From sequence record NC_018854.1: a stretch of DNA of 64,000 nt; one strand, written 5' to 3'. Shown one piece after another: positions 1 through 64,000 of the stretch. Under the pieces are notes generated by a model that saw only the letters and a list, made by a program, of their open reading frames with translations, made no database searches and was not told the origin of the DNA. Source of the stretch: Escherichia phage ECBP1. Every line of letters starts with the position of its first letter. Positions within the stretch are counted from its first letter, which is position 1. The position numbers and the translations under genes were made by a program.

Positions 1-137
1 TTAGCAAAGATGCTACCGTAAGGAATAGTAGTGGTAATCCTAACCATCCGGACTATTACTCTAGTATAGCACGCATCATCACCAGAAAGCCCCATCTTAC
101 AGGATAACTTACACAATTAAGCTCTTAAGGATATTAA

Positions 138-464
138 ATGAAACTTACTAAGATAGGTTATGCTGATGGACCTATTTCCACTACCCATACAACCTTACAA
201 GACCTTGTACCTGGTAGACTCACTCCTATTATCCTAGTACCAGATGATCAGACTCTACACGAAGTTAAAGGATTAGCTTTACTACTAAATAAGGTGACTA
301 TTGTAGAAGTTCTTGAACCAGGAAAGGAATTACCGTGGTCCTCCTACATGTACTCCCCCTGGCATGTGAATACGGATAAGTACACTCTTACCTTTGGTAT
401 TACCAGTGAACTGCAAACTCCTCACTTGGTATATGCTTCCTCCTATTTAACTGCTTATAAGTAG
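138..464 (+). CDS. hypothetical protein (weak call; may be non-coding leader)
   Basis: 108-aa ORF from the track; unusual composition; no recognisable motif; repeat-rich non-coding DNA follows at 480-660. Confidence 0.25.
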   Translation: MKLTKIGYADGPISTTHTTLQDLVPGRLTPIILVPDDQTLHEVKGLALLLNKVTIVEVLEPGKELPWSSYMYSPWHVNTDKYTLTFGITSELQTPHLVYASSYLTAYK

Positions 465-665
465 GATAGCTATCATATTTTTGCATATGAAAAGTAGCAT
501 AGTTATGTATGGCTACAGTGGTGTGGCTGGGGCTACACCCTTACACTCAACCATCCCCCCCGGTATGTTGACGGTGTAGCCACTACCCTACCCCACCTTA
601 CACGTTACACATGCTCCGCATGTTATGGACATGTCGTCCTATCATCAACTATTGGAGCTATCATC

Positions 666-989
666 ATGACTACTCAAGCTACTGTACGTATGACCGCAGG
701 AACTTTACTTGGTACTGTTAACTCAGCTGCTACTACTGTTGCAGATACATTCGGTACAGCAACTAAAGCAGTAGGTATGCTTAATTCATATGTTAGTACG
801 ATGGCAGAGAAACAAGCCATTCGTACTAAATTAGAAATGCATACCTTTGTTAATAAACTGGCAGAGGAAACAGCTATGACTGAGACTCTGCGTAAGAAAA
901 GTATCGAGGAATTCTGCAAGGATTCAGAGAACGCTCGAATCTATAACGCAGAATATTCCAAAGTAATTGACATCCTGACTAAAGACTAA
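666..989 (+). CDS. hypothetical early protein
   Basis: 107-aa ORF; intrinsic terminator immediately downstream (998-1023). Confidence 0.5.
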   Translation: MTTQATVRMTAGTLLGTVNSAATTVADTFGTATKAVGMLNSYVSTMAEKQAIRTKLEMHTFVNKLAEETAMTETLRKKSIEEFCKDSENARIYNAEYSKVIDILTKD

Positions 990-997
990 GTCACATA

Positions 998-1023
998 GGA
1001 GACTCTTCGGAGTCTCCTTTTAT
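998..1023 (+). terminator. intrinsic terminator
   Basis: Stem ggagactc / gagtctcc with ttcg loop, followed by ttttat. Confidence 0.6.
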
Positions 1024-1076
1024 AAACATTAGATAGATAGTCAAAAGTAGATAACTATCTACTTTGGAGATAGATA

Positions 1077-1415
1077 ATGGCTAAGTACATTTGCATAAAA
1101 TCATTAACTAAAGATGTTCCTGTAGGAACAGAACTGGTAGGAAAATACCACTCACCAGGAAGATTCATTCTTACTGAAGATAGTAAATTAAAGTGTGTAT
1201 CAGGAACAGGACCACGTTGGTACAAAGATGACCAACTACCTCTTGCAGGTGCTTTATGGGTATGGCAATGCCAAGACCCTATTAAAGCTTTAGAACGCTA
1301 TGAGAAAGCTGTTCGTGCCCATGAAATGCTTGGTGCTCAAGACCCGGAAGATTGGCCTGGAATTGAGAAAGAGTATGAATCTGCTAAGGCAGAATTGCTT
1401 AATCATTTGTATTAA
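1077..1415 (+). CDS. hypothetical early protein
   Basis: 112-aa ORF; palindrome gtagat-aact-atctac just upstream; hairpin 1432-1450 downstream. Confidence 0.5.
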   Translation: MAKYICIKSLTKDVPVGTELVGKYHSPGRFILTEDSKLKCVSGTGPRWYKDDQLPLAGALWVWQCQDPIKALERYEKAVRAHEMLGAQDPEDWPGIEKEYESAKAELLNHLY

Positions 1416-1431
1416 AAACCAAGACCGCAGG

Positions 1432-1450
1432 CGTTGTCTGCAAGACAACG
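1432..1450 (+). promoter_or_regulatory. 8-bp stem / 3-nt loop hairpin (candidate N4-type vRNAP promoter hairpin or terminator-like element)
   Basis: cgttgtct-gca-agacaacg perfect inverted repeat; no T-tract after it. Confidence 0.3.
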
Positions 1451-1570
1451 ACGCTCCGCGTCTTATGGATGATGTAAATGCATCCACTAATCATTGAACT
1501 TTTATCCCTTTGTTTGGGTGTTCTCACCGACGAGTTCACCCGTAAATCACATAAATCTGGAGAGTACAAA

Positions 1571-1951
1571 ATGTCTATTCAAAAATTCACTTTCGGTCAA
1601 TCTAACACTGCTGCTTCTACTGCTAAAACTGATAAACCAAAAGCTCAGTTCTGGCTGAACATTGGTTATGTAGCTAACGAAGGCTCTGATGATGAGAAAT
1701 TCATCTCTCTGCCTACTGGTATTCCACTGGATACTCAGGAGCCACTGCCTACTAATAGCAGCAATGCTGACTTCCGTGCTATGCGTTGTGCACAGAACGA
1801 CTTGCTGGAACAGTTAATTGAGTATGCTCAGAACCTGGAACCAGGTGAAGAAGGTATCATAAACCTGCAAGTTCAACTTCGTCGTGTGAAAGCAGAGGCT
1901 GCTGACATCCCAGCAGACGAGAATAAATATGCTCGTAAACTGACTTTCTAA
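1571..1951 (+). CDS. hypothetical protein (alternative upstream start at 1478)
   Basis: ATG at 1571 preceded by GGAGA; terminator follows at 1961-1990. Confidence 0.5.
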
Positions 1952-1960
1952 TCAACCAAT

Positions 1961-1990
1961 AGACTCCCTTCGGGGAGTCTTTTATTTTTA
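1961..1990 (+). terminator. intrinsic terminator
   Basis: agactccc-ttcg-gggagtct followed by ttttattttt. Confidence 0.65.
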
Positions 1991-2091
1991 ACTAGACGAT
2001 AAGCTATTTCTACTTTTTGAGTATCTTTAGACGAAGGGTACTGAAACAGTAACCAGATAGATATAGATTTATATTAGAAGAGGAATTAACC

Positions 2092-2280
2092 ATGTTAGAC
2101 TTCATCGCTTTCTGTGTAATCTTCTACTTTCTGGGTTGGAAGTTACGTCATAAATGGTTGCTTATTGCTAAACTGCCATTCGTTACTATCGAGTGTCTCA
2201 TTGCTAGTATTAAACACAAGAAAGCAATGACTCAGTACTACAAGCAACAAGCAGAAGAGTTTGCAAAGAGGAACCAGTGA
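2092..2280 (+). CDS. small membrane protein
   Basis: 62-aa ORF with hydrophobic N-terminal segment (FIAFCVIFYFLGW). Confidence 0.4.
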   Translation: MLDFIAFCVIFYFLGWKLRHKWLLIAKLPFVTIECLIASIKHKKAMTQYYKQQAEEFAKRNQ

Positions 2281-2459
2281 TATTCACTAACATAGATGAT
2301 GCCATTGAAGAATGTATCTTTCGTAGGTATCACACTGGTGTACAGAAACGACACTATGGTGTTGTACAACTCAATGGCTATCAAATGGTTGTAAGAATTG
2401 TACGTAAGAATAAACCTTTTAACTTTATGTGGAGTACTAAATCATGCGTAAATCATTAA
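2277..2459 (+). CDS. hypothetical protein
   Basis: 60-aa ORF; start overlaps upstream stop. Confidence 0.35.
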   Translation: MIFTNIDDAIEECIFRRYHTGVQKRHYGVVQLNGYQMVVRIVRKNKPFNFMWSTKSCVNH

Positions 2460-2572
2460 TCATGGGAACCAGAGAAGACGTGCAAAAGATGAAAGAACGT
2501 CTGGTTGCTAAGAAACAGACGTCTGAACCAGTACGTAAGATTGTTACCTTCAACCATTCATGTATCAAGTAA
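2444..2572 (+). CDS. small ORF (42 aa), low confidence
   Basis: ATG-initiated basic ORF below the track threshold, ending just before terminator 2576-2610. Confidence 0.2.
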   Translation: MRKSLIMGTREDVQKMKERLVAKKQTSEPVRKIVTFNHSCIK

Positions 2573-2575
2573 CTA

Positions 2576-2610
2576 GGAGTCCTCCATTAGGAGGGCTTCT
2601 ATTTTTTATT
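2576..2610 (+). terminator. intrinsic terminator
   Basis: agtcctcc-atta-ggagggct followed by tctattttttatt. Confidence 0.6.
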
Positions 2611-2650
2611 CCTGAATAGTTAGATATGTATTTAAATAGGAGAAATAACC

Positions 2651-2959
2651 TTGAATGAAATTGTTTGTATACTTCCTCAATCAGCTAAGATAGCTGACAG
2701 GAATATCCGTATCCACTTACCCTTTCCATTAAGTAATCCATTCACTCGTAATGAAAGAACCACAGTAGAAGATGTAGAGGTAGCTTATGAAGCTTACCTC
2801 CGTAATCGTCTTATTAGTGGGGACAAACTAATTACAGCAGAGATGGAAAGGATTGCATCCTTTGTAACAGATAGTACAGGCAAGCCTGTTGGCTTAATTG
2901 GTACAGAGTCTGATGTTAACGTTATTCGTAAAATATTAATGGAGGCATTAAATGGCTAA
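2651..2959 (+). CDS. hypothetical protein, DUF4326-like paralog lacking the Cys/His motif (TTG start)
   Basis: SNPF...VEVAYEAYLRNRL resembles GNPF...VIAKYKVWLQEQI of ORF 4159-4539. Confidence 0.4.
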   Translation: MNEIVCILPQSAKIADRNIRIHLPFPLSNPFTRNERTTVEDVEVAYEAYLRNRLISGDKLITAEMERIASFVTDSTGKPVGLIGTESDVNVIRKILMEALNG

Positions 2960-3182
2960 ATATAAGGTAATACGCTTTGCAGATAATGAACGTGGTATTG
3001 GTGCAGAAGTAGAGAAAAAAACATTCTTTGGAACCAGTACATGGGTAAAAGTTAGTACACATGGACACAGTGAGTGCTTCGATAAATGGGTTAATAAAGA
3101 AACCGGTGTATCCGGTTATGCTGATACTACCCAATCAGAGATTAATGACTTCTATACTGCCAATCACATTACTAAGGAATAA
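2952..3182 (+). CDS. hypothetical protein
   Basis: 76-aa ORF; start overlaps upstream stop. Confidence 0.4.
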   Translation: MAKYKVIRFADNERGIGAEVEKKTFFGTSTWVKVSTHGHSECFDKWVNKETGVSGYADTTQSEINDFYTANHITKE

Positions 3183-3187
3183 ACAAA

Positions 3188-3409
3188 ATGTTGTTCAGCA
3201 CTAATTATGGTATTTGCCCAATTTGCAATAAAGGAAGAGGAGTTGCTAATCATAAGAAGTGTAGTCGTATATTACAGAAACAACGGAATCAGAAAGAATG
3301 GGATAAGGTGCTGAATAATCAGCATAAAGAAGAGAATCAACAGATGGCTGTTAAAGCATCTACTCAACGTATTCGCCGTATTAACTATATACAGGGGTAT
3401 CAGAAATGA
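3188..3409 (+). CDS. small basic zinc-ribbon-like protein
   Basis: CPIC...KKCS cysteine pairs; K/R/Q-rich. Confidence 0.4.
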   Translation: MLFSTNYGICPICNKGRGVANHKKCSRILQKQRNQKEWDKVLNNQHKEENQQMAVKASTQRIRRINYIQGYQK

Positions 3410-3663
3410 TTATTGCATATCCTACAGGCAAGACTGTGGAATATATGAAGCATACTATTCAAGTGCCTCACTGGGTTAAGTATATAGCATTACTACCTCG
3501 TCAATATAAGAGTGCTAATACCTCACTAATAGGATTCTCTAAAAAACCTAAGCTAACAGAAAACAATATCTGGGTATCCTCTGGGAGACAAGAAGAGATT
3601 GGTTTTTGTGATTTGAGTATTGTCAATAATAACGTTTACCTAACGCTGGAGAAAGTAGCATGA
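3406..3663 (+). CDS. hypothetical protein
   Basis: 85-aa ORF with ATGA-type overlap to neighbours. Confidence 0.4.
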   Translation: MIIAYPTGKTVEYMKHTIQVPHWVKYIALLPRQYKSANTSLIGFSKKPKLTENNIWVSSGRQEEIGFCDLSIVNNNVYLTLEKVA

Positions 3664-3851
3664 ATATTGAAAATTATGAAATCACTTTAGTAACAGCAGA
3701 CAGTAAAACTGTGATTAACAAACAATTAAATAATGACCCTGAGATGCTTAACTGGGTTGCAGAGCAATTTGCTGATGTTAACTCAGCACAGGTAACCCTA
3801 CGGAATATGTCAGGAAAAGTAGTAGCATTTACAGGCAAGGAGCCAGTATGA
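3660..3851 (+). CDS. hypothetical protein
   Basis: 63-aa ORF in a tightly packed operon. Confidence 0.35.
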   Translation: MNIENYEITLVTADSKTVINKQLNNDPEMLNWVAEQFADVNSAQVTLRNMSGKVVAFTGKEPV

Positions 3852-4162
3852 AAACTATTCTAGTAATCCATGATTCTACGTTTACTGATGTAGATAAGAT
3901 GATGCGTAATATTGATTATGTATCTCAGACAAGCCAAGCATTCAATGAAGAGTTTACTCTGTACTGCAATGCTGAATCTCCTCTGGTTCCTATCCTTAAG
4001 GAATCAGGTCTACCATTCTCTACAGAGAACTTCCCGGAAGAACCAGACTATGTAATCTCATTTATCTATGACTTACATGATGGTTCTGAAACTAGTGAAT
4101 TAGCTATGAACCAGTGGCGTAGTAAACGTCCTGTGTTTGCATTTCAGGTACTTAAACCATGA
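3848..4162 (+). CDS. hypothetical acidic protein
   Basis: 104-aa ORF with overlapping start and stop. Confidence 0.4.
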   Translation: MKTILVIHDSTFTDVDKMMRNIDYVSQTSQAFNEEFTLYCNAESPLVPILKESGLPFSTENFPEEPDYVISFIYDLHDGSETSELAMNQWRSKRPVFAFQVLKP

Positions 4163-4539
4163 AGATTATGTCATTAGGTGATGACACCAATGCTTTACTT
4201 GGTGTATCTGCACGTCCAATTATCATTGTTAATAAACATCACGGTAAATCCGGTGAGTATATTGGGCGTGGCTCACCATTAGGCAATCCATTCGTCATTG
4301 GTAAACATGGAACCAGAGAGCAAGTAATTGCTAAGTATAAAGTCTGGTTACAAGAACAGATTGATAAAGGTAATCCAGTTGTACTGGATGAACTTAATCG
4401 TCTGGGTAATAAAGCCATTGATGAGAAAGGATTAGCCTTACAGTGCTTCTGTTATCCAAAACCATGTCATGGTGAGGTTATTAAAGAGAAGCTAGTAAAG
4501 GCTATGTATAACTACTTTGTAGAAAATCTAAAAGGATAA
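4159..4539 (+). CDS. DUF4326-like protein
   Basis: Motif GRGSPLGNPF plus C-terminal CFCYPKPCHG, as I recall for DUF4326; not verified by HMM. Confidence 0.5.
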   Translation: MKIMSLGDDTNALLGVSARPIIIVNKHHGKSGEYIGRGSPLGNPFVIGKHGTREQVIAKYKVWLQEQIDKGNPVVLDELNRLGNKAIDEKGLALQCFCYPKPCHGEVIKEKLVKAMYNYFVENLKG

Positions 4540-4542
4540 TTT

Positions 4543-4893
4543 ATGAAAGAAATCTTAGTATTCACTACTAATGTACTTGGACAGCATAACAATGCTGCTG
4601 CCAAATTAGCTTATAAGAAACACGGTGCTCGCTGGGGCATGGCCTATGGTCATTATGGTAATAGCTTTGCCATTCCAGTAAAGGATGGTTATGGTAACCG
4701 TATTAAAGAAGGTGCTATCTATGGCTTCATTGAAGGCTTTATTGCATATGCATCTTCTAATCCACAATGGGATTTCAAAGTAATGGGAGATAACTTTCTG
4801 GACCCATACCTGTTCAATAATGTCACTGGCAATGTGCTATTGCCAGAAGCATGGCATAAATACTTAGGTAATGCTTACAACTATTGGAGTTAA
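4543..4893 (+). CDS. hypothetical protein, possible Rossmann-like fold
   Basis: ILVFTTNVLGQHNNAAAKLAYKKHGARWG...FAIPVKD strand-loop-helix pattern; 3 nt after the DUF4326-like gene. Confidence 0.45.
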   Translation: MKEILVFTTNVLGQHNNAAAKLAYKKHGARWGMAYGHYGNSFAIPVKDGYGNRIKEGAIYGFIEGFIAYASSNPQWDFKVMGDNFLDPYLFNNVTGNVLLPEAWHKYLGNAYNYWS

Positions 4894-5156
4894 TAATGAC
4901 TTATGAAGAACTATGGTCTGCTCAAGTCAGAGCCAGAGCACTCACACGACACGATATCTATTGTGCATTACAGAACGAATTAAAGAGTCGTACTAAGCTG
5001 GGTCACATATCCGGCTTAGTTAAAATACCTATGACTAGCCTAGTCTGGCCTTATCAGAAGAAAAGTAATGAGTTTAATGGTAATGGTCTGCATGTACGCA
5101 TCGACTACATCGGTAATGAAAACAGTATTCGTATTACCTTTTGGACTAAGCGTTAG
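4884..5156 (+). CDS. hypothetical protein
   Basis: 90-aa ORF. Confidence 0.4.
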   Translation: MELIMTYEELWSAQVRARALTRHDIYCALQNELKSRTKLGHISGLVKIPMTSLVWPYQKKSNEFNGNGLHVRIDYIGNENSIRITFWTKR

Positions 5157-5209
5157 TTAATGGCTGCTCCGCAGCTTTTGGTTATTAATCACATTTAGGA
5201 GAATAAGCG

Positions 5210-6028
5210 ATGTACTCATCCATTGAACATCAGAAGCAACTCGAAAAACTATTCAATAAAAATCAGCTCTTGCCTCGCATGAGGAAGGAATTCGAGGACT
5301 CCGAAGAAATTGACTTTAAGGCATTCGCTGCCTATTTAGAAATTGATTATAAGCTGCTCATTGATGCAATGGTGCAGATTGCCCTACATAAACGTGCTGA
5401 CATCCAAACTATGATTGGTTCTCTAATGAGTCACTCAGATGATGCTCAGTACATCGCTGACTGTCTGTATAAGATGGCAGAGAATGACTGCTTCAACTAT
5501 GACCCTACCATCGACAAGTTCGGTGTTATCTATGAGATTAGTGAAGATGTACAGATGGAACTGGAAGCATTCCAGTACCCATTACCTATCGTAAGTGCTC
5601 CTAAGCCTGTTAAGTGTAACCGTGATACTGGTTACTACGAAAGCAGAGGTAGCATCATACTTAAGAAGAATCATCATGAGATGGATGTCTGTCTTGATCA
5701 CATCAACCGCATGAACAATCAACGTCTCTGCATTAACTGGGACGTTGCTAACTACGTAAAAGACTCCCGTCCTAACATGGATAAACCCAAAGAGGGTGAA
5801 ACCCGTCAGGACTATGAGAAGCGTGTTAAAGCCTTTGAGAAGTACAGCCGTACAGCTAAGGAAGTAATGGAGTTAGTGACCAAAGAAGGTAATAACTTCT
5901 CACTGGCTCACAAATATGACAAACGTGGGCGTACATATGCCTGTGGCTACCACATCAACTATCAGGGAACCAGTTACAACAAAGCTGTACTGGAGTTCGC
6001 TGATAAGGAGTTAGTAAATGAAGACTAA
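5210..6028 (+). CDS. N4-type RNA polymerase II small subunit (N-terminal part of a split T7-like RNAP)
   Basis: 272 aa directly upstream of the RNAP catalytic-motif subunit; size and synteny match N4 gp15/gp16 as recalled. Confidence 0.6.
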   Translation: MYSSIEHQKQLEKLFNKNQLLPRMRKEFEDSEEIDFKAFAAYLEIDYKLLIDAMVQIALHKRADIQTMIGSLMSHSDDAQYIADCLYKMAENDCFNYDPTIDKFGVIYEISEDVQMELEAFQYPLPIVSAPKPVKCNRDTGYYESRGSIILKKNHHEMDVCLDHINRMNNQRLCINWDVANYVKDSRPNMDKPKEGETRQDYEKRVKAFEKYSRTAKEVMELVTKEGNNFSLAHKYDKRGRTYACGYHINYQGTSYNKAVLEFADKELVNED

Positions 6029-6179
6029 CATTGGCTCATATGAGCTATGGGTTAATGAAGAATGCGTTTACTCCGGTACATATGTGAAGTGCTTATACTT
6101 TGAAAAGCTTTACAAGCTTCAAAACCCTGAGAGTAAAACCATTATTTATAAACTATCTGCCGACGTAGTAACTGGCTAA
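6018..6179 (+). CDS. small ORF (53 aa) between the RNAP II subunit genes
   Basis: ATG overlaps the upstream stop (aATGAag); fills an otherwise empty 209-nt gap; below track threshold. Confidence 0.3.
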   Translation: MKTNIGSYELWVNEECVYSGTYVKCLYFEKLYKLQNPESKTIIYKLSADVVTG

Positions 6180-6236
6180 TCCATCCAATAAGCAGGCTCT
6201 CCATAGTGGGGAGCCAAGAAGCAAAAGGAACATAAA

Positions 6237-7454
6237 ATGCAACTGTTAACCGCTAAACAATACCTGAAAGTAGATATCGCCAATAACTATGGTCTGGATA
6301 AAAAGACATGGGATGAGCGTATTGCCTGGTTCGATGAGAACGAAGCTAACCTGCTTAATCTGGTAGATGAAGCTGAAGATTCTGCACTGTTCTATGCTGG
6401 TGTAAATGCATGGAAAGATATGAAAGCAGGTAAGCCTATTGGTTATGCCGTAGCTCTGGATGCTACATCATCTGGCTTGCAATTACTGGCTTGTCTGACG
6501 GGTGACCGCTCTGCTGCTGAACTGTGTAACGTAGTTAATTACATGGGTGAGAATGGTAAGCCATTACGTCGTGATGCTTATACAGTCATCTATCACAAGA
6601 TGTTGGACATCCTTGGTGAAGCATCTCGTATTAAACGTAGTGACACTAAGCAGGCAGTTATGACTGCGTTCTACGGCTCAGAAGCCAAGCCTAAAGAAGT
6701 ATTCGGTGAAGGTATTCGTCTCAAGACTTTTGAGAATGTAATGGAAACTGTTGCTAGTGGTCCTTGGGCATTGAACAAGTTCTTACTGCAATGTGGTAAT
6801 CCAGATGCCAACCGTTACATATGGATACTTCCTGACAACTTCCACGCTGTCATTAAGGTCATGGTTCCAGAAGTACAGACTGTTAACTTCTTAGGCAAAC
6901 CGTTCGACATTACTCGTATGGTTCAGGGTACTGAAGAGAAGACTCGTATGCTCTCTGCTAACATCACCCACTCTATTGATGGGATGGTGGTACGTGAGAT
7001 GCTGCGTCGTTGTAACTTCGACCGTGACTTAGTGGAAGCTGTGCGAGAACTCTGCGATGAAGGTCCATCAGAATATGGGGAGATTGCAGGTAATCTGGAG
7101 AAGGTACAAGAGCTATGGAGCCATTATGAGAAGTCTGGCTTCTTATCTTTATCCATCCTGGACTATCTTGACCCATGTACTATTGCTTATGTAGACCGTC
7201 AGGTAGTAGCAGATATGATTGACACTCTGCCTAAGAAACCATTCCCTGTAATGACTGTACATGACTGCTTCCGTTGCCATCCTAACTACGGTAATGACCT
7301 GCGTCGTCAGTACAATCAGATCCTGTCTGATATTGCTAAGAGTGACCTACTGGGCTTCATCCTGTCTCAGGTACTGGGGCAAGAGTTCTCTGCTGGTAAG
7401 CTGGATGACAGCCTCTGGCAGGACATTCTTGAAACAGACTATGCGTTGAGTTAA
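6237..7454 (+). CDS. N4-type RNA polymerase II large subunit (T7-like single-subunit RNAP catalytic domain)
   Basis: Motif B-like KQAVMTAFYGS and motif C-like VHDCF. Confidence 0.75.
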   Translation: MQLLTAKQYLKVDIANNYGLDKKTWDERIAWFDENEANLLNLVDEAEDSALFYAGVNAWKDMKAGKPIGYAVALDATSSGLQLLACLTGDRSAAELCNVVNYMGENGKPLRRDAYTVIYHKMLDILGEASRIKRSDTKQAVMTAFYGSEAKPKEVFGEGIRLKTFENVMETVASGPWALNKFLLQCGNPDANRYIWILPDNFHAVIKVMVPEVQTVNFLGKPFDITRMVQGTEEKTRMLSANITHSIDGMVVREMLRRCNFDRDLVEAVRELCDEGPSEYGEIAGNLEKVQELWSHYEKSGFLSLSILDYLDPCTIAYVDRQVVADMIDTLPKKPFPVMTVHDCFRCHPNYGNDLRRQYNQILSDIAKSDLLGFILSQVLGQEFSAGKLDDSLWQDILETDYALS

Positions 7455-7461
7455 TAAACTA

Positions 7462-7495
7462 GCCTCATTCCTTCGGGAGTGAGGCATATTTTTTG
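7462..7495 (+). terminator. intrinsic terminator
   Basis: gcctcattcc-ttcg-ggagtgaggc followed by atatttttt. Confidence 0.65.
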
Positions 7496-7694
7496 CTTGG
7501 AGGTAACAACTATGCTAATCCCTTTTGAAGTAATCTCTCAGTTAATACTGATAGTTTTATCTGTACTGGTTCTGTCTACAATAGTTCATGCCCACAAATC
7601 TAAGTTTGCTTATTACTACTATGGAGCATACTCACTAGGCTGCTTTGTAATGGCAGGATGGATAGCTTTTGCTATCTACTGTGTAAACAACTAA
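7479..7694 (+). CDS. small membrane protein
   Basis: 71 aa with two hydrophobic segments. Confidence 0.4.
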   Translation: MRHIFCLEVTTMLIPFEVISQLILIVLSVLVLSTIVHAHKSKFAYYYYGAYSLGCFVMAGWIAFAIYCVNN

Positions 7695-7721
7695 CCCTCC
7701 TAACGGAGGGTTTATTTTTTT
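7695..7721 (+). terminator. intrinsic terminator
   Basis: ccctcc-taac-ggaggg followed by tttattttttt. Confidence 0.65.
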
Positions 7722-7768
7722 ACATGTCATGTATACTAACTCTGCTATTTACTTATGAGGAAATTGAT

Positions 7769-8602
7769 ATGCCAACTTTGAAAGTAGGTTTTAACAAAAC
7801 CACTAATGTTGCAACTGTACTGGATGCCAGTGGTTCTATCCCAGGTGGTTCCGTAGAAGTAGGAACCTTTGTACACCCAGATGCCACTTACCCTGATAGC
7901 TTAGTTATCTTCCATGGTGTTCGTGACCTGCTGTATAAACGCTCTGCTAAAGATCCTTCTAAAGAAGGCTTCTGGCCTAACAACATCGTGGATATGCAGT
8001 CTATCTCTATTGATATGAAAGCTACTCCACGACTGACTATTGCTACCAAACTGCCTCGTGTAGTCTCTACTATCGAAGGTGAAGACATCAACTGGCACGT
8101 TGATGTAGCAGGTGGGAAAGCACCATTTACTTATAAATGGCAATTCAAAGCTGATACTGCTGGAGCAGCATTCGCTGATATTGATTCAGGTGAGAACGAA
8201 TCCGCTGCTACTGCAACACTGACTCTTAATGACGTAACAGCTACTTCTGCTGGTACTTACAAAGTGATTGTTACTGATGCTAATGGAACCACGGTAGAGG
8301 ATGAGTCACTATTAGCTGTAGGCTATTACGAAGCAAGTTCACTGGTAGCTACTCCTGATTCGCTGGCTCTGTCTGTTGCTGCTGATACAACTGCTGGTAA
8401 GACTGTAACAATTGTTGCTATGCCTGTTGGTTCATCTTCTGGTGCTTTATCTATCAAGACTGCTCCAGATTCTGGTCGTGCTACGGCTACCATTGCTGGT
8501 AACGTACTGACAGTTAAGCCAGTGGCTGCTGGTGATACTACTTCTGTAGTAGTTACCAATGGTACGGTAGATATAACTATCCCTGTTACTGTTGCAGAAT
8601 AA
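7769..8602 (+). CDS. Ig-like (Big_2-like) tandem-domain protein
   Basis: Start moved from track 7658 to ATG 7769 (GAGG RBS; track start runs through a terminator); beta-rich T/V/A repeats such as TVTIVAMPVGSSSGALSIKTAP and VVVTNGTVDITIPVTV. Confidence 0.5.
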   Translation: MPTLKVGFNKTTNVATVLDASGSIPGGSVEVGTFVHPDATYPDSLVIFHGVRDLLYKRSAKDPSKEGFWPNNIVDMQSISIDMKATPRLTIATKLPRVVSTIEGEDINWHVDVAGGKAPFTYKWQFKADTAGAAFADIDSGENESAATATLTLNDVTATSAGTYKVIVTDANGTTVEDESLLAVGYYEASSLVATPDSLALSVAADTTAGKTVTIVAMPVGSSSGALSIKTAPDSGRATATIAGNVLTVKPVAAGDTTSVVVTNGTVDITIPVTVAE

Positions 8603-8652
8603 GGGTATTCTTTGTTTGGGGTTATAAACCCTGAGATAAAACCCTCAAGTTT

Positions 8653-8682
8653 GACCTCCCTATTGAAGGGAGGTCTTTTTTT
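8653..8682 (+). terminator. intrinsic terminator
   Basis: gacctccc-tattgaa-gggaggtc followed by ttttttt. Confidence 0.65.
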
Positions 8683-8707
8683 GACTTAAGCATCCTGGAG
8701 CCAGGAA

Positions 8708-8896
8708 ATGTACAAAGAAATTGCATTCTTCTCATTCTTATTAGGTGGTTTAATAGGTGCAGGATTTGTAGCTATTTCTAATACCTACTTTGGTTCTACT
8801 CCAAATTCTGTAACGCAAACCCTCAAGCATGAATGTGAATTGAATATTCCTCGTAATCAAAACTGTGTAATGCAGTTCGTACCGGAGAAGAAATGA
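8708..8896 (+). CDS. small membrane protein
   Basis: 62 aa with N-terminal hydrophobic segment (FFSFLLGGLIGAGFVAI). Confidence 0.35.
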   Translation: MYKEIAFFSFLLGGLIGAGFVAISNTYFGSTPNSVTQTLKHECELNIPRNQNCVMQFVPEKK

Positions 8897-9153
8897 ATAT
8901 CCACAATCTACATTTGGTTGAGAAACTGTATGAAGAATACAACAACAACCGACAACAATTAGCTAGTTTGAAGAAGTCACCACATATGGTGAAAGTATCA
9001 TTCAATGGTACGGATTTAGGACCACAAGCCCGTACAAGAATACTTCCTGGACTACTGTCCTTTTATCAAAGGAGGGTTGCTGTTTTAGAGAAACGCTTTG
9101 AACATTTAGGTGTAGATTTATCACCACTTCCAGATGAAGGAGAAGAGGGATGA
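8893..9153 (+). CDS. hypothetical protein
   Basis: 86-aa ORF. Confidence 0.4.
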   Translation: MNIHNLHLVEKLYEEYNNNRQQLASLKKSPHMVKVSFNGTDLGPQARTRILPGLLSFYQRRVAVLEKRFEHLGVDLSPLPDEGEEG

Positions 9154-9359
9154 AAGTAACAAATCGTTCTGAGAACAATGAGGTAACTTTCGGTGATGTG
9201 GAGCCTGCTAATGGTTTTATTTATAACCAGACAGTGTGTTTAAAGATTCACTTACCTGATGGTAAACCTGCTGCTGTTGCTGTAGAAACTGGTAAATCAT
9301 TCTGTCTATCTGCAAGTACATTCGTAACACCAATAAACCTGGAAGGATATTACCTTTGA
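9150..9359 (+). CDS. hypothetical protein
   Basis: 69-aa ORF. Confidence 0.4.
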   Translation: MKVTNRSENNEVTFGDVEPANGFIYNQTVCLKIHLPDGKPAAVAVETGKSFCLSASTFVTPINLEGYYL

Positions 9360-9541
9360 AATTAACACAGTCCCAAGCAATCTTCCTTCGTATGGTTCAA
9401 GGTGGCTCTGCCACCAGCAACCGTAATAACAAAACCGCACAGTCTCTTAAGAAGCTGGGCTTAGTACAGTTCAATGCTGGTCTTGGGTGGTCATTAACCC
9501 CTATCGGTGTACTTAAACTCAATGAATTAAAAGGTAACTAA
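9356..9541 (+). CDS. hypothetical protein
   Basis: 61-aa ORF. Confidence 0.4.
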   Translation: MKLTQSQAIFLRMVQGGSATSNRNNKTAQSLKKLGLVQFNAGLGWSLTPIGVLKLNELKGN

Positions 9542-9871
9542 ATGAAAACTTTATTTAAAGGTATTGCAGTAGCTGCACTGATAGCTTTGGCTCCAAATGC
9601 ACAAGCTATTGAACCAGAACCAATTTTGGAAGGTGCTCAGGCTTATCTGGACAACACCCATGATGAGTTCGGACAAGGATTCTTCATGGGCAGTATGATC
9701 TCTTACATCGAGAACACAAATAACTGTGTTCCAGATGGTATGAAGTATTCAGACATTCTACCTAAGATTGCCAAAGTAGTTATTTATGACTCTGCAATCC
9801 TCAAACTGAAGAATACATCTCAAATTGTTGTGTACTCAGTACACAAGGCGTATCCCTGCACTAAATCTTAA
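9542..9871 (+). CDS. secreted/periplasmic protein with cleavable signal peptide
   Basis: MKTLFKGIAVAALIALAPNAQA|IEPEP: n-h-c regions with an AQA cleavage motif. Confidence 0.5.
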   Translation: MKTLFKGIAVAALIALAPNAQAIEPEPILEGAQAYLDNTHDEFGQGFFMGSMISYIENTNNCVPDGMKYSDILPKIAKVVIYDSAILKLKNTSQIVVYSVHKAYPCTKS

Positions 9872-9905
9872 TCAGTAATCCCATTAGCTTTAGGAGAGTA
9901 AGTAA

Positions 9906-10958
9906 ATGGCAAGCATTGACTCCTTGACTGTATGTAATTCACGTCAAGCTCGTAACTTTATTATTCGTGCCCTGAAAGCAGGTAACGTACCATTCCTGAC
10001 TTCATCACCTGGCATGGGTAAATCTGCAATCATTCGTTCTATTGCAGAAGAATTTGGTATGAAGTTGATAGATCATCGTCTGTCTACTTCTGCCCCAGAA
10101 GATCTTTCTGGTCTACCATTCCGTAATGGTGACCGTGCAGAGTTTATTCCATTCGCTGATTTATTCCCTATTGAAGGGGATGAAGTACCAGAAGGTTATA
10201 ATGGCTGGCTCCTGTTCCTTGATGAGTTCAACTCAGCTAAGAAAGAAGTAGTAGCTGCTGCATACAAACTAATTCTCGACCGTATGACTGGTCAGAAAAA
10301 ACTTCATCCTAATGTGATGATTGTCTGTGCTGGTAACAAAGCTACTGACCGTGCCATTGTTAATCCTCTGGGTACTGCAATGCAGTCTCGTGTGGTTCAC
10401 TTTGAAATGGAACTTAACTTCGACATCTTTGTTGAAGATGTAATGATTCCTCAACAATGGGATGAACGTCTGGTTGCATTTCTACATGCTAACCCAGGTT
10501 ATCTGCATGACTTCGACCCAGCCCATAAGAACAAAACATTCTGTTGCCCTCGTACTTGGGACTTTGTTAACAAAGACCTTAAGAATCAGCCGGAAGGTGC
10601 TCTTCCTGATGAAGATTCTATCTACTATGCAGGTCACGTTACTGCTGGTAAGGCTACAGAATTTGTTCAGTTTACCCAGGTATATAATCGTATGATTACG
10701 ATTGAGAAGGTAGTCAAAGACCCTATGGGTTGTGCACTACCAGAAGATAACAACCTGTGTTGGGCTACCGTTAACCATCTAGCTAACAAAACTACTGAAG
10801 AGAACTTCGCTGATGTTCTTCAGTACATCGAACGCTTTAAAACGTTCACCCATAAGATTCTGTACTTCCGTACAGTAGGCAGAACATTACCAGAACTTCA
10901 GGCTACTCCTGAATGGCGTAAGGCTGCTGCTAATATCTCTCGTTACATTCACGGATAA
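9906..10958 (+). CDS. AAA+ ATPase (MoxR-like; N4 gp24-like)
   Basis: Walker A SPGMGKSA and Walker B-like LLFLDEF; immediately upstream of a vWA protein. Confidence 0.65.
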   Translation: MASIDSLTVCNSRQARNFIIRALKAGNVPFLTSSPGMGKSAIIRSIAEEFGMKLIDHRLSTSAPEDLSGLPFRNGDRAEFIPFADLFPIEGDEVPEGYNGWLLFLDEFNSAKKEVVAAAYKLILDRMTGQKKLHPNVMIVCAGNKATDRAIVNPLGTAMQSRVVHFEMELNFDIFVEDVMIPQQWDERLVAFLHANPGYLHDFDPAHKNKTFCCPRTWDFVNKDLKNQPEGALPDEDSIYYAGHVTAGKATEFVQFTQVYNRMITIEKVVKDPMGCALPEDNNLCWATVNHLANKTTEENFADVLQYIERFKTFTHKILYFRTVGRTLPELQATPEWRKAAANISRYIHG

Positions 10959-10962
10959 AACA

Positions 10963-12138
10963 ATGAACCAATTTCCTCAGCACACACTTAGTGATGAACA
11001 ACTCATGCGCGAATATGACCGTATTCAGGCGCAGGCGTTTCTCGGACGCAGTGCTGCCTTCTTTGGTTCATTACTATGTAGTCTTAAATTCTCATGGAAA
11101 CGTGAGGATTGTCCCACTGCATGTACTGATGGGATAGAACTCCATTTCAACCCAGACTTCTTTATCTGGATGTGTCCAGATGCAAGGGAAACAGTATTAA
11201 TGCATGAACTATGGCATGTGGCATATCTACATGACATCCGTCGTGGAAGCCGTGACCCGGAAGTCTGGAACCAGGCATGTGACCACTTCATTAACCTTCA
11301 GTTAGAGGAGGATGGTTACAAGTTCACTGGTATTAATGAAGGCATTTGCAAAGACCCTCAATATAAAGGATGGGTCGAAGAAGACATCTACGATGACCTG
11401 ATGAAGAACCCTCAGAAAAGGCAGAAGCCGTCAGGGGGTGCTGGAGCAGGTCTTGCTGGCGACATGAAATCCCCCACTTCGGGACAGTCCCAGGGTGCTG
11501 TCGTCAACAACGTAGTACGTGCAATGCAGAGCCAGAAGATGGCTGGTGGAACAATGCCCGGTAAGGGTGCTGGTCGTATGGAAGAGGTTATTACCCAATT
11601 CCTTAAACCAGTGGTTCCATGGCAAGAAGTACTCATGAACTTCTTTACCGACATTGATGACACTCACTATACGTGGGCCAGACCTAACCGTCGTTACACT
11701 GACATTTATCTACCTTCCCTGGAAGATGATGAAGGACGTCTACGACACCTAGCCTACTTTGAGGATGTATCTGGTTCTATTAGTAGTGCTGACTCTCTGC
11801 GTTTTAACTCAGAGGTTGCCTACGTTAAGAGTCAATTCAATCCTAAGAAGATGACCCTAATCACCTTCGACGATGTTATCCAGGAAGAAATAGACATCAC
11901 TGAAGAAGATACTTTCGAAGAGATTAAGATTACTGGACGTGGTGGTACAAACCTGGAACCAGTACGCGAATGGATTATTAAGAATAAGCCAACCGCTGCA
12001 ATCATATTCTCTGATATGTATGTTCGTCCAATGGAAGAATTGCCATTTGATATTCCTATCATCTGGTGTGTTCTGAATAATCCTAATGCTACCGTACCTT
12101 TTGGGGAGGTAGTTCATATCCCTAAAGGAATGAAATAA
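10963..12138 (+). CDS. von Willebrand factor A domain protein (N4 gp25-like)
   Basis: MIDAS-like DVSGSIS; zinc-metalloprotease-like HELWH in the N-terminal part. Confidence 0.6.
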   Translation: MNQFPQHTLSDEQLMREYDRIQAQAFLGRSAAFFGSLLCSLKFSWKREDCPTACTDGIELHFNPDFFIWMCPDARETVLMHELWHVAYLHDIRRGSRDPEVWNQACDHFINLQLEEDGYKFTGINEGICKDPQYKGWVEEDIYDDLMKNPQKRQKPSGGAGAGLAGDMKSPTSGQSQGAVVNNVVRAMQSQKMAGGTMPGKGAGRMEEVITQFLKPVVPWQEVLMNFFTDIDDTHYTWARPNRRYTDIYLPSLEDDEGRLRHLAYFEDVSGSISSADSLRFNSEVAYVKSQFNPKKMTLITFDDVIQEEIDITEEDTFEEIKITGRGGTNLEPVREWIIKNKPTAAIIFSDMYVRPMEELPFDIPIIWCVLNNPNATVPFGEVVHIPKGMK

Positions 12139-12644
12139 TGGTTGTTAATGGTAATTCTCTATATCGTTCATCTCAGTTGCTGGATGTCCCAGACCGTAAG
12201 ATATCCGAGCATGGTGTAAGCTATGGATTAGGTGAAGCTGGTTATGATATTCGTATCAAACAGGATATTACCTTCTATCGCTTATTTGGGTTGATTCCAA
12301 TGGTGAAAGTCGTTGATGGAGGTCAAGTATCACGCCATCTAGGTAAGTTCGCGTTGGCATCTGCAATTGAGAAGTTCAACATGTCCCCATCCTGTGTAGC
12401 TATCGTTCACGATAAGTCTACATGGGCAAGACGTGCATTATCTGTGTTCAATACCGTAATAGAACCAGGATGGAAAGGGTATTTGACTCTTGAACTGGTC
12501 TATCATGGTCGTAAGAAACTACATATCCCGGCTGGTGCTGGGATAGCTCAAGTATTATTTCATCTGGTTCAGGAACCTGCTAATTACAATGGCAAGTATA
12601 TGAACCAGGAAAACAAACCAGTGGCTGCTAGACCTTCAAAATAA
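12138..12644 (+). CDS. dCTP deaminase/dUTPase-fold protein
   Basis: EPGWKGYLTLEL resembles the dCTP deaminase IDPGFRG..TLE motif; GYDIR earlier. Confidence 0.5.
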   Translation: MVVNGNSLYRSSQLLDVPDRKISEHGVSYGLGEAGYDIRIKQDITFYRLFGLIPMVKVVDGGQVSRHLGKFALASAIEKFNMSPSCVAIVHDKSTWARRALSVFNTVIEPGWKGYLTLELVYHGRKKLHIPAGAGIAQVLFHLVQEPANYNGKYMNQENKPVAARPSK

Positions 12645-12674
12645 AAGGCTATCCGGCTTAATCAAGGAAACAAC

Positions 12675-12884
12675 ATGTCAGTATTTCAAGTAACTCATGC
12701 AACCTCAAATCTACGTTTAACCATTAATGCTGCAAATGTAGTTGCAGTGGAACAGATTCCACTGTCTGATTGTGCACGTATTACGCTTGTAAATGAAGGT
12801 ACTTTGGATACCAAAGAAAGCTATCGTTCAGTACGCAATTACCTGAAAAAAGCTCTTGCTCCTGCAAGCAAAGACGCTGAGTAA
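12675..12884 (+). CDS. hypothetical protein
   Basis: 69-aa ORF; hairpin after its stop. Confidence 0.4.
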   Translation: MSVFQVTHATSNLRLTINAANVVAVEQIPLSDCARITLVNEGTLDTKESYRSVRNYLKKALAPASKDAE

Positions 12885-12894
12885 GTAGCTGCCT

Positions 12895-12921
12895 AAATAG
12901 CCCAGCATAGTTGGGCTATTT
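12895..12921 (+). terminator. hairpin, possible terminator
   Basis: 10-bp stem aaatagccca / tgggctattt with a 7-nt loop; no strong T-tract. Confidence 0.35.
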
Positions 12922-12957
12922 GAGAAGAAACTAACTCAACCTCACATAGGAACCATC

Positions 12958-13200
12958 ATGGAATCTTTAGCAGCAATCCTTGTTTTCTTATTCATATTAG
13001 CTGTATACCTTATCCCTACTATCATTGCTTTTGCACGAGGCCATGCCTCTAAGTGGGGTATTGGTGTACTCAATATCGTATTAGGCTGGTCATTAGTATT
13101 CTGGGTAGTAGCACTGATTTGGGCACTGTCTAATAAAGGTCAGAATCAAGTTACAAACGTAACTGTTGTTCAAACCAATAGTGGCAGTAAAACAGAGTAA
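12958..13200 (+). CDS. superinfection-immunity-like small membrane protein
   Basis: IPTIIAFARGH...LNIVLGWSLVFWVVALIWAL matches the recalled Imm-superinfection family signature; two TM helices. Confidence 0.55.
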   Translation: MESLAAILVFLFILAVYLIPTIIAFARGHASKWGIGVLNIVLGWSLVFWVVALIWALSNKGQNQVTNVTVVQTNSGSKTE

Positions 13201-13276
13201 CTAACCTAAGCATCATTGCATAGTGGTGCTTGTGGAAGTTACTTCCAGCTCATTGCTTATCCATCTCCTAACCCAA

Positions 13277-13305
13277 GCCCACCTAACCCGTGGGCTTTTT
13301 TATTT
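13277..13305 (+). terminator. intrinsic terminator
   Basis: gcccac-ctaaccc-gtgggc followed by ttttttattt. Confidence 0.6.
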
Positions 13306-13320
13306 ACAGGTACTCTTATG

Positions 13321-13704
13321 TCAAGCAGACAAAATGGTAAGTCTATCCTGCAAGGACTGGACTTAAGTAAGCTGGAACAAACTGCAATGCTTACTTTAGG
13401 TAAAACCATACATGACCAAGTGGAAATGGATGGGATTAGTTCTGATGTCTATGCAAAAATGCAGGCTCTTATTCAGAAAGGATGGCCCAGCAGAGTATTT
13501 AATATACCTACATACATTCCCCCAGAACCCCATCTGAAATCTAAGGTAGACCGAATCATAGATAAGTTCTGGCTTAACCCATGTGGAGATGACATGCATC
13601 TTTACCTGGCTCAAATACAAAAGAATCCTCGTACTAAGGATGTGTTTAAAAGTAAGAGCACTACCCATCACTACCCATGGTATAGAAGGGGTAGTAAATA
13701 CTAA
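13321..13704 (+). CDS. hypothetical protein
   Basis: Start moved to the ATG after the terminator (track start 13216 would read through it). Confidence 0.45.
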   Translation, partial: SSRQNGKSILQGLDLSKLEQTAMLTLGKTIHDQVEMDGISSDVYAKMQALIQKGWPSRVFNIPTYIPPEPHLKSKVDRIIDKFWLNPCGDDMHLYLAQIQKNPRTKDVFKSKSTTHHYPWYRRGSKY

Positions 13705-14147
13705 TGCGTATCCCATTCCTAAGAAAAAGGGAACGAAATCCTGTTCTTTATAATAAAGGCATAGAGGATGAGTATGAACTCAACCGTAAAGCTCGTTCCT
13801 ACACAACAAAACTATTCATGGGGACTAACAACCCTGATAGATTATTGGACTTTGTTTTTGAACAAGTCTTTATCATATACAGCTTAGCTATGTCTGCTGG
13901 TTCACGAGAAGTAAGTGATAAGGCAAGACATGCTCTCTGTATGCTCCGTAAAGAGTATGAAGCCCTCATGTATGAAGACTTGTACTCCTTTAAAGAAGAA
14001 ACCGCTGTAGCATGTTCTGTGGCTCTTACTGAAGGTGTAGCAGTATTACAAGAACTACCCCGTAGTGAGTTTAAGCTGGTATACGTTCAGGTTAAGAGAA
14101 TCACAGAGACAAGAAGTGGTATCACTAACTATCTAAGGTCATTCTAA
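13704..14147 (+). CDS. hypothetical protein
   Basis: 147-aa ORF; stop/start overlaps. Confidence 0.45.
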   Translation: MRIPFLRKRERNPVLYNKGIEDEYELNRKARSYTTKLFMGTNNPDRLLDFVFEQVFIIYSLAMSAGSREVSDKARHALCMLRKEYEALMYEDLYSFKEETAVACSVALTEGVAVLQELPRSEFKLVYVQVKRITETRSGITNYLRSF

Positions 14148-15091
14148 TGATTAAGGCATCAGTAATTGCAGATTCCGTTCATCCAGAAACAGGAACCCGT
14201 ATCACAACCTTTGAATTGGTTTATCCCCGATTCATTCACAGTGAGTTTATGACTCACCGTGTATTCAACCGCAATGCTTCAAGTAGCCGTGCTATTCCTA
14301 CCTCTAAGTTAATCGAACAGGTTCGCAATGAACCAGTGATGCCAAGTCACTGGGGCAAGAACCAGAAAGGTATGCAAGCAGATGGAGAACTCACTCCTAT
14401 GGAGATTGAGGATGCTAAGTTTATCTGGGATAACGCTGCATCTGCTGCTGCTGTGTATGCTGAACAGCTACGCCGTGGGCAAGTACATAAACAGATTGTT
14501 AACCGTATTCTGGAACCCTTCACACATATCCGTGTAGTGGTAACCTCAACTAGCTGGGCTAATTTCTATGGACTGCGTGACCACAAAGATGCACAACCGG
14601 AGATTCGTGAACTGGCTCAAGCAATGCGTAAGGCACATGAAGAAAGCACACCAAGAGCATTACCGTATGGGCAATGGCATTTGCCATATATTGCTCATAT
14701 TGACCGTGTTGGGGCTTACAATTTCTGCAAACGTAATCGAATTACACGCGATGAACCAAGTGATGCAGAAGTGCATGGACTACTTCTCAAGGTAAGTGCT
14801 GCACGCTGTGCTCGTGCTTCCTATAACAACTTTGAGGGACGTCCCTCTACTATCGAAGAAGATCTTGGCTTATTCGCTAAGTTAGTGGAAAACCAACCTA
14901 TTCATGCTTCACCAACGGAACATCAAGCTACGCCTATGAACCTTGGTGAGAAGTATGTGAATAACATGAACCCAGTTACCTGGGAACAAGGTGTTACATC
15001 CATGGATAAAGAAGGGAATCTGTACTCAGGTAACCTGCTCCACTTTATCCAATTCCGTAAATTAATTCCTGGTGAGACTATTACTGAATGA
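14147..15091 (+). CDS. thyX: flavin-dependent thymidylate synthase
   Basis: ThyX-type motif THRVFNRNASSS (RHRxxxxxxxS-like). Confidence 0.7.
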   Translation: MIKASVIADSVHPETGTRITTFELVYPRFIHSEFMTHRVFNRNASSSRAIPTSKLIEQVRNEPVMPSHWGKNQKGMQADGELTPMEIEDAKFIWDNAASAAAVYAEQLRRGQVHKQIVNRILEPFTHIRVVVTSTSWANFYGLRDHKDAQPEIRELAQAMRKAHEESTPRALPYGQWHLPYIAHIDRVGAYNFCKRNRITRDEPSDAEVHGLLLKVSAARCARASYNNFEGRPSTIEEDLGLFAKLVENQPIHASPTEHQATPMNLGEKYVNNMNPVTWEQGVTSMDKEGNLYSGNLLHFIQFRKLIPGETITE

Positions 15092-15327
15092 AAAAACTAG
15101 CTCTATACGCAATGCTAATTAGTACCCTACTAACACTGACCTACGCATACAAAGTTGCCTTTGTCGTAGAAACAGATATGCAGTTCATTCGAGCTAGTAT
15201 TCTGTTCTTTGTAAGCGAGATTGGTTTATGGTGTGTTTACTACTTTGCTCGTGACTACGAAGCAATTCGTGAGCAAGAAGAAGTGAAAAAACAAATGATA
15301 CGATTTGTAGAACAAAATCGTAAGTAA
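15088..15327 (+). CDS. small membrane protein
   Basis: 79 aa with two hydrophobic helices. Confidence 0.45.
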   Translation: MKKLALYAMLISTLLTLTYAYKVAFVVETDMQFIRASILFFVSEIGLWCVYYFARDYEAIREQEEVKKQMIRFVEQNRK

Positions 15328-15333
15328 ACCTAA

Positions 15334-15358
15334 GACCTCCTCCGGGAGGTCTTTTTTT
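15334..15358 (+). terminator. intrinsic terminator
   Basis: gacctcc-tccg-ggaggtc followed by ttttttt. Confidence 0.65.
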
Positions 15359-15387
15359 GGTTTCAATTAACTCTTTCAGGAGGGCAT

Positions 15388-15600
15388 ATGCCTGCTAAAT
15401 ACCGTATCAAAGACACACCCGTAATGTGTGAGGGTGAGAAGGGCGACATTGTATATGCCTGTATCCAGGATGATTTCAATGCTGCTCAGATGCTAACCCA
15501 AATGACAAATACACTGCATGTGTCAGTAACACTGGACCCTACCGGTGACTATCCATGCTTCCCTATTCCTGCCCATAACCTGGAGCAAATCCATGATTAA
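15388..15600 (+). CDS. hypothetical protein
   Basis: 70-aa ORF. Confidence 0.4.
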   Translation: MPAKYRIKDTPVMCEGEKGDIVYACIQDDFNAAQMLTQMTNTLHVSVTLDPTGDYPCFPIPAHNLEQIHD

Positions 15601-15919
15601 CCCTGAAGTAATTCATAGTAAAACCGGTAAGGCTGTCCCACTCAGTGAGATTGCAGTAACTGGTGATATTGCTGCTTGTCCAGCTAACATTGCCTCTCTA
15701 TGCATATGCATCGCTGCACTAGCAGAGGAACGTAAGTTATGGCTGGAACCAAGCAAGGAAATGATTCAGGCTGGTTTAGCTGAAGTACAAAACACGTTAG
15801 ATAACTGGGAAGAGAACGGCCCACTACCATATGGAACGGTCAACGATATAACAGATGACATGGCATCAGATATGGCTGTGTTTGTATTACAAGCAATGGC
15901 AGGTAAACGCAATGGCTAA
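15593..15919 (+). CDS. hypothetical protein
   Basis: Start chosen at the ATG overlapping the upstream stop (track start 15545). Confidence 0.4.
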   Translation: MINPEVIHSKTGKAVPLSEIAVTGDIAACPANIASLCICIAALAEERKLWLEPSKEMIQAGLAEVQNTLDNWEENGPLPYGTVNDITDDMASDMAVFVLQAMAGKRNG

Positions 15920-16103
15920 TGTAAATATCGCCTCAGAGAAAACGTATAGCATTCAGATTAATGGTTTAACCGAGTATCAGGTCTTATTCCTAATGAATGC
16001 TTTTCAAAATAGTCCTGTAGGTCACCATCCTAATGATGAACCACGGGAAGAAGCTGAACTTCGTAAAGCTATTTTTGATAAGTGTAAACAAGTTCTAATG
16101 TAA
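15912..16103 (+). CDS. hypothetical protein
   Basis: Start chosen at the ATG overlapping the upstream stop (track start 15855). Confidence 0.35.
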   Translation: MANVNIASEKTYSIQINGLTEYQVLFLMNAFQNSPVGHHPNDEPREEAELRKAIFDKCKQVLM

Positions 16104-16130
16104 GCAACATTTAATCTGGAGAGTAAATAA

Positions 16131-18698
16131 ATGTTAGTTGCAGATACCAACGAAATAGCTACCTCAGCGACACTGGGTGGCAAAGAAACAATTGCCTTTG
16201 GCATCTCAGATGACTCGGCATTCTTCCATGTATTAAGTACTTCCCTGTATAACAATCCTACTCTGGCAGTAGTTCGTGAGACTATATGTAACAGCTGGGA
16301 TGCTCATATTGAGGCAGGTAAAACTGATACCCCTATTCGTATCACCATTGATACAGACAACTTTATTACCTTCCGTGATTACGGTAGTGGTATTCCAGAT
16401 GAACTCATTGGTTCCATTTATGGTGTCTATGGTGCATCTACTAAGAAAGCCAACATTAGTGTTACTGGTGGCTTTGGTCTGGGATGTAAATCTCCATTCG
16501 CTTATACAGATAGCTTCCAGGTTACTTCATGGAACCAAGGAAAGATGTCTGTATATAACGTAGCTAAGGCTGCGATTGAGAATGATGGTAAGCCGGGTAT
16601 TGTCCCTATTGTTACCAATATACCTACTGAGGAATCCGGTCTGGAAGTTAAATTCCAGTTAGGCAAACATGATTTAAATACCTTTATTCATTACATCAAG
16701 TCAATCGTATTTAACGGTGAGATTAAAGCTGAGCTTAGTATCCCTAAACTCGTTAAAACAGAAGAAGGTAATAGTATTCAACAAGGTGACTACACTTTAC
16801 TGAATACGCTGGGCATGTCATTTGAACCTGGTTCATATGATATGTCTGATAGATGGTATCAGGGCTATATGGGTAGCAGTAACATATACGTTCGCTACGG
16901 TAATGTAATGTACCCAATTGTATCCAGCCCAGCTAGTGAAGAAGCTGTAGGTCTTATCCTCAACTTCATGAATATTATTGGTGCTGGCAATTTAGTAGTT
17001 CAGGCTGCACCAGACACCTTAGCTATTGCTCCTAGTCGAGAAACACTGTCTAACCAGAAGTTAACCGACGATGGTATTACTACTCTATGCGTAGATTTAG
17101 TAGACCGTATGGAGAAAGAGATTAAGGCTAAGATTCCTGAAGCCATTAAGCAGGTTGAAGAATATGCCTCTAAATCCTCTACTCGCTTTTGGGAATATCC
17201 ATCTTTCTTGGGTGCTGTTACAGATAGAACTGTTCAACGCTATATGTCTTCTAGTTTATGGACTAAACAACGTAAGCATCACATAAAGCACTGGCGTAAC
17301 TTATCCAATAAGGCGTTATTAGCTCGTCCTGAATATGCAGGTCTTAAGAAGCTGTATGGTAAGGCTATGCATGCTCTTAAGGATACTCGTGAGGAAAGTA
17401 CATACTCCCCATTCTCAGAATTAGTATATCGCCATCTGCATTTACCTCGGCTTGCTGCTTTAAAAACCTCTGGTATTAAGTGGTCTGGTTACATAATGAA
17501 TCAAGGCAACCGTGTTGACTTGGTAAAAGGTAAACTTACTGACTACTTTAGGATATACAATAACTCTCACCAAAGTATTGGCATATTTACTACCAAGAAC
17601 GTTGTAGTTACCCGACGTTTATCTGACTGTGCAGACTCTTTCTCATACTTCCCTGAATACAATCGAGGTGACCTGGAGCGTACAGCTTTTGTTCATGTCG
17701 TTGGTCCTAAGAAAGGTGCAGCAGAGGAAGCTGTAGCTAAGTTCACTGCTATGGGTTATCGGGTGATTGACCTTACTCAATATAATGAGTGGGACAAACC
17801 AACTAACTTCCGCAGGGAACAAGCTAAGATAGCTGCTGAGAAACGAGCCAAGACAATAGCTGCCAATAAAACCAAAGCAGGTGGTAAAACCAATGCTCTG
17901 ATTTCATTGAATGCAGTTCTTGGTGCTACCCAGGTACGTAATAAAAATGGGGATTGGGAACCCAGGCCGTATATTCAGAAAGAATTTGCTGACCCAAGTC
18001 GTCATGAGAAATATGGTTTCGTTGAGATAGAACAGCCTAAGTACTACGTACTAGCCAATCAGGTTGGTTCTGGTAGTCCTGTAACTGCTCGAATTGGAAC
18101 CATGTGGAAATGGTATGAGTTGCCTGATGAGATGAAAGCAGAGACTGTTGTCTGTCGTAATCAAATCGAAGCTAACAAGGCCAAACGACGAGGTGCTATC
18201 CACATTGATGATGTTCGCTTTAGTGAATTGATGTCTGTTATTACCAGCAAAGGCTTCAAGAAATATGTTACTGAACATCGCATCGGTATTCTTGAATACG
18301 TAGGACTGGATGACAGGGAATACTGGGAAATTCTAGACATACTGGGTCTAACCTTCAAACCCTTACAGAATCTGATTTTCAAACCAGAGTATGAATGGGC
18401 ATATGACTTTTTACGAAATCGACCACACGACAACAAAGAAAAACTTGTTGAAATGGGTTGTATTAAGTCAGTTGATGACTTAGAGCCATATGTAAAACTG
18501 GTTAATCCCCGTAACCATAAGTACTTTAAAGTACTTAATGATTACAAAGAATTATTCAGTTATAGCTGGAATAAAAATGACATCCTACAGACGCTGGACT
18601 TAGGTAGTTTGGTCAAACACCTTAAGAAGAATCCAGAGGATATTCCTGGGTTTAAGTCCCTCTACCGTAATCGTCTAAATAAACTGAAAGGTAACTAA
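16131..18698 (+). CDS. rIIA: rIIA-like protein with N-terminal GHKL-type ATPase fold
   Basis: N-box-like ICNSWDA and G1-box-like DYGSGIP; large protein before an rIIB-sized partner. Confidence 0.5.
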   Translation: MLVADTNEIATSATLGGKETIAFGISDDSAFFHVLSTSLYNNPTLAVVRETICNSWDAHIEAGKTDTPIRITIDTDNFITFRDYGSGIPDELIGSIYGVYGASTKKANISVTGGFGLGCKSPFAYTDSFQVTSWNQGKMSVYNVAKAAIENDGKPGIVPIVTNIPTEESGLEVKFQLGKHDLNTFIHYIKSIVFNGEIKAELSIPKLVKTEEGNSIQQGDYTLLNTLGMSFEPGSYDMSDRWYQGYMGSSNIYVRYGNVMYPIVSSPASEEAVGLILNFMNIIGAGNLVVQAAPDTLAIAPSRETLSNQKLTDDGITTLCVDLVDRMEKEIKAKIPEAIKQVEEYASKSSTRFWEYPSFLGAVTDRTVQRYMSSSLWTKQRKHHIKHWRNLSNKALLARPEYAGLKKLYGKAMHALKDTREESTYSPFSELVYRHLHLPRLAALKTSGIKWSGYIMNQGNRVDLVKGKLTDYFRIYNNSHQSIGIFTTKNVVVTRRLSDCADSFSYFPEYNRGDLERTAFVHVVGPKKGAAEEAVAKFTAMGYRVIDLTQYNEWDKPTNFRREQAKIAAEKRAKTIAANKTKAGGKTNALISLNAVLGATQVRNKNGDWEPRPYIQKEFADPSRHEKYGFVEIEQPKYYVLANQVGSGSPVTARIGTMWKWYELPDEMKAETVVCRNQIEANKAKRRGAIHIDDVRFSELMSVITSKGFKKYVTEHRIGILEYVGLDDREYWEILDILGLTFKPLQNLIFKPEYEWAYDFLRNRPHDNKEKLVEMGCIKSVDDLEPYVKLVNPRNHKYFKVLNDYKELFSYSWNKNDILQTLDLGSLVKHLKKNPEDIPGFKSLYRNRLNKLKGN

Positions 18699-18702
18699 TC
18701 TG

Positions 18703-20751
18703 ATGAAAATCGAACTGATTTCTATCATCGCACTGGCAGTTGACAGTCGTAACCTTACATTGTGGAAGCCCGATGGCTCCACGATTGTATATCCTCAGAG
18801 CGACCCACGGGTTGCTCGCATTGTATCTGAAGCTCAAACTAAAGGTCTGGGAACTACCAAAGACCAAATAGAAGTAAACATCGCACCAGAAGTAAACCTG
18901 CGTACTGAATATCTGGAAGCAGAGAAGAACACTAACGGATTCGTCCGTTTCTTCAAGGTAGCTAAAGCTAAACTCAAAGAGTTCTTTCAGGATGGTACAG
19001 GTGTTCCACCTGACCGTATTATTTCTGATATTAAGCTGGGTAATCCTACTAAGACACTGGTGTCTAAAGCTATGGATACCTTTCTGGCTGTACAGGCCAA
19101 TGAACCAGAAGTAACTGTAACAGATGGTTGTTATGACAAACGTGACAATCTGATGTGGGTTACTGGCTGGGACAAAGACCATAACCATCCTGCACTGGTT
19201 CGTTTTATTAACGACGTAATGGGTTGTGGGTATGAATATACTAACACCATGCTCAAACAGGAATGGCCTGTTGCAGTTCGTGCAGTATCTGATGATGAAA
19301 TGGGTGAGTTTGCTAAACAAGCCGAACACATCAAAGGGGTTCATGTTGTATTCACCAGTCGTAAACATACCCCACCACCTTACATTGAAGTAACTAAAGT
19401 TACGAACCAGGATAAGCTGGCTGCTGCCTCGGAGAAACTAGCTGCATTGGGTGCTATTAGTACTGATGACGCTAACTTCCACACCGATGTGAAGGAAGAT
19501 GAAGTGGTTGTTGCTGTTACCAACAATGGGGTTATCCCCGGAGTTGAGAACCTGCAACGTCACTTACGTCAGTCTGCCAAGCTGAAAGACTACAAGGGCT
19601 TTACTAAGTTCCTTGAACGTCTGGCTCCGGTTATTAAAGACCGTCTGCACTCAGTAGAAGACCTGATGAAGTTCATGGAAACTGCTGAACTGCCTATTGC
19701 CGATGATGGTTCAATCCTGTTCCTCAAACGCCTTAAGTCTAGTGGTATAGAAAACGGTAAACGTGTATTCGTTGACTGTCACTCGGGTAACATTCGTCAA
19801 TGGGTAGGCTGTAAAGTGCAGGTACGCGAAGACCTGGTAGACCCTGACCGTCGTCAGGATTGCTCTAACGGTCTGCACGTAGCATCCATGAGCTATCTAC
19901 GTGGCTTCGGTGGTAATGTGACCATCCTTGGTAAAGTAGCACCGGAAGATGTATTTGCTGTTCCTCAGTACAGCACCAATAAAATGCGTGTATCTGCATA
20001 TCATATTATTGCTGAACTACCGGAAGAGGAACGTAATAATGTTAATAATGGTATCTACCTGTCTAAGACAGAAGTAGGTAAGAAATTGCTTAATGATGCC
20101 ATCGTTGGGAACCATAGCTCACCTACCACACTTATTATGGTTGGGGGTCATTATGGTACTAACCTCAAATACACTAATCTCACATCTGGTTCTGTAGAAC
20201 AATTCCGTACAGTTGCTAGCAAAGAAGCACTGAACATGGAAGAGTCACTGAATGAAGCTGTAGCTGCTGAACCAGTGAAGGCTACTGACCTTAAACCTGT
20301 TATTAAGAAGGCTCCTACTGTGAAAGAACAAATCCAGGAACTGGTCAAAGAGTTCCTTACTGCAACAACCCCAGAAGATAAGTTAGCTGCTGCTGACCTT
20401 CTGGTAGAACTGCGTGGTAAAGCTCGTAAGCCTTGGGCTGCATTCGATGTGGGTAATGATGTAGTAGCTAAGATTGCTGATGTACGTGCTACCTATACAG
20501 CTAAGCCTATTGGTAAACCTAAAGCTGTTAAGCAGGATAAGACAGTTAAACCTACTAAATCTAAGCCTGCTATTAATAGTACTAATGCCAACATCATCAG
20601 AGGTTATCTAGCAGATAGTGGTATGTCTGATTATCAGAAAGCCCACTCCATTCATGACCTGAAACGTGCAGCTAAGAAGTCTTATGCTGCTATGGGTCTT
20701 ACTGAAGAAGAGTGCAAAGCCATTGATAAGCTGAAGCACCACCTTAAGTAA
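18703..20751 (+). CDS. rIIB-like protein (assignment by position only)
   Basis: 682 aa directly downstream of the rIIA-like gene; K/A-rich C-terminal tail. Confidence 0.4.
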   Translation: MKIELISIIALAVDSRNLTLWKPDGSTIVYPQSDPRVARIVSEAQTKGLGTTKDQIEVNIAPEVNLRTEYLEAEKNTNGFVRFFKVAKAKLKEFFQDGTGVPPDRIISDIKLGNPTKTLVSKAMDTFLAVQANEPEVTVTDGCYDKRDNLMWVTGWDKDHNHPALVRFINDVMGCGYEYTNTMLKQEWPVAVRAVSDDEMGEFAKQAEHIKGVHVVFTSRKHTPPPYIEVTKVTNQDKLAAASEKLAALGAISTDDANFHTDVKEDEVVVAVTNNGVIPGVENLQRHLRQSAKLKDYKGFTKFLERLAPVIKDRLHSVEDLMKFMETAELPIADDGSILFLKRLKSSGIENGKRVFVDCHSGNIRQWVGCKVQVREDLVDPDRRQDCSNGLHVASMSYLRGFGGNVTILGKVAPEDVFAVPQYSTNKMRVSAYHIIAELPEEERNNVNNGIYLSKTEVGKKLLNDAIVGNHSSPTTLIMVGGHYGTNLKYTNLTSGSVEQFRTVASKEALNMEESLNEAVAAEPVKATDLKPVIKKAPTVKEQIQELVKEFLTATTPEDKLAAADLLVELRGKARKPWAAFDVGNDVVAKIADVRATYTAKPIGKPKAVKQDKTVKPTKSKPAINSTNANIIRGYLADSGMSDYQKAHSIHDLKRAAKKSYAAMGLTEEECKAIDKLKHHLK

Positions 20752-20763
20752 TAGCCTGTTCAA

Positions 20764-20794
20764 ATAGCCTCACTTATAATAAAGTGAGGCTATC
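20764..20794. promoter_or_regulatory. perfect 31-bp palindrome centred on TATAAT
   Basis: atagcctcactttat-a-ataaagtgaggctat read directly; sits between the rIIB-like stop and the HTH gene. Confidence 0.4.
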
Positions 20795-20813
20795 TTTGAA
20801 GAGGAAATAAGCT

Positions 20814-21209
20814 ATGTCTAAAGTATTCAGAAGTAATCGCAAAGCAACTGATGAAGACATCATTCGTATGAATGCTGTTGGTCTGTCCCTCGCAACTATC
20901 GCTAAGACGTTGGGGGTTCACCCAACCACAGTCACTTTGCGATTGCGTTCTCTAAACATTGAACCAGCCGACACACGTCGGACGTTCATGGAAAACGTAT
21001 TACGACCTTTACCAACCCATGTGGCTGATTGGCTGTCAGAACAAGTTGGTCCTGCTTATGAGATTCGCTCATATGTAAGAGACTTGATTCTGGAGGCATA
21101 TAATAATCGCCACCTTAACCAAGAGAGTGAGCATGACAAGTTCATCCGTTTGTACGCTGGCAAATACGGAAGCCTGGTTCCGGAAAGCAGTAGCAAATCC
21201 AACAAGTAA
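20814..21209 (+). CDS. helix-turn-helix DNA-binding protein
   Basis: LSLATIAKTLGVHPTTVTLRLRSL resembles an HTH. Confidence 0.45.
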   Translation: MSKVFRSNRKATDEDIIRMNAVGLSLATIAKTLGVHPTTVTLRLRSLNIEPADTRRTFMENVLRPLPTHVADWLSEQVGPAYEIRSYVRDLILEAYNNRHLNQESEHDKFIRLYAGKYGSLVPESSSKSNK

Positions 21210-21594
21210 GAATATTAGTACCCAGATTGGTTGTCATCTGGAAGAAGTATGTGAAATGTTAGATGAGTTGACCCCATCCTGTGAGGATAGTATGCAAGTA
21301 TTAGCCGATGCACAGGCTGCTTTGAGTAAATTATCTCTGCTGATGAAAACAAATCACATGGCTATTTTCCCAGCGAATAGCAATCGCTTAGCTTTGCTGG
21401 ATTCACTGGCAGACCAGATTGTTACAGCAACTGGAGTCGGTACTTTTCTTGGGATGAATGTCCCTGGAGCATTGGCTGAAGTCAATCGCTCAAACTATTC
21501 TAAGTTTGAAGATGGAGAACCTGTCTTCAATGGGAACATGAAAGTTATGAAAGGGAAAGACTACACTCCCCCGGATTTAACCCCTTACATCTAA
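21127..21594 (+). CDS. hypothetical protein, possibly MazG-like; start uncertain
   Basis: LEEVCEMLDEL resembles the MazG EExGE motif; track start overlaps the upstream gene by 83 nt. Confidence 0.3.
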   Translation: MSMTSSSVCTLANTEAWFRKAVANPTSKNISTQIGCHLEEVCEMLDELTPSCEDSMQVLADAQAALSKLSLLMKTNHMAIFPANSNRLALLDSLADQIVTATGVGTFLGMNVPGALAEVNRSNYSKFEDGEPVFNGNMKVMKGKDYTPPDLTPYI

Positions 21595-21615
21595 CCCTCT
21601 ACGGAGGGTTTTTTA
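21595..21615 (+). terminator. intrinsic terminator
   Basis: ccctc-tacg-gaggg followed by ttttttac. Confidence 0.6.
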
Positions 21616-21627
21616 CTGGAGATTTTA

Positions 21628-22938
21628 ATGTTTTCCAAACCTACCAAAGCCCCACTGAACAAGGGGCAAGAAGCGGTTGCGAAGGAGTTCTTCGACTTCC
21701 TGCTCGACCCTAATGCTACCGAATTCAATATTAGTGGCCCAGGGGGAACTGGCAAGACATTCCTGATGTCGCACCTCATTGATGACACTATGCCTGCATA
21801 TATGGAAACTTGCTCCCTTATGGGAACCAAGCCCCTATATAACGAAGTTGTTATGACTGCGACCACGAACAAGGCTGCTGAAGTTCTGGCTCAAGCTACT
21901 GGGCGTCCAACATCTACCTATCATTCCTTCCAGGGATTGATTGTTAAGAATGACTTTAAGACTGGTGAGGCTAATGTCGTACCGTCCAAATCATTCAATA
22001 TTAAGAAGAACAAAATCATCTTCGTAGACGAAGCATCCATGATTGACCGTCAGTTACTTAAGTATGCTCGTGAAGGTACTCACCAGTGCAAACTGGTATT
22101 TGTAGGCGATGCTTCTCAGCTTCTGCCTGTTAAAGAGAATAAGTCTCCAGTGTATGCAGGTAATATCCCAACACACTATCTGACTGAACAGATGCGTACC
22201 GATGCACCGGAACTTAAAGCATTGCACCAGCAATTGCGTGATACGGTAGAAGGTAAGACAGGCTTCCTGCCTATTAAATGTATTCCAGGCATCATTGATT
22301 GGGTACAGGGGGAAGAGATGGAGAAACTGGTTCTCAGTCACTTCACTCAACCTACTAATAGCCGTATTGTTGCTTACACAAATGACCAGGTTATTAATTA
22401 CAATAACTACATTCGTGAAGCTAATGGCTACGTGGGTGAGTACTCCATTGGTGAACAGCTAGTCTCTAACTCTGCTATTCGCTTAGGTGTGGATAATCGT
22501 CTGTCTATCGAGCAAGACGTAAAACTCATTGACCAGGATAGCAGTACTCGCATGATTCCAGTTACAGATGACCTGGAACTGGAAGTTCGTGATAGTACTC
22601 TGGACCTTGGTTATGGTGGTATTGTAAGTGAAGTCCCAGTACCTACCGACCCAGAATACTTCAACCGTTTGGTTAAGTGGCTAGGTAAAGAGAAGAACTG
22701 GGAACCCTACTTCCGTCTTAAAGAAACCATTCCAGACCTACGTGCTACTCATGCATGTACTGTCCATAAATCACAAGGCTCTACTTACGACACAATCTTC
22801 ATTGATGCAGATGACCTCTCAAGCTGTCGCCAACCTGATATGGTTGCCCGTCTGCTTTACGTCGCTGTGTCTCGTGCCCGTAAGCGAGTAGTGTTTTATG
22901 GCAATCTTGCCAGTAAGTATGGTGGTCTAACTTTCTAA
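21628..22938 (+). CDS. SF1 DNA helicase (Dda/RecD-like)
   Basis: Walker A GPGGTGKT; Walker B-like IIFVDEASM. Confidence 0.7.
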   Translation: MFSKPTKAPLNKGQEAVAKEFFDFLLDPNATEFNISGPGGTGKTFLMSHLIDDTMPAYMETCSLMGTKPLYNEVVMTATTNKAAEVLAQATGRPTSTYHSFQGLIVKNDFKTGEANVVPSKSFNIKKNKIIFVDEASMIDRQLLKYAREGTHQCKLVFVGDASQLLPVKENKSPVYAGNIPTHYLTEQMRTDAPELKALHQQLRDTVEGKTGFLPIKCIPGIIDWVQGEEMEKLVLSHFTQPTNSRIVAYTNDQVINYNNYIREANGYVGEYSIGEQLVSNSAIRLGVDNRLSIEQDVKLIDQDSSTRMIPVTDDLELEVRDSTLDLGYGGIVSEVPVPTDPEYFNRLVKWLGKEKNWEPYFRLKETIPDLRATHACTVHKSQGSTYDTIFIDADDLSSCRQPDMVARLLYVAVSRARKRVVFYGNLASKYGGLTF

Positions 22939-22948
22939 GGGAGGATAT

Positions 22949-23479
22949 ATGCCTCAGATTGGTTCAGCGACTATTGGTCAGGTTGCCAATAGCAGTGAGA
23001 TAGTCAAACACCTGTTCTTAGCAGAACTGGTTCGTCTTGATAGTGTGTTAAACGGTATCATTGATAAGAACGACCGTATCAATGGTATTGATATATCGGC
23101 TGGATTTCTTTATCAAGGGGAGTTCTATCAGCGTTCTAATGCTGCCAGACCTCCAACCTACGGTGAACGATTAACACTTAATCCAGAACTTTGGCCTGCA
23201 ATGGACAAGTATCTGAAAGCCTCCAGTCGCCTGATTATGGAAGTACACCTTGTGAACCAGACTGTATATCGCCTGGTTCGTGGTTGTATGTCCTATCAGG
23301 ATGTACGTGATGCTTTACCTGAATGCCTGGTAGCCCAGGACCAGACTGGTAAGTACAAGGAACTGCCACGTACTCGTGAAGCAGCCTGGACACTTGCTGG
23401 TGATCCTATGGCAATAAAACAGTATGAGAAGATTCTTCCCTCTATTGAGTACTATGCAGCTTCCCATCTGATTTTCTAA
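22949..23479 (+). CDS. hypothetical protein
   Basis: 176-aa ORF between helicase and polymerase. Confidence 0.45.
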   Translation: MPQIGSATIGQVANSSEIVKHLFLAELVRLDSVLNGIIDKNDRINGIDISAGFLYQGEFYQRSNAARPPTYGERLTLNPELWPAMDKYLKASSRLIMEVHLVNQTVYRLVRGCMSYQDVRDALPECLVAQDQTGKYKELPRTREAAWTLAGDPMAIKQYEKILPSIEYYAASHLIF

Positions 23480-23488
23480 GGTAAGGCT

Positions 23489-26068
23489 ATGCGTTACATC
23501 ACCTCTCAGGATACGGGTAAGTATCCTATTGCTATCCTCGGTCATCAAATCCGAAGGGAGGAGATGATTAAAACCTACCTGCTGCCTAATGACCTAAGCA
23601 TGGAAGATTTCATCTTCATCGAACTTCATTCTGCCCCCGGCAAGAAGAAGACTCCTGCAAGGGAGATTAAGGAGTTCATACAGCAGGAGTTGCAACAAGT
23701 ACTGGACGATGCAGAGACTCAATACATTATCTGTACCGATTCTGACTACTTCAAAATACTGACTAAAGAAGCAAAAGCAGAGGCTAACCTCGGCTACGTT
23801 TGTGATTCAGTATGGGGTAAGCAGAAGGTTATCTATGCACCTAGCTACAGACAGGTCTTTTATGACCCTCCTGTAGTGAAATCTAAGATTGCTCAGGGTA
23901 TGGATGCATTACTTAACCACATACGTGGGCAGTATGCAGAACCAGGTCAGGGAATCATTGAGTTTGAGGCTTATCCAGATACCCCAGAGAAGATTAAAGC
24001 CTGGCTAGACCAGTTGCTTGAGATGAATAAGCCATTGGCTATAGACATCGAGGCATTCGGTTTAAAGCACTATAACGCAGGTATAGGAACAATTACGTTC
24101 TGTTGGAGTAAGACACAAGGCATAGCCTTTAATGTGGACTACGAGCCGATTCCTGGAGCTACTGAAGCACCATACGGGCGTATCAACAGAAATGATGTTG
24201 TTCGAAATCTTCTTCGTGAGTTCTTCATTAAGTACACTCAACGGCAGATGTATCACAACATTAGCTACGACGTGTATGTGCTTATCTATCAATTATTCAT
24301 GGATAACCTGATTGATACAGAAGGCTTACTGCATGGTATGGAAATCATGCTACGCAACTGGGACTGTACTAAGTTAATCACCTACCTGGCTACTAACAGT
24401 TGTGCTGGTAATCACCTTAGTCTAAAAGACCAGGCTCAGGAGTATGCTGGTAACTATGCTCAGGATGACATTAAAGACATTCGTCTTATTCCTAATGAGC
24501 AACTCTTACGTTACAACCTCATTGATGGTTTATGTACCTGGTACACCTATGAGAAACACTGGGATACTCTCATTGCTGATGACCAACTAGATGTTTACAA
24601 CAACATCTTTAAGCCAGCCTGTGAAGATATTATCCAGATGCAGTTAACTGGTATGCCCATGAATATGGATACCGTTAACCAAGTAGCTAAGGAGATGGAA
24701 ACTGACAGGAACCAGGCTCTGAAAACTATTCGTGAGTCTAAGCTCATGAAGAACTTTACCCTGATGCTTCGTCAGGAATGGGTAGATGATAAGAATGCTA
24801 AGCTCAAGAAGAAGCAGGTAACACTTGCTGACTGTGATATCGAGTTTAATCCTAACTCCGGTCCACAACTACAGAAGCTATTATTTGACTATATTGGCTT
24901 ACCGGTTCTTGGTCTTACTAAGAGCAAGCAACCTGCTACTGACGGTGACACTATTAAAGCACTGCGTACACACACGCAGAGCGAAGATGTTAAGGAACTG
25001 CTCAATGCACTTATCGACTATAAGCTCGTGGATAAGATTATCACTTCATTCATCCCGGCTTTCCGTAATGCACAACCGGGACCAGATGGATGGCACTACC
25101 TATTCGGCAACCTCAATCTGGGGGGAACGGTTTCTGGTAGATTATCTGCCTCTGAGCCAAACCTGCAAACTATTCCGTCTGGCTCCAAATACGCCAAGAA
25201 GATTAAGAAATGCTTCGAAGCACCCCCAGGTTGGATCTTTTGTGGACTGGACTTTGCAAGCCTTGAGGACCGTATCTCAGCTTTAACTACTAAAGACCCT
25301 AATAAATTGCGTGTGTATACTGACGGGTTCGATGGGCACTCCCTCAGAGCTAAATTTTATTTCGGCGAGCAAATGCCGGATATAGATGATTCTGTGGAAA
25401 GCATCAACTCTATTCAGAAAAAATATAAAGCCTTACGTAGTGAATCGAAAGCTCCCACTTTCTTATTGACTTACGGTGGGACTTATATGGGCTTGATGAA
25501 AAACTGCGGTTTCCCGGAAGGGAAGGCTAAGTTAATCGAATCCAGATACCATGAAATGTATACGGTTAGTGATGCCTGGGTTCAAGCTAAGCTAGACGAT
25601 GCTGCCAAAACTGGTTATGTTACTGCCGCATTCGGTTTGAGAGTGCGTACTCCTTTACTGGCTCAAGTATTACGTGGGACATGTAAGACTCCGTATGAAG
25701 CAGAAGCAGAAGGCAGAACTGCTGGTAATGCTTTAGGGCAAAGCTGGTGTCTACTAAATAACCGTGCTGGTTCAGAGTTTATGCGTAAAGTCAGAGCCAG
25801 TGAGTTCAGGTTAGATATTCGTCCTAGTATTCATATTCATGATGCTCAGTACTTCATGATTCGTGACAACATGGATACTTTGCAATTCACGAACAAGCAC
25901 TTGGTTGAAGCCGTTAACTGGCAAGACCATCCTGATATTGCTCACCCAGAAGTTGGTTTGGGTGGGGAACTATCCTTGTTTTACCCAACGTGGGCTAACG
26001 AGATTGAAATTCCAAATCACGCTACCCCAGAAGAAGTTCATCAAATAATTCAAAAGGCATTCGCATGA
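23489..26068 (+). CDS. family A DNA polymerase with 3'-5' exonuclease domain
   Basis: Exo I-like LAIDIEAFG; motif A-like GLDFASLEDRI; motif B-like RSESKAPTFLLTYGGTYMG; motif C-like IHIHDAQ. Confidence 0.85.
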   Translation: MRYITSQDTGKYPIAILGHQIRREEMIKTYLLPNDLSMEDFIFIELHSAPGKKKTPAREIKEFIQQELQQVLDDAETQYIICTDSDYFKILTKEAKAEANLGYVCDSVWGKQKVIYAPSYRQVFYDPPVVKSKIAQGMDALLNHIRGQYAEPGQGIIEFEAYPDTPEKIKAWLDQLLEMNKPLAIDIEAFGLKHYNAGIGTITFCWSKTQGIAFNVDYEPIPGATEAPYGRINRNDVVRNLLREFFIKYTQRQMYHNISYDVYVLIYQLFMDNLIDTEGLLHGMEIMLRNWDCTKLITYLATNSCAGNHLSLKDQAQEYAGNYAQDDIKDIRLIPNEQLLRYNLIDGLCTWYTYEKHWDTLIADDQLDVYNNIFKPACEDIIQMQLTGMPMNMDTVNQVAKEMETDRNQALKTIRESKLMKNFTLMLRQEWVDDKNAKLKKKQVTLADCDIEFNPNSGPQLQKLLFDYIGLPVLGLTKSKQPATDGDTIKALRTHTQSEDVKELLNALIDYKLVDKIITSFIPAFRNAQPGPDGWHYLFGNLNLGGTVSGRLSASEPNLQTIPSGSKYAKKIKKCFEAPPGWIFCGLDFASLEDRISALTTKDPNKLRVYTDGFDGHSLRAKFYFGEQMPDIDDSVESINSIQKKYKALRSESKAPTFLLTYGGTYMGLMKNCGFPEGKAKLIESRYHEMYTVSDAWVQAKLDDAAKTGYVTAAFGLRVRTPLLAQVLRGTCKTPYEAEAEGRTAGNALGQSWCLLNNRAGSEFMRKVRASEFRLDIRPSIHIHDAQYFMIRDNMDTLQFTNKHLVEAVNWQDHPDIAHPEVGLGGELSLFYPTWANEIEIPNHATPEEVHQIIQKAFA

Positions 26069-26370
26069 CCAAAAGTACTAAAGAAACTGTTGTCAGAAAA
26101 TATCATTGGATGGTAGCAGCACAGGTAGTATTCCAACTTCCTAAAGTGGATGATGGTTCCCTGCTTACCATGAACACAATGTTGCTCACAGATGAACCTT
26201 ACGTGACCTATAAAGATTTGGCTCGTGCCAATCACTCTCTGAAAATCAGTCTGGACCAGCGTTTCGACACTTCAGTTGACTTGAAAGACATCGTTTATCT
26301 GTCTCTTAGCAACCTGGGTCTGATGTCTGAACCAGAGTTCCAGGCAAACATGATTCCCAAGGAGAAATAA
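26065..26370 (+). CDS. hypothetical protein
   Basis: 101-aa ORF. Confidence 0.45.
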   Translation: MTKSTKETVVRKYHWMVAAQVVFQLPKVDDGSLLTMNTMLLTDEPYVTYKDLARANHSLKISLDQRFDTSVDLKDIVYLSLSNLGLMSEPEFQANMIPKEK

Positions 26371-26846
26371 TGGCTAAGCTCTCCGGTGGATTGAATAACT
26401 GGTATGTAGTACCAGTTAAGCACCCTCAACGGAAAGAGCAAGAGCCATACCAAGCAGAGTGTGAGGATATTATCCAAGCACTGGGCATGACCTTCGATGA
26501 AGGTTGTGCCTTTAAAGCTCTATGGCGAAATGCTGCTGCCCGTATGGGTAATGGTAAACCTGGAAACACTGCTGTTTACGATGCAGAGAAGCTGGTTCAT
26601 TATGCTAATCGTATTCTTGCTAAGGAGAAGTTAGCTAGTGAGTTATTTCCGGATCCTGCTACGAATGTAAATACCGTTGGTAGTTATTGGCACCATACAA
26701 ACAATGGTAAACCTCACTTCACTAAAGAATTTTCATTCATTGAGATTGTTTATAAAGATGAACGAGATGAAATTTACTCGTATAACTTCAATCAGCTAAG
26801 TGAAATTAAGTGGAACTGGGTTCACAGATACAGGATTACTTACTAA
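26370..26846 (+). CDS. hypothetical protein
   Basis: 158-aa ORF. Confidence 0.45.
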   Translation: MAKLSGGLNNWYVVPVKHPQRKEQEPYQAECEDIIQALGMTFDEGCAFKALWRNAAARMGNGKPGNTAVYDAEKLVHYANRILAKEKLASELFPDPATNVNTVGSYWHHTNNGKPHFTKEFSFIEIVYKDERDEIYSYNFNQLSEIKWNWVHRYRITY

Positions 26847-26911
26847 TGAAGATAACCAACAACCATGATGTATCACTGGCCCTGGCTGTATGGCTATTGC
26901 ATGACGAGTAA
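26846..26911 (+). pseudogene. 21-codon diverged duplicate of the 5' end of the nuclease gene at 27412
   Basis: Translates MKITNNHDVSLALAVWLLHDE versus MKLTNKHDVSLALAVWLVTDD of the intact gene. Confidence 0.45.
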
Positions 26912-26917
26912 CTAATT

Positions 26918-27415
26918 ATGAAACAGAGGATTGCCCATGACAGGCTTTTACAGCTTGTTAGTTATGACCCTATTTCCGGGATTTTTACTCGTAGGAATAC
27001 CGGAAAGGTATCTGGTTACCTAATGAAGAGTGGTTACGTTCAACTCCGTGTGGATAGTGTGTTGTACTATGGGCATATCCTTGCATGGTTCTATGTGCAC
27101 GGTGTATGGCCTACGGATAGAATTGACCATAAGGACAATATTCGCCATCACAACTGGATAGATAACCTCAGAGAAGCGACCCACAAGCAGAATAACCAGA
27201 GTGCTGTTTTATCTAAAACAAACACATCTGGATTTAAGGGGGTATCCTTTTCAAAGAATTTAGGTAAATACAGAGCAACTATTTGGGTTAACAGTAAACC
27301 AATTACATTAGGTTTTACAGATGACCCAAGAGAAGCTGCTGTTCTCTATGATGAAGCTGCTATAACTCATTATGGTGAGTTTGCTAAAACTAATAAGCAA
27401 TTGGGACTGTTATGA
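26918..27415 (+). mobile_element. HNH-AP2 homing endonuclease gene
   Basis: HNH-like HKDNIRHHNWIDNLREATHKQN followed by AP2-like GFKGVSFSKNLGKYRATI...FTDDPREAAVLYDEAAITHYGEFA. Confidence 0.65.
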
Positions 27416-28392
27416 AACTTACCAACAAACACGACGTTAGTCTTGCACTAGCTGTATGGCTTGTAACGGATGATTATGATTATGTAGACAATCCTAAGTA
27501 TCTGTCTGTTACTACCTTGCTTAAGCCCATTAAGCAAATAGTCATGAAGCATCGTGTAGATCTTAGTGACCAGTCAATTGATGTTATGGATTTCGTCTCC
27601 ACATCAATGGGTACTGGTTTACATGATTCTATCGAGAAGGCCTGGAAGCTGGGTCATAAGACTGCATTGAAAAAGTTGGGTTATCCTCAACGAGTAATTG
27701 ATGCAGTAGTCATTAACCCAACCAAAGCAGACTTTGATGCTAACCCTGACCTTATCCCAATCTACATTGAACAGCGTGGAACCAGGATAGTTAAGGGTTG
27801 GACTATCGGTGGTAAGTTCGACATCGTAACAGAAGGTCTGCTGCAGGACTTTAAGTCTACCTCAACCTATTCCTGGGTTGCTGGTTCCCGTGATGATGAA
27901 CATAAGATGCAAGGCAGCTTGTATCGTTGGATTCACAACGACATCATTACCGAAGATGTAATCCGTATTAACTACATCTTCACTGACTTCATGAAACACA
28001 TGGCTAATAGCAATCCGAACTATCCTGCTAATCGTATTATGCATAAGGATATTCCGTTGCTATCTGTCGAGAAAACTGAACGTTGGGTAGAAGAGAAGAT
28101 TCACCTCATTGAAAAGTACTGGAATGCACCTGAAGAGGAAATTCCTGAATGTACTGATGAGGAGTTGTGGCGAACAGAGCCACAGTTCAAATACTTCTCT
28201 GATGCTTCTAAGGTAGATGTACCTGGAGCCAGAAGTACCAAAAAATTTGACGATATGGCATCTGCTCGTATCTTCATGGCTGAAAAAGGTGGCAAGGGTG
28301 CTATCAAGGTCGTGGAGGGGCAGGTTAAGCGTTGTCTATACTGCCCTGTCGCGTCCATTTGCAAACAAAGAGAGAGATATTTTCCATCATGA
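27412..28392 (+). CDS. PD-(D/E)XK nuclease with C-terminal Cys cluster (Cas4/RecB-like)
   Basis: GGKFDIVTEGLLQDFK (D...E.K pattern) and C-terminal RCLYCPVASIC. Confidence 0.5.
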   Translation: MKLTNKHDVSLALAVWLVTDDYDYVDNPKYLSVTTLLKPIKQIVMKHRVDLSDQSIDVMDFVSTSMGTGLHDSIEKAWKLGHKTALKKLGYPQRVIDAVVINPTKADFDANPDLIPIYIEQRGTRIVKGWTIGGKFDIVTEGLLQDFKSTSTYSWVAGSRDDEHKMQGSLYRWIHNDIITEDVIRINYIFTDFMKHMANSNPNYPANRIMHKDIPLLSVEKTERWVEEKIHLIEKYWNAPEEEIPECTDEELWRTEPQFKYFSDASKVDVPGARSTKKFDDMASARIFMAEKGGKGAIKVVEGQVKRCLYCPVASICKQRERYFPS

Positions 28393-30542
28393 GTATTGAC
28401 CTGACCGGAGTCACTCACCACCCTGCAATTGAAGAAATTGTAGACGTGCTGTGTAACAAGACACAAAACAACGACAGAGGATTCTTCCGTGTCGAAGTAG
28501 CCTACTTCCTGGCTAAAATGGCATCCTGCATGGGTGCAACCATTGTCACTAAAGACCGTGGTGACTTACCAGTCAACATTTACGCTATGGCATTAGCAAC
28601 GTCTGGCTTCGGTAAAGGTCACTCGGTAAATATTATTGAAGACGGCTTCATGACTGGCTTCCGTAAACGTTTTATGGAAGACACCATGCCCGTCATTGCA
28701 AATGACCGTTTATGGAAGATTGCTAACGAACGTGCTGCTCGACAAGGTACAGACCAGAATGATGAGTTTGATAAAGTCGAAGCAGAGTATAAACGTGCTG
28801 GAGCATATCCGTTTACGTTTGACTCTGGTACTCCACCAGCAGTTAAACAGCTACGACATAAGCTGTTAATGGCTGGGTGTGGTTCAATCAACCTACAGAT
28901 TGATGAAATTGGTTCAAACCTGTTGGCTAACACGGATGTATTAACTCTGTTCCTGGAATTATATGACCAGGGTAAGGTTAAACAGAAGTTAACCAAGAAC
29001 ACTGCTGAAAGTGTTCGTGGTGAAGAACTGGATGGTAAGACTCCAGCTAACCTGTTGCTGTTTGGCACGCCAAGTAAGCTACTAGATGGTGGTCAGACCG
29101 AAGACCAGTTCTATGACTTTCTGGATACAGGGTATGCACGTCGTTGCTTATTTGCCATTGGGCATTTAGATAAACGAGCACATGCAACAATGTCCCCAGA
29201 AGAAATCTACCGTAACCTGATTAAGCAGGATAACGTACAGTCTCTGGGTAAGTGGGCTAATCACTTCCACAGTCTGGCTGATCCAAACTTGTTCGGCTTT
29301 AAGATGGTTGTAGAAGATGCTGTGGGTATTGCTCTGATTACTTACAAGATCGATTGTGAGAAACAAGCAGAAGCTATGGCTGACCACGAAGAAATTCGTA
29401 AGGCTGAAATCTCCCACCGTTACTTTAAAGCTCTTAAGCTGGCTGGAGCACTGGCATTTGTTGACCAAAGTTCATTCATTGAAATGTCTCATCTTAAACA
29501 AGCAATCTTGCTTGTAGAAGAATCCGGGGCAGCATTCCAGGGTATTCTCAATCGTGAGAAAGCCTATGTGAAGCTGGCTAAGTATATCGCTTCTGTAGGT
29601 AAAGAAGTGACTCATGCTGACTTACTGGAGTCGTTGCCGTTCTATAAGAGTGGCAATGCAGCTCGTAATGAGATGATGACTCTTGCTACAGCATGGGGAT
29701 ACAAACAGCACATCATCATTAAGAAAACTTTTAATGAAGGTATTGAGTTCTTCCGTGGAGAGACTCTGAAAGAGACTGACATCAATGAGATGATAGTGGC
29801 CTATAGTGATAGCTTTGCTTATGACTACATTGGTGAACGTGTACCGTTCGACCAGTTGCATGTATTAACCCAAGCTCCCGGTATGCACTGGGTAAACCAT
29901 CACATGAAGAACGGGCATCGTTCCGAAGAGAACGTTATTCCAGGATTTAACATGATTGTTATTGACTGTGATGGTGGAGTACCACTGCATACGTGCCATG
30001 AACTGATGAAGGAATATAAGTTCATGACCTATACCACTAAACGTCATTCTGATGAAGAGAACCGCTTCCGACTGATTATTCCAATGAACTATGAGTTACA
30101 CCTCGACACTGAGGAATACAAAGAGTTTATGAATAACGTTATGTCTTGGCTACCGTTCGAAACGGATGAATCTGCTAACCAGCGAGCCAAGAAATGGATG
30201 TCCTGTGAGACTGGTTCCTATCATTACAATCTTGAAGCAAATCTGTTGGACGTGCGTGACTTTATTCCTCGTACTAGTAAGAACGAGCAGTTCCAGAACC
30301 AGATGAAGGAAGTACAGTCGTTGGATAATCTGGAGCGTTGGTTCGCTAGTCGTATTGCTACCGGTAATCGTAATAATCAAATGATTAAGTACGCACTGGC
30401 ATTGGTTGACAGTGGTTGGGATTTTGCCCAAGTACAGCAAGCCGTCCACTCATTCAATAAGAAACTGGCTAATCCATTACCAGATGATGAATTGAATGCA
30501 ACCGTAATGGTCACCGTGGCTAAACGCTTCGCTGGCAAATAA
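28389..30542 (+). CDS. DNA primase-like replication protein (N4 gp43-like by position)
   Basis: Start set at the ATG overlapping the upstream stop (track 28332); VIDCDGG acidic motif; size and synteny. Confidence 0.45.
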   Translation: MSIDLTGVTHHPAIEEIVDVLCNKTQNNDRGFFRVEVAYFLAKMASCMGATIVTKDRGDLPVNIYAMALATSGFGKGHSVNIIEDGFMTGFRKRFMEDTMPVIANDRLWKIANERAARQGTDQNDEFDKVEAEYKRAGAYPFTFDSGTPPAVKQLRHKLLMAGCGSINLQIDEIGSNLLANTDVLTLFLELYDQGKVKQKLTKNTAESVRGEELDGKTPANLLLFGTPSKLLDGGQTEDQFYDFLDTGYARRCLFAIGHLDKRAHATMSPEEIYRNLIKQDNVQSLGKWANHFHSLADPNLFGFKMVVEDAVGIALITYKIDCEKQAEAMADHEEIRKAEISHRYFKALKLAGALAFVDQSSFIEMSHLKQAILLVEESGAAFQGILNREKAYVKLAKYIASVGKEVTHADLLESLPFYKSGNAARNEMMTLATAWGYKQHIIIKKTFNEGIEFFRGETLKETDINEMIVAYSDSFAYDYIGERVPFDQLHVLTQAPGMHWVNHHMKNGHRSEENVIPGFNMIVIDCDGGVPLHTCHELMKEYKFMTYTTKRHSDEENRFRLIIPMNYELHLDTEEYKEFMNNVMSWLPFETDESANQRAKKWMSCETGSYHYNLEANLLDVRDFIPRTSKNEQFQNQMKEVQSLDNLERWFASRIATGNRNNQMIKYALALVDSGWDFAQVQQAVHSFNKKLANPLPDDELNATVMVTVAKRFAGK

Positions 30543-30598
30543 GCAAACAGGAGTCTTTCTTTGGTTTGAAGGACTCCTAAATTAAATGAGGAAAAATA

Positions 30599-31351
30599 AT
30601 GTCCGAAGTAATTCCCAATGATATGAACACTCAGCTAATCCTGATTGCAGGATTCTCAGCGAGTGGTAAATCAGCATCACTGCGTAACATCAGGAACCAG
30701 GAACGCTGGCTCTATCTGAACACTGAGGCAGGTAAACGTCTACCTTTCCGTAACAAGTTCAATACCTACAACATCGAAGACCCATACCAAATCTGGGAAG
30801 CATTTGATGTTGCATCTCCTGGTGGAGAAATGGCAGATGATGTTGATGGTATCATCATTGACTCAGCAACTTTTATGATGGATATGCTGGAATCCCAGTA
30901 TGTTCTGCCTTCTGCAAACACGCAAAAGGCATGGGGGGATTTTGCACAGTTCTTTAAGATACTGCTGCAACAAAAAGTCGTTAAGTTTGGTAAGCCAGTA
31001 ATCATTACTGCTCATGCTAAAGACGAACTGGATGAAGCTGCTGGTGTGATGAAAACGTTCATCCCAGTGAAAGGCTCTCTGAAGAATAACGGGCTTGAAG
31101 CCTACTTCTCTACAGTGGTTTACGCAGAACGTGTAGACATTAAAGAACTGGAGAAGTATGGAAACAAGATGCTTGAAATTACGGAGGAAGAACGTGATTT
31201 AGGCTATAAACATGTATTCCAGACCCGTCCAACCAAGAAGTCTGTTGGTAAACGACTTCGTTCTCCTATGGGTATGTTCGATAAGTCCGAGACTTACATT
31301 GATAACGATGCCCAGAAACTCTTAGACCACCTGGCTGAATACTACGCTTAA
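30599..31351 (+). CDS. P-loop ATPase (RecA/Sak4-like)
   Basis: Walker A GFSASGKS; Walker B-like IIIDSAT. Confidence 0.5.
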   Translation: MSEVIPNDMNTQLILIAGFSASGKSASLRNIRNQERWLYLNTEAGKRLPFRNKFNTYNIEDPYQIWEAFDVASPGGEMADDVDGIIIDSATFMMDMLESQYVLPSANTQKAWGDFAQFFKILLQQKVVKFGKPVIITAHAKDELDEAAGVMKTFIPVKGSLKNNGLEAYFSTVVYAERVDIKELEKYGNKMLEITEEERDLGYKHVFQTRPTKKSVGKRLRSPMGMFDKSETYIDNDAQKLLDHLAEYYA

Positions 31352-31390
31352 GCGTTTGTCTGGTTGTTAATCACTTATTAGGAAAATCAT

Positions 31391-32194
31391 ATGTCATTGT
31401 TCAGTAATCTGAAAGAAAAAACCAAAAACGTTGAAGCTGCTAAAGACTCTCTAGGTGGTGGTGGCTTCGGTGCAAAAGAAACCGATATCTACACTGGTAC
31501 TGTAAAAGTAGCTTACGTAGGCAAAGCTGATTCTGGTGCAGACTGGATGCAGTTAATTATTGAAGACCTGAAAAACTCTGATGGCGTGCCTGCTGGCGAG
31601 TTCCGTGCTCAGGTGTACTTCACTTCTGGTAATGCTAAAGGCAACAAGCCGACTTACGAGAAAAATGGTAAAGAGTACTTCCTGCCTGGCTACACTGTCA
31701 TTAACGACATGATGCTGATGGCTACTGGTACTGAACTGCCTGAAGCAGACTTCGAAGAGAAGATTGTTAAAGTCTACGACTACGACGCTAAAGCAGAAGT
31801 TAATAAATCTGTCATGGTTCCAGTTGACCTGGTAGGCCAGACTGTTACCTTCGCTCTGGAAAAAGTTCTGGAAAACAAGCAGGTTAAAGGCGACAACGGT
31901 TATGTAGACTCTGACGAAACTCGTGAAGTAAACGAGATTCAGAAAGTGTTTCACCCGGAACTGCTGGTCACAGTCGTCGAGGCTCAGGAAGCAGAGAAGG
32001 CTGAAAAAGAACTAACCCCAGAACTGGCTGTATTCTATGCAGCATGGCTGGAAAAGAACAAAGGCAAAACTCGTGACAAGACTAAGAGTTCTGCTGGTGG
32101 TAATGGTAAAGGTGGCTTGCCTCCTAAACCAGGTGCAGGTGCTGGCACGGGTACTGCTCCTGCTGGTGGTAAATCACTGTTTGGTAAACGTTAA
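31391..32194 (+). CDS. single-stranded DNA-binding protein (by synteny and size)
   Basis: 267 aa with Gly-rich flexible C-terminal tail; position matches N4 SSB as recalled. Confidence 0.4.
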   Translation: MSLFSNLKEKTKNVEAAKDSLGGGGFGAKETDIYTGTVKVAYVGKADSGADWMQLIIEDLKNSDGVPAGEFRAQVYFTSGNAKGNKPTYEKNGKEYFLPGYTVINDMMLMATGTELPEADFEEKIVKVYDYDAKAEVNKSVMVPVDLVGQTVTFALEKVLENKQVKGDNGYVDSDETREVNEIQKVFHPELLVTVVEAQEAEKAEKELTPELAVFYAAWLEKNKGKTRDKTKSSAGGNGKGGLPPKPGAGAGTGTAPAGGKSLFGKR

Positions 32195-32748
32195 TGAAAA
32201 TCCCAATTGTCGGTGCAGACATTAGTCTCCGCAATTGGGGTTTAGCTCGTGGGATGCTGGACATTGAGTCCGGCGTCTTCGAGCAGGTCGAACTTAAACT
32301 GGTTCAAACTGAAGTTGACCACAACAAACAAGTTCGAACCAACTCCAAAGATATACAAGCCGCTCACGATTTGTTTCTTGGTTGTGAGGAATGGTTACGG
32401 TCTGCTAAAGCAGTATTCGTAGAAGTACCAGTAGGCTCTCAGTCTGCTAACGGTATGAAATCCTATGGCGTATGCGTAGGATTAATAGGTGCATTTCGTG
32501 CATTGGGTTGTCCAATCTTTGAAGTATCCCCAATTGAAAACAAACTTGCACTGGTCGGTGATAAAACTGCATCTAAGGACACGATGATTCGTGCTGCTCA
32601 TGCCATCTATCCTGAAGCCAACTGGCTCACAGATAAGAAGGGCAAACTTCTGAATAAGAATGAGCACTTAGCTGATGCAATCGGTGCAATCCATGCTGGT
32701 GTAAATCTCCCAGCTTTCCAAAACCTCCTTAATTTAATAAAGGCATAA
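32194..32748 (+). CDS. RuvC-like Holliday junction resolvase
   Basis: N-terminal MKIPIVGADISLRNWGLA resembles the RuvC-family start. Confidence 0.4.
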   Translation: MKIPIVGADISLRNWGLARGMLDIESGVFEQVELKLVQTEVDHNKQVRTNSKDIQAAHDLFLGCEEWLRSAKAVFVEVPVGSQSANGMKSYGVCVGLIGAFRALGCPIFEVSPIENKLALVGDKTASKDTMIRAAHAIYPEANWLTDKKGKLLNKNEHLADAIGAIHAGVNLPAFQNLLNLIKA

Positions 32749-32749
32749 C

Positions 32750-33190
32750 ATGCAAATCATTTTGAACCAGTCCGAAGTAGAAGCTGCTGTACAGGCTTAT
32801 GTCGATGATCAAATCAATCTTGCTGGTGACATCAATATTGTCATCAATGCAGACGGTACAGCTTCCGTTGGTATCAACGAAGAGGTTCATGAAGATACTC
32901 CACCCGTGGGAGTAGAGAAGAAAACTCGTCGTTCTCGTAAGAACCCACAGGAAGCTAAACATCGTCCGGTAGAACCAGAGCCGGAAGAAGTAGTTGAAGA
33001 GGTAAAGGTAGAAGAAACCCAGACCTCTACTGGTGGTCAGAACGAGAGTTCTACGCCGGAACCTGAAGAAGAAGCAGTATCTGAACCAGAAGCACAAGAA
33101 GAAGTTGTGCAGGAAGAGGCTAAGGCTGAAGAACCAGCAGAGAAACCTGCTACTAAGCCTTCACTGTTCGCTGGCCTTAAACGTAGTTAA
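32750..33190 (+). CDS. acidic low-complexity protein
   Basis: Ordered N-terminal 45 aa followed by an E/P-rich tail (PEPEEVVEEVKVEE...). Confidence 0.5.
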   Translation: MQIILNQSEVEAAVQAYVDDQINLAGDINIVINADGTASVGINEEVHEDTPPVGVEKKTRRSRKNPQEAKHRPVEPEPEEVVEEVKVEETQTSTGGQNESSTPEPEEEAVSEPEAQEEVVQEEAKAEEPAEKPATKPSLFAGLKRS

Positions 33191-33421
33191 TCTGGTAGGT
33201 GGCTCAGAAGCTGCTGCTAGGTGTGGTAGTGTTTATAGTCCTGATGCTACTACTGGTCAGGATTATAGACGTGTCGGCTCCATACATAGCTTTTATCATC
33301 ACTGTCATTATCCTGTGGAAATGCAGTGGTAAACACGGTGGTGACAAGCCGCCAGAGTAACAACAACCGAACCAGTGTGCAGGAATACTCTCCCCTGTGC
33401 ATTGGTTCAACTGAGGCTAAT

Positions 33422-33592
33422 ATGAACAAATTTACTATTCACTGGCTCAATGGAAAGGTTAGTTCTTTCATGGGTGGAGAACCCGTTGAAGGAAAGAAAG
33501 CATTTCACATTGAATCGGAAGGATGCAAAATCTTAGTACCGTATGCTTGGTATAAAGAAGGTGAAGTAGAAGCATTAAAAAAGAGTAGTTAA
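33422..33592 (+). CDS. small hypothetical protein
   Basis: ATG preceded by GAGG; track start 33326 is probably over-extended. Confidence 0.3.
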   Translation: MNKFTIHWLNGKVSSFMGGEPVEGKKAFHIESEGCKILVPYAWYKEGEVEALKKSS

Positions 33593-34010
33593 TATCGTGA
33601 AGGGTTCTGTTAGAATCCTTTGAGATAGGAACTCCTATCATAACCTTTCTTATCTTAATCTTTGCCGTATGGCACTGACGCTAGGGTTTATGCCCATCCG
33701 TCAGGTAGACTATTTTAAGAATGGGTTATCACAGAAAATGTAAAGCAACATTCGGGTTAATCAATGGCCTCTCCCTATAGGGGCCATTTCTGAATGATAG
33801 GCTATATCCCAAAGGTTAGTATCTTTGGGATAAGGCTTCAGATCCCTTATCAAACTAACCTCTCAATGTTGAGCATTTTAATCACATAAGCCCCTATATG
33901 GGCTGGGTTAAATGTCGGATAGCATAGCTACCTACAGCATCGAATTGTTAGGTCTTACATGCAACATAGGGTATAAAGGGAGGACTCGTCCCCTCCCTCC
34001 TATTATAATG

Positions 34011-34080
34011 GTCGAGGTAGCACGTAGGCATGTGCAGATGGTCGCTACTTCTCTCGCTGGTTCGAATCCAGCCCCCGACC
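34011..34080 (+). other. tRNA-like element (T-arm and acceptor present; no canonical anticodon arm)
   Basis: T-arm gctgg-ttcgaat-ccagc; 6 of 7 acceptor pairs; D-arm-like gcac-gtaggcat-gtgc; preceded by TATAAT. Confidence 0.3.
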
Positions 34081-34371
34081 TATTGACATCCTATCAATGA
34101 GTACATTAAGCTAACGTGCGGAGGTTTACACTATAGCTGGTGTAGGTGGAGAAGACGGCAGGGTAGCTACCTGTGCTTAGTGTACTCTTTGATAGTTTTC
34201 GTAAGCGATTATGCGGTTTTTTAGAAACGAACCAATAACATAAATGCAAACGATGATGTTGTTCTGATGGCAGCCTAATAAGCCAAGCGTCAGTCGGGAG
34301 TGAGTCGTCCTGATTATCAAACGACCATGGAGTGTCCTCGTCCGTGTATTAGAAACGGGGAGTTAATCAAT

Positions 34372-34450
34372 GGTGTGTGATAGCTCAAATAGGTAGAGCG
34401 TGAGGCTACAGTGCTGAATGGTTTGTGGGTTCGATTCCCACCCATGCCTA
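34372..34450 (+). other. tRNA-like element (D-arm and T-arm present; anticodon arm not foldable)
   Basis: D-arm tagctcaaataggtagagc; T-arm gtggg-ttcgatt-cccac; acceptor 6 of 7 with wrong spacing. Confidence 0.3.
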
Positions 34451-34516
34451 CAGTCCAGACGATATCTGAGTGACTATAAAAACAGATGGAGCCAGGTGGA
34501 ATCCCTGGCAATTAAT

Positions 34517-34582
34517 TCCGGTGTAGGTACTAGTGTCGTGCACGGCATAAGTGTTCTGGTTCGAGTCCAGACGCCGGAACCA
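34517..34582 (+). other. tRNA-like minihelix (acceptor + T-arm + encoded CCA; body too short)
   Basis: Acceptor tccggtg / cgccgga; T-arm tctgg-ttcgagt-ccaga; CCA encoded; only 31 nt between acceptor and T-arm. Confidence 0.3.
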
Positions 34583-34584
34583 AT

Positions 34585-34708
34585 TATCAGTTGCACGAGA
34601 TGGCTTGATATGTTCAAGTTTGGACTAAGTGTGACACCGCTAGATTGGAGAGCTGCTGCGGTAAGCTATAGACTCCAACCGGGGGTTCGAATCCCTCACT
34701 GATAACCA
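34585..34708 (+). other. tRNA-like element, about 121 nt with encoded CCA (too long for a canonical tRNA)
   Basis: Perfect 7-bp acceptor tatcagt / actgata; T-arm ggggg-ttcgaat-ccctc; CCA encoded. Confidence 0.3.
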
Positions 34709-35153
34709 ATTCAAAGTAGCATTGCACTAATCCATCCCGGAGTTCAAAGGCCAAACATGGAGCAGTGCTACTTTGAATTAGAAAGATTATGGGGGTAAGT
34801 CGTAACCATACGACGGCGTAAGTACCAGATGAGACTTCTGGACGCCCCTACCAGATTTGGGGTGTAACAGTTAAATCCAGTTGCCGGAAGTGCTATTCTA
34901 GATACGCTGCCAATGTGTGAACGGTAAGGCTGTACAGGACTCGGACTCCCGCCTCAAACCAAAGTCGCCAGGTACTTATGGCAAACGGGTAGTAACGAAC
35001 TAGTCATTCGTCAAACGCCCACCCTATTATGAGTCAGCAAGAACGCCTTCACTTAAACTTAAACAATATAAGCTTAACGCAATAATTATGTAGGGGTATG
35101 TAAGGATTGCGAAGAAGGAGCCAGTTAAAGTCTGGCATGACTCACTCATTTAT

Positions 35154-35227
35154 GCCCACTTAGCTTAGACGGGGAAAGCAACCGACTAATAATCGGAAGG
35201 TCACTGGTTCAAATCCAGTAGTGGGTA
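35154..35227 (+). tRNA. tRNA, canonical 74-nt cloverleaf; anticodon reads AAU (Ile) by standard numbering, unusual A34
   Basis: Acceptor gcccact / agtgggt; D-arm gctt-agacgggga-aagc; anticodon arm accga-ctaataa-tcgga; T-arm actgg-ttcaaat-ccagt. Confidence 0.6.
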
Positions 35228-35454
35228 CTTATTAATAGAGAACATAGTCCTGATTGCATTGCACTCTAAAGACAATGCCGGTGAGACAGTCCGGCACTCT
35301 AATTATTGAAAACATACCTAACGGTGTGAGTATGAGCAGACTATAATGCTCAATTACAGTTAACTATTATCGGACTATCAATCCTGTTTGCTGGTACAAG
35401 CACCGGTGGTAATAGTTAACTGGCCTAGCCTCGTTAGCTGCGTTAAAGCTACTA

Positions 35455-35484
35455 AGTCCCTCTTCGGAGGGACTTTTTTATTTG
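35455..35484 (+). terminator. intrinsic terminator ending the tRNA island
   Basis: agtccctc-ttcg-gagggact followed by ttttttattt. Confidence 0.65.
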
Positions 35485-35531
35485 AGTATTGATGAACGCA
35501 ATCATGCTTAAGTACAAATTCAAACCACTCT

Positions 35532-35924
35532 ATGAGGCTAATAATGGCAACAGTAAGTAAAGAAGCAATCGAAGCTAAGATTAAGAGCGTTTACTATTTT
35601 AATGGTGCTGATGCAGTGAAATCTGCATTCGTTGATCCTTCTGCACTCCCGGCAGATGATTTGGCTAACCTGGGTCTGGTAACCTATTGTGTTATCATTC
35701 TGGAAAACAATTTTAAAGTTGAAGGTGTATCTGCTTGCGTAGACCCAACTATCTATGATGAGCAGTTAGGTCGCCAGTATGCATATGAAAATGCATTCAA
35801 TAAGATTTGGGAATTAGAGGGCTACCTACTACGTCAGGCACTGCATGAGAAGGAAGAGACTGCTAAAGCTTTGGCTTCCTTTGCAGAAAACAATACCTGT
35901 GATGGTGGTGGTTGTACAATTTGA
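35532..35924 (+). CDS. hypothetical 130-aa protein (possibly the N4 gp49 family, by position and size)
   Basis: Last-but-one plus-strand gene before the vRNAP; family assignment from memory only. Confidence 0.45.
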   Translation: MRLIMATVSKEAIEAKIKSVYYFNGADAVKSAFVDPSALPADDLANLGLVTYCVIILENNFKVEGVSACVDPTIYDEQLGRQYAYENAFNKIWELEGYLLRQALHEKEETAKALASFAENNTCDGGGCTI

Positions 35925-36043
35925 TTCAAAGGTGTATGGTAGTTTTTACCGAAAGGTACTGAACTACCCGACAAAGTAGTAAGGCTCATGAAGCCAAAAC
36001 AAAACAAGCCCTCCTAGTGAGGGCTTTCTCATTTGAGGTAGTT

Positions 36044-36535
36044 ATGTCAGAAGAAATTAAAGTCCATTTCACCAACTACATTGGAACCAAGTGTGTAAAT
36101 GGTTTTCCGATGAGCAAAGAAACATACTGCAAACTTCGTGGTTGGGATGTACCAGCAGATGAAGACCCGCTAGAAGAAGGCTACTTAGTCGAGTATCCAG
36201 ACTCTAAGTCCAACCATCCCCAATTCCGTGGCTATATTAGCTGGTCACCTAAAGCTGCATTCGAAGCTGCATACCGTGACGTAGAAAAAGGTTGTACCTT
36301 TGGTCATGCAGTAGAGCTTCTCAAATCAGGCTTTAGAATGACCCGTAAAGGTTGGAACGGAAAAGGAATGTATATCACCTTAGTATCTGGTGAAAATTGG
36401 GCCATGGATAAACATGAAAATACCGTTTGTGAGAAACGGGATTGGCTGGGTATTAAAACCGTTGATAACCAGTTTATGCCATGGGTTCCATCTCAATCAG
36501 ATGTATTAGCAGAAGATTGGGTGTTAGCTCAGTAA
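36044..36535 (+). CDS. DUF2829 (Tad2-like) protein with about 90-aa N-terminal extension
   Basis: C-terminal half GHAVELLKSGFRMTRKGWNGKGMYITLV...FMPWVPSQSDVLAEDWVLAQ matches the recalled DUF2829 pattern; ATG start chosen (track GTG start lies inside a hairpin). Confidence 0.5.
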   Translation: MSEEIKVHFTNYIGTKCVNGFPMSKETYCKLRGWDVPADEDPLEEGYLVEYPDSKSNHPQFRGYISWSPKAAFEAAYRDVEKGCTFGHAVELLKSGFRMTRKGWNGKGMYITLVSGENWAMDKHENTVCEKRDWLGIKTVDNQFMPWVPSQSDVLAEDWVLAQ

Positions 36536-36542
36536 AAATAAA

Positions 36543-36571
36543 AGCCCCTCATTAGAGGGGCTTTTTCATTT
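36543..36571. terminator. bidirectional intrinsic terminator between the converging plus and minus blocks
   Basis: agcccctc-atta-gaggggct with an A-tract upstream and T-tract downstream. Confidence 0.65.
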
Positions 36572-39500
36572 AGTTAGTAAGGTTGAGCCAAGGGTTCAGG
36601 TTGTGGGCACGTAAGCCTTGACCGAAACCGAAGGAGTAACCGAGATTTCCCTGTGCAGCAATACTAAAGATGTTGTCCTGAATAGGCAGACCAACGTTAC
36701 CAAACATGGTAGGGGTTGGAGCCAACATAGCCATAGCAGCATGGACTGGGTTATTACGAATCATGGACACTGCAACTTTTGCAGAACGAATCTTAAAGTT
36801 ATAGAACCACATCAGACCAACACTTTCCATATACCCACGGAATCGACCAGGCAGACGGTCATAGTTAATGAACTCTTCCGTTACACGCCCCAGTGCTTCT
36901 TCACGAGTCTTACCTTTACGCTGAGTCAGTTCATCATAGATGATTGCTTTAGCAATAAAGTCAGAGTACTCAACCGTCTTCTGAATACCCTGGAAGAGAG
37001 CAGTATCCTTAGTGATAAGTGCATAGCGACCTGCGTTACGAACAGACTTAGGCAGCTTATCAGCCAGCTTTTCCATGTATTCGTGGAGTTTACCTTCAGT
37101 AATCAGGATGTCATCACGACCAATACCAGCATCTGCAATTGAAGAGAACTCACCAGCTTCCAACAGAGGCCAGATACTCAAACGTTTATGGCTATCAGAG
37201 ATGGACTGAATCTCAGCCTTGAGTTTACGAATCTGGTTCGGGTTAGTAGCTGCACGTAATTCTGCTTCTGCATCTACCTGACGCAGACGAGATTTCAGGT
37301 ACTGGTTAATCTCAGCAGTCTTCTGTGAAATGCTCTTAGCAATGTTCTTAACCGGTACACCACGAGCAACCATCTGATAAAGGTTAGCCAGGAAGTTAAC
37401 AGCAGGTACGACTACTGACTTAACCACAATCAGAGTCTTAGCTTCTTTAACTAAGTTCTGAACCAGGTTCTCACCACCCATTACATACTTATAGGCACGG
37501 TTGCCAAAGACACCCAGCATAGCTTTCTTGAAGGTATCCAGTGTTTCTGGTGACCAACGGGAATTACCAGACCAGGCATCACCTACAGAAGCTGCACGAT
37601 AACCCAGAGCATCGTTGAGCATGTCACGACGTACCCATAATTCACCCGGACCAAACAAACTTTCTGCTTTCTGACGGGTTTCACTGTTCATCAGCTTAAG
37701 TGCATCGGCAGTTACTGGGTCCAGTTTAGAACCAAGAAGGTTAACGTACTGGGACTTATTAGAAGCAGACATCTTAATGTCGTTCTCATACATGCTATGC
37801 AGGTTTTCAATCAGCATATCGTTGAATCGCTGAGCCTTAGCTTCTTCCACCTGACGACCACGCCATACACCGATTGCACGAGCAAGATGGTTCTCACCTT
37901 CAATGTGCTTCAGCATGTTAGGGTCAATGGATTGCTCATAAGCAACCACATTACCATTGGCATCATATACAGGCAGCAGTGGTTCATTACCACGTTCACC
38001 ACGAGCCAGTGCTTTAGTGATACGGTCTACGGAAGGCTTGTCAGTGATACGACCAGCTACCATGGTTCCCATAGTAAAGCCCGTACCGAGATCTACACCA
38101 CCAGCAGTATTACGAACGTTCTGTAAGATACCTTGCGAGAAAGGAGCCTGTGCCTGTACTGGTGCAAAGTAGTAGCTACGTGCTGGTCCACGATTAGCAG
38201 AGCTACCCTGATAAGTACCAAGACGTACATAGGATTTCTCAATCAAATCAGCAAACTGACTATCTTCAGCAACAATCAGGTTAACACCCTGCTTGTTCTC
38301 GCTAGGGATATACCCTTTGTACTGGTTCAAGGTTGCACGACTATCAGACTTAGCTTTAGCCATTTCATCTTTACGCTGACCAACCAGATAAGAAGTAGCA
38401 AAGTCCATGCCTTCAATTTCTGTCTGAGCCAGTGAAGATAACATCTCACGGTCAGTCTTATTCATTGCTTCCAGTGCATACAAAGTAATCAGTTTATCCA
38501 ACTGAGCTACATCTACAACAGAACGTGTAGTCTTACGTTCACCCAGTAAACGAGAAATTGCAGTAGCATTACGTAGCAGGTTGTTACCAACCGTACCTTT
38601 AATCATGTACTGAGCCAGTTGCTTAGATTTACGATTAATCAGAGGCCAGTTTCGTCCAGCTTGTTTCTGCAAATCTGCTTCCAGTTTATTAACCTCACGG
38701 TCAACAATCTTTTGGTCAGTCAGCAAGTCACGGATTTCATCCAGAGACATAGTGTCACGCAGAACAGCTAAGTCAGTTTTACCCATACCAGTATGCATTG
38801 CTTTCCACTCTTCATTAGTCAGCTTACGGCTGAACTTAGATGCGATAGTGGTAGGCAAGTGTTCACGGAACTGTTGACGGTCAGCCTGTACCTGTGCACG
38901 TACTGCCTTAATCAAATCATATACAGAAGCATTGCTCTTAGTACGTCCGATTATGTCATTAACCAGGTCATGGAAAGGTTGCCATACTTTACCCTGGTTC
39001 ATTGCAGCCATAACACCTTCGGCTACGATTGCACCATTCTTCTCTGTAGCAATAGCAGCTACCAGTTGTGCAGCATGAACAGCACCTTTGACCAATGGAT
39101 TCTTGGTATTAGCTGCAATTTCACGAGCACCTTCTAAAGCACGGGTAGACAATGCATCAATAGAGTCCACCAAATACTGGTTAGCACGGTCGATAGCATT
39201 ACCGGTAGGAGTAGCAACGGAATCATAGAAGGATTCTGCGTTAAGACTGGTCTGCATGATTGTCTGAGCTAATGCATCCATACCTTCCTGTACGTTAGTG
39301 GCTTTAGTATCACCTGCTACACGAGCGTTCAGACTAGCCATTGCAGCAGTACCGATGTTAGTCAGCATTGCATCAACAGTATTGCCGGATTTCTTATCTG
39401 CTTTCATGACAGGAATATCAGCCAGTACCTTACGTACCTCTTCACTTACCATTGCCAGACCAACAAAGGTAGGTAATAAGGAAGAGCGACCTTGAGCATC

Positions 39501-42500
39501 AAACTCAATGTTATTAGCACCCATGATGGTATCGAACTTCTGCTGTGCATAATAACGGTCAGCAGGGTTAGTACTATCCGGGTCAGCCATAAAAGCTTCA
39601 ACAGTCAGGTTCTTAGTAACATGTGTGTAGTATTCCTGTGCACGAGCCATAGCAGCTGGGTTAATAGCAGCCTCAGTAGCCAGTGCAGCAACAATGTTAG
39701 TAAAGAGGCGTTGTTCCTGCATATTCATGGTGAAGCCATGAGCCTGAACATCACGAGTTACTTTAGTTGCATTCACTACTGCATCAGAAAACTTACCTTT
39801 TCGAATTACTTGCTGTACTGGTTCTGAACCGATGTAGTCAGTAATCAGCTTATCAAAAGTCTTACCTAACTCTTCCAGACGAGTATTGTCACCATATGCT
39901 TTGTTATGGAACAGGGTAGTGTCTTTGGCCACAGCAGCAGTAGGAGCTTGTCCACGCATTACTACAGCAGAGTTAAACAGTAGGCCAGAGAACATATCAT
40001 CTGCATTAGCCGGAGCTTTCTTACGTCCAAATACCAGACGCTTGATTGCTTCATATACAGCCTGAACCATAGCTTTAAGTGCAGTGGTTTTCTTCTGCTT
40101 ACCAATCAATTCACGGTTGGTTAAGCCCCATGCCATGTACTCATTCAATGCAGCAGCTTTAGCCATTGCTGGTTCAATGAAGCCATTAGACAAATGACCA
40201 TTAATGGTATTGAGAGCATCAGCATATGCTTCACGTACTGCCGGGGGTTCATTCTTAACATCCAGAGTACGGAACTGGTTCATCAGGTCTTCAATGTTCT
40301 GGACTGCTTCATTAGGAGTGCCTTCATAGTGAGCCAGTACAGATTCAAAAGTAGAAGCATGAACCAATTCATGAACCAGAGTCTCTAAAGAAGGAGTAAC
40401 TAAATAGATGGTCTTATCATCAAAGTTAGTCCAGCCGTATGCATTACCTGCTTCAGCAGCTTCAATATCTTCCGGTGCTGGGCGAGTAATATTCTTCTCA
40501 ATAGCGTAGGCATCCAGTTGAGAAGGCGTACCATAAACAACCTTGTAGTCTTTAGCAGCAAGGGATTTCTGTACTTCTTTCAATACTGCTTGCTGTTCTG
40601 GAGACATCTCTTTAGCCAGCTTAGTGATAGCAGTATTGGACAACAGACGTACACCAGACTTCAGTACACGACCAACCTGTTCCATTGCCGGTACTTCTTT
40701 AGCTGGTTCTGCTTTAGCAGCACGTACTGCATCACGACGCTTATTTAATTCAGCATCAAACAGTTCGTTCAGCTTTGCTACTTGCTGGTCTACAGTCAGA
40801 CCTTCAAGAGAAATTTTACCGTCGTTCACATATGGAGCACCAACAGCAGCCATCTGGTCAACAGTGACTTGTACCTGGTTCATTACCTTGTGGCGAATAT
40901 CTACACCCAGAGCAATGTTACGCAGGTTACGTTCAATCTGTTCAGCACCAACACGTAACAGGTCATCAGTAGCACCTTCACGCTGGTCATATTCCAGAGC
41001 AGACTTAGCGATAGCCTGTTTGGTTTTATCAGACAGTTTGCTGAAGTCTACATTCTTCATGAACTTAGCGTAGGAGTCATAAACATTCTTGATAGGGTTA
41101 CCCTGCCAGGAAGTATATACAGCCTCATTAGCTTTACGACTTGCATCAGTAATGTCATTGATACCAATGTTCATACCATCAAAGATTTTCAGGGTATTCT
41201 TCGGAGCACCTTTCATAGTAGAAAGGGTCTGCATCATCATGCCATCACCAGTACCGATGGTCATAAATGGAATACCTGCTACACCTGCCTGTGAAGGAGC
41301 ATAGATGCTCATTGGCACACGCATACGGTCATCTAAGTTGGTAGCCAATACTTGGTTAGCAACATCAGTATTCTCACTACCAGCAATGTAGAAAGTCTGG
41401 GAACCAGTCTCAATCATTGGAGCCAATGGAGATAATGATTCCTGGATTTCATTCAATTCTTTCTGTGTTAAAAAATCACCCTTCTTCCATGTTGGGTCTT
41501 TTTCTTTTTCTGCCAGTTTCTCCTGAACACGTTGCTGGAACATGTCTTGCAGAACCAGAGATTGAATCTGGGTAGCTTTCTGCAAGTTCTCAGTAGAGTA
41601 CATCAGACCTTCACCCACGGTATTTCGGATACCAGTACGCATTGGTTCAACGAACAGATGGAGCATATTCTCCTGCAAGTTCTTCAGAGCATTACCTGAT
41701 ACAGTAAACTTCTGAGGGTCTAACTTACCAGTCAGAGCACCATCTACCTGCTGAATAGACAACTCACCTTTACGCATAACCGGAACATTACCAGTTAGTG
41801 CTTCCATAGAAGTAAGGAAAGTATCCAGCATAGCCTGAGCATCAGCCTCAGACGCAGCCTCCTTACCAAACATAGCCATAGCTGGGGAAATGCTAGGGTC
41901 AGCAGCACGGGCTTGTAGAACGTCACTGAATCGTTCATAGATGACATCAGTAATTGCACTAACCATTTTGCCTGCAATACCACGAGCACCAGAACCATAG
42001 ATGGTAATAGTCAGTGGGTTTTTAGCGATACCACGTTTCAGGTCCAGAGTACCATCTTCATTCAAATTAAAGTCTTTAATGAACAGGTCCATTAACTTCT
42101 GGAGATGGTTCATCTGGTTCATAACAGGAACGTTGTTACGGTAAGTACTACGTAATTCATTCAGTGCTTGTTGCAGACCATTAGTGGATGCTTCATACAG
42201 GTCAACGCTGTCCTCATGCGAATGATGCTCGTTCATGGTCTTACCAGCTTTACCGAAGAACAAACCACCTTTGGCAGTATTCTTAATCCAGTCTGGGGTG
42301 AACTTACCACCAGTCATTAATACCATTGCGTTGATTGGTCCGTTGGTTACACCATCAGCTTCAACGTACAGTGGGGTATTAAAGTTGGTACGGTCATCAC
42401 TGTTAAGGTAACGGGCATATTCCATCAGAGCCATAAGAGCTACGAATGATTTATCACTACCCAAAGAAGTCTTCAGAATATCCACTGCATCGGCAGGTAA

Positions 42501-45500
42501 GTGTCCAGACTTATCAAATTCAACCATCATATCAACGGCAGGTTTAAGTTTGCCTTCCAGAGCTTTAGTCAGCTCATCTGACATAACTTCACGGGACATT
42601 TTATGAACTTTGATACCCAATGCCTGAGCCAGTCCAAGCTGGAAGTCAGAGAACGTTTGACTGTTTTCATTACTTAAGTCGATGGTAGAGAAGGTTGGAA
42701 GGATTGCTTCACGAACCAGCTTACTGGATTGTGGGTTGTTCTTACCAAGCATCTGCATACGACCTACACGGGTCATGTTGTAGCCGTAGTGAATAGGTGT
42801 ATCCAGTCCATTCTCCTGTTCCTTAATTTGATTGATTACACCAAACAAGGAATCATACGCCATGGACACGGACAGGTTTTTACCTTCCAGAGACTTAGCA
42901 GTATTCACATTCAGCAATTCTGGATTAAGAGCACCAGCACCCATTAACTCCAGAATGTTGTCACAACCCAATGCTTCATAGAAATTAACCATCGGCATAT
43001 GTACACGAAACTCAGTAGCTTGTTCTGCTTTGAGAGCAGCTTTCTGTTCCGGGGTATTCTTAACAGCCGGGTTACGTAACTGAGTTTGAGCCACGGAAGG
43101 AATGTCATCACCCAGATACAATTTCTCTACTGGTTCTAAAAGGACAGTTTCCTCAATAGCAGTAGGGAATTTATTAATGGCATCGTTATCATCCAGCTTC
43201 TCAATGGTATACAGACCAACAGTCTTATTAGATTCTGGGTCAATCTCAGACACATCTAACATGGACTCTTTAACTTCACCCATCTCAATAAGGGAAGACA
43301 GAATCTCTGTAGCCATTGCCATTGGGATACCCTTGGTATACCCCAGAGGTGCATTAGGATTACGATTCAAACCCCAATAGGATTCAATCTTTTGAGCCAG
43401 TGAGTTAGTAGCTTCAACCAGGGTCTGAGCATTCTCGAAGTCAGCCAGAATACCTTCTGGTAGCAGAGATGCTTCCACACCAGTAATAGCAGCTACGTCT
43501 TTCATGTCTTTAACAGCAGCATTCTGTGTAGCAGTCAATCGCCATTGCAGACCAGCAAGTACAGCAGTTTCTAATAGCTGGTCATTGAACTTAAAGGTGT
43601 CACCATCTTTCTCTACGATGTTAAGTAACTTACCACCTACCCAACGGTTAGCCTCAGTACCTTCCGCAAAACGTTTACCAACGTTCTTGTTAGCAAGGAA
43701 CTTAGCCAGACGGTCAGACAGAGTAGTCTTCAGAGTTTCACCAAACTCAAATAAGTCCTGATAACGCTTAATCACATCACTTGTGAGAGCGTTATTTTCT
43801 TTTTGAGTGAATGCTTCAAAGCGAGCAGCAGAAGACAGTGCTTTCTTAACATCAGTCAAAGGAGATTCAGAACCAATGGTACGAGACTTAGGCTCTTCTG
43901 GTAGGGAAAATGCTTTAAGGAACTGGTTTGGTGTCTTATCATTATTATAGACAGGGAACACTGTTTCCATTTCCGATAAAGGTTTACCACCAACGGTATA
44001 GTCTGCTTTCAGTTGAGCCAGTGATACTTCTTCCTTCTCAACGTTATTGGTATTACGTTCAGACGTATCTACACCAATCTGAATAAGTGCATTGTTTGCT
44101 TCAACGAAAGATTGAACAGTATTGAATTGTTCAGCAGTCAGTTTCTGATTATCAAACAGTTGCAGAGATACAAATGGTTGCTCACTACCTTTATAGAAGG
44201 TAGAGCGAATAGCACCAGTATCCAGAGACATATCACGATAACCATCATGCCCAAATACGTCGGACAAGCTGATATGGTCGCCATTAGAACCAACCACAGT
44301 ACCATCAGCAAACAACCAAGGGCTTTCTCTACGGTCACCATTCTTATTAAGAGTTTCCTGTGAAATAGTATTTTCTTTCACATAAGCATCTCTTTCAGAT
44401 TCAGTAGTAGAGACTTCTTCTGCTTTTGGACTAGTCTCTTTAGTAGGAGCAGTCTTATTTTCTACCACTGGTTTATCTTTAGGCTGTACAGTAGTGGTGT
44501 CCTCTTGCACTAGTGCAGGAGTTTCATCAACCTGATTCACTGGTTCATTAGTCTGTTGAGACTGAGTGGCATCAAGACCACCTTGACGGAACTCTTTAAC
44601 TACCTGGGCAGCTGGCTTGTTCAGACGTGAATCCAACGAGGTAACTTTCACATGAGAAACATTAAGCTCCGGGTAAGCCGTAGCAAGTGCGTTAGCAATG
44701 TCAGCTACGGTCTTAGCTTCCAGTGCTACTTGCTGGGCAAACTTAACAGACTTGGTATCGTAAGGATTGACACCGAGGCCAGTACGACTACGTACCCATT
44801 CACGGGAAGGCGAGAGAGCCTGATAATGAACAGACTTATTCTTATCCGCATTCCCCGAAATCAGATGCTCATTCAACGCTCCGACCTTATTCTGCATGTG
44901 CTGGGCGAACTTCATAAAATCGCTCAGATAAGCGGAGGCCAAATCGAAGTTACCAGAGTTATACGCAGAACGAATGCGTTTCGCATGTTGCAACGCAGAG
45001 TACTGTCCTTCATTAGAACGAGACTCATCGGTTTTAATTTGTTTACTAACAATGTCTTGAGGACGTAAGCCTAGTTCTTCTGCTTTAGCGTCGAACTCTC
45101 GTGCACCCTGTAATAAGGCAGCAGCAGATTGCAGGGCAGCACGTTGACGATTCCCCAGTGTAATCTTACCTTCACTTGCATGTTTCAGAACCATGTTCAC
45201 TGAATCTGCATCCAGCACTTCTGGAGATACATCAGCAGCCATAGCAATGTTGTTTGCTTGGGCTTGATTAGCTTCTTCAGTAGCTTTCAGCTTACCCGCT
45301 TCAGCCTGTTCCTGAATCATGGAATGGATGGCACGAAATGCACGGAGTACTTTAGGGGTATTCTGTACGTTAGCCATCAGGCCGGAGAATTGGTCTACGA
45401 TTGCAGCAGCAGGGGAATCTTGTTCCAGATTAGCCAAAGCACCCGGGTCACGGTTAATGAAGCTATCCATAGACATGATATTGTCATACATCTGGATTGC

Positions 45501-47300
45501 AGCTTCCATTTGAACGTTAGGGTCTTCGGCAGTATTAACCAAGTCAGCCATCTTCTGAATAGCTTCTACACGGTTAGTGGAACCAGAAACAGCTTCACGG
45601 ATTGCTGGGTTAGTTTGTTCCAATTCTACCGGGTCAAACTTCATTGCTTGAGTTAAGTCAGCAGCATACTGGGTAGCAGCAGCTTTCTCTTCTGGAGAAA
45701 TATCCATTGCATCCACTGCTTCCTGAACAGTTGCTTGAGCTTGTTCTGCCTGAGCAGTAGCTTCTTGTGCAGCAGCGTTAACCGTAGCATCAGATACGGG
45801 GGATGCTTGTTCATTACGCTTAGCAACTTCTTCCCCACGTTGAACCAGGATGTTAGTAATAGGAGAAGCTACTTTTGCTAGTGCCTTACCAGCCAAAGAA
45901 GCACCAGCCAGGGTAGTACGTACAGCAGGACCAACGGCAGCACCAGCAGCCTTAACAGTTGCACCAGGAGCTTGAGCAACTCCAGCAGAACCGAAGCCAT
46001 ACAATGCACCAAGACCGGTTTGTTCACCCACACCTTTAAGCAAATCACGCTTAGCATCTACATTACCTTGAATTGCCTTGTTCTGTGCAAACTGACTTGT
46101 ACCAGACTGGATACCTTCTTCTACAGTCTCACGCAGCATGTTAGAACCAGCACCAGCCAGTGAACCTACCTTAAGTGGATTAAGTTCAAACTTGGATACC
46201 AGTGGACCAGTAAGAGCAGCAACCGGAGCAGTTAAGCCAGCAGCAGTAATACCCGTTTCAGATGCAGTCTGGCGACGTGCTTCTTCAGGAGATAAACCGT
46301 CTTTAATATGCTGTTGGTATACAGGAGATTTAGCAGCCAATTCACTGAATGGCATTTCCATAATTTCATTAGCAGTCTGTTGGTATGCACCACCAGCTTC
46401 CATACCACCAATTGCTATAGCAGGTGCAGCAACACGACCAGTAGCTAATGCAGTACGTGCAGGACGTGAACCTAACTCAGCAGCTAAGGTAATGCCTTTA
46501 ACAGCTTTATCACCACCTACCATTACTTTACCGAGTGCAGATACACCACGAATCAATGGACCGCCGGTAAAGAGAGAACCAACACCCTCAGCCAGACCAT
46601 CAGTAGCAGCCATGCCATTGGACAAGGTGTTAGCAACAGAATCGTAAGCATCTCGACCAATGCGAGACAGGGAAGCAACGAGATCACTTTCTCCTTTAGC
46701 AATATCCTGCTTATAGAGTTTCTCGTTTTCCTGTGCAGATATTACGTTCTGGTTCTGTACTACATTACGACGAGCATTTAATGCATCAGACTGTAGGTTG
46801 TGTACACCTTTATTCAACCAGTCAAGACCGGAAGCAATGGTTGCCCCGGCATTATCATTGACCAAGCCTGTACCAAGAGCAGCAATGCCCCCAAGAGTAT
46901 TAGCAACACCAAGACCAACACCAGAAAGGGTATCACCAAGTGCTTCACCATATGTACGACTCTTAGTTAAATCACGACGAACAGCATTAGCTGCATTGAC
47001 ACGAGCATTGAGAATGTCCATTCCTTGCTCATTGCCATACTTGTTTATGATTTCAAGAGGAGAGGCATTAGTAAAATCTGCCTGAAAAGAACCTGGGTCA
47101 AATGCACCAGCACCTAAGTTACCAGCACGGCCTGCCTGTAATTGGTAAGCGTTCTGTGGGGTTAGTTGGAAGGGGCTTTGCCCTTGTTCAGCTTGTTTCC
47201 GAGAGGTTGCAGTAGAGACATCGACTTGCTTAGCAGTAGTGATGCTGTCTGCGAAACCTGCCAGACGGTCAAATGTTGACATAGCATGATTCCTGTTCAA
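36570..47300 (-). CDS. virion-encapsidated RNA polymerase (N4 gp50-like giant vRNAP)
   Basis: 3576 aa; T7-like RNAP motifs LYVEADGVTNGPINAM, TITIYGSGARG and KIFDGMNIG in the central region. Confidence 0.85.
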   Translation of the reverse strand: MNRNHAMSTFDRLAGFADSITTAKQVDVSTATSRKQAEQGQSPFQLTPQNAYQLQAGRAGNLGAGAFDPGSFQADFTNASPLEIINKYGNEQGMDILNARVNAANAVRRDLTKSRTYGEALGDTLSGVGLGVANTLGGIAALGTGLVNDNAGATIASGLDWLNKGVHNLQSDALNARRNVVQNQNVISAQENEKLYKQDIAKGESDLVASLSRIGRDAYDSVANTLSNGMAATDGLAEGVGSLFTGGPLIRGVSALGKVMVGGDKAVKGITLAAELGSRPARTALATGRVAAPAIAIGGMEAGGAYQQTANEIMEMPFSELAAKSPVYQQHIKDGLSPEEARRQTASETGITAAGLTAPVAALTGPLVSKFELNPLKVGSLAGAGSNMLRETVEEGIQSGTSQFAQNKAIQGNVDAKRDLLKGVGEQTGLGALYGFGSAGVAQAPGATVKAAGAAVGPAVRTTLAGASLAGKALAKVASPITNILVQRGEEVAKRNEQASPVSDATVNAAAQEATAQAEQAQATVQEAVDAMDISPEEKAAATQYAADLTQAMKFDPVELEQTNPAIREAVSGSTNRVEAIQKMADLVNTAEDPNVQMEAAIQMYDNIMSMDSFINRDPGALANLEQDSPAAAIVDQFSGLMANVQNTPKVLRAFRAIHSMIQEQAEAGKLKATEEANQAQANNIAMAADVSPEVLDADSVNMVLKHASEGKITLGNRQRAALQSAAALLQGAREFDAKAEELGLRPQDIVSKQIKTDESRSNEGQYSALQHAKRIRSAYNSGNFDLASAYLSDFMKFAQHMQNKVGALNEHLISGNADKNKSVHYQALSPSREWVRSRTGLGVNPYDTKSVKFAQQVALEAKTVADIANALATAYPELNVSHVKVTSLDSRLNKPAAQVVKEFRQGGLDATQSQQTNEPVNQVDETPALVQEDTTTVQPKDKPVVENKTAPTKETSPKAEEVSTTESERDAYVKENTISQETLNKNGDRRESPWLFADGTVVGSNGDHISLSDVFGHDGYRDMSLDTGAIRSTFYKGSEQPFVSLQLFDNQKLTAEQFNTVQSFVEANNALIQIGVDTSERNTNNVEKEEVSLAQLKADYTVGGKPLSEMETVFPVYNNDKTPNQFLKAFSLPEEPKSRTIGSESPLTDVKKALSSAARFEAFTQKENNALTSDVIKRYQDLFEFGETLKTTLSDRLAKFLANKNVGKRFAEGTEANRWVGGKLLNIVEKDGDTFKFNDQLLETAVLAGLQWRLTATQNAAVKDMKDVAAITGVEASLLPEGILADFENAQTLVEATNSLAQKIESYWGLNRNPNAPLGYTKGIPMAMATEILSSLIEMGEVKESMLDVSEIDPESNKTVGLYTIEKLDDNDAINKFPTAIEETVLLEPVEKLYLGDDIPSVAQTQLRNPAVKNTPEQKAALKAEQATEFRVHMPMVNFYEALGCDNILELMGAGALNPELLNVNTAKSLEGKNLSVSMAYDSLFGVINQIKEQENGLDTPIHYGYNMTRVGRMQMLGKNNPQSSKLVREAILPTFSTIDLSNENSQTFSDFQLGLAQALGIKVHKMSREVMSDELTKALEGKLKPAVDMMVEFDKSGHLPADAVDILKTSLGSDKSFVALMALMEYARYLNSDDRTNFNTPLYVEADGVTNGPINAMVLMTGGKFTPDWIKNTAKGGLFFGKAGKTMNEHHSHEDSVDLYEASTNGLQQALNELRSTYRNNVPVMNQMNHLQKLMDLFIKDFNLNEDGTLDLKRGIAKNPLTITIYGSGARGIAGKMVSAITDVIYERFSDVLQARAADPSISPAMAMFGKEAASEADAQAMLDTFLTSMEALTGNVPVMRKGELSIQQVDGALTGKLDPQKFTVSGNALKNLQENMLHLFVEPMRTGIRNTVGEGLMYSTENLQKATQIQSLVLQDMFQQRVQEKLAEKEKDPTWKKGDFLTQKELNEIQESLSPLAPMIETGSQTFYIAGSENTDVANQVLATNLDDRMRVPMSIYAPSQAGVAGIPFMTIGTGDGMMMQTLSTMKGAPKNTLKIFDGMNIGINDITDASRKANEAVYTSWQGNPIKNVYDSYAKFMKNVDFSKLSDKTKQAIAKSALEYDQREGATDDLLRVGAEQIERNLRNIALGVDIRHKVMNQVQVTVDQMAAVGAPYVNDGKISLEGLTVDQQVAKLNELFDAELNKRRDAVRAAKAEPAKEVPAMEQVGRVLKSGVRLLSNTAITKLAKEMSPEQQAVLKEVQKSLAAKDYKVVYGTPSQLDAYAIEKNITRPAPEDIEAAEAGNAYGWTNFDDKTIYLVTPSLETLVHELVHASTFESVLAHYEGTPNEAVQNIEDLMNQFRTLDVKNEPPAVREAYADALNTINGHLSNGFIEPAMAKAAALNEYMAWGLTNRELIGKQKKTTALKAMVQAVYEAIKRLVFGRKKAPANADDMFSGLLFNSAVVMRGQAPTAAVAKDTTLFHNKAYGDNTRLEELGKTFDKLITDYIGSEPVQQVIRKGKFSDAVVNATKVTRDVQAHGFTMNMQEQRLFTNIVAALATEAAINPAAMARAQEYYTHVTKNLTVEAFMADPDSTNPADRYYAQQKFDTIMGANNIEFDAQGRSSLLPTFVGLAMVSEEVRKVLADIPVMKADKKSGNTVDAMLTNIGTAAMASLNARVAGDTKATNVQEGMDALAQTIMQTSLNAESFYDSVATPTGNAIDRANQYLVDSIDALSTRALEGAREIAANTKNPLVKGAVHAAQLVAAIATEKNGAIVAEGVMAAMNQGKVWQPFHDLVNDIIGRTKSNASVYDLIKAVRAQVQADRQQFREHLPTTIASKFSRKLTNEEWKAMHTGMGKTDLAVLRDTMSLDEIRDLLTDQKIVDREVNKLEADLQKQAGRNWPLINRKSKQLAQYMIKGTVGNNLLRNATAISRLLGERKTTRSVVDVAQLDKLITLYALEAMNKTDREMLSSLAQTEIEGMDFATSYLVGQRKDEMAKAKSDSRATLNQYKGYIPSENKQGVNLIVAEDSQFADLIEKSYVRLGTYQGSSANRGPARSYYFAPVQAQAPFSQGILQNVRNTAGGVDLGTGFTMGTMVAGRITDKPSVDRITKALARGERGNEPLLPVYDANGNVVAYEQSIDPNMLKHIEGENHLARAIGVWRGRQVEEAKAQRFNDMLIENLHSMYENDIKMSASNKSQYVNLLGSKLDPVTADALKLMNSETRQKAESLFGPGELWVRRDMLNDALGYRAASVGDAWSGNSRWSPETLDTFKKAMLGVFGNRAYKYVMGGENLVQNLVKEAKTLIVVKSVVVPAVNFLANLYQMVARGVPVKNIAKSISQKTAEINQYLKSRLRQVDAEAELRAATNPNQIRKLKAEIQSISDSHKRLSIWPLLEAGEFSSIADAGIGRDDILITEGKLHEYMEKLADKLPKSVRNAGRYALITKDTALFQGIQKTVEYSDFIAKAIIYDELTQRKGKTREEALGRVTEEFINYDRLPGRFRGYMESVGLMWFYNFKIRSAKVAVSMIRNNPVHAAMAMLAPTPTMFGNVGLPIQDNIFSIAAQGNLGYSFGFGQGLRAHNLNPWLNLTN

Positions 47301-47341
47301 ACTTATATCGTATAAGAAGATTCACTGTACAGTAAGTGAAT

Positions 47342-47368
47342 GTAAGAGAAAAGCCCCGGATGGGGCTT
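47342..47368 (-). terminator. hairpin terminator/attenuator upstream of the vRNAP gene
   Basis: aagcccc-ggat-ggggctt; on the minus strand followed by ttttctctt. Confidence 0.45.
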
Positions 47369-47385
47369 TATTAGTATGTAAGATT

Positions 47386-49332
47386 TTATCGAGGTTGCAT
47401 ATAGGGAGGTAAACCCTCTGCTAATTTTCGATAACGTTTAGCTCGTTCTTCATCTTCACGACTACGTTCACGTTCTACTGAAGCATTAGAACGGAAGTTC
47501 TGTGGAACCAGATTTCCCTGGTCAGCTACCACAGTATTAACAGCAGCATCTAATGCAGCTCGTGCCCTTGCTAACTCAGCCTCACGAGCAGGGATAGTAG
47601 CAGCAAGCCCGCTTTGCCCAGCAGCTACACGACGACGAGTATCAGCAAGTAAGGCTTCTGCTTGTGTTACCTGGTTCTGAGCATTAGCAATATTACCCTG
47701 TACCTGGGTAAGAACATTATCACGAGCAGTAGCTTCAATGCCTTCCCCACGACGTACTGAACGTGCTAGTTCTCTGGCAACGGTATCATCAATACGAATA
47801 CCTCCACCACCTTCATTGGAGATGAACGGATTAAGTGCATCAAGTGCTCGACTAATCATACCTTCCGGTACGTTGGTAGTAGACTGCTTAAGAATCTCAG
47901 CAGCTACAGCAGGAGACTGCCCGGATTCTTGCATAACATCATTGAGTCGAGCAATCATCCATCCTTTTTCAGAACCTTTAAAAGCATCCTTAAGAAGACG
48001 GTCTGCTACTTCACCAATAGTAGAGTTGTCACGTAATGCACGAGCATAATTAGCAGTAATGGTTCCAGTGTTATCTTCAGACTGACGTGCAGCAACTGTA
48101 TTGCCTGCCATGTTTGAGACTACTTGCTGAGTCTGTAACTGATCAAGGGGTGCTCCTACTTCTGCCTGTGCAATTAACTGGCGTGCTTCACTCCACGGCA
48201 TATCCTTATAACCACCTACACCTAAGTCAGGCAATGCAGCCCAGGTCTTAGAAAGGTTACCATTCTTACGGTCATTGAAGATTGCTTCTGCTATTTTGTC
48301 CTGTACTTCAGGAGTCATTTGCTGATTACGCCAATCTGAACCAAGCACTTTAGGGGCATAGTCTTCCAGAGTAGCTTTATTAATCTGAAATGCACCTACA
48401 GGAGAATGACCTTGTGACGGGTTATTAATCATACTCTGTTGATGATTAGTAACCTCACCTAGTGTCATCTCAGTAATAGGCTTATCAGTAGCAGCAAAGG
48501 TATAGGTTGCATCATAAGGAGAACCAGAACGAGTACCAGCAGTTCCCGGAGCAGAGCCAGAAGGAGACGTAGCGTAAGTACCTGGGAATCTCTGGTTTAC
48601 ACCTCGCATGATTGCAGCACGTACACCTGGAGAAGCATTCTGCATAGCAGACTCTGCCAATGTAAGAGCATCCATAGGAGTGGAAGCACTACGGAAAATA
48701 TCCGTCAGTATACCGGATGCAGCTTGTGAATCAGCATCATTACGTTGAGCCACACCCAAATCAAAGCGGTTCTGTGCTTGGTTAATAGCCTGACCACCTT
48801 GCCCTTGAAGACGGCTCAGCATATCCAGTTGTTGGTCGGCAGGGAGTGCAGATAATGCATCACGGGTTTGGTCCAATGCAGTATTAATACGGTTCTGGTC
48901 ACCAGACTGATAAGCCTCAGACAATAAACGAATAGCTGGAGAAGCATTATCTAATGCAGAGTCAGTATTCTGTAAACGACCAAAACGATAAGCATTGTAG
49001 TCATTAATTCCCTGCTGACCTTGTTGAGTCAGAAGAGTACTTGCTCGCTCATCCAGATTCTGCAGGGTATGTTGGTTTACGAGTGAAGGGTCAACCCCCT
49101 GGAACAATGCACCGGATGCCAGAGCATTACGATACTCAGTAGGGTCTTGATACTGCATAGCATTCATCATGACGGCATTGCCAGCCTCCTGCTTGGCAGC
49201 GTTCTGGAAGTTACCCAGTGCATCACTTAAGCCGGAGGTGGCGTTACCAATCATGTTGCCAAATGTGCGAATGCTGTCACCAACTCCAGAGAAGTTAGGT
49301 GCATCAACATTACGCCATGTAATTTGAGCCAT
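47386..49332 (-). CDS. virion protein (N4 gp51-like by position)
   Basis: 648 aa directly upstream of the vRNAP in the late operon. Confidence 0.5.
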   Translation of the reverse strand: MAQITWRNVDAPNFSGVGDSIRTFGNMIGNATSGLSDALGNFQNAAKQEAGNAVMMNAMQYQDPTEYRNALASGALFQGVDPSLVNQHTLQNLDERASTLLTQQGQQGINDYNAYRFGRLQNTDSALDNASPAIRLLSEAYQSGDQNRINTALDQTRDALSALPADQQLDMLSRLQGQGGQAINQAQNRFDLGVAQRNDADSQAASGILTDIFRSASTPMDALTLAESAMQNASPGVRAAIMRGVNQRFPGTYATSPSGSAPGTAGTRSGSPYDATYTFAATDKPITEMTLGEVTNHQQSMINNPSQGHSPVGAFQINKATLEDYAPKVLGSDWRNQQMTPEVQDKIAEAIFNDRKNGNLSKTWAALPDLGVGGYKDMPWSEARQLIAQAEVGAPLDQLQTQQVVSNMAGNTVAARQSEDNTGTITANYARALRDNSTIGEVADRLLKDAFKGSEKGWMIARLNDVMQESGQSPAVAAEILKQSTTNVPEGMISRALDALNPFISNEGGGGIRIDDTVARELARSVRRGEGIEATARDNVLTQVQGNIANAQNQVTQAEALLADTRRRVAAGQSGLAATIPAREAELARARAALDAAVNTVVADQGNLVPQNFRSNASVERERSREDEERAKRYRKLAEGLPPYMQPR

Positions 49333-49344
49333 GATGGTTTCCTA

Positions 49345-49809
49345 TTAACGAGTTAGCTTATTAGCTGCAATGTAAGCATCAGCTGAAGACTGGTCACGGT
49401 TCTCTGCAACAGCACGACTACGAGCACGGTCTTCCAGTGCAGTGTTATAAGACTTAATCTGGTTGTTCAGGTTAGTGTTAGTAACACTCTTAGCAAAGTT
49501 CAACTGGTCTTTGGCTAACTTATTGGCCTGGAAACCACTATAGATACCAGCTAAGGAACCAAGTGCACCGAGTCCTAGTTGGAAGGTGGGTACATTCATA
49601 CCCAACTGATTAGCTGAACCAGACAAGAAGGAAGTAGGGGAGGCTACTCCTGTACCTGCATTCATACCAATAGCTGCACCCGGATTGTAGTTCATAGCTG
49701 GGGTATTAAAATTCTGATTGTTATTAGACATCCAAGACATAGCAGCTGGCTGTGGGGTTTGGTTGCCTGTTAAGAATGACAAATCCATAGGGATTCTCCT
49801 GTTAAACAA
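49345..49809 (-). CDS. small virion protein (N4 gp52-like by position and size)
   Basis: 154 aa; N/Q/G-rich. Confidence 0.45.
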   Translation of the reverse strand: MFNRRIPMDLSFLTGNQTPQPAAMSWMSNNNQNFNTPAMNYNPGAAIGMNAGTGVASPTSFLSGSANQLGMNVPTFQLGLGALGSLAGIYSGFQANKLAKDQLNFAKSVTNTNLNNQIKSYNTALEDRARSRAVAENRDQSSADAYIAANKLTR

Positions 49810-52456
49810 GGTCAGTATTAAGAGTCATATCAGAGTAGCTTCCAATCATGTTTAAAGACATGTCAGCTATATCCGAACCAGTCATGAGAGTACGTGAGAG
49901 GAAAGAATCCATCGACTCCATTGACACAAATTGCATAGGGTCAATTACACCCTGCCCAGCAGTACCAAACATCTCTTCATACTGCTTATTGATTGCCATC
50001 ATATCAGTATTGTACTGCTGCATTACTTTCTCTGCTTTCTGAATAGTAGCAGCCGTAGATGCATTAATATACTGGCTAATACCATTACCTACTGAACTGG
50101 TAAGCTGCATGATGTTCTGAGCATTCATCATTTCACTGGCTAAGGTAGATAAGGATGAACCAGTAGATAGAGCAGTACCAACATTCATAGCTACCATTGA
50201 AGCAACAGCAGTAATGATAAAACCTAGCTTATCACCAAAGAGTGAAGTGGATACTTTAGTGATAATAGATACCAGAATCATTGCAGCAATGGCGTTTGCT
50301 ACAGCACCTACTATTACAGCAGCTAATCCAACAAAACCGAGTGACGCCCCAACTGCTCCATATGCCCCAAGTATACCTGCACCACCAGTACCCATAGTGA
50401 ATACGGATACAACGACAGCAACCACAACAACCACAATCTTAAAGGCAGATGTTTGATACCACTTCTGCTTAACCTTCTTATATGAGTTCATCACTAAGTA
50501 GGAGCAGGCAGTGGATAGCTGAGTACTTCGAATCAGTGACATTGAACGATAGATGTTAGTATGTAGTGGAATAATGAACCCACTCTCCTCTGCATCACCC
50601 ATTGCTTCGGCAACATCAATATGCACTGACTTATTCTTATATACCCTGTTATTGTGATTTAGACCCAGTACTCTAAGTTTACGGTAAGTGTTATTACCAT
50701 CCTGCCAAAGCAGTTCATACTCCTGCATAGAATAGAATGTAGTGGTAACCTCTAACTTCTTAGCTGAACCGGAGTTACTAGCAGTTCGTATGTTCTTGCG
50801 AGTAAGAGTTATATCCCCTGCATACCTGGCTCGAAGTTGTCCTTGCTTAGCACCAGACCATGCTTGCCCTGAGTGGGTAGTTTCAGATACGTAATTCCAA
50901 CCAATGGTCATGTCATACTTGTAATGCTTATTACTATGTACCCTAAATTCTCTCTTAGGTATGACTGGGTATTCTGGCAGTGGTGGAGGAGTTCCAATAG
51001 TGTGCCCTTCAGTCCTATTCCACCATTCTACATATGCATCAACTGCATCATTAGCTGCCTGATAACCTGCAATCACTGCCTCCAAGGTTGGATAGGTTGG
51101 GTCAGGTGGGAATGCTTCAGTAGCCATCTGAAAGAAACGGTAGATGTATTCCTTAGCAGTATCTTCAGGAGTATTAAGAGATACGCCAAATGTGCCATAA
51201 ATGTACTGAATATCACCTATATCATCATTCTTCTTAAGCTCTGTTACTACCTTATCAATTTTTCCACCGGTAGCTTTATAAAGAGCTTTCTTACAGTATG
51301 GATAGATTGGGTCATTCTCTACCCATTGTTTATCGTTCCTGATTGGAATAAATGGATAGAATCGATTATCGGTAGCCTCAGTATCGAACAGTGAGTCTAG
51401 TGCAACGTTACCAGAGTTCTGCTTATAGATAAGCATCTTAGGTGTACCAACAGCAGTCATCTCTGTATCTGTACGAGTAGTCTGGGAGGAATACTTACGA
51501 ACCAGTGTCTCTGTGGTTGTAGTAATTGTATCAGTACGAGTAACACCACCACCTATATCAACTACGTTGGTAGTTACAGTAGTGCTGGATTGAATCTCAC
51601 CAAACTTTTTATGAGTCATTACCCTGTCAGATACAACTACAGTTACATCATCGGGTTTCTCAGTGAATCCTTTACGGTAAACCTTAACGTAAGAGTTCCA
51701 GTTATCCACACTTGGTTCAGTGACAGTATTGTCTTCATCTGGTCTACCATCAGAGTAAACAGAGTGAGTATGTATGGTCTTAGTAAGGTTAGTTGTATTA
51801 GCTGTTGTATCACTTGATATGGTAGTCCATAGCAAAGTGGAAGGTAAGTCACCCTCACTATCATAGACAGTAGTCGGTCCTACTACCGGTGGATTGGTAG
51901 AGGGAGATTTATAGAAAGAGTAATCAGCATAGAGATACAAAGCACCTGGTTCAAAGTTAGTAGGTGTGAATTTAATAGTAGAACCACCATCCAGGGAGGT
52001 CATAGTAATTTCATTAGTATCTTCATTGATGTCTATGTCGAATCGTTCCATGATTCGACTAGGAGCATTTTCATAAAGATATTGGGCACACCATTGCTCA
52101 AAGTCAGCAAAGCCAATTTCTGCTGCCTGAACATAGACAGACTCTCCAGCAGGTGGTGTAATTTGACCCTCTATAACAGTAGGGTCAATCTTAGCCAATA
52201 CACCCAACGAAGAACCAGCCATACCAACTTCTGAATCATAGTGGTTCTTACTCCAGCTGGAGAACAATCGCATACGAATACCAGGTCCATTCAGATAACT
52301 ATCAGAGATAGTGTCTGCCATAGTGAATCCTGTATTGGAAACAATGTTACCGATGACTACAGTCTTCATATAGTTAGGACGTTTGTGTATATCCCCTGCC
52401 ATGTTATAGACAGAGGATGCTACGTATACTTTAGTCTTCCCACTGAATAAGCCCAT
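49802..52456 (-). CDS. large virion protein with C-terminal Gly/Ala/Val-rich hydrophobic region
   Basis: 884 aa; VVVVVAVVVSVFTMGTGGAGILGAYGAVGASLGFVGLAAVIVGAVANAIAAMILVSIITK. Confidence 0.5.
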   Translation of the reverse strand: MGLFSGKTKVYVASSVYNMAGDIHKRPNYMKTVVIGNIVSNTGFTMADTISDSYLNGPGIRMRLFSSWSKNHYDSEVGMAGSSLGVLAKIDPTVIEGQITPPAGESVYVQAAEIGFADFEQWCAQYLYENAPSRIMERFDIDINEDTNEITMTSLDGGSTIKFTPTNFEPGALYLYADYSFYKSPSTNPPVVGPTTVYDSEGDLPSTLLWTTISSDTTANTTNLTKTIHTHSVYSDGRPDEDNTVTEPSVDNWNSYVKVYRKGFTEKPDDVTVVVSDRVMTHKKFGEIQSSTTVTTNVVDIGGGVTRTDTITTTTETLVRKYSSQTTRTDTEMTAVGTPKMLIYKQNSGNVALDSLFDTEATDNRFYPFIPIRNDKQWVENDPIYPYCKKALYKATGGKIDKVVTELKKNDDIGDIQYIYGTFGVSLNTPEDTAKEYIYRFFQMATEAFPPDPTYPTLEAVIAGYQAANDAVDAYVEWWNRTEGHTIGTPPPLPEYPVIPKREFRVHSNKHYKYDMTIGWNYVSETTHSGQAWSGAKQGQLRARYAGDITLTRKNIRTASNSGSAKKLEVTTTFYSMQEYELLWQDGNNTYRKLRVLGLNHNNRVYKNKSVHIDVAEAMGDAEESGFIIPLHTNIYRSMSLIRSTQLSTACSYLVMNSYKKVKQKWYQTSAFKIVVVVVAVVVSVFTMGTGGAGILGAYGAVGASLGFVGLAAVIVGAVANAIAAMILVSIITKVSTSLFGDKLGFIITAVASMVAMNVGTALSTGSSLSTLASEMMNAQNIMQLTSSVGNGISQYINASTAATIQKAEKVMQQYNTDMMAINKQYEEMFGTAGQGVIDPMQFVSMESMDSFLSRTLMTGSDIADMSLNMIGSYSDMTLNTDLV

Positions 52457-52457
52457 A

Positions 52458-53300
52458 TTAGTTCAGCCCGTTGTTAGTCTTCAGCTTGGTCAAAATGGTA
52501 TCAATACTTGCGTTAGTGAAACCATTAGGAGGATTCAAGCCTTCATCAATAGTCTTCTGTGTAATCCATGCATCAGTAAACAACTTAGATGCTTTGACTT
52601 CTGCATCACGTTGGTAAGAAGTAATCTGTTGAGAGTACAACTCTTTCTGTTTACCTACAGAACCAGTAACAGTAGCACCATCACTACGAGTATCCAGTGT
52701 CTGTGCACGTTGTGCTTCTGTCTGCTCAGTAAGCAATTTAAGCTGTTGAGGTAACATCTGATTAGCATTAAACAATGCAGCACAATACGTCTCAGACTCA
52801 GTAGCAATCTTCATCTTAGTAAGAGCGTATTCACTCTTAGCAGACAATGCCTGAATCTTAGCCAGTACAAACTGAGCCTTAGAAGTAGCCAGTTGAACAC
52901 GAGCAGTAACTGCCTGAATCTGTGCCATAGCAGCAGCCCAGTATGCCTGGTCACGTCCAAGTAAGAACTGAACAGCATTACTCATGCATGATTCCATCAT
53001 AGCAATGTATGCTTTGGTATATTCACCACCAGTAATACGGTTAGCTTTAAACTCAGCTTTAAGGTGATTGTGAGCAGATTCCATTAATGCATCAAACGTA
53101 CCACTGCCTCCTACTTCACGGGTAGTAAGAGATTCATTGGTTATTTTAGTAATAGCCCCAAAGATTGGAGAATCATCTCCACCAGGGATATCCCATTCAG
53201 GACCAGACATATCAATATCAGGAAGGGTAAAGTCATCACCCTTAGTTAACTCTTCTAGGAGTCGGTTAGCTTCTACCTCAGCAGAACAAGACATAATCAT
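52458..53300 (-). CDS. virion structural protein
   Basis: 280 aa in the late operon. Confidence 0.45.
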
Positions 53301-53370
53301 TCCTCTTGGTTCAAAAAGAAACGGCCCACGGAGTTACCCCAGTGAGCCGTGTTGAACTGTAGCTTATACG

Positions 53371-54012
53371 TTAATCGTTAAGGCTACCAGCAGCAATCTG
53401 TGCTTGAGCCAGCTGAGCCAATTCAGCTTCAGTCAACGGAGGCAGTACTTCAATGGAGAACTCACGTGCTTCTGTTGCACGAATGTCCGGTAAGCCATTC
53501 TTACCTTTACGAGTAGTAATGTTAATGAACTTACGTTCTTTAAGGAACTCGTAGATACAGTACGGAATATGATAACCATTGTCGGTTACTTCACCGAACG
53601 GAACAAACTTACGTACAGTACCCATATATTCGTTAGCTACGGTGATAATTTCACCCGGCAGGTCTTTCTTCTTAGGGTCAAGGTTCTGGATACGTACACG
53701 AATCAGTCGAGTCTGTTCTGCACGAATCTTCTGACCCAGGGTCATCTTCTTAACACCAGCTTCCTGCTTAGCACCCAATGGGTTAACAGCAGCTTCTTCT
53801 ACTACTGGTTCATCTTTTACTTGTGCAGCTTCAATCTTCTCACGAAGCTTTTCAACGGAAATGTTGTTAGAGAACTTAATATTCATCAACGTTGCACGTT
53901 GCTTAAGAACTTCAAGTTCGCTAGGCATTGCAATATCGTTAACGGTATCTTCGTTGCCCTGTACGTTCACTTCTACGTCAGTGGTCGGTTTATCGTTAAT
54001 GCTCATGTTCAT
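53371..54012 (-). CDS. virion structural protein
   Basis: 213 aa immediately downstream of the capsid gene on the minus strand. Confidence 0.45.
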   Translation of the reverse strand: MNMSINDKPTTDVEVNVQGNEDTVNDIAMPSELEVLKQRATLMNIKFSNNISVEKLREKIEAAQVKDEPVVEEAAVNPLGAKQEAGVKKMTLGQKIRAEQTRLIRVRIQNLDPKKKDLPGEIITVANEYMGTVRKFVPFGEVTDNGYHIPYCIYEFLKERKFINITTRKGKNGLPDIRATEAREFSIEVLPPLTEAELAQLAQAQIAAGSLND

Positions 54013-54079
54013 ATTTCCTGTGGTTCATTTAGTTTTATTAAGAGGGGGACTTATGTCCCCCTTGTTTTATTTCGGACTA

Positions 54080-55282
54080 TTACAGAGGAGCAACAGTCTT
54101 AATCAGAGCCAGACGTTCTGGACGTTTAACCAGGATACCATAGTACCACTTGATAGAACTGAAGCCAGTTTCGCCATACGGGTCATTACGGTCAGCAGTT
54201 TCTTTACCCGGCATCTTAGTCATGATGGTGAACTTAACAGACTTACCATCAGTCTGGAAGCCAATGGTAGAGAAGGAGTCATCACCAACTACCAGCATCG
54301 GGAATACGTCGTAGTGTTCCTGACCAGATACCATAGAGGTACGGTAACCCGGGTTAGTAGTAACCTGAGCACCAGCACCTGCCCAATGCAGCATCTCTGG
54401 AACCTGGATGATACGGAACTTATCAATACAACCAATTTCACCATTCATCAGAGTACCAGCATCAGCATAGTGCTGAACTTCGATGAATGCTTTATTACCA
54501 AACAGGTCTTTCATCGCTTTCAGTTCTGGAACCAGTTCAGAACCAACGTACATTACACGAGTACCACCGAGTACTTTGGTATCTGTCAGTTTAGAACCAG
54601 TGATGATAGTAGTCTGGGTCGGGGTACGGTTCTCAGTAAGAATCTGGTCAAGACGCATCAGGTTCTTATAAGAAACTACAGACGGGGTAGAACCTTCACC
54701 AGTAATGGTAGCATCAGAGACGGCAGCACCTGCATACAGTACAGTACCAGCAGCAGCCAGCAGGTCTTTCTGGAGAACAGCTTCAGTCAACTGTACAGCA
54801 CCGTTCATCAGTTCACGAGACAGGTGTTCTTTCAGTTGGTCATCAGAATCAAAGTCCAGGGACTCTTGAGTAAATTCGTAGAAGAAGCCGAATTTATGAA
54901 TAGAGCCTTCACGAGCCAGACGAGTAAAGCCTACACGGTTAACACGACCACCATTCTCTGACAGCAGAGGCAGTTTAGAAGTGATGTTACCAACGTCTTT
55001 GGAAGAGCCATAAAGGTTACCGTTAACGATGGTAGCACCATTAGCATCAATACCCTGGTCGTTAATGTTCTTATCGTCGAGCAAAGGAACATACTCGTAC
55101 ACCTTAACAGTCTTACCGTAGTTCTTCGGCATGTTAACGGTGTTAGCCAGAGGCATAAAATACTGGTCTTTACGAGACTGAATAATAGCCTTCTTCAGCC
55201 AGTAATAGGTATTCATCTGGTCGGAACCAGCACCATCAATGCTAGATTTCTGACCGTCAATTGGAGCGTTATAGTTTAACAT
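54080..55282 (-). CDS. major capsid protein (by size and synteny)
   Basis: 400 aa, matching N4 major capsid size as recalled; follows an acidic scaffold-like gene. Confidence 0.6.
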
Positions 55283-55298
55283 ATCATCTCATTCCTGT

Positions 55299-56519
55299 TT
55301 AAAGACTACCCGGTACTGGGAGTTTAGCGAAATCTTCATCACTCATAGCGAGTGGGTTTACAATAGGCGTTGCTTTACGTGTAGCAGCCCGATTAAGGGA
55401 AGCTGCTTTAGCTTGCTCACTGTTAGCCAGAGTCTGCTTAGGTTGTGCTACACGCACTACCGGCTGAACTGCTGGTTTAACTGCTTGTACTGGTTCAGGC
55501 TTAGACACTTGGTTAAATGCTCCCTGCTGTGCAAGAAGGTTACCAACGTAGTTATAAGCCTGAATAAACGGAGTACCTACCGGAATCTGACCTAACACCT
55601 GAAGACGATTCACTTCATTAGCAATGGTGTCATAAATACCATTCTCACGCTGTTCGTGAATGGTGTGGAGTAAGCCACGATTCTGATAAAGAGCATCTTT
55701 ACTGGCAGCATCCCATGTCGAGCTAATAACACCTAATGTAGCTTGTCCTTCTTGAGTAGACTTTAAGTCGTCAATTTCGGTTGCAAAATCTGCTTCGGTG
55801 TCTGTAACACGGTGTTTGCCACCCTGGTAGTTAATTTCCTCTTCCGGATTAAAGTCCAGAGGATCTGTACCAGAGTCTTTCAACAACTTTTTAATGGCTT
55901 CAGGATTCTTCTTATCCAGGTCAATCAGGAAAGAAAGTTTTTCCTCATCCATTAAACCGTTGTTCTGTAACATCAGCATTACCTTACGGTACGGCTGAAG
56001 TTCTTGCATCTTACGAGTATAGTTAGCACCCATCTGCATCAGGCTAATGGCCTCCTCCGGTGAACGGGGAGTAATCATTTTGCCGTTAGCTTTAAAAGGA
56101 GCCATCAACTTCTCATAACCTTCCTTATAGTTGAAGTCAGCAGGCAGACCTTCAGACTGTTTGCCTTCTTCTTTCTGTTCCTGGCCTGGTTCAGCAGTAG
56201 AAGGTTCAGCTTCAGTAATCGGCTTACCGTTACTATCAACTTCTGTGTCAACAACTTTATCATCAACTTTATCAGAAGTTAAAGAATTTGCTGAATCATC
56301 TTCATCTGCGTCAGTTTCGGGGGAGGTTTCTTCGGTTGGTAGGTCTTCAACAGCAGGGGTGTCAATTTCTTCATCAGGAGTCTGTACGCCATTGGTTTCT
56401 GGGTTGTTCTGAGTGGAAGTATCTTCCTCAGCAATAATAGCTGGGGCTTCCATATTCAGAATCTCATCATCCGACATTGCGAGAATGTCGGAAGCTGTGG
56501 TTGCAGCTTCCGTAGTCAT
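55299..56519 (-). CDS. acidic scaffold-like/assembly protein
   Basis: 406 aa with highly acidic N-terminal third; between portal and capsid. Confidence 0.45.
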   Translation of the reverse strand: MTTEAATTASDILAMSDDEILNMEAPAIIAEEDTSTQNNPETNGVQTPDEEIDTPAVEDLPTEETSPETDADEDDSANSLTSDKVDDKVVDTEVDSNGKPITEAEPSTAEPGQEQKEEGKQSEGLPADFNYKEGYEKLMAPFKANGKMITPRSPEEAISLMQMGANYTRKMQELQPYRKVMLMLQNNGLMDEEKLSFLIDLDKKNPEAIKKLLKDSGTDPLDFNPEEEINYQGGKHRVTDTEADFATEIDDLKSTQEGQATLGVISSTWDAASKDALYQNRGLLHTIHEQRENGIYDTIANEVNRLQVLGQIPVGTPFIQAYNYVGNLLAQQGAFNQVSKPEPVQAVKPAVQPVVRVAQPKQTLANSEQAKAASLNRAATRKATPIVNPLAMSDEDFAKLPVPGSL

Positions 56520-56538
56520 AGGAAATATCTCCGGTTAA

Positions 56539-56883
56539 TTATTCGTCTTCGGGTTCAGCACGAACTGCATCGAGTTCTTCTTCTACCTGAAGAATAACGT
56601 CAGCTTCATTTTCACCCATACGAATGGCGAGGTCGAGCCAACGACGTAAGTGACCAGCAGCTTGAGCCATGTTAAGTGCATCTGCACGGTTATTCGGTTC
56701 AAGCAGTGGGTCACCAGACTCCTGCACGTAACGTGCACAATCTTCTACACAGAACTGTCGAAGGATTACTTTACGGAACAGTGGATTCTCCAGAAGTTTA
56801 CGTACATCCTCTGCGTGTGCAACTGCACCTTTAGCAGCTTCCAGTCGATGTTCCAGTCCTGCGATTGTTGATTCTTTACTCAT
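56539..56883 (-). CDS. hypothetical virion assembly protein
   Basis: 114 aa between portal and scaffold-like genes. Confidence 0.4.
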   Translation of the reverse strand: MSKESTIAGLEHRLEAAKGAVAHAEDVRKLLENPLFRKVILRQFCVEDCARYVQESGDPLLEPNNRADALNMAQAAGHLRRWLDLAIRMGENEADVILQVEEELDAVRAEPEDE

Positions 56884-56896
56884 GTGAAGGTCTGCC

Positions 56897-59167
56897 TTAT
56901 AAGTTCATACCAAGAGCCGATGCTGGGTCTTGGCTAGGGTCATAAAATTGGGAACTAAGAGAATAAGTCGGGTCTTGCTGTGCAGCTAAGTCACGTTCCT
57001 GTAAAGAGTTCCCGTTAGTCAAAGCGTTATATCCGACAGCAGCAGATATGTTGGGGGTAGTTTCACCTTCTTTAGTAGGTGTTGTCAACGCCTTAGTTAT
57101 TTGAAGGTTCTGGTTTCCTTGAGATTGTGCTTTTTGTTTTTCCATATCACGAGCATGTTTAGTACCAGATTCCTGTTCCAGATAATCCAGGTCTTTAAGG
57201 TCACCACTAGAAATAGCTTCTTTAGCCTTAGCATTATTGAGTGCAATCTTACTTTTCAACTCTTCATTCTCAAGCTGTGCTTTTTGAATTGCCAATTGCT
57301 TAAGCTGTTCTTCCATAGGGTCTGGTTGTGGTCGCCAGGTACGTAATTCATGAGCAAGGTCTGGCATACGCTTAAGTTCTGCAATTTTAGCTACGAGAGA
57401 TAATGTAATAGTCTGGTCAACTGTATTACCTAACGTTTGAACCATGAAGCTCAAGTCCTGAGATTTCTGGTTATCAATTTCAGCAGTATTAATATCAACC
57501 TCAATATCGAAATTACCTTTAAGGTCTTCACGGTTAATTTCTACGTACTGTTCATTGGTAATACGTACTACTTCCTTCTCAGATAAGAATACGGCATTCA
57601 TTGCACAAATCTTAGTACCAATGTCTGCCATACCCTTAGCTAATCGACGAAGGATTGCCATCTCACGTTTGGATGCTGCATCGAGTGCACCACGAATACC
57701 AGCAGCCACATCTCCATAAGCTGCACCAGTTACACCTCCAGAGAATGCTTTAACACCAGTTAGTGCTTCTGCTTCCTGGTTCTGCATCTGAGTCATAACT
57801 ATTGCCGACTGAGGTAACTCAGGGAACTTATGTTCCATAATGGCCTGACTAGGGTTGCCCTGCATTGGGTTATACTCATAGTCTTGTCCGTCATCATATC
57901 GACGTCGGTTCAGAGTATCTAACATCCCTTTAGGATAACCACGCTGCCCGTTTGCACTTCGACCTAACAGGTCAATCATCCCACGCATAGTTGCACCAAG
58001 AATTGCTTGGTTATCTCCTAACAATTCTGCATCTGCTTCACCGTAGAGTTCACGTTTACGTGGCATGTATGGAACAACTACCAAAGGTAACTTACCATCA
58101 GGGAATGGGTTCTTCTCCATACGAATAAGAGTAGAACCAATCCAGGTAGCAACAATCGGTTCCAGTGAACCATCATCATTAATGTCGTAAAATCCCCAGT
58201 ATTCATAAGCGACTACTTTCTTACGTAGTGCATCTTTAAACTGGAAGTCACCAGGAGTTTTACTTTCATGGTCTGGGTCAGTCATAGGACTGGAACTTTC
58301 CCAGTCAATCTTATCCAAATTGTGATAACGGTCTTTGTTCTTCATGAGGTCTGCTTTGCACGTCTCAAACGAGATAACTGCATACAGAGCCTTGTCCAAA
58401 TCACCATTACAACTCGGGTCAATAACTACGTTATTAGGATTAAGCATTTCAACAGTAGGTCTGTTAACCAGTGCCTTCTCTACCTCTACCTCAGTAACTC
58501 CAGTCTGGATTGCATAAGTAGCTTCTCCAGTTTCATTGAAGTAGTTAACAGCTTCCTTAATATCTTCCGGCATTGTTTCGTCATACTCACGGGGATTTTC
58601 TGCCTGAAGCTGTAAAGCCTGCTGAAGAATATCTGCTTGTTCCTGGTTCTCAATTGGATACAACTGGAAGACTGGTGTTTCTGTTTTAATCTTAACGGTC
58701 TTACGTTCCCAACCAATACGGGCAATACCAGTACCATCATCTACGACACTATGTACGTAATCATCCACCAGTTTTACTTTATTAAGCTGGGTACGGAATT
58801 GGTAGTTAAGAACTAATTCATTCTGTCGTGCAGCTAACTCATCCTCAAAAGTAACAGGGGTTACCTTAAAGAGTTTATTAGATGAGAGAAATGGTTCAGA
58901 TAATGGTGCATAACGCCACTCTGCCTGACGGCGAACCAGTCTAGGTTGGACTTGTGAGCGTCCTTTAACCTTTGGGGGTTTAGCCTTGCCTTTGACTTCC
59001 ATCAAGTCATTCCACTCACGAATCTGAGCCATGATTGCATCGTGAGCAGGTTTAGCTGATTCCAAATCACCCTTCAGTAATTGGATACTTGGTTCCTTCT
59101 TCCAGTCCGTTAACTTCTCTGATTGAGCCGGGTCTGGTAAAGGCTTAAAAGTGTCTTGGTGTTCCAT
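56897..59167 (-). CDS. portal protein (by size and synteny)
   Basis: 756 aa; sits between the lysis cassette and the capsid module. Confidence 0.6.
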
Positions 59168-59169
59168 AG

Positions 59170-59697
59170 TTATTCCTGTTCAAAAAGTTTACGGTCAGCC
59201 TGAATCTGTTTACCCAACTCAATTAGTTGGCTGTCACGGAGTCTAACAGTTGCCCGGAGTTCTTCAACCAAACGTCTGCCTTCTTCAAGACTGTTGTCGA
59301 GTCTGGCTGCATGGCTTGCAAGACTTCTGCACTCAAAGGTTCCGGCTTCGGCTTGACGTTTATATACCGATGCTCGTCTTTCAGACTGTTGCATCCGGCT
59401 GTCATAATCACTGCTAACGCGAGCAAGCTCGCTTGCGTAATTACTCTCAGCCGTCTGCAACCGGGAAGTGAGTAACCCGACTTCGTAACTATGGTTTCTT
59501 TGGAGAGCATTGTATTTGTCCTGTAATTTTTGTAGTGCCTTCTGATCTTCAACCTTTTGGGCATCCCACTTCTTTTGAACAGTAGACTGTCCATTGGAAT
59601 TACCCCAAAAGTAAATGGTGGCCCCGAGGACCACCACCAGAAGATAAGGCCAACCTTTAGAGATTAGCATCTTCATTACATGCCTCCAGTGGCACAT
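59170..59697 (-). CDS. i-spanin (Rz-like)
   Basis: N-terminal TM helix then coiled-coil-like sequence; start may be at an internal Met. Confidence 0.5.
59223..59510 (-). CDS. o-spanin (Rz1-like lipoprotein) embedded in the +1 frame of the i-spanin gene
   Basis: [12 protein letters not shown] lipobox-like segment, then Pro-rich KPKPEP; start uncertain (track ORF 59223-59594). Confidence 0.4.
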   Translation of the reverse strand: MLSKETIVTKSGYSLPGCRRLRVITQASLLALAVIMTAGCNSLKDEHRYINVKPKPEPLSAEVLQAMQPDSTTVLKKADVWLKNSGQLLDSVTAN

Positions 59698-60292
59698 TGC
59701 CTATTCGGTTAGCTACCCAACCATACGTAAAGTCTGGCATGTTTAATGAGGTGTAGTGGTTAAGTTGTTTAGCATCAAGTAACTTAATCATTACCTGACA
59801 TGCTGCAACTTTGCCTCGTTTTTTCTGTAATGCTTTATATGCATTAACAGTACTTGTACCGACTTTACCATCAACCTGTATTTTAGGGTAGTCTTTGCCA
59901 TCACGGGACATTTCATTAAGAGATTGCTGCAACCACTTAGCCGGACGGGTTACACCCGTATTAACACCAGCATCTACCAGCTTATGTGTTACAGCAGGAG
60001 ATATATCAGCGAAGGCTACGAAGTTAGGCTTAAGTACGTAATCATCAATGTATATCTCAGCAGCCATCTCTTTAGATAAACCCTTCATAGAACCATCCCA
60101 GCCATACTCAGTAGCCAGAACTTCTTTGTGAGATTTAGCTACAGCTTGGGTAATACCATGATTGGTTTCACCACCTGGGTCACGAGGATTATTTACATAT
60201 CCCCCTTCCATATAAAACACTGCCCCCAGGATAGCAGCGACAACTCCTCCCACTGCACCACCTTTCGTAGCAAGTTTCTGTTTAGCTTTCAT
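59657..60292 (-). CDS. signal-anchored (SAR-type) endolysin, GH108-like N-acetylmuramidase
   Basis: N-terminal GGAVGGVVAAILGAVFY then EGGYVNNPRDPGGETNHGIT. Confidence 0.6.
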   Translation of the reverse strand: MKAKQKLATKGGAVGGVVAAILGAVFYMEGGYVNNPRDPGGETNHGITQAVAKSHKEVLATEYGWDGSMKGLSKEMAAEIYIDDYVLKPNFVAFADISPAVTHKLVDAGVNTGVTRPAKWLQQSLNEMSRDGKDYPKIQVDGKVGTSTVNAYKALQKKRGKVAACQVMIKLLDAKQLNHYTSLNMPDFTYGWVANRIGNVPLEACNEDANL

Positions 60293-60542
60293 GTGAATCT
60301 TCCTTTGATCGGAATCGTATTAATCTGCCTACAATATTTAAGGCAAACAGCGCGATTGCAATATTGGAACCATGGGGAATATCTTCCAGGATGTGACGAG
60401 GTAATCCTGTCAGCATTGGTTGAATGATATCTATGGTAGAAAACATAATTAACCCGAGCGTACTAATCTGGATGGATGCCCACTTCCAGCATCTTTTCCA
60501 GTTAGGTACTAACTCTACTTTTCTTTTTAGCCTGCGAACCAT
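60282..60542 (-). CDS. holin-like membrane protein (two TM segments)
   Basis: ISTLGLIMFSTIDII and IAIALFALNIVGRLI with charged C-terminus; start at internal Met (track 60282-60608). Confidence 0.35.
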   Translation of the reverse strand: MVRRLKRKVELVPNWKRCWKWASIQISTLGLIMFSTIDIIQPMLTGLPRHILEDIPHGSNIAIALFALNIVGRLIRFRSKEDSHES

Positions 60543-60856
60543 GCGAATATCTCCCGTCTTGCAGCAGCCAATACACCAATAATTGCACCTGCCCCAGCCC
60601 ACACCCACTTACCAAAAATTCCAGCACCAACAACTTTATGCTTAATGGTGATGAACTCTTCAATAGTAGGTTCATTCTTAGCTAAGCTATCCTCCACATT
60701 TTTTAGTCTATTGCCTATGTCATTGATTGAATCCCGTAGTTCTACCAGAGTTTCCTCCAGCTTCTCACGATCCTGCCTGTCCCTTGTCTGGTTCTCAAAC
60801 AGAGTCTTCAATCGTTCCTCCAGTCTGACTAGAAGCAGTTCACCTGATTCATTCAT
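60527..60856 (-). CDS. coiled-coil protein with C-terminal TM anchor (possible lysis regulator)
   Basis: Charged helical N-terminus then GAGIFGKWVWAGAGAIIGVLAAA. Confidence 0.4.
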   Translation of the reverse strand: MNESGELLLVRLEERLKTLFENQTRDRQDREKLEETLVELRDSINDIGNRLKNVEDSLAKNEPTIEEFITIKHKVVGAGIFGKWVWAGAGAIIGVLAAARREIFAWFAG

Positions 60857-61068
60857 AAAATTACCGTAGTGATGTAGTTAGATTCCCCAACAGGGCCATA
60901 TCATAAGATGACTCTTAGATAATACTTAGTATGATGGGATACATCCAGACATAGTGTCTGGTAGCAACCCATGGTGGATGGTATTCAGTTAGGTATGTTT
61001 AACATATCCGGGCAAGTAATTACCCTAACAGCAGTATCGGTTAGGGTAATGCAAACAGTAACTCTATA

Positions 61069-61092
61069 TAAGAAAAGGCCCAAACTGGGCCT
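61069..61092 (-). terminator. intrinsic terminator after the tail gene
   Basis: Minus strand reads ggccc-agttt-gggcc followed by ttttctt. Confidence 0.5.
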
Positions 61093-61101
61093 TAGTTTTA
61101 A

Positions 61102-63216
61102 TTAAATCAATCCGTAAACTGCATTGTGTATTACGACGCCCCCAACAACTGAAGAAACATTAAAATTAATTTCAGCTTTGTAGGCTCCTTGTGGAACGCA
61201 ATCCACCAAAGCATAAAAGTTGAACGTGTTTACCACTGGGATGATATATCCTATGGAATCCGCAACAGCATTTCCTTGCTGGTCCAGGAATCTAATTGAC
61301 GCCAGGGTGGTTGTTGTATTTTTAGCCCAAAAACCAAGCTGAAAATAACGACCCGGTTCACAATCAATGATTGTTTGAGTGAAGTTAGCTGCTGCATCTG
61401 CTGATGGTACAGATAAAACAAAAGAAGTTGTAAACATTAAATCGTTAGGAACATCGTTTGCTGTAGTAGCAGTGACAGCACCTGTTCCAGTTTGAGAGAG
61501 TGTCCAGTTAGATGTATTTCCAAACTGTCCTGAGCCATTGCTAATACTATTAATATAAGGGCTTACAATGCTTCCTAGATTCCAGTTAGTTGTAATAAAG
61601 CCTGCACGAGGGAAGCACCCTCTAGACATTACTTTCTTGCTAGAGCCACCTATCAACTGTCTTGTGGCAAATCCAGTAGCAATCGTTGTGTTACCGTAGA
61701 GGGGCAATGAGCAGTTATTTAAACTAACTACCCCGTCACCATTACTAGCAATAGGCACTGTACTGTAGCCTTCCGGAAGCAGAATAGTAGAATCTTTAAT
61801 ACTGAGGCGTGAGCTTCCACTCACAGTAAAGCCTACAAAGCTCTGCCCAGGTTGATACTCAATATTACCGTTAGCAAATACTAGGGTAGCATTATCACTT
61901 AATGCCACTGCTGGATCGAAGTAGCCTGCCTTTTTACCTGCTGGTAATGAGCATGAATCAAAGATGAACTGCCCATTCTCAAAAGTAAATGGACCCCCAT
62001 TATCAACCATCCAGCAGTGGTTGAATTTTATAACCTCACCAGTATTAGCCGGGGAATTAAAGATTACAGAGTTAGTAAAACTGCGAGAAATAGTGCACTT
62101 ATCAAATAGAATACGGTATGCATTATCTTTAAACTCAATACCTGCGGTAGATATAAACCCACAGTTAGATATACGTAATTCTGCTATCTCCCCTCCAGTA
62201 CTACTACCCAAACACATCTTTCGAGTACCTTTACCTACAAAGGAAATACCTGTTAATAGGGCAGTAGCATTAATGGCATCACGAGCTGTGTAATCCGTAT
62301 TAGAGTTGATTATGGTTAAGTAATACTCTCCTGTTACACCTTCCAGTTCCGTAAGGGTACACTTATTAGCTCCTACTAAAGCCCCCTTAGCTACATCCAG
62401 TAAGATAGGTGTACTGATAGTCCCTGATGTAGGTACAAGACAATCGTAACCGGCAGAGTTTACCTTGTTAATGAATGGGGCAATATCCCCCGTACCAGTA
62501 TAACCTGCATCATATACCGTAGCAGTACCTTCAAAGAACTTACGCTTCCAGACCACACCTGCACCGGTGAAAGTTACAACTTCATCTACAGGAGTAGTAT
62601 TAGGAACCGCAATCATAATACCCCCACCAACGGAAGAGCCTGAGTATGAATCTAGCATTACACTAGACCCTACTGTTGCTCCGACAGAAGCCAGGGCAGT
62701 TACGTCAGGTACACTACCAATTAAGGTCATACCATCCTGAGATGCCAACTGAGCACGCAAATTAGGATCCGTTTGAGACTTCCAGTCCGTGTTGCCAACA
62801 GGGTTGGTCCCTTCAACAATAGTTACGGGTAGAGAACCTAAGTAGGTATAACCAATACCATTATGCATCAAAAGCTCATTTCGAGTATTTACTACTAAGC
62901 CCGTAGTAAATGAATCAGATAAGCATACAAACTCTCTACGTGCAGCAGCCAGTTCACCCAAATCAACTGTACCTGCTGAATGAACCAAGACTGCATGTTC
63001 ACTGAGACTTACAGCAATGGTTCCTGCTGGAAGTACAGGCAATGAGTAAGCACGTTGAGTAGTCTTGTCATAAATGACTTTGTATCCACCCAAGTCTACT
63101 CCTACAGAAAAGTAGACCACTTCATTCTGCTTAATACCAAACTTACGGGCAATGGCTTGCTTGTTGGTAAGAATACCAGTGGAACCTTTACCGCCTTGAC
63201 TGAACATCTCGTTCAT
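61102..63216 (-). CDS. tail fiber/tailspike-like protein with probable beta-helix
   Basis: 704 aa; repetitive G/S/T/N-rich beta strands (ISNCGFISTAGIEFKDNAYRILFDKCTISRSF). Confidence 0.5.
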   Translation of the reverse strand: MNEMFSQGGKGSTGILTNKQAIARKFGIKQNEVVYFSVGVDLGGYKVIYDKTTQRAYSLPVLPAGTIAVSLSEHAVLVHSAGTVDLGELAAARREFVCLSDSFTTGLVVNTRNELLMHNGIGYTYLGSLPVTIVEGTNPVGNTDWKSQTDPNLRAQLASQDGMTLIGSVPDVTALASVGATVGSSVMLDSYSGSSVGGGIMIAVPNTTPVDEVVTFTGAGVVWKRKFFEGTATVYDAGYTGTGDIAPFINKVNSAGYDCLVPTSGTISTPILLDVAKGALVGANKCTLTELEGVTGEYYLTIINSNTDYTARDAINATALLTGISFVGKGTRKMCLGSSTGGEIAELRISNCGFISTAGIEFKDNAYRILFDKCTISRSFTNSVIFNSPANTGEVIKFNHCWMVDNGGPFTFENGQFIFDSCSLPAGKKAGYFDPAVALSDNATLVFANGNIEYQPGQSFVGFTVSGSSRLSIKDSTILLPEGYSTVPIASNGDGVVSLNNCSLPLYGNTTIATGFATRQLIGGSSKKVMSRGCFPRAGFITTNWNLGSIVSPYINSISNGSGQFGNTSNWTLSQTGTGAVTATTANDVPNDLMFTTSFVLSVPSADAAANFTQTIIDCEPGRYFQLGFWAKNTTTTLASIRFLDQQGNAVADSIGYIIPVVNTFNFYALVDCVPQGAYKAEINFNVSSVVGGVVIHNAVYGLI

Positions 63217-63263
63217 ACGAACCTCTTTGTTTTTCTATTAAAGGTCACTTAGTGACCCTTTGC

Positions 63264-64000
63264 TTAAATAATGTTAATTGGAATAAGGGAAACTGTAATG
63301 TTACCCGGAACGTAAGTGAGTAAATCCCCTACTACAGATTTAATTCTGACATTAGTTGGTAGTGTAGGGAGCTTGTATGACTTCTGCTGAGAAGCTACAT
63401 ACACAACCACTTTACCATTCAAGTAGGTAACAGTATCCGTATCTAAAATTATCTCAGAATCCCGTAAGTTGAATCCGCGAGCTACTTCCTGGATTGTTCT
63501 ATCAGAAACATAAATTATTTCTTGATTGCCCCCAATAGTAATAATTACCCTATCATCGGTTACAAGTGGTTCTGTCAGGAAGATTCTCTTATTCTCTGCA
63601 TCGACAGTGTATGACTTATTGGGCAAACCTTTATACAATCTTGCCCCATTCTTATACACAGCAGGTACATCAATGAAAGCGAATGGGATATCTATAACCT
63701 GCTCACCTCCTACAGCATTACCAAAATTGTATAACCAGTTAACAACCTTCCAGTTATCAATAGCAACAGTATCTGGGGAAGCAGGCACACCTGTAAGGAA
63801 CATAATAACTTCGTCACCTTCTTCCAGTTCCTGAGCTAATTTAATCTCAGTATCACCAGTAGAATATGTGAAACCCTTCCCATTGAGCTGTGTGAATCCC
63901 CCTACTGTAATAAAAGGTATGCCAACGGTATCAAACTCAACTGGTATAGAAGTTTCCCCTCCAGCAGAGGTATACCCAACAACTATATAGGTATTTGTAT
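63264..64000 (-). CDS. tail-associated structural protein, 5'-truncated by the window end
   Basis: Minus-strand frame stays open from 63264 to the window edge; track Met at 63803 is internal. Confidence 0.45.
   Translation of the reverse strand, partial: TNTYIVVGYTSAGGETSIPVEFDTVGIPFITVGGFTQLNGKGFTYSTGDTEIKLAQELEEGDEVIMFLTGVPASPDTVAIDNWKVVNWLYNFGNAVGGEQVIDIPFAFIDVPAVYKNGARLYKGLPNKSYTVDAENKRIFLTEPLVTDDRVIITIGGNQEIIYVSDRTIQEVARGFNLRDSEIILDTDTVTYLNGKVVVYVASQQKSYKLPTLPTNVRIKSVVGDLLTYVPGNITVSLIPINII

Follow-up and report, generated by a model that had tools for sequence, protein, structure and literature searches.

Escherichia phage ECBP1 counterparts of N4 gp24 and gp25: an AAA+ ATPase paired with a putative metallopeptidase–vWA protein

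A stretch of 64,000 nucleotides from Escherichia phage ECBP1 (NC_018854.1; hereafter the window) carries two adjacent genes, between positions 9906 and 12138, that were originally predicted to encode a MoxR-like AAA+ ATPase and a von Willebrand A (vWA) protein with an N-terminal HExxH motif. These genes raise the question of what such a pair is and what it might do during infection.

Identity of the two genes

The window belongs to a Gamaleyavirus, an N4-like coliphage, and the region is 94.9% identical in nucleotide sequence to that of the Gamaleyavirus phage HK2. Both ORFs were found on the plus strand where the original prediction had set them. ORF A (9906–10958, 350 aa) is preceded, 9 nt 5′ of its start codon, by the Shine-Dalgarno sequence AGGAG, read from the sequence at 9892–9896 on the same strand, and ORF B (10963–12138, 391 aa) begins after a spacing of 4 nt from the ORF A stop. 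The stop codon of ORF B shares one nucleotide with the ATG of the downstream gene, which encodes a dCTP deaminase (Pfam DCD), and this TAATG overlap (12136–12140, plus strand) suggests that these two genes may be translationally coupled.

ORF A and ORF B are each 62% identical over their full length to gp24 and gp25 of phage N4, respectively, and the gene order of N4 (RNAPII, Hoc-like protein, gp24, gp25, dCTP deaminase, ThyX, and rIIA/B) is the same in the window. The gp24–gp25 gap is 167 nt in N4 but 4 nt in ECBP1, and N4 is an Enquatrovirus whereas ECBP1 is a Gamaleyavirus; otherwise, there is no difference of substance. We are nearly certain that the pair, in its genes and domains, is the N4 gp24–gp25 module as it occurs in Gamaleyavirus. 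In N4, gp24 (AAA+ ATPase) and gp25 (vWFA protein) are Schitoviridae core genes, already known as such (PMC4193335, PMC7650795), and they are core, middle-transcribed genes in N4-like phages (PMC4193335, PMC7650795, PMC2784036), where they belong to the approximately 14 genes common to all members. Neither ORF had a family match in NCBIfam, and the searchable literature on gp24/gp25 and the DUF2201 family yielded core-gene listings and one jumbo-phage proposal, but no functional experiments. Knowing the client of the pair would close one of the few gaps left in the N4 core genome.

Domains and motifs of the ATPase and of its vWA partner

The ATPase motifs of ORF A are all intact. The Walker A motif, or P-loop, SSPGMGKS (aa 33–40; 10002–10025, plus strand) and the Walker B motif LLFLDE (aa 102–107; 10209–10226, plus strand) were recognized by motif, position, and conservation, P35, G38, K39, and S40 being invariant in the 47 ORF A homologues and D106 and E107 being likewise invariant. 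A further stretch (10335–10391, plus strand) runs from N144 to R162. In the AF2 model, N144 stands at the end of strand 137–144 and R162 lies just before strand 164–168, and from these positions they are the probable sensor-1 residue and the probable arginine finger. N144, R162, and R216, as well as Walker A (with K39) and Walker B, were kept in all 50 partner ATPases of the phage and genome-contig set; K39/S40, D106/E107, N144, and R162 are invariant across the 47 to 50 homologues compared.

Other features are those of the helix-2-insert class. According to the AF2 secondary structure, a long insert with short strands (aa 59–99) separates strand 2 from strand 3, and strand 137–144 comes after further short strands (aa 127–133); as read from this predicted secondary structure and not from coordinates, both a helix-2 insert and a pre-sensor-1 β-hairpin appear to be present. 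The insert loop, STSAPEDLSGLP (aa 60–71; 10083–10118, plus strand), bears the family signature PxDLxGxP, which lines up with ‘TD..DLFG’ in the AAA modules of midasin and whose P64, D66, G69, and P71 were found in 50/50 phage and genome-contig ATPases; aa 66–73 form a loop of low pLDDT in the model. In phage PW8, a putative intron/HNH insertion is located in the helix-2-insert loop of the ORF A homologue, and the intron was noticed in pSb-1 as well.

The closest structural neighbors of ORF A were midasin, dynein, CbbQ, and NorQ, and midasin was its sole match in the PDB by sequence (E = 3.8e-4). Since these are its nearest structures, the term “MoxR-like” is correct as a class and valid for the clade. 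It does not hold strictly for the family: ORF A scored 17.4 bits against Pfam AAA_5, below the 22-bit cut-off, and did not match AAA_3, the profile of MoxR proper. Among its 47 homologues, AAA_5 was matched by 45 and AAA_3 by 14 when counted at E ≤ 1, and bpMoxR by 12, all below threshold, while one partner ATPase from a genome contig (L025) cleared the AAA_5 cut-off with 26.4 bits. Its sequence marks gp24 as catalytically competent and places it in the MoxR/midasin/dynein (helix-2-insert) class of AAA+ ATPases.

ORF B is a textbook DUF2201_N plus DUF2201 protein. Residues 17–253 match positions 3–270 of the 271 positions of Pfam DUF2201_N, a “putative metallopeptidase” (E = 1.4e-56; 192.6 bits for a cut-off of 23.2), and the protein also matches DUF2201 (“VWA-like”) above the gathering score (E = 1.4e-34). 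The JGI source name of this family, which we take to be COG3864, is ‘predicted metal-dependent peptidase’, and 21,718 cluster representatives were retrieved at E ≤ 0.001.

The N-terminal core (aa ~17–150; 11011–11412, plus strand), modeled with a pLDDT of ~90, contains the sequence HELWHVAYLH (aa 81–90; 11203–11232, plus strand), in which the HELWH motif (aa 81–85) is followed by a third conserved histidine, H90, five residues past the second His of HExxH. A bare motif of this type is weak evidence, approximately 0.007 being expected by chance per protein of the size of ORF B and 0.35 over the 51 large ORFs of the window. The HExxH of ORF B was taken as real because it is conserved; it also falls within the DUF2201_N match. 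H81, E82, and H85 are invariant in 57/57 N4-like homologues, and H81, H85, and H90 in the 22 phage and genome-contig sequences. A diverse set of 151 sequences, aligned with MAFFT in a faster mode, included 150 cluster representatives (identity ≤ 50%), of which 138 contain HExxH (E82 in ~93%). The original prediction was to be abandoned if HExxH were not conserved among homologues, and it withstood this comparison. The window's virion RNA polymerase ORF has a second, chance HExxH.

H90 is a candidate metal ligand judging by its conservation, and D107 (11281–11283, plus strand), the aspartate of a WNxAxDxxIN helix, may be another ligand or belong to the catalytic site; D107 is invariant in the 57 N4-like and the 22 phage and genome-contig sequences and is found in 146/151 sequences of the diverse set. 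The catalytic glutamate is less constant among the full-length homologues from genome contigs, where HExxH was found in 53/62 proteins and nine lack the Glu but keep the His residues (HTxxH, HAxxH, and HLxxH). The DxSxS motif of the vWA domain is kept in all genome-contig homologues, whether full-length or fragmentary, including those without Glu, so that some lineages can do without peptidase activity.

The ORF B sequence itself gave nothing at E ≤ 1 in the PDB, and whole-model structure searches were dominated by the vWA domain. An N-terminal profile retrieved the M48 peptidase 3c37 (E = 0.03) and the minigluzincin 4qhi (E = 1), its pattern of strand and HExxH helix lining up with active M48 peptidases. 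Weak secondary Pfam matches of this domain recur among 22 family members and involve zincin families only (SprT-like in 9/22, Peptidase_M48 in 8/22, and M78 in 3/22), with a best E-value of 4.3e-4 for Peptidase_M48. The domain search that had been suggested for zincin-like folds thus gave matches that were weak and confined to such families. From the Pfam family description and these weak similarities, the N-terminal domain is probably zincin-like, and ORF B is a putative metallopeptidase, in keeping with the predicted fusion of a metalloprotease-like module to a vWA domain.

The two domains are joined by a poorly conserved Gly/Ser/Gln-rich linker (aa ~150–205; 11410–11577, plus strand) with low pLDDT and no consensus in the alignments, followed by a segment, PVVPW...YTWARPNRRY..YLPS (aa ~205–255; 11575–11727, plus strand), that still falls within DUF2201_N. 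W220, W238, R243, R244, Y249, and P251 of this segment are invariant in the 57 N4-like homologues, and its AF2 pLDDT is below 50 despite this conservation. The C-terminal half of ORF B has a vWA fold, according to structure searches of the model, with the domain extending over aa 263–386 (11749–12120, plus strand). Its MIDAS motif DVSGS (aa 268–272; 11764–11778, plus strand) lies downstream of HELWH, as had been noticed originally, and is completed by T329 (11947–11949) and D351 (12013–12015). D268, S270, and S272 were found in 151/151 sequences of the diverse set, T329 in 149/151 and D351 in 150/151. The AF2 model places DVSGS after strand 1, T329 in a GGT loop, and D351 after strand 4.

A different identity is given by RefSeq and by PHROG (phrog_1314), in which many homologues, N4 gp25 included, are labeled ‘HNH endonuclease’. 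At E ≤ 0.01, Pfam reports only DUF2201_N and DUF2201 for ORF B and no HNH family, and the two halves of the protein resemble zincins and a vWA fold, respectively. At the level of domains, this identity is refuted, and we give it practically no credence; the widespread label on ORF B homologues looks wrong and was probably propagated from the name of the PHROG family.

Pairing of the genes and possible functions

The predicted partnership of the two proteins was corroborated by their pairing in other genomes. An ATPase homologue was found upstream, on the same strand, in 57/59 genome-contig loci with enough flanking sequence, and the pair was also found in a Vequintavirus and in the jumbo phage SonariX, where two small genes separate the ATPase gene from that of the ORF B homologue. 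In tblastn searches, homologues were detected in jumbo phages of 250–380 kb over 93–98% of the length of ORF B with 23–31% identity. Jumbo and rV5-like phages share the pair, as do thousands of gene clusters from bacteria and metagenomes, and it is found in unrelated phage families as well as in mobile-element-like bacterial islands. The cassettes of bacterial chromosomes adjoin genes for PRTRC_E, RES, ImpB, DUF4942, DnaN, DNA ligase and, in one case, Sipho_Gp157, and some Desulfobacterota copies are in apparently housekeeping contexts. Many DUF2201 members from genome contigs differ from the phage pair in belonging to a three-gene cassette that includes a DUF3150-like protein of ~300 aa; an HMM built from 23 middle-gene sequences of these loci had no match at E ≤ 10 in either the window or the phage loci.

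The most likely mechanism, which we propose tentatively and at slightly less than even odds, is an ATP-driven remodeling module coupled to a MIDAS-targeted zinc protease. It takes as a model the solved MoxR–vWA pairs NorQ–NorD and CbbQ–CbbO and the ring of midasin, which has a MIDAS domain. The gp24 and gp25 genes are co-transcribed and probably translationally coupled, and gp24 would presumably form a hexameric ring on which gp25 may dock through its vWA domain. gp25 itself has a zincin-like metallopeptidase domain (HExxHxxxxH and the invariant Asp) connected through a flexible linker to a vWA domain whose MIDAS is complete. The MIDAS metal would grip an acidic residue of a client protein, ATP hydrolysis would remodel or pull this client, and the tethered zincin domain may then cut it or gp25 itself. 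The pair would thus act as a chaperone-coupled, site-directed metalloprotease in the middle phase of infection. Against the protease step, the known MoxR–vWA systems mostly remodel their clients or insert cofactors rather than degrade. When the identity of the genes and this mechanism are taken together, we estimate the probability of the overall explanation at approximately 60%.

A more specific function was proposed by Iyer et al. (PMC7824862) for the jumbo-phage pair, which was read as a chaperone plus protease in virion assembly and processing, by analogy with p618/p892, a MoxR/vWA pair behind the development of tails in the Acidianus two-tailed virus. Applied to ECBP1, this amounts to the mechanism above with a named client class, the structural proteins, which the pair would fold, assemble, and trim. 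In addition to this published proposal, PMC7159879 cites a role of MoxR–vWA in the assembly of archaeal virus tails, the middle-gene block of the pair also holds, 1.3 kb upstream, the gene of the Hoc-like decoration protein (a homologue of N4 gp17), the PVP-SE1 homologue is located between genes annotated ‘tail protein’, and virion-protein genes lie near the gp24/gp25 homologues of the N4-like roseophage RPP1 (PMC4193335). However, in N4-like phages the pair is found among transcription, nucleotide-metabolism, and rII genes, on a middle transcript outside the late structural block (PMC4193335), and virion assembly would not explain the non-phage cassettes located beside integrative-element or plasmid-type genes; the Desulfobacterota copies in apparently housekeeping contexts also speak against it. 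We consider it unlikely, though a serious candidate. Alternatively, the pair may be a means by which invading mobile elements, phages and integrative elements alike, capture and cut a host protein early after they enter, such as an immunity or stress factor. Its middle-gene position beside rIIA/rIIB and a superinfection-immunity-like gene, its presence in unrelated phages and bacterial islands, and the discussion of other mobile-element zincins (ArdC-like and SprT-like) as host-directed (PMC7824862) are consistent with such a role, but known defence and counter-defence families were not found by PADLOC, whose single DolB match of 13.8 bits is meaningless. Moreover, the pair is strongly conserved, with a mean column identity of 53–57% in the alignments of N4-like homologues of both proteins and of 38% when the zincin domains of the phage and genome-contig sequences are aligned, whereas host-directed effectors usually evolve faster. 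It is also a core gene pair shared by phages whose hosts differ widely (PMC4193335), so that the target would have to be universal. A host-directed protease seems unlikely to us.

It may also be that nothing is cut and that the pair, like NorQ/NorD, CoxD/CoxE, and the chelatases, provides a phage or host enzyme with a metal or cofactor by insertion, or activates it, the His-rich ‘zincin’ site serving in metal binding or hand-off instead of peptide-bond cleavage. This is the role of most characterized MoxR–vWA pairs (listed in PMC7159879), the structural neighbors include NorQ and the vWA domain of NorD, and the variants that lost the catalytic Glu while keeping the His residues would fit it. 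Nevertheless, the invariance of E82 in N4-like homologues and its presence in ~93% of the diverse representatives, the alignment with active M48 peptidases, and the lack of an obvious metalloenzyme client conserved beside the pair across lineages argue against a maturation factor, which we regard as improbable. A far-reaching version of the protease hypothesis would be a two-component ATP-dependent metalloprotease of a biochemically uncharacterized kind, in which a MoxR-class ring works with a MIDAS adaptor that seizes the client for a tethered zincin, shared by several phage families and integrative elements as a means of removing or processing a host protein at establishment, for example in counter-defence or takeover; we see this as a long shot.

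Comparison with known systems

Two known systems were considered and rejected as identities for the pair. FtsH resembles the proposed ATP-driven metalloprotease by functional analogy only, as an AAA+ motor coupled to a zincin: FtsH unites a classic-clade AAA module and an M41 HExxH zinc protease in one polypeptide and has no vWA domain, whereas the activities are on separate polypeptides in the window and neither ORF matches M41. The vWA–MoxR–VMAP ternary conflict systems (Kaur et al. 2020) have a third component, VMAP, and effector domains in the operon; a third gene is absent between and beside the pair, bpMoxR remained below threshold, and PADLOC gave only the match mentioned above.

The best PDB match of ORF B with Foldseek was the VWA domain of CLCA1, a likeness that concerns the vWA domain only. 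CLCA1 and related CLCA proteins are self-cleaving and have the domain order of ORF B, with an HExxH metalloprotease domain ahead of a vWA domain that bears a MIDAS; they are eukaryotic, secreted, and without an AAA+ partner. The same architecture has been described for jumbo phages of subgroup 2.2 (Iyer et al. 2021, PMC7824862), in which a MoxR-type ATPase accompanies a vWA protein whose N-terminal part is a metallopeptidase domain, the likeness being drawn from the published description of the proteins cited as ASV44729.1 and ASV44728.2. The architecture has already been described by Pfam, by JGI, and in that report (PMC7824862); it is not a new idea, our finding adds nothing to the existing Pfam annotation and the 2021 description, and the pair is ordinary in kind.

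NorQ–NorD, CbbQ–CbbO, and midasin are the systems on which the proposed mechanism is modeled. Their ATPases are neighbors of ORF A, their genes are paired and their MIDAS complete as in the window, and the MIDAS domain of MDN1/Rea1 and the vWA domain of NorD resemble that of ORF B. In contrast with NorQ, CbbQ, and midasin, ORF A falls below the AAA_3 and AAA_5 cut-offs and has an extra C-terminal helical region (aa ~215–350 in the AF2 model). The vWA partners of the NorD, CbbO, and midasin type have no peptidase domain, and the outcome of their action is remodeling or cofactor insertion; the client of the gp24–gp25 pair would show whether MoxR–vWA machines can be wired to a protease.

Layout and distribution of the gene pair

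The pair of an AAA+ ATPase and an HExxH/vWA protein originally predicted at 9906-12138 is present at these coordinates, with HELWH upstream of the MIDAS motif. ORF A (9906-10958, 350 aa) is preceded by a Shine-Dalgarno sequence (AGGAG, + strand, 9892-9896) and encodes the ATPase; ORF B (10963-12138, 391 aa) starts 4 bases past the ORF A stop. Both genes are on the + strand and tightly packed, and the ORF B stop overlaps the ATG of the dCTP deaminase gene on the same strand (TAATG). Some 56 Gamaleyavirus genomes, from G7C-like, N4-like coliphages, match the 2.2-kb region at 93-95% identity, with phage HK2 the closest (94.9%), and the two proteins are 97% identical to entries already in the public collections searched.

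Directly 5' of the ATPase gene, a 109-aa ORF (9542-9871, + strand) has a signal-peptide-like N-terminus (MKTLFKGIAVAALIALAPNAQA), and its counterpart in phage 24-32N is labelled 'tai4 protein'. Further upstream, the ORF at 7658-8602 (+ strand) corresponds by position to a 24-32N gene labelled 'Hoc-like head decoration protein', a label also borne by N4 gp17, which occupies the equivalent place. The middle-gene block thus includes a gene labelled as structural, 1.3 kb upstream of the pair.

Two Gamaleyaviruses, PW8 and pSb-1, have the ATPase gene split by an insertion of ~870 bp, which falls in the invariant PEDLSGLP loop, past Walker A and ahead of Walker B. In the PW8 locus (L074), it occupies 708-1575 and matches position ~10100-10110 of the window. 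The insertion encodes an HNH endonuclease ORF, and the full Rfam Intron_gpI model was matched at 1220-1509 of L074 (E = 0.0014; at 25.6 bits, the match falls short of the gathering score, 50). A group I intron that carries a homing endonuclease is the probable identity of the insertion. The window copy of the ATPase gene is uninterrupted, and truncated ATPase fragments are found in the protein database (P0141, P0145, and P0187).

When 100,044 species genomes were scanned, 69 loci were recovered, some of them on contigs of N4-like phages that had been binned into MAGs. The 69-kb contig JANQNF010000027.1, labelled 'MAG: archaeon isolate PL23a_bin.95', carries homologues of both ORFs (79% identity); with the length of an N4-like phage genome, it almost certainly comes from a phage and was placed in the archaeal MAG by binning. 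Of the 59 loci whose upstream flank was long enough, 57 had an ORF A homologue there, in the same orientation. The two genes were directly adjacent in 21 of these loci and separated by more than 150 bp, mostly ~930 bp, in the 36 others; in at least 23 of the 36, the gap encoded a conserved ~300-aa protein that resembled DUF3150 below threshold. An HMM of these proteins detected 34 copies across the genome-contig loci, including some placed 5' of the ATPase gene, and none in the window or the phage loci. The three-gene cassette (ATPase, DUF3150-like, zincin-vWA) was observed in bacterial relatives, at the genome-contig loci L025 (3038-6158), L038 (3035-6179), L012, L022, and about 30 others. 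In the handful of three-gene loci sampled, the flanking genes encoded Sipho_Gp157, PRTRC protein E, RES toxin, ImpB, DUF4942, DnaN (beta clamp), and ATP-dependent DNA ligase, which points to mobile elements; two two-gene loci from Desulfobacterota were found in ordinary chromosomal contexts.

Among phages, tblastn detected ORF B homologues in 745 records, including Schitoviridae, jumbo phages of 250-380 kb, and Vequintavirinae. Both genes are present in SonariX, with two small ORFs in between, and the ATPase gene of Vequintavirus AlexBoehm is located 3.6 kb off, on the opposite strand.

A putative metallopeptidase domain fused to a vWA domain

Two Pfam domains were matched over their full length in ORF B: DUF2201_N ('putative metallopeptidase domain', aa 17-253, E = 1.4e-56), which includes HELWH (aa 81-85), and DUF2201 ('VWA-like domain', aa 263-386, E = 1.4e-34), which includes the MIDAS motif DVSGS (aa 268-272). 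The AlphaFold model, built with 57 homologues, had a mean pLDDT of 78, with both domain cores near 90. The MIDAS is complete, D268, S270, S272, T329, and D351 being invariant in the 57 N4-like homologues and present in 149-151 of 151 sequences after addition of 150 representatives (clusters at 50% identity or less).

About 0.007 HExxH motifs are expected by chance in a protein of this size. The sole other HExxH among the large ORFs of the window is HELVH at aa 2310 of a 3576-aa ORF (36570-47300, - strand), taken from its size to be the virion RNA polymerase. It is compatible with a chance occurrence, 0.35 such motifs being expected across the window. Since a lone HExxH means little, conservation is the test, and the original prediction had named non-conservation among homologues as its refutation. 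The motif was retained: H81, E82, and H85 are invariant among the 57 N4-like proteins, and HExxH was found in 138 of 150 diverse representatives and in 53 of 62 full-length homologues from genome contigs. In the alignment of phage and genome-contig N-terminal domains, F33, H81, H85, H90, R93, A105, D107, N111, and Y143 were invariant, giving the signature HExxHxxxxH...WNxAxDxxIN. A poorly modelled segment of DUF2201_N (aa 205-255, PVVPW...RPNRRY...YLPS) is also conserved, with W220, W238, R243, R244, Y249, and P251 invariant.

The zincin-like fold was searched for with a profile of 22 N-terminal domains against the PDB and by 22 single-member Pfam scans. The profile matched an M48-family peptidase (3c37, E = 0.03) and the minigluzincin MJ1213 (4qhi, E = 1), both alignments covering the HExxH helix and the strand before it. 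The secondary Pfam hits that recurred most were all zincins, namely SprT-like (9/22), Peptidase_M48 (8/22, best E = 4.3e-4), and Peptidase_M78 (3/22); the less frequent Astacin (2/22) and DUF5700, M91, and M56 (one each) are zincins as well, and the remaining hits were to unrelated families, equally weak and from one or two members each. These matches, consistent but weak, suggest that the domain very likely has a zincin fold, with a putative peptidase activity, in support of the predicted metalloprotease-like module fused to vWA.

The nine genome-contig homologues without an intact HExxH (L022, L026, L034, L036, L040, L044, L056, L062, and L064) came mostly from Desulfobacterota, with one Armatimonadota MAG. 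In seven, both histidines were kept and the catalytic Glu was replaced by Thr, Ala, or Leu (HTxxH, HAxxH, HLxxH); one had also lost the second His, and in another the motif region could not be aligned. In these homologues, the peptidase domain seems to be inactivated or repurposed, and the peptidase chemistry would thus have disappeared from some cellular lineages while phages kept it. The MIDAS was kept in all nine, so the vWA function appears to be the indispensable core.

The label 'HNH endonuclease' (phrog_1314), borne by N4 gp25 and PVP-SE1 gp216 and carried into many RefSeq records, has no domain evidence in ORF B, in which Pfam detected the putative metallopeptidase and VWA-like domains alone. 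On the homologues, it looks like a propagated error.

Class of the partner ATPase

ORF A contains a P-loop (SSPGMGKS, aa 33-40) and a Walker B motif (LLFLDE, aa 102-107). Pfam assigned it to generic AAA (E = 5.6e-6), AAA_5 remaining sub-threshold (17.4 bits, cut-off 22); among 47 homologues, AAA_5 was found in 45, AAA_3 (MoxR proper) in 14, bpMoxR in 12, and Sigma54_activat in five. The nearest solved structures to its model (pLDDT 86.5, pTM 0.82) were midasin (14.3), dynein AAA modules (13.8-12.8), the MoxR ATPase CbbQ (12.5), and NorQ (12.2), with clamp loaders and Clp ATPases a small margin below (about 12). By sequence, the best PDB match was midasin, followed by PspF. In the model, strands 2 and 3 are separated by a long insert (aa 59-99), and short strands precede strand 4, in keeping with the helix-2-insert/pre-sensor-1 hairpin clade. 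The insert motif PxDLxGxP (P64, D66, G69, P71), which aligns with the 'TD..DLFG' segment of midasin, was present in all 50 partner ATPases compared, from phages and genome contigs, in which K39, D106/E107, N144, R162, and R216 were likewise invariant. With these features, 'MoxR-like' is right at the level of the clade, but ORF A is a divergent member that fails the curated Pfam cut-offs.

Possible function and comparison with known systems

The folds, the intact motifs, and the conserved pairing are observations; the manner in which gp24 and gp25 would act together is proposed tentatively, at slightly below even odds (about 0.45). We infer that gp24 may form an AAA+ ring on which the vWA domain of gp25 would dock, the MIDAS ion gripping an acidic residue of a client that ATP hydrolysis would remodel, and the flexibly tethered zincin might then cleave the client or gp25 itself.

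Drawing an analogy to the MoxR/vWA pair of Acidianus two-tailed virus, Iyer et al. (2021, PMC7824862) proposed for jumbo phages a role in virion assembly and proteolytic processing. Virion morphogenesis as the source of clients is in agreement with this analogy and with some structural-gene neighbours, but we consider it rather unlikely, as it fits poorly with a pair placed among the middle genes of N4-like phages and with the occurrence of homologous cassettes in islands resembling mobile elements. The mobile-element distribution would suit host takeover or counter-defence, an unlikely role in view of the strong conservation across phages of very different hosts. Non-proteolytic cofactor insertion is what most characterised MoxR-vWA pairs do and would accommodate the Glu-less variants; the invariant Glu of the phage proteins is at odds with it and makes it improbable. 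The couples reviewed by Kaur et al. 2020 (PMC7159879) include midasin, ATV, RavA-ViaA, and metal insertases of the CoxD-CoxE type.

A literature search found no functional study of DUF2201 proteins or of N4 gp24/gp25. The pair is a core module of N4-like phages. The roughly 14 core genes of these phages include gp24 ('AAA+ ATPase') and gp25 ('vWFA domain'), both middle transcripts without assigned function (PMC2784036, PMC4193335, PMC7650795, PMC10783043). The observation is confirmed and its first interpretation supported, but the latter is not new, given the annotated Pfam architecture, the published description by Iyer et al., and the identity of the genes: ORF A and ORF B are the same genes as N4 gp24 and gp25 (62% identity each), in the same order of RNAPII subunit, Hoc-like decoration protein, several small genes, gp24, gp25, dCTP deaminase, ThyX, and rIIA/rIIB.

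Follow-up and report, generated by a model that had tools for sequence, protein, structure and literature searches.

The genome of Escherichia phage ECBP1 (NC_018854.1) carries a gene for a dCTP deaminase-like protein and, further downstream, a gene for a ThyX-like thymidylate synthase. The locus raises the question of whether the two proteins jointly lead from dCTP towards dUMP and dTMP and render the phage self-sufficient in thymidylate, as proposed in the preliminary description. We addressed it in a window comprising the whole analysed stretch of 64,000 nucleotides, across which the GC content ranges from 0.36 to 0.46.

Gene content and organisation of the locus

An ORF check of the window placed both genes on the + strand at the coordinates originally reported, and the ORFs, Pfam matches and PHROG matches all agree on the presence of a dCTP deaminase-like gene (dcd) and thyX at 12138-15091. 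This region shares 88-93% DNA identity with more than 50 Gamaleyavirus genomes that are annotated alike, and the gene order in ECBP1 matches that of N4 gp24-gp34. The gene pair is already known from N4-like coliphages and represents an ordinary thymidine-supply module. The locus contains the following features:

12138-12644, + strand: dCTP deaminase-like protein, N4 gp26 homologue, 168 aa (Pfam DCD, phrog_1663)
12675-12884, + strand: 69-aa ORF in the position of gp27 in G7C (phrog_7594, 7.8e-35)
12894-12922, + strand: stable 13-bp hairpin 3' of the 69-aa ORF (fold computation)
12958-13200, + strand: 80-aa Imm-family membrane protein, gp27.1 of G7C/Bp4 (Imm_superinfect PF14373, phrog_1039)
13275-13305, + strand: intrinsic-terminator-like hairpin with U-run 3' of the imm gene (fold computation)
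13318-13704, + strand: gp28-like ORF, 128 aa, ATG at 13318 (phrog_12812, 1.3e-72)
13704-14147, + strand: gp29-like ORF, 147 aa (phrog_9867, 6e-89)
14147-15091, + strand: ThyX-like flavin-dependent thymidylate synthase, N4 gp30 homologue, 314 aa (PF02511, phrog_85)
15088-15327, + strand: 79-aa ORF with hydrophobic segments, gp30.1 in G7C (phrog_12633)
15332-15360, + strand: intrinsic-terminator-like hairpin with U7, closing the unit of gp28-like, gp29-like, thyX and 79-aa ORF (fold computation)

Four small ORFs, encoding proteins of 69, 80 (the membrane protein), 128 and 147 aa, lie between dcd and thyX. The sole further match of the 69-aa ORF is to Pfam bpX6, below threshold (18.3 bits, cut-off 27). 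The hairpin behind it (-19.5 kcal/mol, z -3.6, with none of 200 shuffles as good) occupies a place equivalent to that of a stem-loop annotated in the G7C record. The 80-aa protein, which contains two hydrophobic stretches and had been listed as uncharacterised, can be assigned at the family level to Imm_superinfect, the family of T4 Imm superinfection immunity, since it matches all 42 positions of PF14373 (6.4e-17, 61.6 bits, cut-off 27.9); its phrog_1039 match reaches 5e-30. Its gene, followed by a hairpin of -12.5 kcal/mol (z -2.8) and the sequence UUUUUU, constitutes a separate, hairpin-bracketed unit unrelated to nucleotide metabolism. A longer, TTG-initiated version of the gp28-like ORF, starting at 13216, runs through this terminator and is unlikely to be real; the phrog_12812 match leaves out its first 34 residues and starts at residue 35. 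The gp28-like and gp29-like genes occur in only 78 and in 73 phage records, respectively, all of them Enquatrovirinae, with N4 gp29 among the latter.

The dcd and thyX genes do not form one operon. The dcd start codon and the stop codon of the VWA/DUF2201 gene just before it overlap (TAATG), coupling dcd translationally to the preceding AAA-ATPase/VWA genes. By contrast, thyX is coupled to the gp28-like and gp29-like genes and a small membrane ORF of 79 aa: the gp29-like ORF overlaps the gp28-like ORF and thyX by one base at its start and stop (TAATG), the start of the 79-aa ORF overlaps the thyX stop (ATGA), and the unit ends with a hairpin of -18.2 kcal/mol (z -4.1). Relative to G7C and Bp4, dN/dS values are 0.10-0.20 across dcd, the gp29-like gene (0.10-0.18) and thyX, indicating that all three are under purifying selection.

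Identity of the two enzymes and segment order in the ThyX-like protein

Judged by their Pfam and PHROG scores, both predicted enzymes match their families far above chance, and the identities assigned to them at this level held up, but neither reached its NCBIfam equivalog cut-off. The gp26-like protein matches Pfam DCD (PF22769; E=3.8e-16, 60 bits, cut-off 27) and phrog_1663 'dCTP deaminase' (1.3e-57), with TIGR02274 as its best NCBIfam model (75.9 bits, cut-off 92.8). Its closest PDB matches are the bacterial Dcd proteins 4dhk (3e-11) and 3km3 (5.6e-11), with which it shares a KST-AR...EPGW-G-TLE motif. In an alignment with E. coli Dcd (b2065), Ser94, Arg98 and Glu119 correspond to S111, R115 and E138, so that the catalytic triad is kept, as is the C-terminal KYxNQ lid motif (K153-Y154-x-N156-Q157).

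The 314-aa gp30-like protein is a ThyX by fold, matching Thy1 (PF02511; E=2.2e-13, 50.8 bits, cut-off 24.8) and phrog_85 'thymidylate synthase' (3e-116), with 53.1 bits against the TIGR02170 cut-off of 87.9. It consists of two homologous parts:

14207-14656, + strand: ThyX core, residues 21-170, collinear with canonical positions ~60-200 (profile positions, T. maritima alignment)
14762-14935, + strand: relocated segment, residues 206-263, with two helices and H253-A-S-P-T-E258-H259 (segment profile, swapped-order domain matches)

Nearly all ThyX substrate-binding residues are present. A residue-level alignment with T. maritima (Tm) ThyX equates T36-H37-R38...S46-x-R48 of the core with Tm R78-H79-R80...S88-x-R90, and the dUMP-binding arginines R120 and R144, both invariant in 121 sequences, with Tm R147 and R174. 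H253, E258 and H259 align to Tm H53, E58 and H59. Little or no variation was seen among the 121 diverse relatives at H37, R38, S46, R48, R120, R144, H253, E258 and H259. The expected conservation of motifs is borne out for the Ser, Arg and Glu of Dcd and for nearly all ThyX residues; the RHR(X)7S(X)R signature departs from it at its first Arg. This signature here reads T36-H37-R38-(X)7-S46-S47-R48: its His, second Arg, Ser and last Arg are invariant, whereas the first Arg is replaced by an invariant or near-invariant Thr (THR in 124 of 149 cluster representatives). Ala takes the place of both Tm E86 and Tm Y91. The family also shows a conserved G-x-W-H-L-P-Y motif and ~50 extra conserved C-terminal residues (GN..GW.Q.RK; R304 invariant).

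The new finding at this locus is a rearrangement of ThyX segments. Canonical ThyX has, at its N-terminus, a helical segment of ~55 residues with the His53 motif; profile comparisons place this segment close to the C-terminus of the gp30-like protein. The canonical order, with the His53 segment preceding the RHR core, is inverted, and this applies family-wide. In its native order, the protein is matched by Pfam only over positions 60-190 and by TIGR02170 only over positions 61-206. Conversely, the family profile aligns to T. maritima ThyX as two separate domains, the order of which is swapped. The His53 motif (H-x-[ST]-P-x-E-H) and its preceding helices are present in the relocated segment, whose homologous stretch in T. 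maritima ThyX covers residues ~21-62 at the N-terminus (S22...S30, H53, E58, H59). A profile of this segment alone matches the ThyX N-terminus (E=4.6e-4) and scores H53A and H53D mutant chains ~8 bits lower. When residues 206-259 were placed before residue 18, the profile searches returned continuous matches to Pfam (positions 13-190, 66.8 bits) and TIGR02170 (positions 18-206, 69.6 bits, still below the cut-off), a gain of 16 bits in each case.

The clade with this arrangement is very large and mostly phage-borne: the rearranged type was detected in 1034 of 50,697 phage records, and the family comprises 2861 clusters at 50% identity (E<1e-30). Relatives contain inteins within the THR...SSSR motif and immediately behind H253; essential enzymes typically host inteins at their catalytic sites. 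Our literature searches found neither a description of a ThyX segment rearrangement nor any enzyme assay or genetic experiment on N4 gp26, N4 gp30 or members of the rearranged clade. On balance, we lean towards a natural, previously undescribed permutation of ThyX with unchanged chemistry, which would set apart a phage-dominated class of distinct structure.

A probable dCTP-to-dTMP route and its alternatives

Given the rearranged order, the THR motif and the sub-equivalog scores of both proteins, we infer their activities from family membership and conserved residues. Both identifications hold, the originally suggested route from dCTP towards dUMP and dTMP remains the best reading, and ECBP1 probably possesses a pyrimidine module of the N4 gp26/gp30 type that raises dTTP supply, including the same ThyX chemistry on a rewired chain. 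The latter is the most economical interpretation, as all canonical active-site parts are kept. In this scheme, a homotrimeric gp26-like dCTP deaminase would convert dCTP to dUTP, as its fold family and Ser/Arg/Glu triad suggest. Host Dut, a bifunctional gp26 or possibly a gp36-like pyrophosphohydrolase would then generate dUMP, which the gp30-like ThyX would methylate to dTMP with FAD, NADPH and methylene-tetrahydrofolate, consuming no tetrahydrofolate, unlike ThyA. Host kinases would finally produce dTTP. The purpose would be to provide more dTTP for replicating a genome of 42-44% GC in a host of ~51% GC. Values of dN/dS of 0.12-0.20 and the inteins in relatives likewise speak for this reading.

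The notion of a self-sufficient supply, however, goes too far, as there is no clear phage gene for the step from dUTP to dUMP: ECBP1 encodes no unambiguous dUTPase, and methylene-tetrahydrofolate, NADPH, FAD and the kinases leading to dTTP must come from the host. With Dcd, Dut and ThyA all present in E. coli itself, the phage pair would bring a quantitative benefit. One candidate for the missing step lies outside the dcd-thyX region:

21133-21594, + strand: gp36-like ORF, candidate nucleotide pyrophosphohydrolase, possibly dUTP to dUMP (phrog_671)

It matches phrog_671 'nucleotide pyrophosphohydrolase' (8e-31), RefSeq calls its G7C counterpart gp36 a 'nucleoside triphosphate pyrophosphohydrolase family protein', and the acidic metal-binding motifs (EExxE...DxxxD) expected of a MazG-like, all-alpha NTP pyrophosphohydrolase are invariant. 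The ORF has no Pfam or NCBIfam match, its PDB sequence matches are noise (DR2231 at E 0.7-0.8), and its AF2 model, a helical bundle, retrieved nothing below E=1 in a Foldseek search of the PDB.

Bifunctional dCTP deaminase-dUTPases exist in M. jannaschii, M. tuberculosis and B. halodurans. The gp26-like protein could be such an enzyme, or mainly a dUTPase, and yield dUMP directly, making a separate Dut unnecessary. Its short length (168 aa), as in bifunctional and archaeal enzymes, its matches to the bifunctional enzymes 4xjc (8e-8) and 4a6a/2qxx (~1e-6), to S. tokodaii dUTPase (2yzj, 3e-4) and to Pfam dUTPase (8e-6), and the fact that no dedicated trimeric dUTPase gene was seen in annotated relatives all speak for this option. 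Nevertheless, we regard it as the less likely one, because the best matches are Dcd proteins of the monofunctional bacterial type with the same EPGW variant (4dhk, 3km3) and the best NCBIfam model is TIGR02274. Mono- and bifunctional enzymes are not known to be separable by sequence alone, and both types are among the PDB matches.

The pairing could also be coincidental, with dcd, for instance, countering dCTP-depleting host defences or simply lowering dCTP and thyX serving, for instance, as a trimethoprim- or folate-independent back-up. The two genes lie in separate hairpin-delimited units, with two hairpins and the unrelated imm gene between them, so that any co-regulation is hypothetical. 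Moreover, this Dcd type was found in only 290 phage records, so that the ThyX occurs mostly in phages without it. Yet the product of one enzyme is a single hydrolysis step away from the substrate of the other, and both genes are conserved as a pair, in unchanged order, in phages ranging from N4 to the N4-like phages of Achromobacter, Erwinia, Pseudomonas, Sinorhizobium and roseobacters, making independent roles rather improbable.

It is very unlikely that the rearranged ThyX-like protein makes no dTMP at all, being inactive, regulatory or devoted to another substrate or product, such as PolB-type methylation of UMP or dCMP or the release of 5-hydroxymethyl-dUMP for a modified base. Still more doubtful is a changed catalytic outcome or partner in the THR-type clade (another reductant or substrate, or release of a 5-hydroxymethyl or methylene intermediate), which would imply that carrier phages synthesise a non-canonical pyrimidine, if only transiently; a permutation with normal chemistry is much more likely.

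As a gene pair, dcd and thyX are routine, being annotated in every N4-like genome, and explain a dTTP top-up in an AT-richer phage; the general picture of phage nucleotide metabolism is unaltered by the ThyX finding. ThyX itself has been studied as a drug target and a mechanistic oddity. In ~2% of sequenced phage genomes, its active-site pieces are ordered unlike those of every solved or assayed ThyX, and many 'thymidylate synthase' annotations in the clade depend on a partial profile match. A natural permutant would reveal which chain connections and residues are dispensable, and better profile models could capture the whole rearranged clade.

Relation to known systems

N4 gp26/gp30 and their orthologues in G7C, Bp4, IME11 and St11Ph5 are the same genes in the same order (gp24-gp25-gp26...gp28-gp29-gp30...rIIA-rIIB), and nothing essential differs in ECBP1, although it has the gp28-like gene missing from G7C and lacks the HNH insertion found between gp24 and gp25 in that phage. 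As for T4 Imm, the 80-aa protein covers the whole PF14373 profile, but this family member sits in an N4-type podophage as an insertion, and the Bp4/G7C annotation ties the Imm-like gp27.1 to no N4 gene. With the bacterial Dcd proteins of E. coli (b2065), B. thailandensis (4dhk) and A. phagocytophilum (3km3), common features are the catalytic Ser, Arg and Glu, a (D/E)PGW-G-TLE block and, at the C-terminus, KY-x-(N/G)-Q; the gp26-like protein is shorter (168 versus 188-193 aa), has shortened N-terminal loops and is 29% identical to E. coli Dcd. PolB (PDB 4p5a), a ThyX-like UMP/dUMP C5-methylase of polyoxin biosynthesis, matches the gp30-like family profile weakly in sequence (E=0.0075) and has the canonical segment order, unlike the gp30-like protein; nothing in ECBP1 points to nucleoside-antibiotic chemistry. 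In canonical ThyX (T. maritima TM0449, PDB 1O26; M. tuberculosis, H. pylori, PBCV-1), finally, a chain of ~220 aa with an RHR motif carries the His53 segment before the core, whereas the gp30-like protein, with its 314 aa, THR, G-x-W-H-L-P-Y motif and ~50 additional C-terminal residues, carries it after the core.

Gene content and organisation of the dcd–thyX region

The two genes singled out in the preliminary description, dcd (gp26-like, in N4 gene numbers) and thyX (gp30-like), are real and their coordinates hold in our own ORF scans. Both are already annotated in public records: across 12138–15091, the DNA is 88–93% identical to that of more than 50 Gamaleyavirus phage genomes (Schitoviridae, Enquatrovirinae; G7C, Bp4, IME11, St11Ph5, UE-S5a and others). 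The profile searches proposed as a check recovered both families, and the region contains the following elements:

12138–12644, + strand: dCTP deaminase-like protein, 168 aa (Pfam DCD, 3.8e-16; phrog_1663, 1.3e-57)
12894–12922: stable hairpin, 3' of a 69-aa ORF
12958–13200, + strand: Imm_superinfect family membrane protein, 80 aa (6.4e-17)
13275–13297: terminator hairpin followed by U6 (whole element to 13305), 3' of imm
14147–15091, + strand: ThyX-like protein, 314 aa (Pfam Thy1, 2.2e-13; TIGR02170, 53.1 bits against a cut-off of 87.9)
15332–15353: terminator hairpin followed by U7, 3' of a 79-aa ORF

As a gene pair, dcd and thyX are thus ordinary and previously annotated, and the interpretation first attached to them is partly supported. 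In annotated relatives, the N4 gene order runs from gp24 (AAA ATPase) and gp25 (VWA/DUF2201) through gp26 (dCTP deaminase), gp27, gp27.1 (Imm), gp28 and gp29 to gp30 (FAD-dependent thymidylate synthase) and small ORFs, followed by rIIA and rIIB, and the ORF scans of the window agree with this arrangement. The rIIA-like (855 aa, GHKL ATPase domain) and rIIB-like (682 aa) genes lie 3' of the thyX unit at 16131–20751, as in N4. The gp24-like (AAA ATPase) and gp25-like (DUF2201 metallopeptidase-like plus VWA) genes at 9906–12138 are intact and adjacent, whereas in G7C they are separated by an HNH endonuclease gene and in the Bp4 record both are split into fragments; the PHROGs label 'HNH endonuclease' for the gp25 family seems to have been transferred from insertions of this kind. 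Rfam and tRNA scans within 12138–15091 returned no matches. Further downstream, an Rfam-supported tRNA-Ile (anticodon AAT, ARAGORN; 35154–35228) and two ARAGORN-only candidates, Ala-CGC (34010–34081) and Cys-ACA (34373–34451), close the + strand gene block just ahead of a strand switch near 36 kb (GC skew).

The upstream VWA gene and dcd overlap by a single base, the final A of the stop codon being the first base of the start codon (TAATG), and the same one-base overlap recurs at the gp28-like/gp29-like and gp29-like/thyX junctions. Together with the hairpins, these overlaps indicate a layout in which gp24, gp25, dcd and the 69-aa ORF form a unit ending at a hairpin, imm follows with a terminator of its own, and gp28, gp29, thyX and the 79-aa ORF make up a further terminated unit. 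Sigma-70 promoter sites were fewer than in shuffled sequences, as expected for N4 middle genes, which are transcribed by phage RNA polymerase.

The membrane protein initially regarded as uncharacterised proved to be a member of the Imm_superinfect family, unrelated to nucleotide metabolism. In the notes to the Bp4 and G7C records, gp27.1 is likened to Imm of JS98, a T4-like phage, and not to an N4 gene product, and its number places it between N4-derived genes. With a strong hairpin on one side and a terminator on the other, imm resembles a moron that was inserted between the dcd and thyX units and is expressed on its own. The gp28-like and gp29-like products gave no informative matches, and the label 'shikimate kinase' that they bear in some GenBank records found no supporting match in Pfam or NCBIfam. 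A role for them as general ThyX partners was likewise dismissed, as they occur in 73–78 records, all of them Enquatrovirinae, compared with 1034 for ThyX. The gp28-like gene is absent from G7C, and N4 has only the C-terminal 56 residues in common with it. The mechanical ORF call (13216–13704) begins at TTG 13216 and crosses the terminator hairpin; since the PHROG match only begins at residue 35, the true start is probably ATG 13318.

Two further small ORFs deserve mention. The 69-aa ORF (12675–12884) has a sub-threshold match to Pfam bpX6 (E=0.0022, 18.3 bits against a cut-off of 27), a domain of MoxR-vWA-beta-propeller ternary systems, and lies directly 3' of the AAA(MoxR-like)-VWA(DUF2201)-dcd genes; the match may be due to chance, but its location beside genes for a MoxR-type ATPase and a VWA protein is curious. 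The 79-aa ORF (15088–15327; phrog_12633) has hydrophobic segments; its start and the stop codon of thyX overlap (ATGA), and a strong terminator follows closely, suggesting a small membrane protein whose translation would be coupled to that of a soluble flavoenzyme.

The proposed route to dTMP and its alternatives

The best reading of the dcd/thyX pair is that of a pool-shifting module. The gp26-like protein would deaminate dCTP to dUTP, which would then be hydrolysed to dUMP, with host Dut, a bifunctional gp26 or the product of a gp36-like ORF (21133–21594) as candidates for this step, and the ThyX-like protein would convert dUMP to dTMP by reductive methylation with FAD, NADPH and methylene-tetrahydrofolate. 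The identities of the two proteins support the route from dCTP through dUMP to dTMP as originally suggested, but 'self-sufficient' is an overstatement, because folate, NADPH, FAD and kinases would come from the host. A plausible reason for requiring more dTTP and less dCTP is the difference in GC content between the phage (0.36–0.46 in the window) and E. coli (~0.51).

Consistent with its assignment, the gp26-like protein has bacterial dCTP deaminases as its nearest solved structures (4dhk, 3km3; E ~1e-11), with which it shares the block KST-AR...EPGW-G-(Y)-TLE. Its residues S94, R98 and E119 align to the catalytic residues S111, R115 and E138 of E. coli Dcd (sequence from the K-12 genome). 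A C-terminal K-Y-x-N-Q motif is conserved as well. The homologue search returned only sequences that are 94–98% identical. With 75.9 bits, the protein stays below the equivalog cut-off of TIGR02274 (92.8), and its weaker matches include bifunctional dCTP deaminase-dUTPases and one archaeal dUTPase. The sequence is compatible with either dUTP or dUMP as product and cannot decide between them. The dN/dS ratio is 0.12–0.16 (vs G7C and Bp4).

The gp36-like ORF, whose start overlaps the end of a preceding 131-aa HTH-like ORF (20814–21209), was matched by phrog_671 ('nucleotide pyrophosphohydrolase', 8e-31), and its EExxE...DxxxD motifs are invariant. Its predicted fold is a helical bundle (AF2), and Pfam, NCBIfam, PDB-sequence and fold searches (AF2 and Foldseek) yielded no match. 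In N4-like phages, it could act as a dUTP- or dNTP-cleaning enzyme.

Alternatively, the two enzymes might feed a modified-pyrimidine pathway. Such chemistry is conceivable, given that 5-hmdUMP has been trapped as a ThyX intermediate, and in other phages a dCTP deaminase and a thymidylate synthase homologue do supply hypermodification. However, downstream modification genes are absent, the known 5-hmdU pathways rely on ThyA-type enzymes and this ThyX clade is spread across a great number of phages in which thymine replacement is not known, which makes this possibility unlikely. An inactive or re-purposed ThyX-like protein is argued against by its invariant active-site residues, by purifying selection and by the inteins of its relatives.

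Active-site residues and segment order of the ThyX-like protein

The ThyX-like protein, which is 99% identical to its counterpart in Escherichia phage vB_EcoP_PE007, is matched by Pfam Thy1 and TIGR02170 only over profile positions ~60–200, corresponding to residues 21–170. Its AlphaFold model (26 relatives in the input) is confident (pLDDT 86, pTM 0.85), and Foldseek ranked ThyX structures at the top, with ~158 aligned columns. Two alignments of diverse relatives (26 and 121 sequences) show H37, R38, S46, R48, R120, R144, H253, E258 and H259 to be invariant or nearly so. In residue-level alignments to T. maritima ThyX (Tm), R120 corresponds to R147, R144 to R174, H253 to H53 and E258/H259 to E58/H59, while sequence inspection, in agreement with the Pfam coordinates, places R18–R38 ungapped against Tm I60–R80, equating H37-R38 with H79-R80, S46 with S88 and R48 with R90. 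The weight of these Tm residues is mirrored in solved mutant structures among the Foldseek matches (H53A/D, S88A/C, R90A, R174A/K, Y91F). Three positions depart from Tm: the first Arg of the RHR motif is an invariant Thr (T36), and Ala occupies the positions of E86 and Y91. The family has conserved elements of its own, G-x-W177-H178-L-P180-Y181 and a C-terminal G-N-x-x-G-W-x-Q302-x-R304-K, and one may speculate that such an element makes up for the missing charge at T36.

The N-terminal quarter of canonical ThyX comprises two helices and an H-x-T-P-x-E-H loop (Tm ~21–59). In the phage protein, these elements are absent from between the first two strands, and a look-alike is found at residues 216–259 (VSAARCARASY ... 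LFAKLVENQPIHASPTEH). Four tests support the homology of this segment to the canonical N-terminus. First, a segment-only profile (58 diverse relatives) matched the Tm ThyX N-terminus with E=4.6e-4; 14 of the 15 matched ThyX chains took the top 14 places, the remaining matches being unrelated proteins (E >0.6), and the H53A and H53D chains fell ~8 bits behind, identifying H253 as the counterpart of H53. Second, the full-length family profile matched Tm ThyX (E=5.5e-8) in two domain alignments of swapped order (profile 215–275 to chain 31–88, profile 109–180 to chain 140–213). Third, joining residues 206–259 artificially to residue 18 produced a single Pfam Thy1 stretch over positions 13–190 (66.8 bits; native 50.8) and extended the TIGR02170 match to positions 18–206 (69.6 bits; native 53.1). 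Fourth, THR...SSSR precedes HxSPxEH in 124 of the 149 best cluster representatives. Searched by themselves, the C-terminal 146 residues had no Pfam match even at E<=10, so that the similarity is visible only by family profile or re-ordering. A plain circular permutation (171–314 followed by 1–170) brought no gain (51.2 vs 50.8 bits), nor did adding the N-terminal strand in front of the re-ordered sequence, and only the direct join of H259 to R18 restored a continuous match; we therefore describe the change as a segment relocation.

Spread of the clade and comparison with canonical ThyX

The family comprises 5262 clusters (50% identity) at E<=1e-3 and 2861 at E<=1e-30. Among 50,697 phage records, 1034 encode a member; these include N4-like, PB1/PAK_P1-like, ICP1, rV5-like, Campylobacter, Caulobacter and Flavobacterium phages. 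Fusion partners in long relatives, considered as a functional clue, all turned out to be inteins with HNH or LAGLIDADG endonucleases, with no metabolic domain among them. These intein-bearing proteins (520–650 aa; P0129, P0142, P0196, P0189, P0250, P0205, P0231) use three sites, inside THR-x-F↓(C/S)RNASSSR, at YPRFIH↓(C/S)EF and right behind H253, two of which fall in the THR...SSSR motif region; the ECBP1 copy is intein-free. Inteins prefer the catalytic motifs of essential enzymes, and the site next to H253 thus supports a putative catalytic role of the relocated segment.

Our literature search found no description of a rearranged ThyX and no assay of clade members; its novelty is only moderately secure, because several key ThyX papers lay beyond this search. 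N4-type ThyX, together with its very large phage clade, is a rearranged and apparently as yet uncharacterised variant of moderate interest to enzymologists and annotators, which leaves the proposed biology unchanged and differs from canonical ThyX in its THR-type motif and in carrying the His53-bearing helical segment behind the core rather than ahead of it.

Follow-up and report, generated by a model that had tools for sequence, protein, structure and literature searches.

The window analysed in this work, a stretch of 64,000 nucleotides of the Escherichia phage ECBP1 sequence (NC_018854.1), carries at positions 12958-13200 of the plus strand a gene, imm, whose product almost certainly belongs to the Imm-type superinfection immunity family (Pfam PF14373, PHROG 1039). 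The best explanation of the data, to which we assign a probability of roughly 0.6, is that the gene product is a stand-alone Imm-family inner-membrane protein, which would block the entry of secondary phage genomes, i.e. that it would mediate superinfection exclusion in ECBP1-infected cells. What is established for this gene is that it belongs to the family, that it is conserved, syntenic and under purifying selection, and that it retains both residues reported to be important in T4 Imm.

The imm gene and its product

The open reading frame starts with the ATG at 12958 and ends with the stop codon at 13200 (+ strand). It is preceded by an AGGA Shine-Dalgarno-like motif, read from the sequence at 12948-12951 (+), 6 nt before the start codon. 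The description of this CDS as one encoding a stand-alone PF14373 protein is based on the ORF listing, on Pfam, PHROG 1039 and BLASTP searches and on dN/dS values. The complete 80-amino-acid sequence of the protein is MESLAAILVFLFILAVYLIPTIIAFARGHASKWGIGVLNIVLGWSLVFWVVALIWALSNKGQNQVTNVTVVQTNSGSKTE, and the motif IIAFARGH...LGWSLVFWVVALIWAL, which had been quoted for the product in the original prediction, matches it exactly.

Two transmembrane helices had also been claimed for the protein, and the predictions agree with this. The hydropathy profile has two hydrophobic stretches with peaks at approximately residues 3-26 and 34-58, the basic loop R27-G-H-A-S-K32 lies between them, and a polar tail follows the second one. 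In the AlphaFold2 model, which was built from a 15-sequence alignment and has a mean pLDDT of 75, helices are predicted at residues 2-17, 19-27, 32-42 and 46-57, and the tail is predicted to be disordered from about residue 60. The breaks between the predicted helices imply that each hydrophobic stretch would have a kink, the first at P20 and the second at G43-W44-S45. A cytoplasmic position of the basic loop between R27 and K32, with the N-terminus outside, would fit its composition.

Membership in the superinfection immunity family

A Pfam search, proposed in the original prediction as a check of the family assignment, found PF14373 (Imm_superinfect) with 61.6 bits (gathering cutoff 27.9, E 6.4e-17), residues 16-57 of Imm being aligned with the entire model (positions 1-42 of 42). 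No other Pfam family exceeded its cutoff. T4 Imm, the founding member of both PF14373 and PHROG 1039 (NP_049660 / UniProt P08986, taken from NC_000866), scored 58.2 bits on the same model. In PHROG 1039 ("immunity to superinfection") the ECBP1 protein matched profile positions 109-187 with an E-value of 5.1e-30, and T4 Imm matched the equivalent span (positions 109-188) with an E-value of 6.6e-32. Direct comparison of the two proteins by BLASTP gave an E-value of 2e-10 over residues 1-75, an essentially end-to-end alignment; the identity is only 27%, which counts to some extent against a shared exclusion function. The assignment to the Imm-type family was thus borne out by Pfam, by PHROG 1039 and by the BLASTP match to T4 Imm.

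Other searches with Imm were negative. NCBIfam yielded nothing significant, and there was no match among the sequences of PDB chains. When the AlphaFold2 model was compared with the PDB using Foldseek, the only hit was SemiSWEET at E 9.3, a meaningless match. In PADLOC-DB 0 families were found at E<=1, and this lack of a matching PADLOC model must also be counted against the exclusion function.

The likeness to T4 Imm extends beyond the domain. Both proteins are stand-alone and similar in size (80 vs 83 amino acids), have two hydrophobic stretches and begin with ME[ST]L, and both are encoded by virulent coliphages outside the late structural genes. The core common to them can be written as Y-x-x-P-x-x-I-A-x-x-R-G ... 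N-x-x-x-G/N-W-S ... W ... I-W. Helix 1 of T4 Imm contains an insertion of 6 residues that the ECBP1 protein lacks, and the variable C-terminal tail of ECBP1 Imm is unrelated to the tail of T4 Imm.

T4 Imm, a 9.3-kDa protein of the inner membrane, stops genome translocation and acts beside Spackle, a periplasmic protein inhibiting the gp5 lysozyme (PMC7677548, PMC11436027, PMC6832632). A 2026 preprint (10.64898/2026.03.06.709160) reports co-purification and a cryo-EM map of T4 Imm in complex with the helical-bundle domain of the gp29 tape-measure protein, and proposes that Imm prevents formation of the inner-membrane conduit. In the same work the topology of T4 Imm was determined experimentally (inner membrane, N-terminus periplasmic), and the substitutions R33A and W50A were found to reduce exclusion (preprint 10.64898/2026.03.06.709160). 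The residues R33 and W50 of T4 Imm correspond to R27 and W44 of ECBP1 Imm; in the alignment R27 never varies and W44 almost never. Both are encoded in the region specifying the Imm_superinfect domain (residues 16-57; 13003-13128, + strand), which was delimited by the Pfam envelope, the alignment and the residue mapping.

To judge from its sequences, PF14373 is a family far wider than "phage immunity". It comprises 8,491 50%-identity clusters at E<=1e-3, and elsewhere it is fused as a membrane module to other domains such as LemA+TPM, zinc-ribbon and DUF4429+SHOCT (proteins P0207, P0133, P0220 and P0099). One further protein, P0091, matches PF14373 in two stretches. Because the family is so large and is fused to unrelated domains, the presence of a PF14373 domain is not enough to guarantee exclusion, and the size and many contexts of the family speak against the exclusion function proposed here. 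The argument for exclusion rests on the further likeness to T4 Imm, i.e. on the stand-alone architecture, the size, the N-terminus, the phage context and the conserved functional residues.

It could be, although we find it unlikely, that Imm is a generic two-helix membrane module with some other role, for example modulation of a host membrane protein or transporter or minor regulation of lysis, and that the name "immunity" was merely carried over from T4. The number of PF14373 clusters and the anchoring of unrelated domains such as TPM/LemA, Zn-ribbon and SHOCT would fit this reading, and so would a weak, sub-threshold Pfam match of Imm to DUF3302 and the statement that T4 Imm resembles a holin (PMC6832632). 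However, the likeness to T4 Imm in architecture, size, N-terminus and early/middle context, as well as the presence of both tested residues, is more than a shared membrane module would lead one to expect, and stand-alone homologues of about 80 amino acids are found in T-even relatives, in Obolenskvirus and in siphoviruses. Moreover, a dedicated holin and a lysis regulator are encoded elsewhere in the window.

A holin role of Imm was considered separately and was rejected, the window containing a complete N4-type late lysis cassette (holin, SAR-endolysin and Rz; homologues of gp60-63) at 59179-60808 on the minus strand, 46 kb from imm. Imm had no match among the holin families of Pfam and PHROGs, and imm is not part of the late lysis cassette.

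Relatives and prior annotation

The ECBP1 window represents a Gamaleyavirus (Schitoviridae, Enquatrovirinae). Its first 25 kb share approximately 96% nucleotide identity with PD38 and Bp4, and the 4 kb around imm match over 45 records at 90-94% identity. The position of imm, between the homologues of N4 gp27 and gp28, is kept in Gamaleyavirus and Moovirus. ECBP1 imm is an ordinary orthologue of a gene that has already been annotated in dozens of related N4-like coliphages. In Bp4 the orthologue is described as [quoted passage not shown] (YP_009113230), and equivalent immunity annotations are found in IME11 (IME11_45), SP5M (gp32), PhAPEC5, PhAPEC7 (gp28), PBM-2, nithesis, St11Ph5 and the Moovirus Moo19 (gp41). 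The EC1-UPM genome paper of 2013 refers to a "putative membrane immunity protein, IPR016410" (PMC3853248; AGC31537). Since Bp4, IME11, EC1-UPM and other phages carry these labels, the finding is already known at the level of annotation. As a genome feature imm adds nothing new, the membrane-immunity label in G7C-like phages being more than ten years old. In the literature we found no experimental test of an Imm-family protein in any N4-like phage.

The Gamaleyavirus orthologues are 84-96% identical in amino acid sequence to ECBP1 Imm, the Moo19 protein is about 65% identical, and the hairpins flanking the gene are alike. The orthologues differ by a few substitutions in helix 1, by A or S at position 56 and by carrying either of two C-terminal tails. 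All 75 close database homologues contain PF14373, and they are mostly located on contigs of about 72 kb. By tblastn, stand-alone homologues were detected in T-even relatives infecting Klebsiella, Citrobacter, Salmonella and E. coli, in Acinetobacter Obolenskvirus (60-62% core identity) and in several siphovirus groups, thus stand-alone homologues of about 80 amino acids recur across many virulent phage lineages.

The wording of the original prediction, which placed an immunity-like protein in an otherwise lytic genome, implies an oddity that does not exist. In T4, a virulent phage, imm belongs to the early genes and has no connection with prophage repressor immunity (PMC7677548, PMC6832632). 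Because T4 Imm is the early product of a virulent phage, and stand-alone homologues are common in virulent phages, finding Imm in a lytic genome is unremarkable. The gene was wrongly taken as a marker of temperate lifestyle in a paper on the related phage ST4 (PMC9404725).

Purifying selection and variation of the C-terminal tail

The core of Imm (residues 1-61) is almost invariant in nine orthologues, whose genes contain many synonymous differences. Pairwise dN/dS values calculated over codons 1-61 for the nine relatives were between 0.03 and 0.32, with dS values reaching approximately 1.7 in the comparison with Moo19. We conclude that imm is a real gene under strong purifying selection.

The C-terminal tail (residues 61-80, window positions 13138-13197) is polymorphic, it occurs in an 80-aa form (..NQVTNVTVVQTN..) and in an 86-aa form (..SQTTIVNVGSGNQYNVSQT..). 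In Bp4 Imm ends early, at 67 amino acids, and only the variable tail following the domain is missing.

These data also bear on the possibility that imm is a decaying or non-functional passenger brought in by horizontal transfer, which we consider very improbable. Such an origin might be suspected from the absence of imm in N4, from its insertion in an intergenic gap between duplicated hairpins and from the shortened C-terminus in Bp4. However, the core is intact in the nine genomes compared and in the 75 database homologues, what Bp4 has lost is confined to the variable tail, and the dN/dS and dS values quoted above effectively refute the passenger reading. The G+C content of imm is the same as that of the neighbouring genes; a signature of recent horizontal transfer was looked for and rejected on the ground that this G+C content is not anomalous.

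Genomic context

The gene has a good ribosome binding site, and is located on the same strand as the nucleotide-metabolism and rIIA/rIIB genes. Its upstream neighbour is the homologue of N4 gp27 (12675-12884, + strand, 69 aa), which was identified by tblastn (E 1.7e-4) and by synteny. The downstream neighbour, a homologue of N4 gp28 (13318-13704, + strand, 129 codons including the stop), was identified by tblastn (E 5e-11) and by the annotated starts in the relatives. A longer, TTG-initiated ORF of 162 amino acids (13216-13704) was rejected, it would cross the terminator described below, and the starts in the relatives put the true ATG at 13318. Further N4 homologues in the window include those of RNAPII (gp15/16), rIIA and rIIB (16131-20748, about 3 kb downstream of imm), the virion RNA polymerase gp50, the ejection proteins gp51 (the C-terminus of which is encoded within 47509-49332) and gp52, and the lysis proteins gp60-63.

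Two side observations were made on the genes of this region and their N4-like counterparts. The gene resembling N4 gp25, which encodes a VWA/metallopeptidase-like protein, is a single intact ORF of 391 amino acids in the window (10963-12138), and its counterpart in Bp4 (positions 2624-4107 of the Bp4 excerpt) is represented by three CDSs, two of which are labelled "HNH endonuclease"; the Bp4 gene is probably split or mis-annotated. In N4, gp18 (7668-7982 of the N4 excerpt) is labelled "superinfection exclusion, similar to P22 gp17", and gp19 (8057-8263) is a membrane protein. Neither gp18 nor gp19 had a tblastn match in the window, whereas Imm is lacking in N4, and the two genera may carry different accessory exclusion genes.

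Hairpins around imm

The original prediction had described imm as flanked by hairpin terminators. The hairpins are real, but the T run after the upstream one is short, the one directly downstream (13207-13232) has no T run, and the canonical terminator is found farther on, at 13275-13303.

The upstream hairpin (12894-12922, + strand) is located just past the stop codon of the gp27-like gene, and consists of a 13-bp stem and an AUA loop (dG -19.5 kcal/mol, z -4.1). In an alignment comprising Gamaleyavirus, Moo19 and N4, 97% of the cells are paired and four pairs are changed on both sides, a level of covariation matched by 0 of 500 shuffles. This hairpin is likely to be a leaky terminator or an RNA-stabilising hairpin. 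Since N4 has no imm but retains this hairpin, with compensatory changes, the hairpin belongs to the 3' end of gp27.

The second hairpin (13207-13232, + strand) directly follows the imm stop codon and has an 11-bp stem; folding of the segment 13195-13265 gave a dG of -23.6 kcal/mol and a z of -3.8. It aligns with the single hairpin present between gp27 and gp28 in N4, and the sequence downstream of it also matches N4 (TGGAAGTT..CATTGCTTA). The gp27-gp28 spacer of N4 is 113 bp long (4035-4147 of the N4 locus compared), and contains one hairpin, followed by TATGGAAATTCC...CATTGCTTA and then by the terminator. In the window the terminator at 13275-13303 (+ strand; 13275-13297 in a shorter delimitation) is a canonical intrinsic one with an 8-bp GC-rich stem and T6, which was identified by terminator scan, by folding and by alignment with N4. 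It is common to ECBP1 and N4, and the records of SP5M, PhAPEC5 and PhAPEC7 carry a terminator annotation for it.

The hairpin motif can be described as CCTAA-stem-GCATAGT-stem-TTG.G.AAG. Two copies of it bracket imm, and one copy occurs in N4. When the ORFs of N4 were searched in six frames with the family HMM, no Imm homologue was found (best E 0.54). Because the hairpin is present twice here and once in N4, imm looks like a cassette in the gp27-gp28 gap, with the hairpin either duplicated or imported, and the two copies suggest that the cassette may have been inserted with duplication of the hairpin. The sequence data also suggest that the hairpin itself may have a conserved function at the RNA or DNA level.

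It had been proposed that imm might be separately regulated. A scan for sigma-70-like promoters, whose scope does not extend to N4 RNAPII middle promoters, found none on the + strand between 12000 and 14300. Support for separate regulation is weak, because the upstream hairpin predates imm and has a poor T run, and no sigma-70-like promoter was found between this hairpin and imm. Read-through from upstream, possibly attenuated, would be a simpler reading of imm expression.

A hairpin with a 12-14-bp stem is present also at 20762-20795, after the rIIB homologue (ATAGCCTCACTT..AAGTGAGGCTAT). It resembles the upstream imm hairpin in starting with ATAGCC, and TTTGAAGAGGAAA follows the hairpin. It may be one of a recurring set of elements of intergenic punctuation.

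Mechanism and target

If Imm of ECBP1 acts in exclusion, the course of events could be the following. The protein would most likely be produced from the rightward early/middle transcription unit, together with dCTP deaminase, ThyX and rIIA/rIIB, and would most likely enter the host inner membrane via its two hydrophobic segments. When a second phage adsorbs to the infected cell, Imm would prevent its genome from crossing the inner membrane, as it is the case for T4 Imm. In this scheme the membrane location and topology of Imm, the time at which it is made, its target and the exclusion phenotype itself are inferred.

The proteins SieA of P22 and gp15 of HK97 belong to temperate phages and are expressed from the prophage. 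By description, their proposed mode of action is like that of Imm, both being small inner-membrane proteins that halt the incoming genome, and the target of HK97 gp15 is the tape-measure protein (PMC11436027, preprint 10.64898/2026.03.06.709160).

T4 gp29, the only defined target of an Imm protein, has no homologue in the window, which covers 64 kb of the approximately 72-kb genome and leaves about 8 kb outside (best tblastn E 3.3, best phmmer E 0.37). This observation speaks against the exclusion function; it must be noted that it bears on the mechanism of self-exclusion, and not on the family membership of Imm. ECBP1 would deliver its genome through the gp50/51/52 ejectosome of a podovirus, whereas T4 uses a contractile tail. 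In the ejectosome of N4-like phages gp52 is located in the outer membrane, gp51 forms the periplasmic tunnel, the N-terminal domain of gp50 is also part of the structure, and the hydrophobic C-terminus of gp51 was proposed to span the inner membrane (PMC12633501). Since T4 Imm is reported to bind a tape-measure protein and the window has no homologue of that protein, the target would have to be either the N4-like ejection proteins or the tape-measure proteins of competitors. In the case of self-exclusion, Imm would act on the homologues of the gp51 C-terminus, which would insert into the inner membrane, or of the gp50 N-terminal domain. In the case of cross-exclusion it would act on myo- and siphoviruses that compete with the phage, through their tape-measure proteins.

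As a tentative and rather speculative possibility, Imm might have been retargeted in Gamaleyavirus and Moovirus, so that it would bind the gp51 C-terminus or the N-terminal domain of the vRNAP gp50, and would stop the entry of both the genome and the vRNAP of a second N4-like phage. Imm may also be a weapon that a podovirus uses across families, against competitors which have a tape-measure protein, e.g. T-even phages. On a related point, the RefSeq record of N4 labels gp57 (14084-15301 of the N4 excerpt) as "tail length tape measure protein". This gene has the major capsid gene on one side and the portal gene on the other, a position that suggests the label to be an annotation artefact.

Another way to account for imm, to which we give somewhat less credence than to a generic membrane role, is that Imm would not chiefly block DNA entry but would guard the envelope of the infected cell against the damage caused by secondary adsorption, and would in this way stabilise delayed lysis or lysis inhibition together with rIIA and rIIB. 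The lysis phenotypes of T4 imm mutants are usually regarded as consequences of the block of DNA entry, thus this reading and the main one overlap and are not mutually exclusive. The phenotypes in question are early collapse of lysis inhibition and decreased resistance both to lysis from without and to "secondary traumatisation" (PMC6832632). Homologues of rIIA and rIIB are present in the window, as described above, and lysis inhibition linked to superinfection occurs in N4-type phages (PMC12642591). However, N4, which displays lysis inhibition, has no Imm homologue in any frame, and needs only its lysis cassette for lysis inhibition (PMC12642591). A role in envelope protection is weakened by N4 showing lysis inhibition without Imm. 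That N4, with its superinfection-linked lysis inhibition, manages without imm (PMC12642591) also has to be set against the exclusion function, which nevertheless remains our preferred reading.

Significance

Phages of the genus Gamaleyavirus are used, or have been put forward, for therapy and biocontrol. The presence of an exclusion gene matters for the design of phage cocktails, and such a gene should not be read as a marker of temperate lifestyle. The Imm orthologues offer a handle on the superinfection-exclusion system of N4-like phages (PMC12642591). What remains mildly interesting is the target of Imm in a type of phage that does not have the one known target of the family. As T4 Imm has been reported to act on the tape-measure protein, the Imm proteins of podoviruses devoid of a tape-measure protein provide a natural test for a general block of channel formation. 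If the retargeting of Imm proved to be true, the PF14373 module would be a general and adaptable blocker of membrane-channel formation by phages across tail types.

Follow-up and report, generated by a model that had tools for sequence, protein, structure and literature searches.

A conserved RNA stem-loop of the sense strand between rIIB and gp35 in N4-like phages: a probably leaky, terminator-like hairpin whose lower stem may partly mask the gp35 ribosome-binding site

The junction between the rIIB-like gene and the gene of the gp35 homologue, a helix-turn-helix (HTH) protein, carries a conserved, single-copy and position-specific stem-loop in N4-like phages, and it is the sense-strand RNA that forms it. 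In the stretch of coliphage DNA analysed here (64 kb, hereafter the window), the stem-loop appears as a perfect inverted repeat that is extended by a predicted lower stem into the ribosome-binding site of gp35. We give somewhat better than even chances to the reading that the element acts as a leaky, terminator-like 3' hairpin of the rIIA-rIIB message, the lower stem of which partly masks the gp35 ribosome-binding site.

The window comes from a G7C/Bp4-like N4-type coliphage (Gamaleyavirus, Schitoviridae), and the 5 kb around the site share 97% identity with Escherichia phages PD38 and Bp4. The genes in the neighbourhood are homologues of N4 gp33 (rIIA), gp34 (rIIB), gp35, gp36, gp37 (helicase) and gp39 (DNA polymerase). 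The region surveyed at the rIIB-gp35 junction has the sequence taagTAATAGcctgttcaaATAGCCTCACTTataataAAGTGAGGCTATctttgaagaggaaataagctATG, and its features, together with the two flanking genes, are as follows.

18703-20751, plus strand: rIIB-like gene, N4 gp34 homologue, 682 aa (ORF; PHROG RIIB match, E 5e-214; annotation of relatives)
20755-20763, plus strand: predicted 5' strand of the lower stem (CCU G UUCAA), the anti-Shine-Dalgarno side (fold, inverted repeat, flank complementarity against permuted controls, outer-helix covariation)
20764-20775, plus strand: 5' arm of the core hairpin, ATAGCCTCACTT (inverted repeat, 12 nt, 100% complementary; covarying helix)
20776-20781, plus strand: hairpin loop ATAATA (sequence; TATAAT spans 20775-20780)
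20782-20793, plus strand: 3' arm of the core hairpin, AAGTGAGGCTAT (inverted repeat, fold, covariation)
20791-20798, plus strand: U-rich tail UAUCUUUG (sequence; terminator-type score -19.7)
20796-20804, plus strand: predicted 3' strand of the lower stem (UUGAA G AGG), which includes the AGG of the gp35 Shine-Dalgarno sequence (predicted fold)
20814-21209, plus strand: gp35 homologue, a 131-aa HTH protein (ORF; weak Pfam HTH_38/HTH_23 matches; phrog_6377; N4 gp35 annotation; AlphaFold2 model)

The rIIB stop codon, TAA at 20749-20751, is followed by an in-frame TAG, and the Shine-Dalgarno sequence of gp35 is GAGG at 20801-20804. The ORF after gp35 (NTP pyrophosphohydrolase, GTG at 21127) overlaps the gp35 gene by 83 nt if its long start is used. 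The AlphaFold2 model of gp35 (pLDDT 71) is all-alpha with a three-helix HTH at the N-terminus, and searches of Pfam, NCBIfam and PDB sequences, together with AlphaFold2/Foldseek, returned only this generic N-terminal HTH; the best match of the model to such domains has an E of 0.26. Homologues of gp35 are found in about 158 phage records, with no LUZ7 or LIT1 homologue among the 60 matches listed of these. Over some 400 proteins, three motifs are near-invariant (NRK, the HTH segment HPTTVTLRL, and PADTRRTFME), and the proteins of the family with a checkable source all come from N4-like genomes. Elsewhere in the window, ARAGORN finds three tRNA genes on the plus strand (34010-34081, 34373-34451 and 35154-35228; Ala-CGC, Cys-ACA and Ile-AAT), two of them with unusual A34 anticodons, in a long non-coding stretch before the gene of the virion RNA polymerase (vRNAP).

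The inverted repeat lies where the earlier note had placed it, between the rIIB-like stop and the ATG of the HTH gene at 20814. It is indeed perfect and reads atagcctcactt-ataata-aagtgaggctat, but it consists of 12-nt arms around a 6-nt loop and measures 30 bp, ending at 20793, instead of the 31 bp with 15-bp arms around a single base that had been described; the former end coordinate of 20794 and the longer arms go back to an extra t in the string as it had been written down ('cactttat' for the true 'cacttat'). The hexamer TATAAT, on which the repeat was said to be centred, is present at 20775-20780, where it is made up of the final base of the 5' arm and five loop bases, but it sits one base away from the dyad centre. 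The loop is A/T-rich, and its sequence is not kept in relatives. The inverted repeat is far beyond chance: no other perfect hairpin of the 64-kb window combines a stem of at least 12 bp with a loop of at most 12 nt, and composition-preserving shuffles (100 of them) yield a mean of 0.03.

As RNA, the 71-nt region folds to -28.7 kcal/mol (z = -6.6; 0 of 200 shuffles fold as well), and the core hairpin by itself reaches about -16.5 kcal/mol. The stem starts 12 nt past the rIIB TAA stop. The flanks CCTGTTCAA (20755-20763) and TTGAAGAGG (20796-20804) lengthen the helix to about 20 bp, since both the minimum free energy and the centroid structures place 8 added pairs (5 + 3 bp) beneath a 2-nt asymmetric bulge; the 5' strand of this lower stem begins 3 nt beyond the rIIB stop codon. 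A scan against Rfam brought no family to its gathering threshold, the best scores being 15-20 bits against thresholds of 31-88 (E at least 0.4).

We fetched 52 loci with gp35 homologues of 47-100% identity, and in nearly all of them a strong hairpin precedes the ATG by 12-24 nt, so that the spacing from hairpin to ATG is tight, whereas the distance from stop codon to hairpin is variable. Within Gamaleyavirus, the outer stem occurs in the compensatory variants AGCC/GGCT, GGCC/GGCC and GCCC/GGGT, the last with a G·U pair. The N4 counterpart of the hairpin is GTAGCTCCAGT-tgaaatat-ACTGGAGCTAT, the majority of other lineages have (A/G)ATACCTCTAGT...ACTAGAGGTAT followed by CTTTTAT, and loci L033, L037, L041 and L053 have unrelated GC-rich stems with 5-7 T/U at the equivalent spot. 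The sequence of the 3' arm and tail is also kept in four loci that are devoid of the 5' arm (L020, L021, L048 and L049). As to the conservation of the palindrome in relatives, which had been proposed as a check, a hairpin is found at the same spot across many Schitoviridae lineages and shows covariation; its stem sequence is partly conserved, but varies and is in some lineages unrelated.

The covariation was followed in 33 distinct sequences. Here the core helix is 97% paired, changes on both sides of a pair are seen in 7 of the 8 core pairs and in 3 of the 3 outer pairs, and the pairing falls to 39-57% when the partners are slid against each other. Paired cells amount to 91%, against 79% in shuffles, and 0 of 500 shuffles reach the observed value, a significance that is inflated by the phylogenetic relatedness of the sequences, as is that of the other covariation and permutation tests. 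At least seven lineages with differing flank sequences retain the pairing of the flanks. The core and outer helices predicted by MAFFT and RNAalifold from 25 sequences, with compensatory changes in 10 of 15 pairs, are in independent agreement with this test. Furthermore, a covariance model of the element scores the window copy at 74.9 bits, and finds one copy each in the window, in N4 (first 45 kb), in Erwinia phage Frozen (first 50 kb) and in every related locus, with no second copy in the window or in these parts of N4 and Frozen. Each copy immediately precedes the ribosome-binding site of the gp35 homologue; in three metagenomic relatives (L010-L012, positions 904-1503), an HNH gene (Pfam HNH_3, E 1e-18) is inserted between hairpin and gp35, and the conserved hairpin, which remains with the 3' end of rIIB, precedes the ribosome-binding site of the HNH gene. 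The gp35 gene of these relatives retains a smaller hairpin, ATCGGTAT-gta-ATACTGAT, and the same TATATCTTTGAAGAGG leader. The window has an HNH_3 homing-endonuclease gene of its own (165 aa, 26918-27415, plus strand), situated directly before a 326-aa gene (27412-28392); the 71 nt that precede it (region 26847-27415) resemble a diverged duplicate of the start of the 326-aa gene (...HDVSLALAVWL...), which suggests an insertion scar.

The strand on which selection acts can be read from the non-Watson-Crick cells of the helix, among which G·U occurs 54 times and A·C 9 times. G·U is a pair in plus-strand RNA, and a mismatch in DNA or in a minus-strand transcript. Selection therefore acts on the sense-strand RNA, and this strand specificity argues against a cruciform as well as against a symmetric protein-binding site. 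A minus-strand element was also considered and rejected: the same asymmetry favours the plus strand, and there are no minus-strand genes nearby.

Judged from its sequence, the hairpin is probably terminator-like and leaky. Like intrinsic and class I terminators, it presents on the coding strand a stable stem just past a stop codon, rich in C on its 5' side and in G on its 3' side like the other terminators of the window, and it combines a U-rich stretch 3' of the stem with a matching A-run upstream, both runs being conserved in relatives. Class I terminators, hairpins followed by a U-run, are read by T7-type RNA polymerases, for example at T7 Tphi. The GC-rich stems of L033, L037, L041 and L053, with their 5-7 U, make classical terminators at the equivalent spot, and the orthologous spot is labelled 'terminator' in two independent GenBank records, SP5M and JWDelta, although the JWDelta label (locus L055, 2473-2502) sits on an alternative downstream hairpin with no U-run after it. 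A further point in favour of a terminator is the arrangement in L010-L012, in which the hairpin remained with the end of rIIB after the HNH insertion. In the window, the U-tract after the stem is CUUUG, where a typical terminator has a run of at least 4-5 U; with the three terminal A-U pairs assigned to the tail, UAUCUUUG contains 5 U in 8 nt, of which only 3 are consecutive, and the relatives have AUCUUUUAU or AUUUUUUAU at the equivalent positions, with 4-7 U. A score of the d'Aubenton-Carafa type comes to -19.7, against +10 to +46 for the canonical terminators of the window, and a consensus terminator scan of the window lists the neighbouring terminators at 15332 and 21593 and leaves the hairpin unlisted. 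In view of the tail, the scan and the score, termination may be weak or absent, for which reason we call it leaky. The option of a strong terminator hairpin in the earlier note thus survives as a terminator-like RNA stem-loop, and the tail and score leave 'strong' unsupported. The element also departs from intrinsic terminators in its build, having a 12-bp stem and a 6-nt A/U loop where the others of the window have stems of 7-10 bp and tetraloops, and in that its pairing goes on beneath the U-rich stretch and reaches the next ribosome-binding site. The literature searched yielded no transcript ends of N4- or G7C-like phages for this region; only LUZ7 maps were found.

Several other hairpins of the window can be set beside it. 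After the gene of the large subunit of RNAPII, a canonical terminator at 7461-7487 (plus strand) reads GCCTCATTCC-TTCG-GGAGTGAGGC and then ATATTTTTTG; its stem shares GCCTCA...TGAGGC with the hairpin studied here, a resemblance that speaks for the terminator reading, and the two may be related by descent. A look-alike at 12895-12921 (plus strand), 10 nt past a stop codon, reads AAATAGCCCA-gcatagt-TGGGCTATTT followed by GAGAAG, and has the same AAATAGCC...GGCTAT-TTGA design, an equally weak U-tract and a terminator-type score of -14. Long hairpins with large loops and no U-run are found at 30549-30578 and 33805-33832 (plus strand), the former with an N4 orthologue between gp43 and gp44 (locus L056, about 29470-29505). 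The hairpins at 12895, 20764, 30549 and 33805 form a second intergenic class, distinct from the terminators with a tetraloop and a U-run.

The second part of the preferred reading concerns the lower stem. In the predicted fold of the read-through RNA, 6 of the 8 positions 20798-20805 have an unpaired probability of about 0, and this segment opens once the RNA starts at or after 20764; with a start at or after 20776, the mean unpaired probability of the Shine-Dalgarno sequence is 0.53-0.89 as against 0.26. Over 28 loci, the flanks pair with -8.9 kcal/mol when matched and with -5.9 ± 0.44 kcal/mol when permuted, and 0 of 2000 permutations reach the observed value. In most lineages, the spacer from stop to ATG folds as one long hairpin that closes over the Shine-Dalgarno sequence. 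Over the fixed positions -14 to -6, the target could not be told apart from other intergenic regions; the measure used instead was anchored on the Shine-Dalgarno sequence, and it gives a mean unpaired probability of 0.27 in 36 lineages, compared with 0.55 in 28 intergenic controls from the window and N4 (Mann-Whitney p = 5e-5), with values of at most 0.1 in 12 of the 36 lineages and in 2 of the 28 controls. The mean for this phage is 0.43, inside the range of the control intergenic regions. According to these models, the masking of the gp35 Shine-Dalgarno sequence is only partial in this phage, and is strong in other lineages. Hairpins that sequester a ribosome-binding site are known from T4 gene e (lysozyme), soc, gene 49 and I-TevI, where the long transcripts are translationally silent. 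The element resembles them in that an upstream segment pairs with the downstream Shine-Dalgarno sequence, that shorter RNAs are open and that the pairing covaries; it differs in its partial masking, in its terminator-like apex and in an internal promoter that is only putative.

If masking is given all the weight, the element becomes a pure translational leader, in which the spacer RNA holds the gp35 ribosome-binding site closed at the foot of the hairpin and has no role in termination; it would be opened by coupling to rIIB, or possibly be bound by a protein, gp35 itself perhaps, as a translational operator. The folding of the whole spacer as one hairpin with the Shine-Dalgarno sequence at its base in most lineages, the stronger occlusion than in control intergenic regions, the tight spacing of hairpin and ATG next to a variable distance from the stop, the single copy and the partly conserved sequence all speak for such a leader. 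So does an Achromobacter 3' arm that can pair downstream around the Shine-Dalgarno sequence, namely as GGCATCT-TTTAGG-AGATGCC in L020 and GGTATCT-TTTACGG-AGATACC in L021. However, the conserved U-run and the upstream A-run are not needed by a clamp alone, the lineages with the most classical terminators (L033, L037, L041 and L053) are devoid of anti-Shine-Dalgarno pairing, and the masking in this window is partial. We therefore regard a purely translational leader as rather unlikely.

A side observation concerns the same downstream pairing. In the Achromobacter/Pseudomonas inbricus clade (L018-L021, about 1470-1500; JWDelta L055, 2473-2502), an alternative hairpin, GGTATCT-TTTATGG-AGATACC, pairs the 3' arm downstream and puts the Shine-Dalgarno sequence in or beside the loop. 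The alternative and the main hairpin are mutually exclusive in L018 and L019, and the alternative occurs alone in L020 and L021.

Processing by RNase III is an improbable account. The host enzyme would cut the interrupted helix of about 20 bp and so separate the rIIB and gp35 messages, leaving a protective hairpin on the rIIB mRNA and freeing the gp35 ribosome-binding site. Sites of this kind are known from the intergenic regions of phage T7 and from the lambda N leader; like these, the element is an intergenic, asymmetrically interrupted helix of about 20 bp, placed so that a cut would leave the upstream message with a 3' hairpin and free a downstream ribosome-binding site, and it is set apart by its conserved U-run and by a cleavage that is putative here. 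The dimensions are suitable (a 12-bp upper stem, a 2-nt asymmetric bulge and a lower stem of 5 + 3 bp), the lower stem covaries, and a weak U-tract would be less of a problem. On the other hand, such a site has no sequence signature that could be tested, the lower stems of the relatives vary widely in length and internal loops, the conserved U-run is left unexplained, and the literature searched contains no published RNase III processing in N4-like phages.

A promoter in or near the hairpin, which the earlier note had also offered, is more doubtful still, and we assign it only a small probability. It could be a sigma-70 promoter with its -10 element in the loop, from which transcripts would begin in the 3' arm and thus without the masking arm, as from the late promoters of T4 genes e and soc, or a middle promoter of the N4 RNAPII in the A/T-rich tail UAUCUUUGA. 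The -10 hexamer TATAAT is perfect, RNAs that begin at or after 20776 have the more open Shine-Dalgarno sequence given above, and the 3' arm and tail are kept in the few lineages without the 5' arm. The N4 RNAPII promoters are described as minimal A/T-rich elements that extend from -7 to +2 (PMC4496689), and the LUZ7 middle promoters bear a hairpin with a 3-4 nt loop about 15 bp upstream of a G start (PMC9163698). Against this stand a best -35 element, TAGCCT, that matches at 3 of 6 positions and is not usable, a promoter scan of the window that made no call at the hairpin, and a hexamer that is not conserved, being TGTAAT in the close relatives L003, L006 and L009, GAAATAT in N4 and other A/T-rich loops elsewhere. 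Enrichment of GAGGCTATCTTTGAAG and of TATCTTT was sought in the window, and none was found, for TATCTTT in the intergenic regions in particular; as the element is moreover single-copy in each genome, it belongs neither to a class of promoters or terminators nor to a multi-site operator. The GenBank record of N4 contains no promoter features.

Two kinds of hairpin promoter were examined and rejected. The window does contain early promoters of the virion polymerase, GCTCCGC-N4-TWTGG in short inverted repeats on the plus strand at 613-628, 1453-1468 and 5166-5181, three copies where zero are expected by chance; these sites match the N4-type vRNAP early promoter hairpins predicted for Klebsiella phage KP8 (PMC6950046). 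An N4 vRNAP early promoter needs a 5-7 bp stem, a 3-nt loop and the motif, whereas the element has a 12-bp stem, a 6-nt loop and no motif. A middle promoter of the LUZ7 type was rejected on geometry, and a start about 15 bp downstream, as in LUZ7, would here remove the Shine-Dalgarno sequence. The element is thus like the N4 vRNAP early and the LUZ7 middle promoters (PMC4496689; PMC9163698) in being an inverted repeat upstream of a gene in an N4-like phage, and unlike them in that theirs are small hairpins with loops of 3 nt and 3-4 nt, respectively, and that the element is selected on RNA pairing.

The remaining option of the earlier note, an operator for the downstream HTH protein, would have a gp35 dimer bind the double-stranded palindrome and control the gene that encodes it. 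In its favour, a perfect dyad immediately precedes an HTH gene, the centres of the inner half-sites CACTT-N6-AAGTG lie about 11 bp apart, as would be typical of dimeric HTH proteins, and part of the stem sequence is common to many lineages. However, the HTH region of gp35 is near-invariant in all lineages (NRKA-D-DIIR-N-VGLSL-TIA--LG-HPTT-T-RL), including the recognition helix HPTTVTLRL, and so is PADTRRTFME, while the stems vary, with CCTCACTT in the window, CTCCAGT in N4, CCTCTAGT in most lineages and unrelated sequences in at least six lineages. Neither a second half-site nor a second dyad is found in the window or in two other genomes, and the gp35 model matches only the generic HTH domains mentioned above. 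The invariant helix facing differing stems, together with the lack of any other half-site or dyad copy, therefore leaves the operator poorly supported; in addition, G·U is tolerated and A·C is not, an asymmetry that would be meaningless for double-stranded DNA. We consider an operator very improbable.

The leaky terminator-like hairpin with a partly masking lower stem would work as follows. When rIIA and rIIB are transcribed as part of a middle-gene message, the hairpin of 12 bp with a 6-nt loop is expected to form right after the rIIB stop. Together with the tail UAUCUUUG, the hairpin would act as a leaky factor-independent terminator or as a pause signal, and it may protect the 3' end of the rIIA-rIIB message. 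If the polymerase reads through, the helix would grow downward by 8 pairs: CCUGUUCAA, from 3 nt past the stop, would pair with UUGAAGAGG and make part of the gp35 Shine-Dalgarno sequence inaccessible, so that translation of gp35 from read-through RNA would be damped. Since the 5' strand of the lower stem lies 3 nt past the rIIB stop, a ribosome that terminates there would be expected to melt the lower stem, and gp35 translation may thereby be restored, a putative structural form of translational coupling.

A more far-reaching reading, which we put forward as tentative and think well short of an even chance, is that the element is a Schitoviridae-wide, single-copy cis-regulatory leader RNA, without a listing among RNA families, that gates the expression of gp35. 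A terminator-like apex may then stand atop a lower stem that locks the gp35 ribosome-binding site; candidates for opening this lock would be ribosomes that reach the end of rIIB, RNase III, and gp35 itself through its leader. If true, this would give a conserved and uncharacterised regulator of N4-like phages a dedicated expression gate.

Nothing in these results is categorically new, the spot has already been annotated as 'terminator' in relatives, and the current view of phage gene regulation is unchanged. For annotation, we recommend that the element be entered as an RNA stem-loop or putative leaky terminator, and not as an operator or promoter, and the covariance model could be used to mark it in further genomes. 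Transcription in N4-like phages relies on three RNA polymerases, and maps of the middle transcription units, terminators and post-transcriptional controls of these phages are poor. In this context, the hairpin marks a boundary between the rIIA-rIIB genes and the block of replication genes, and it points to a controlled, probably low, expression of gp35.
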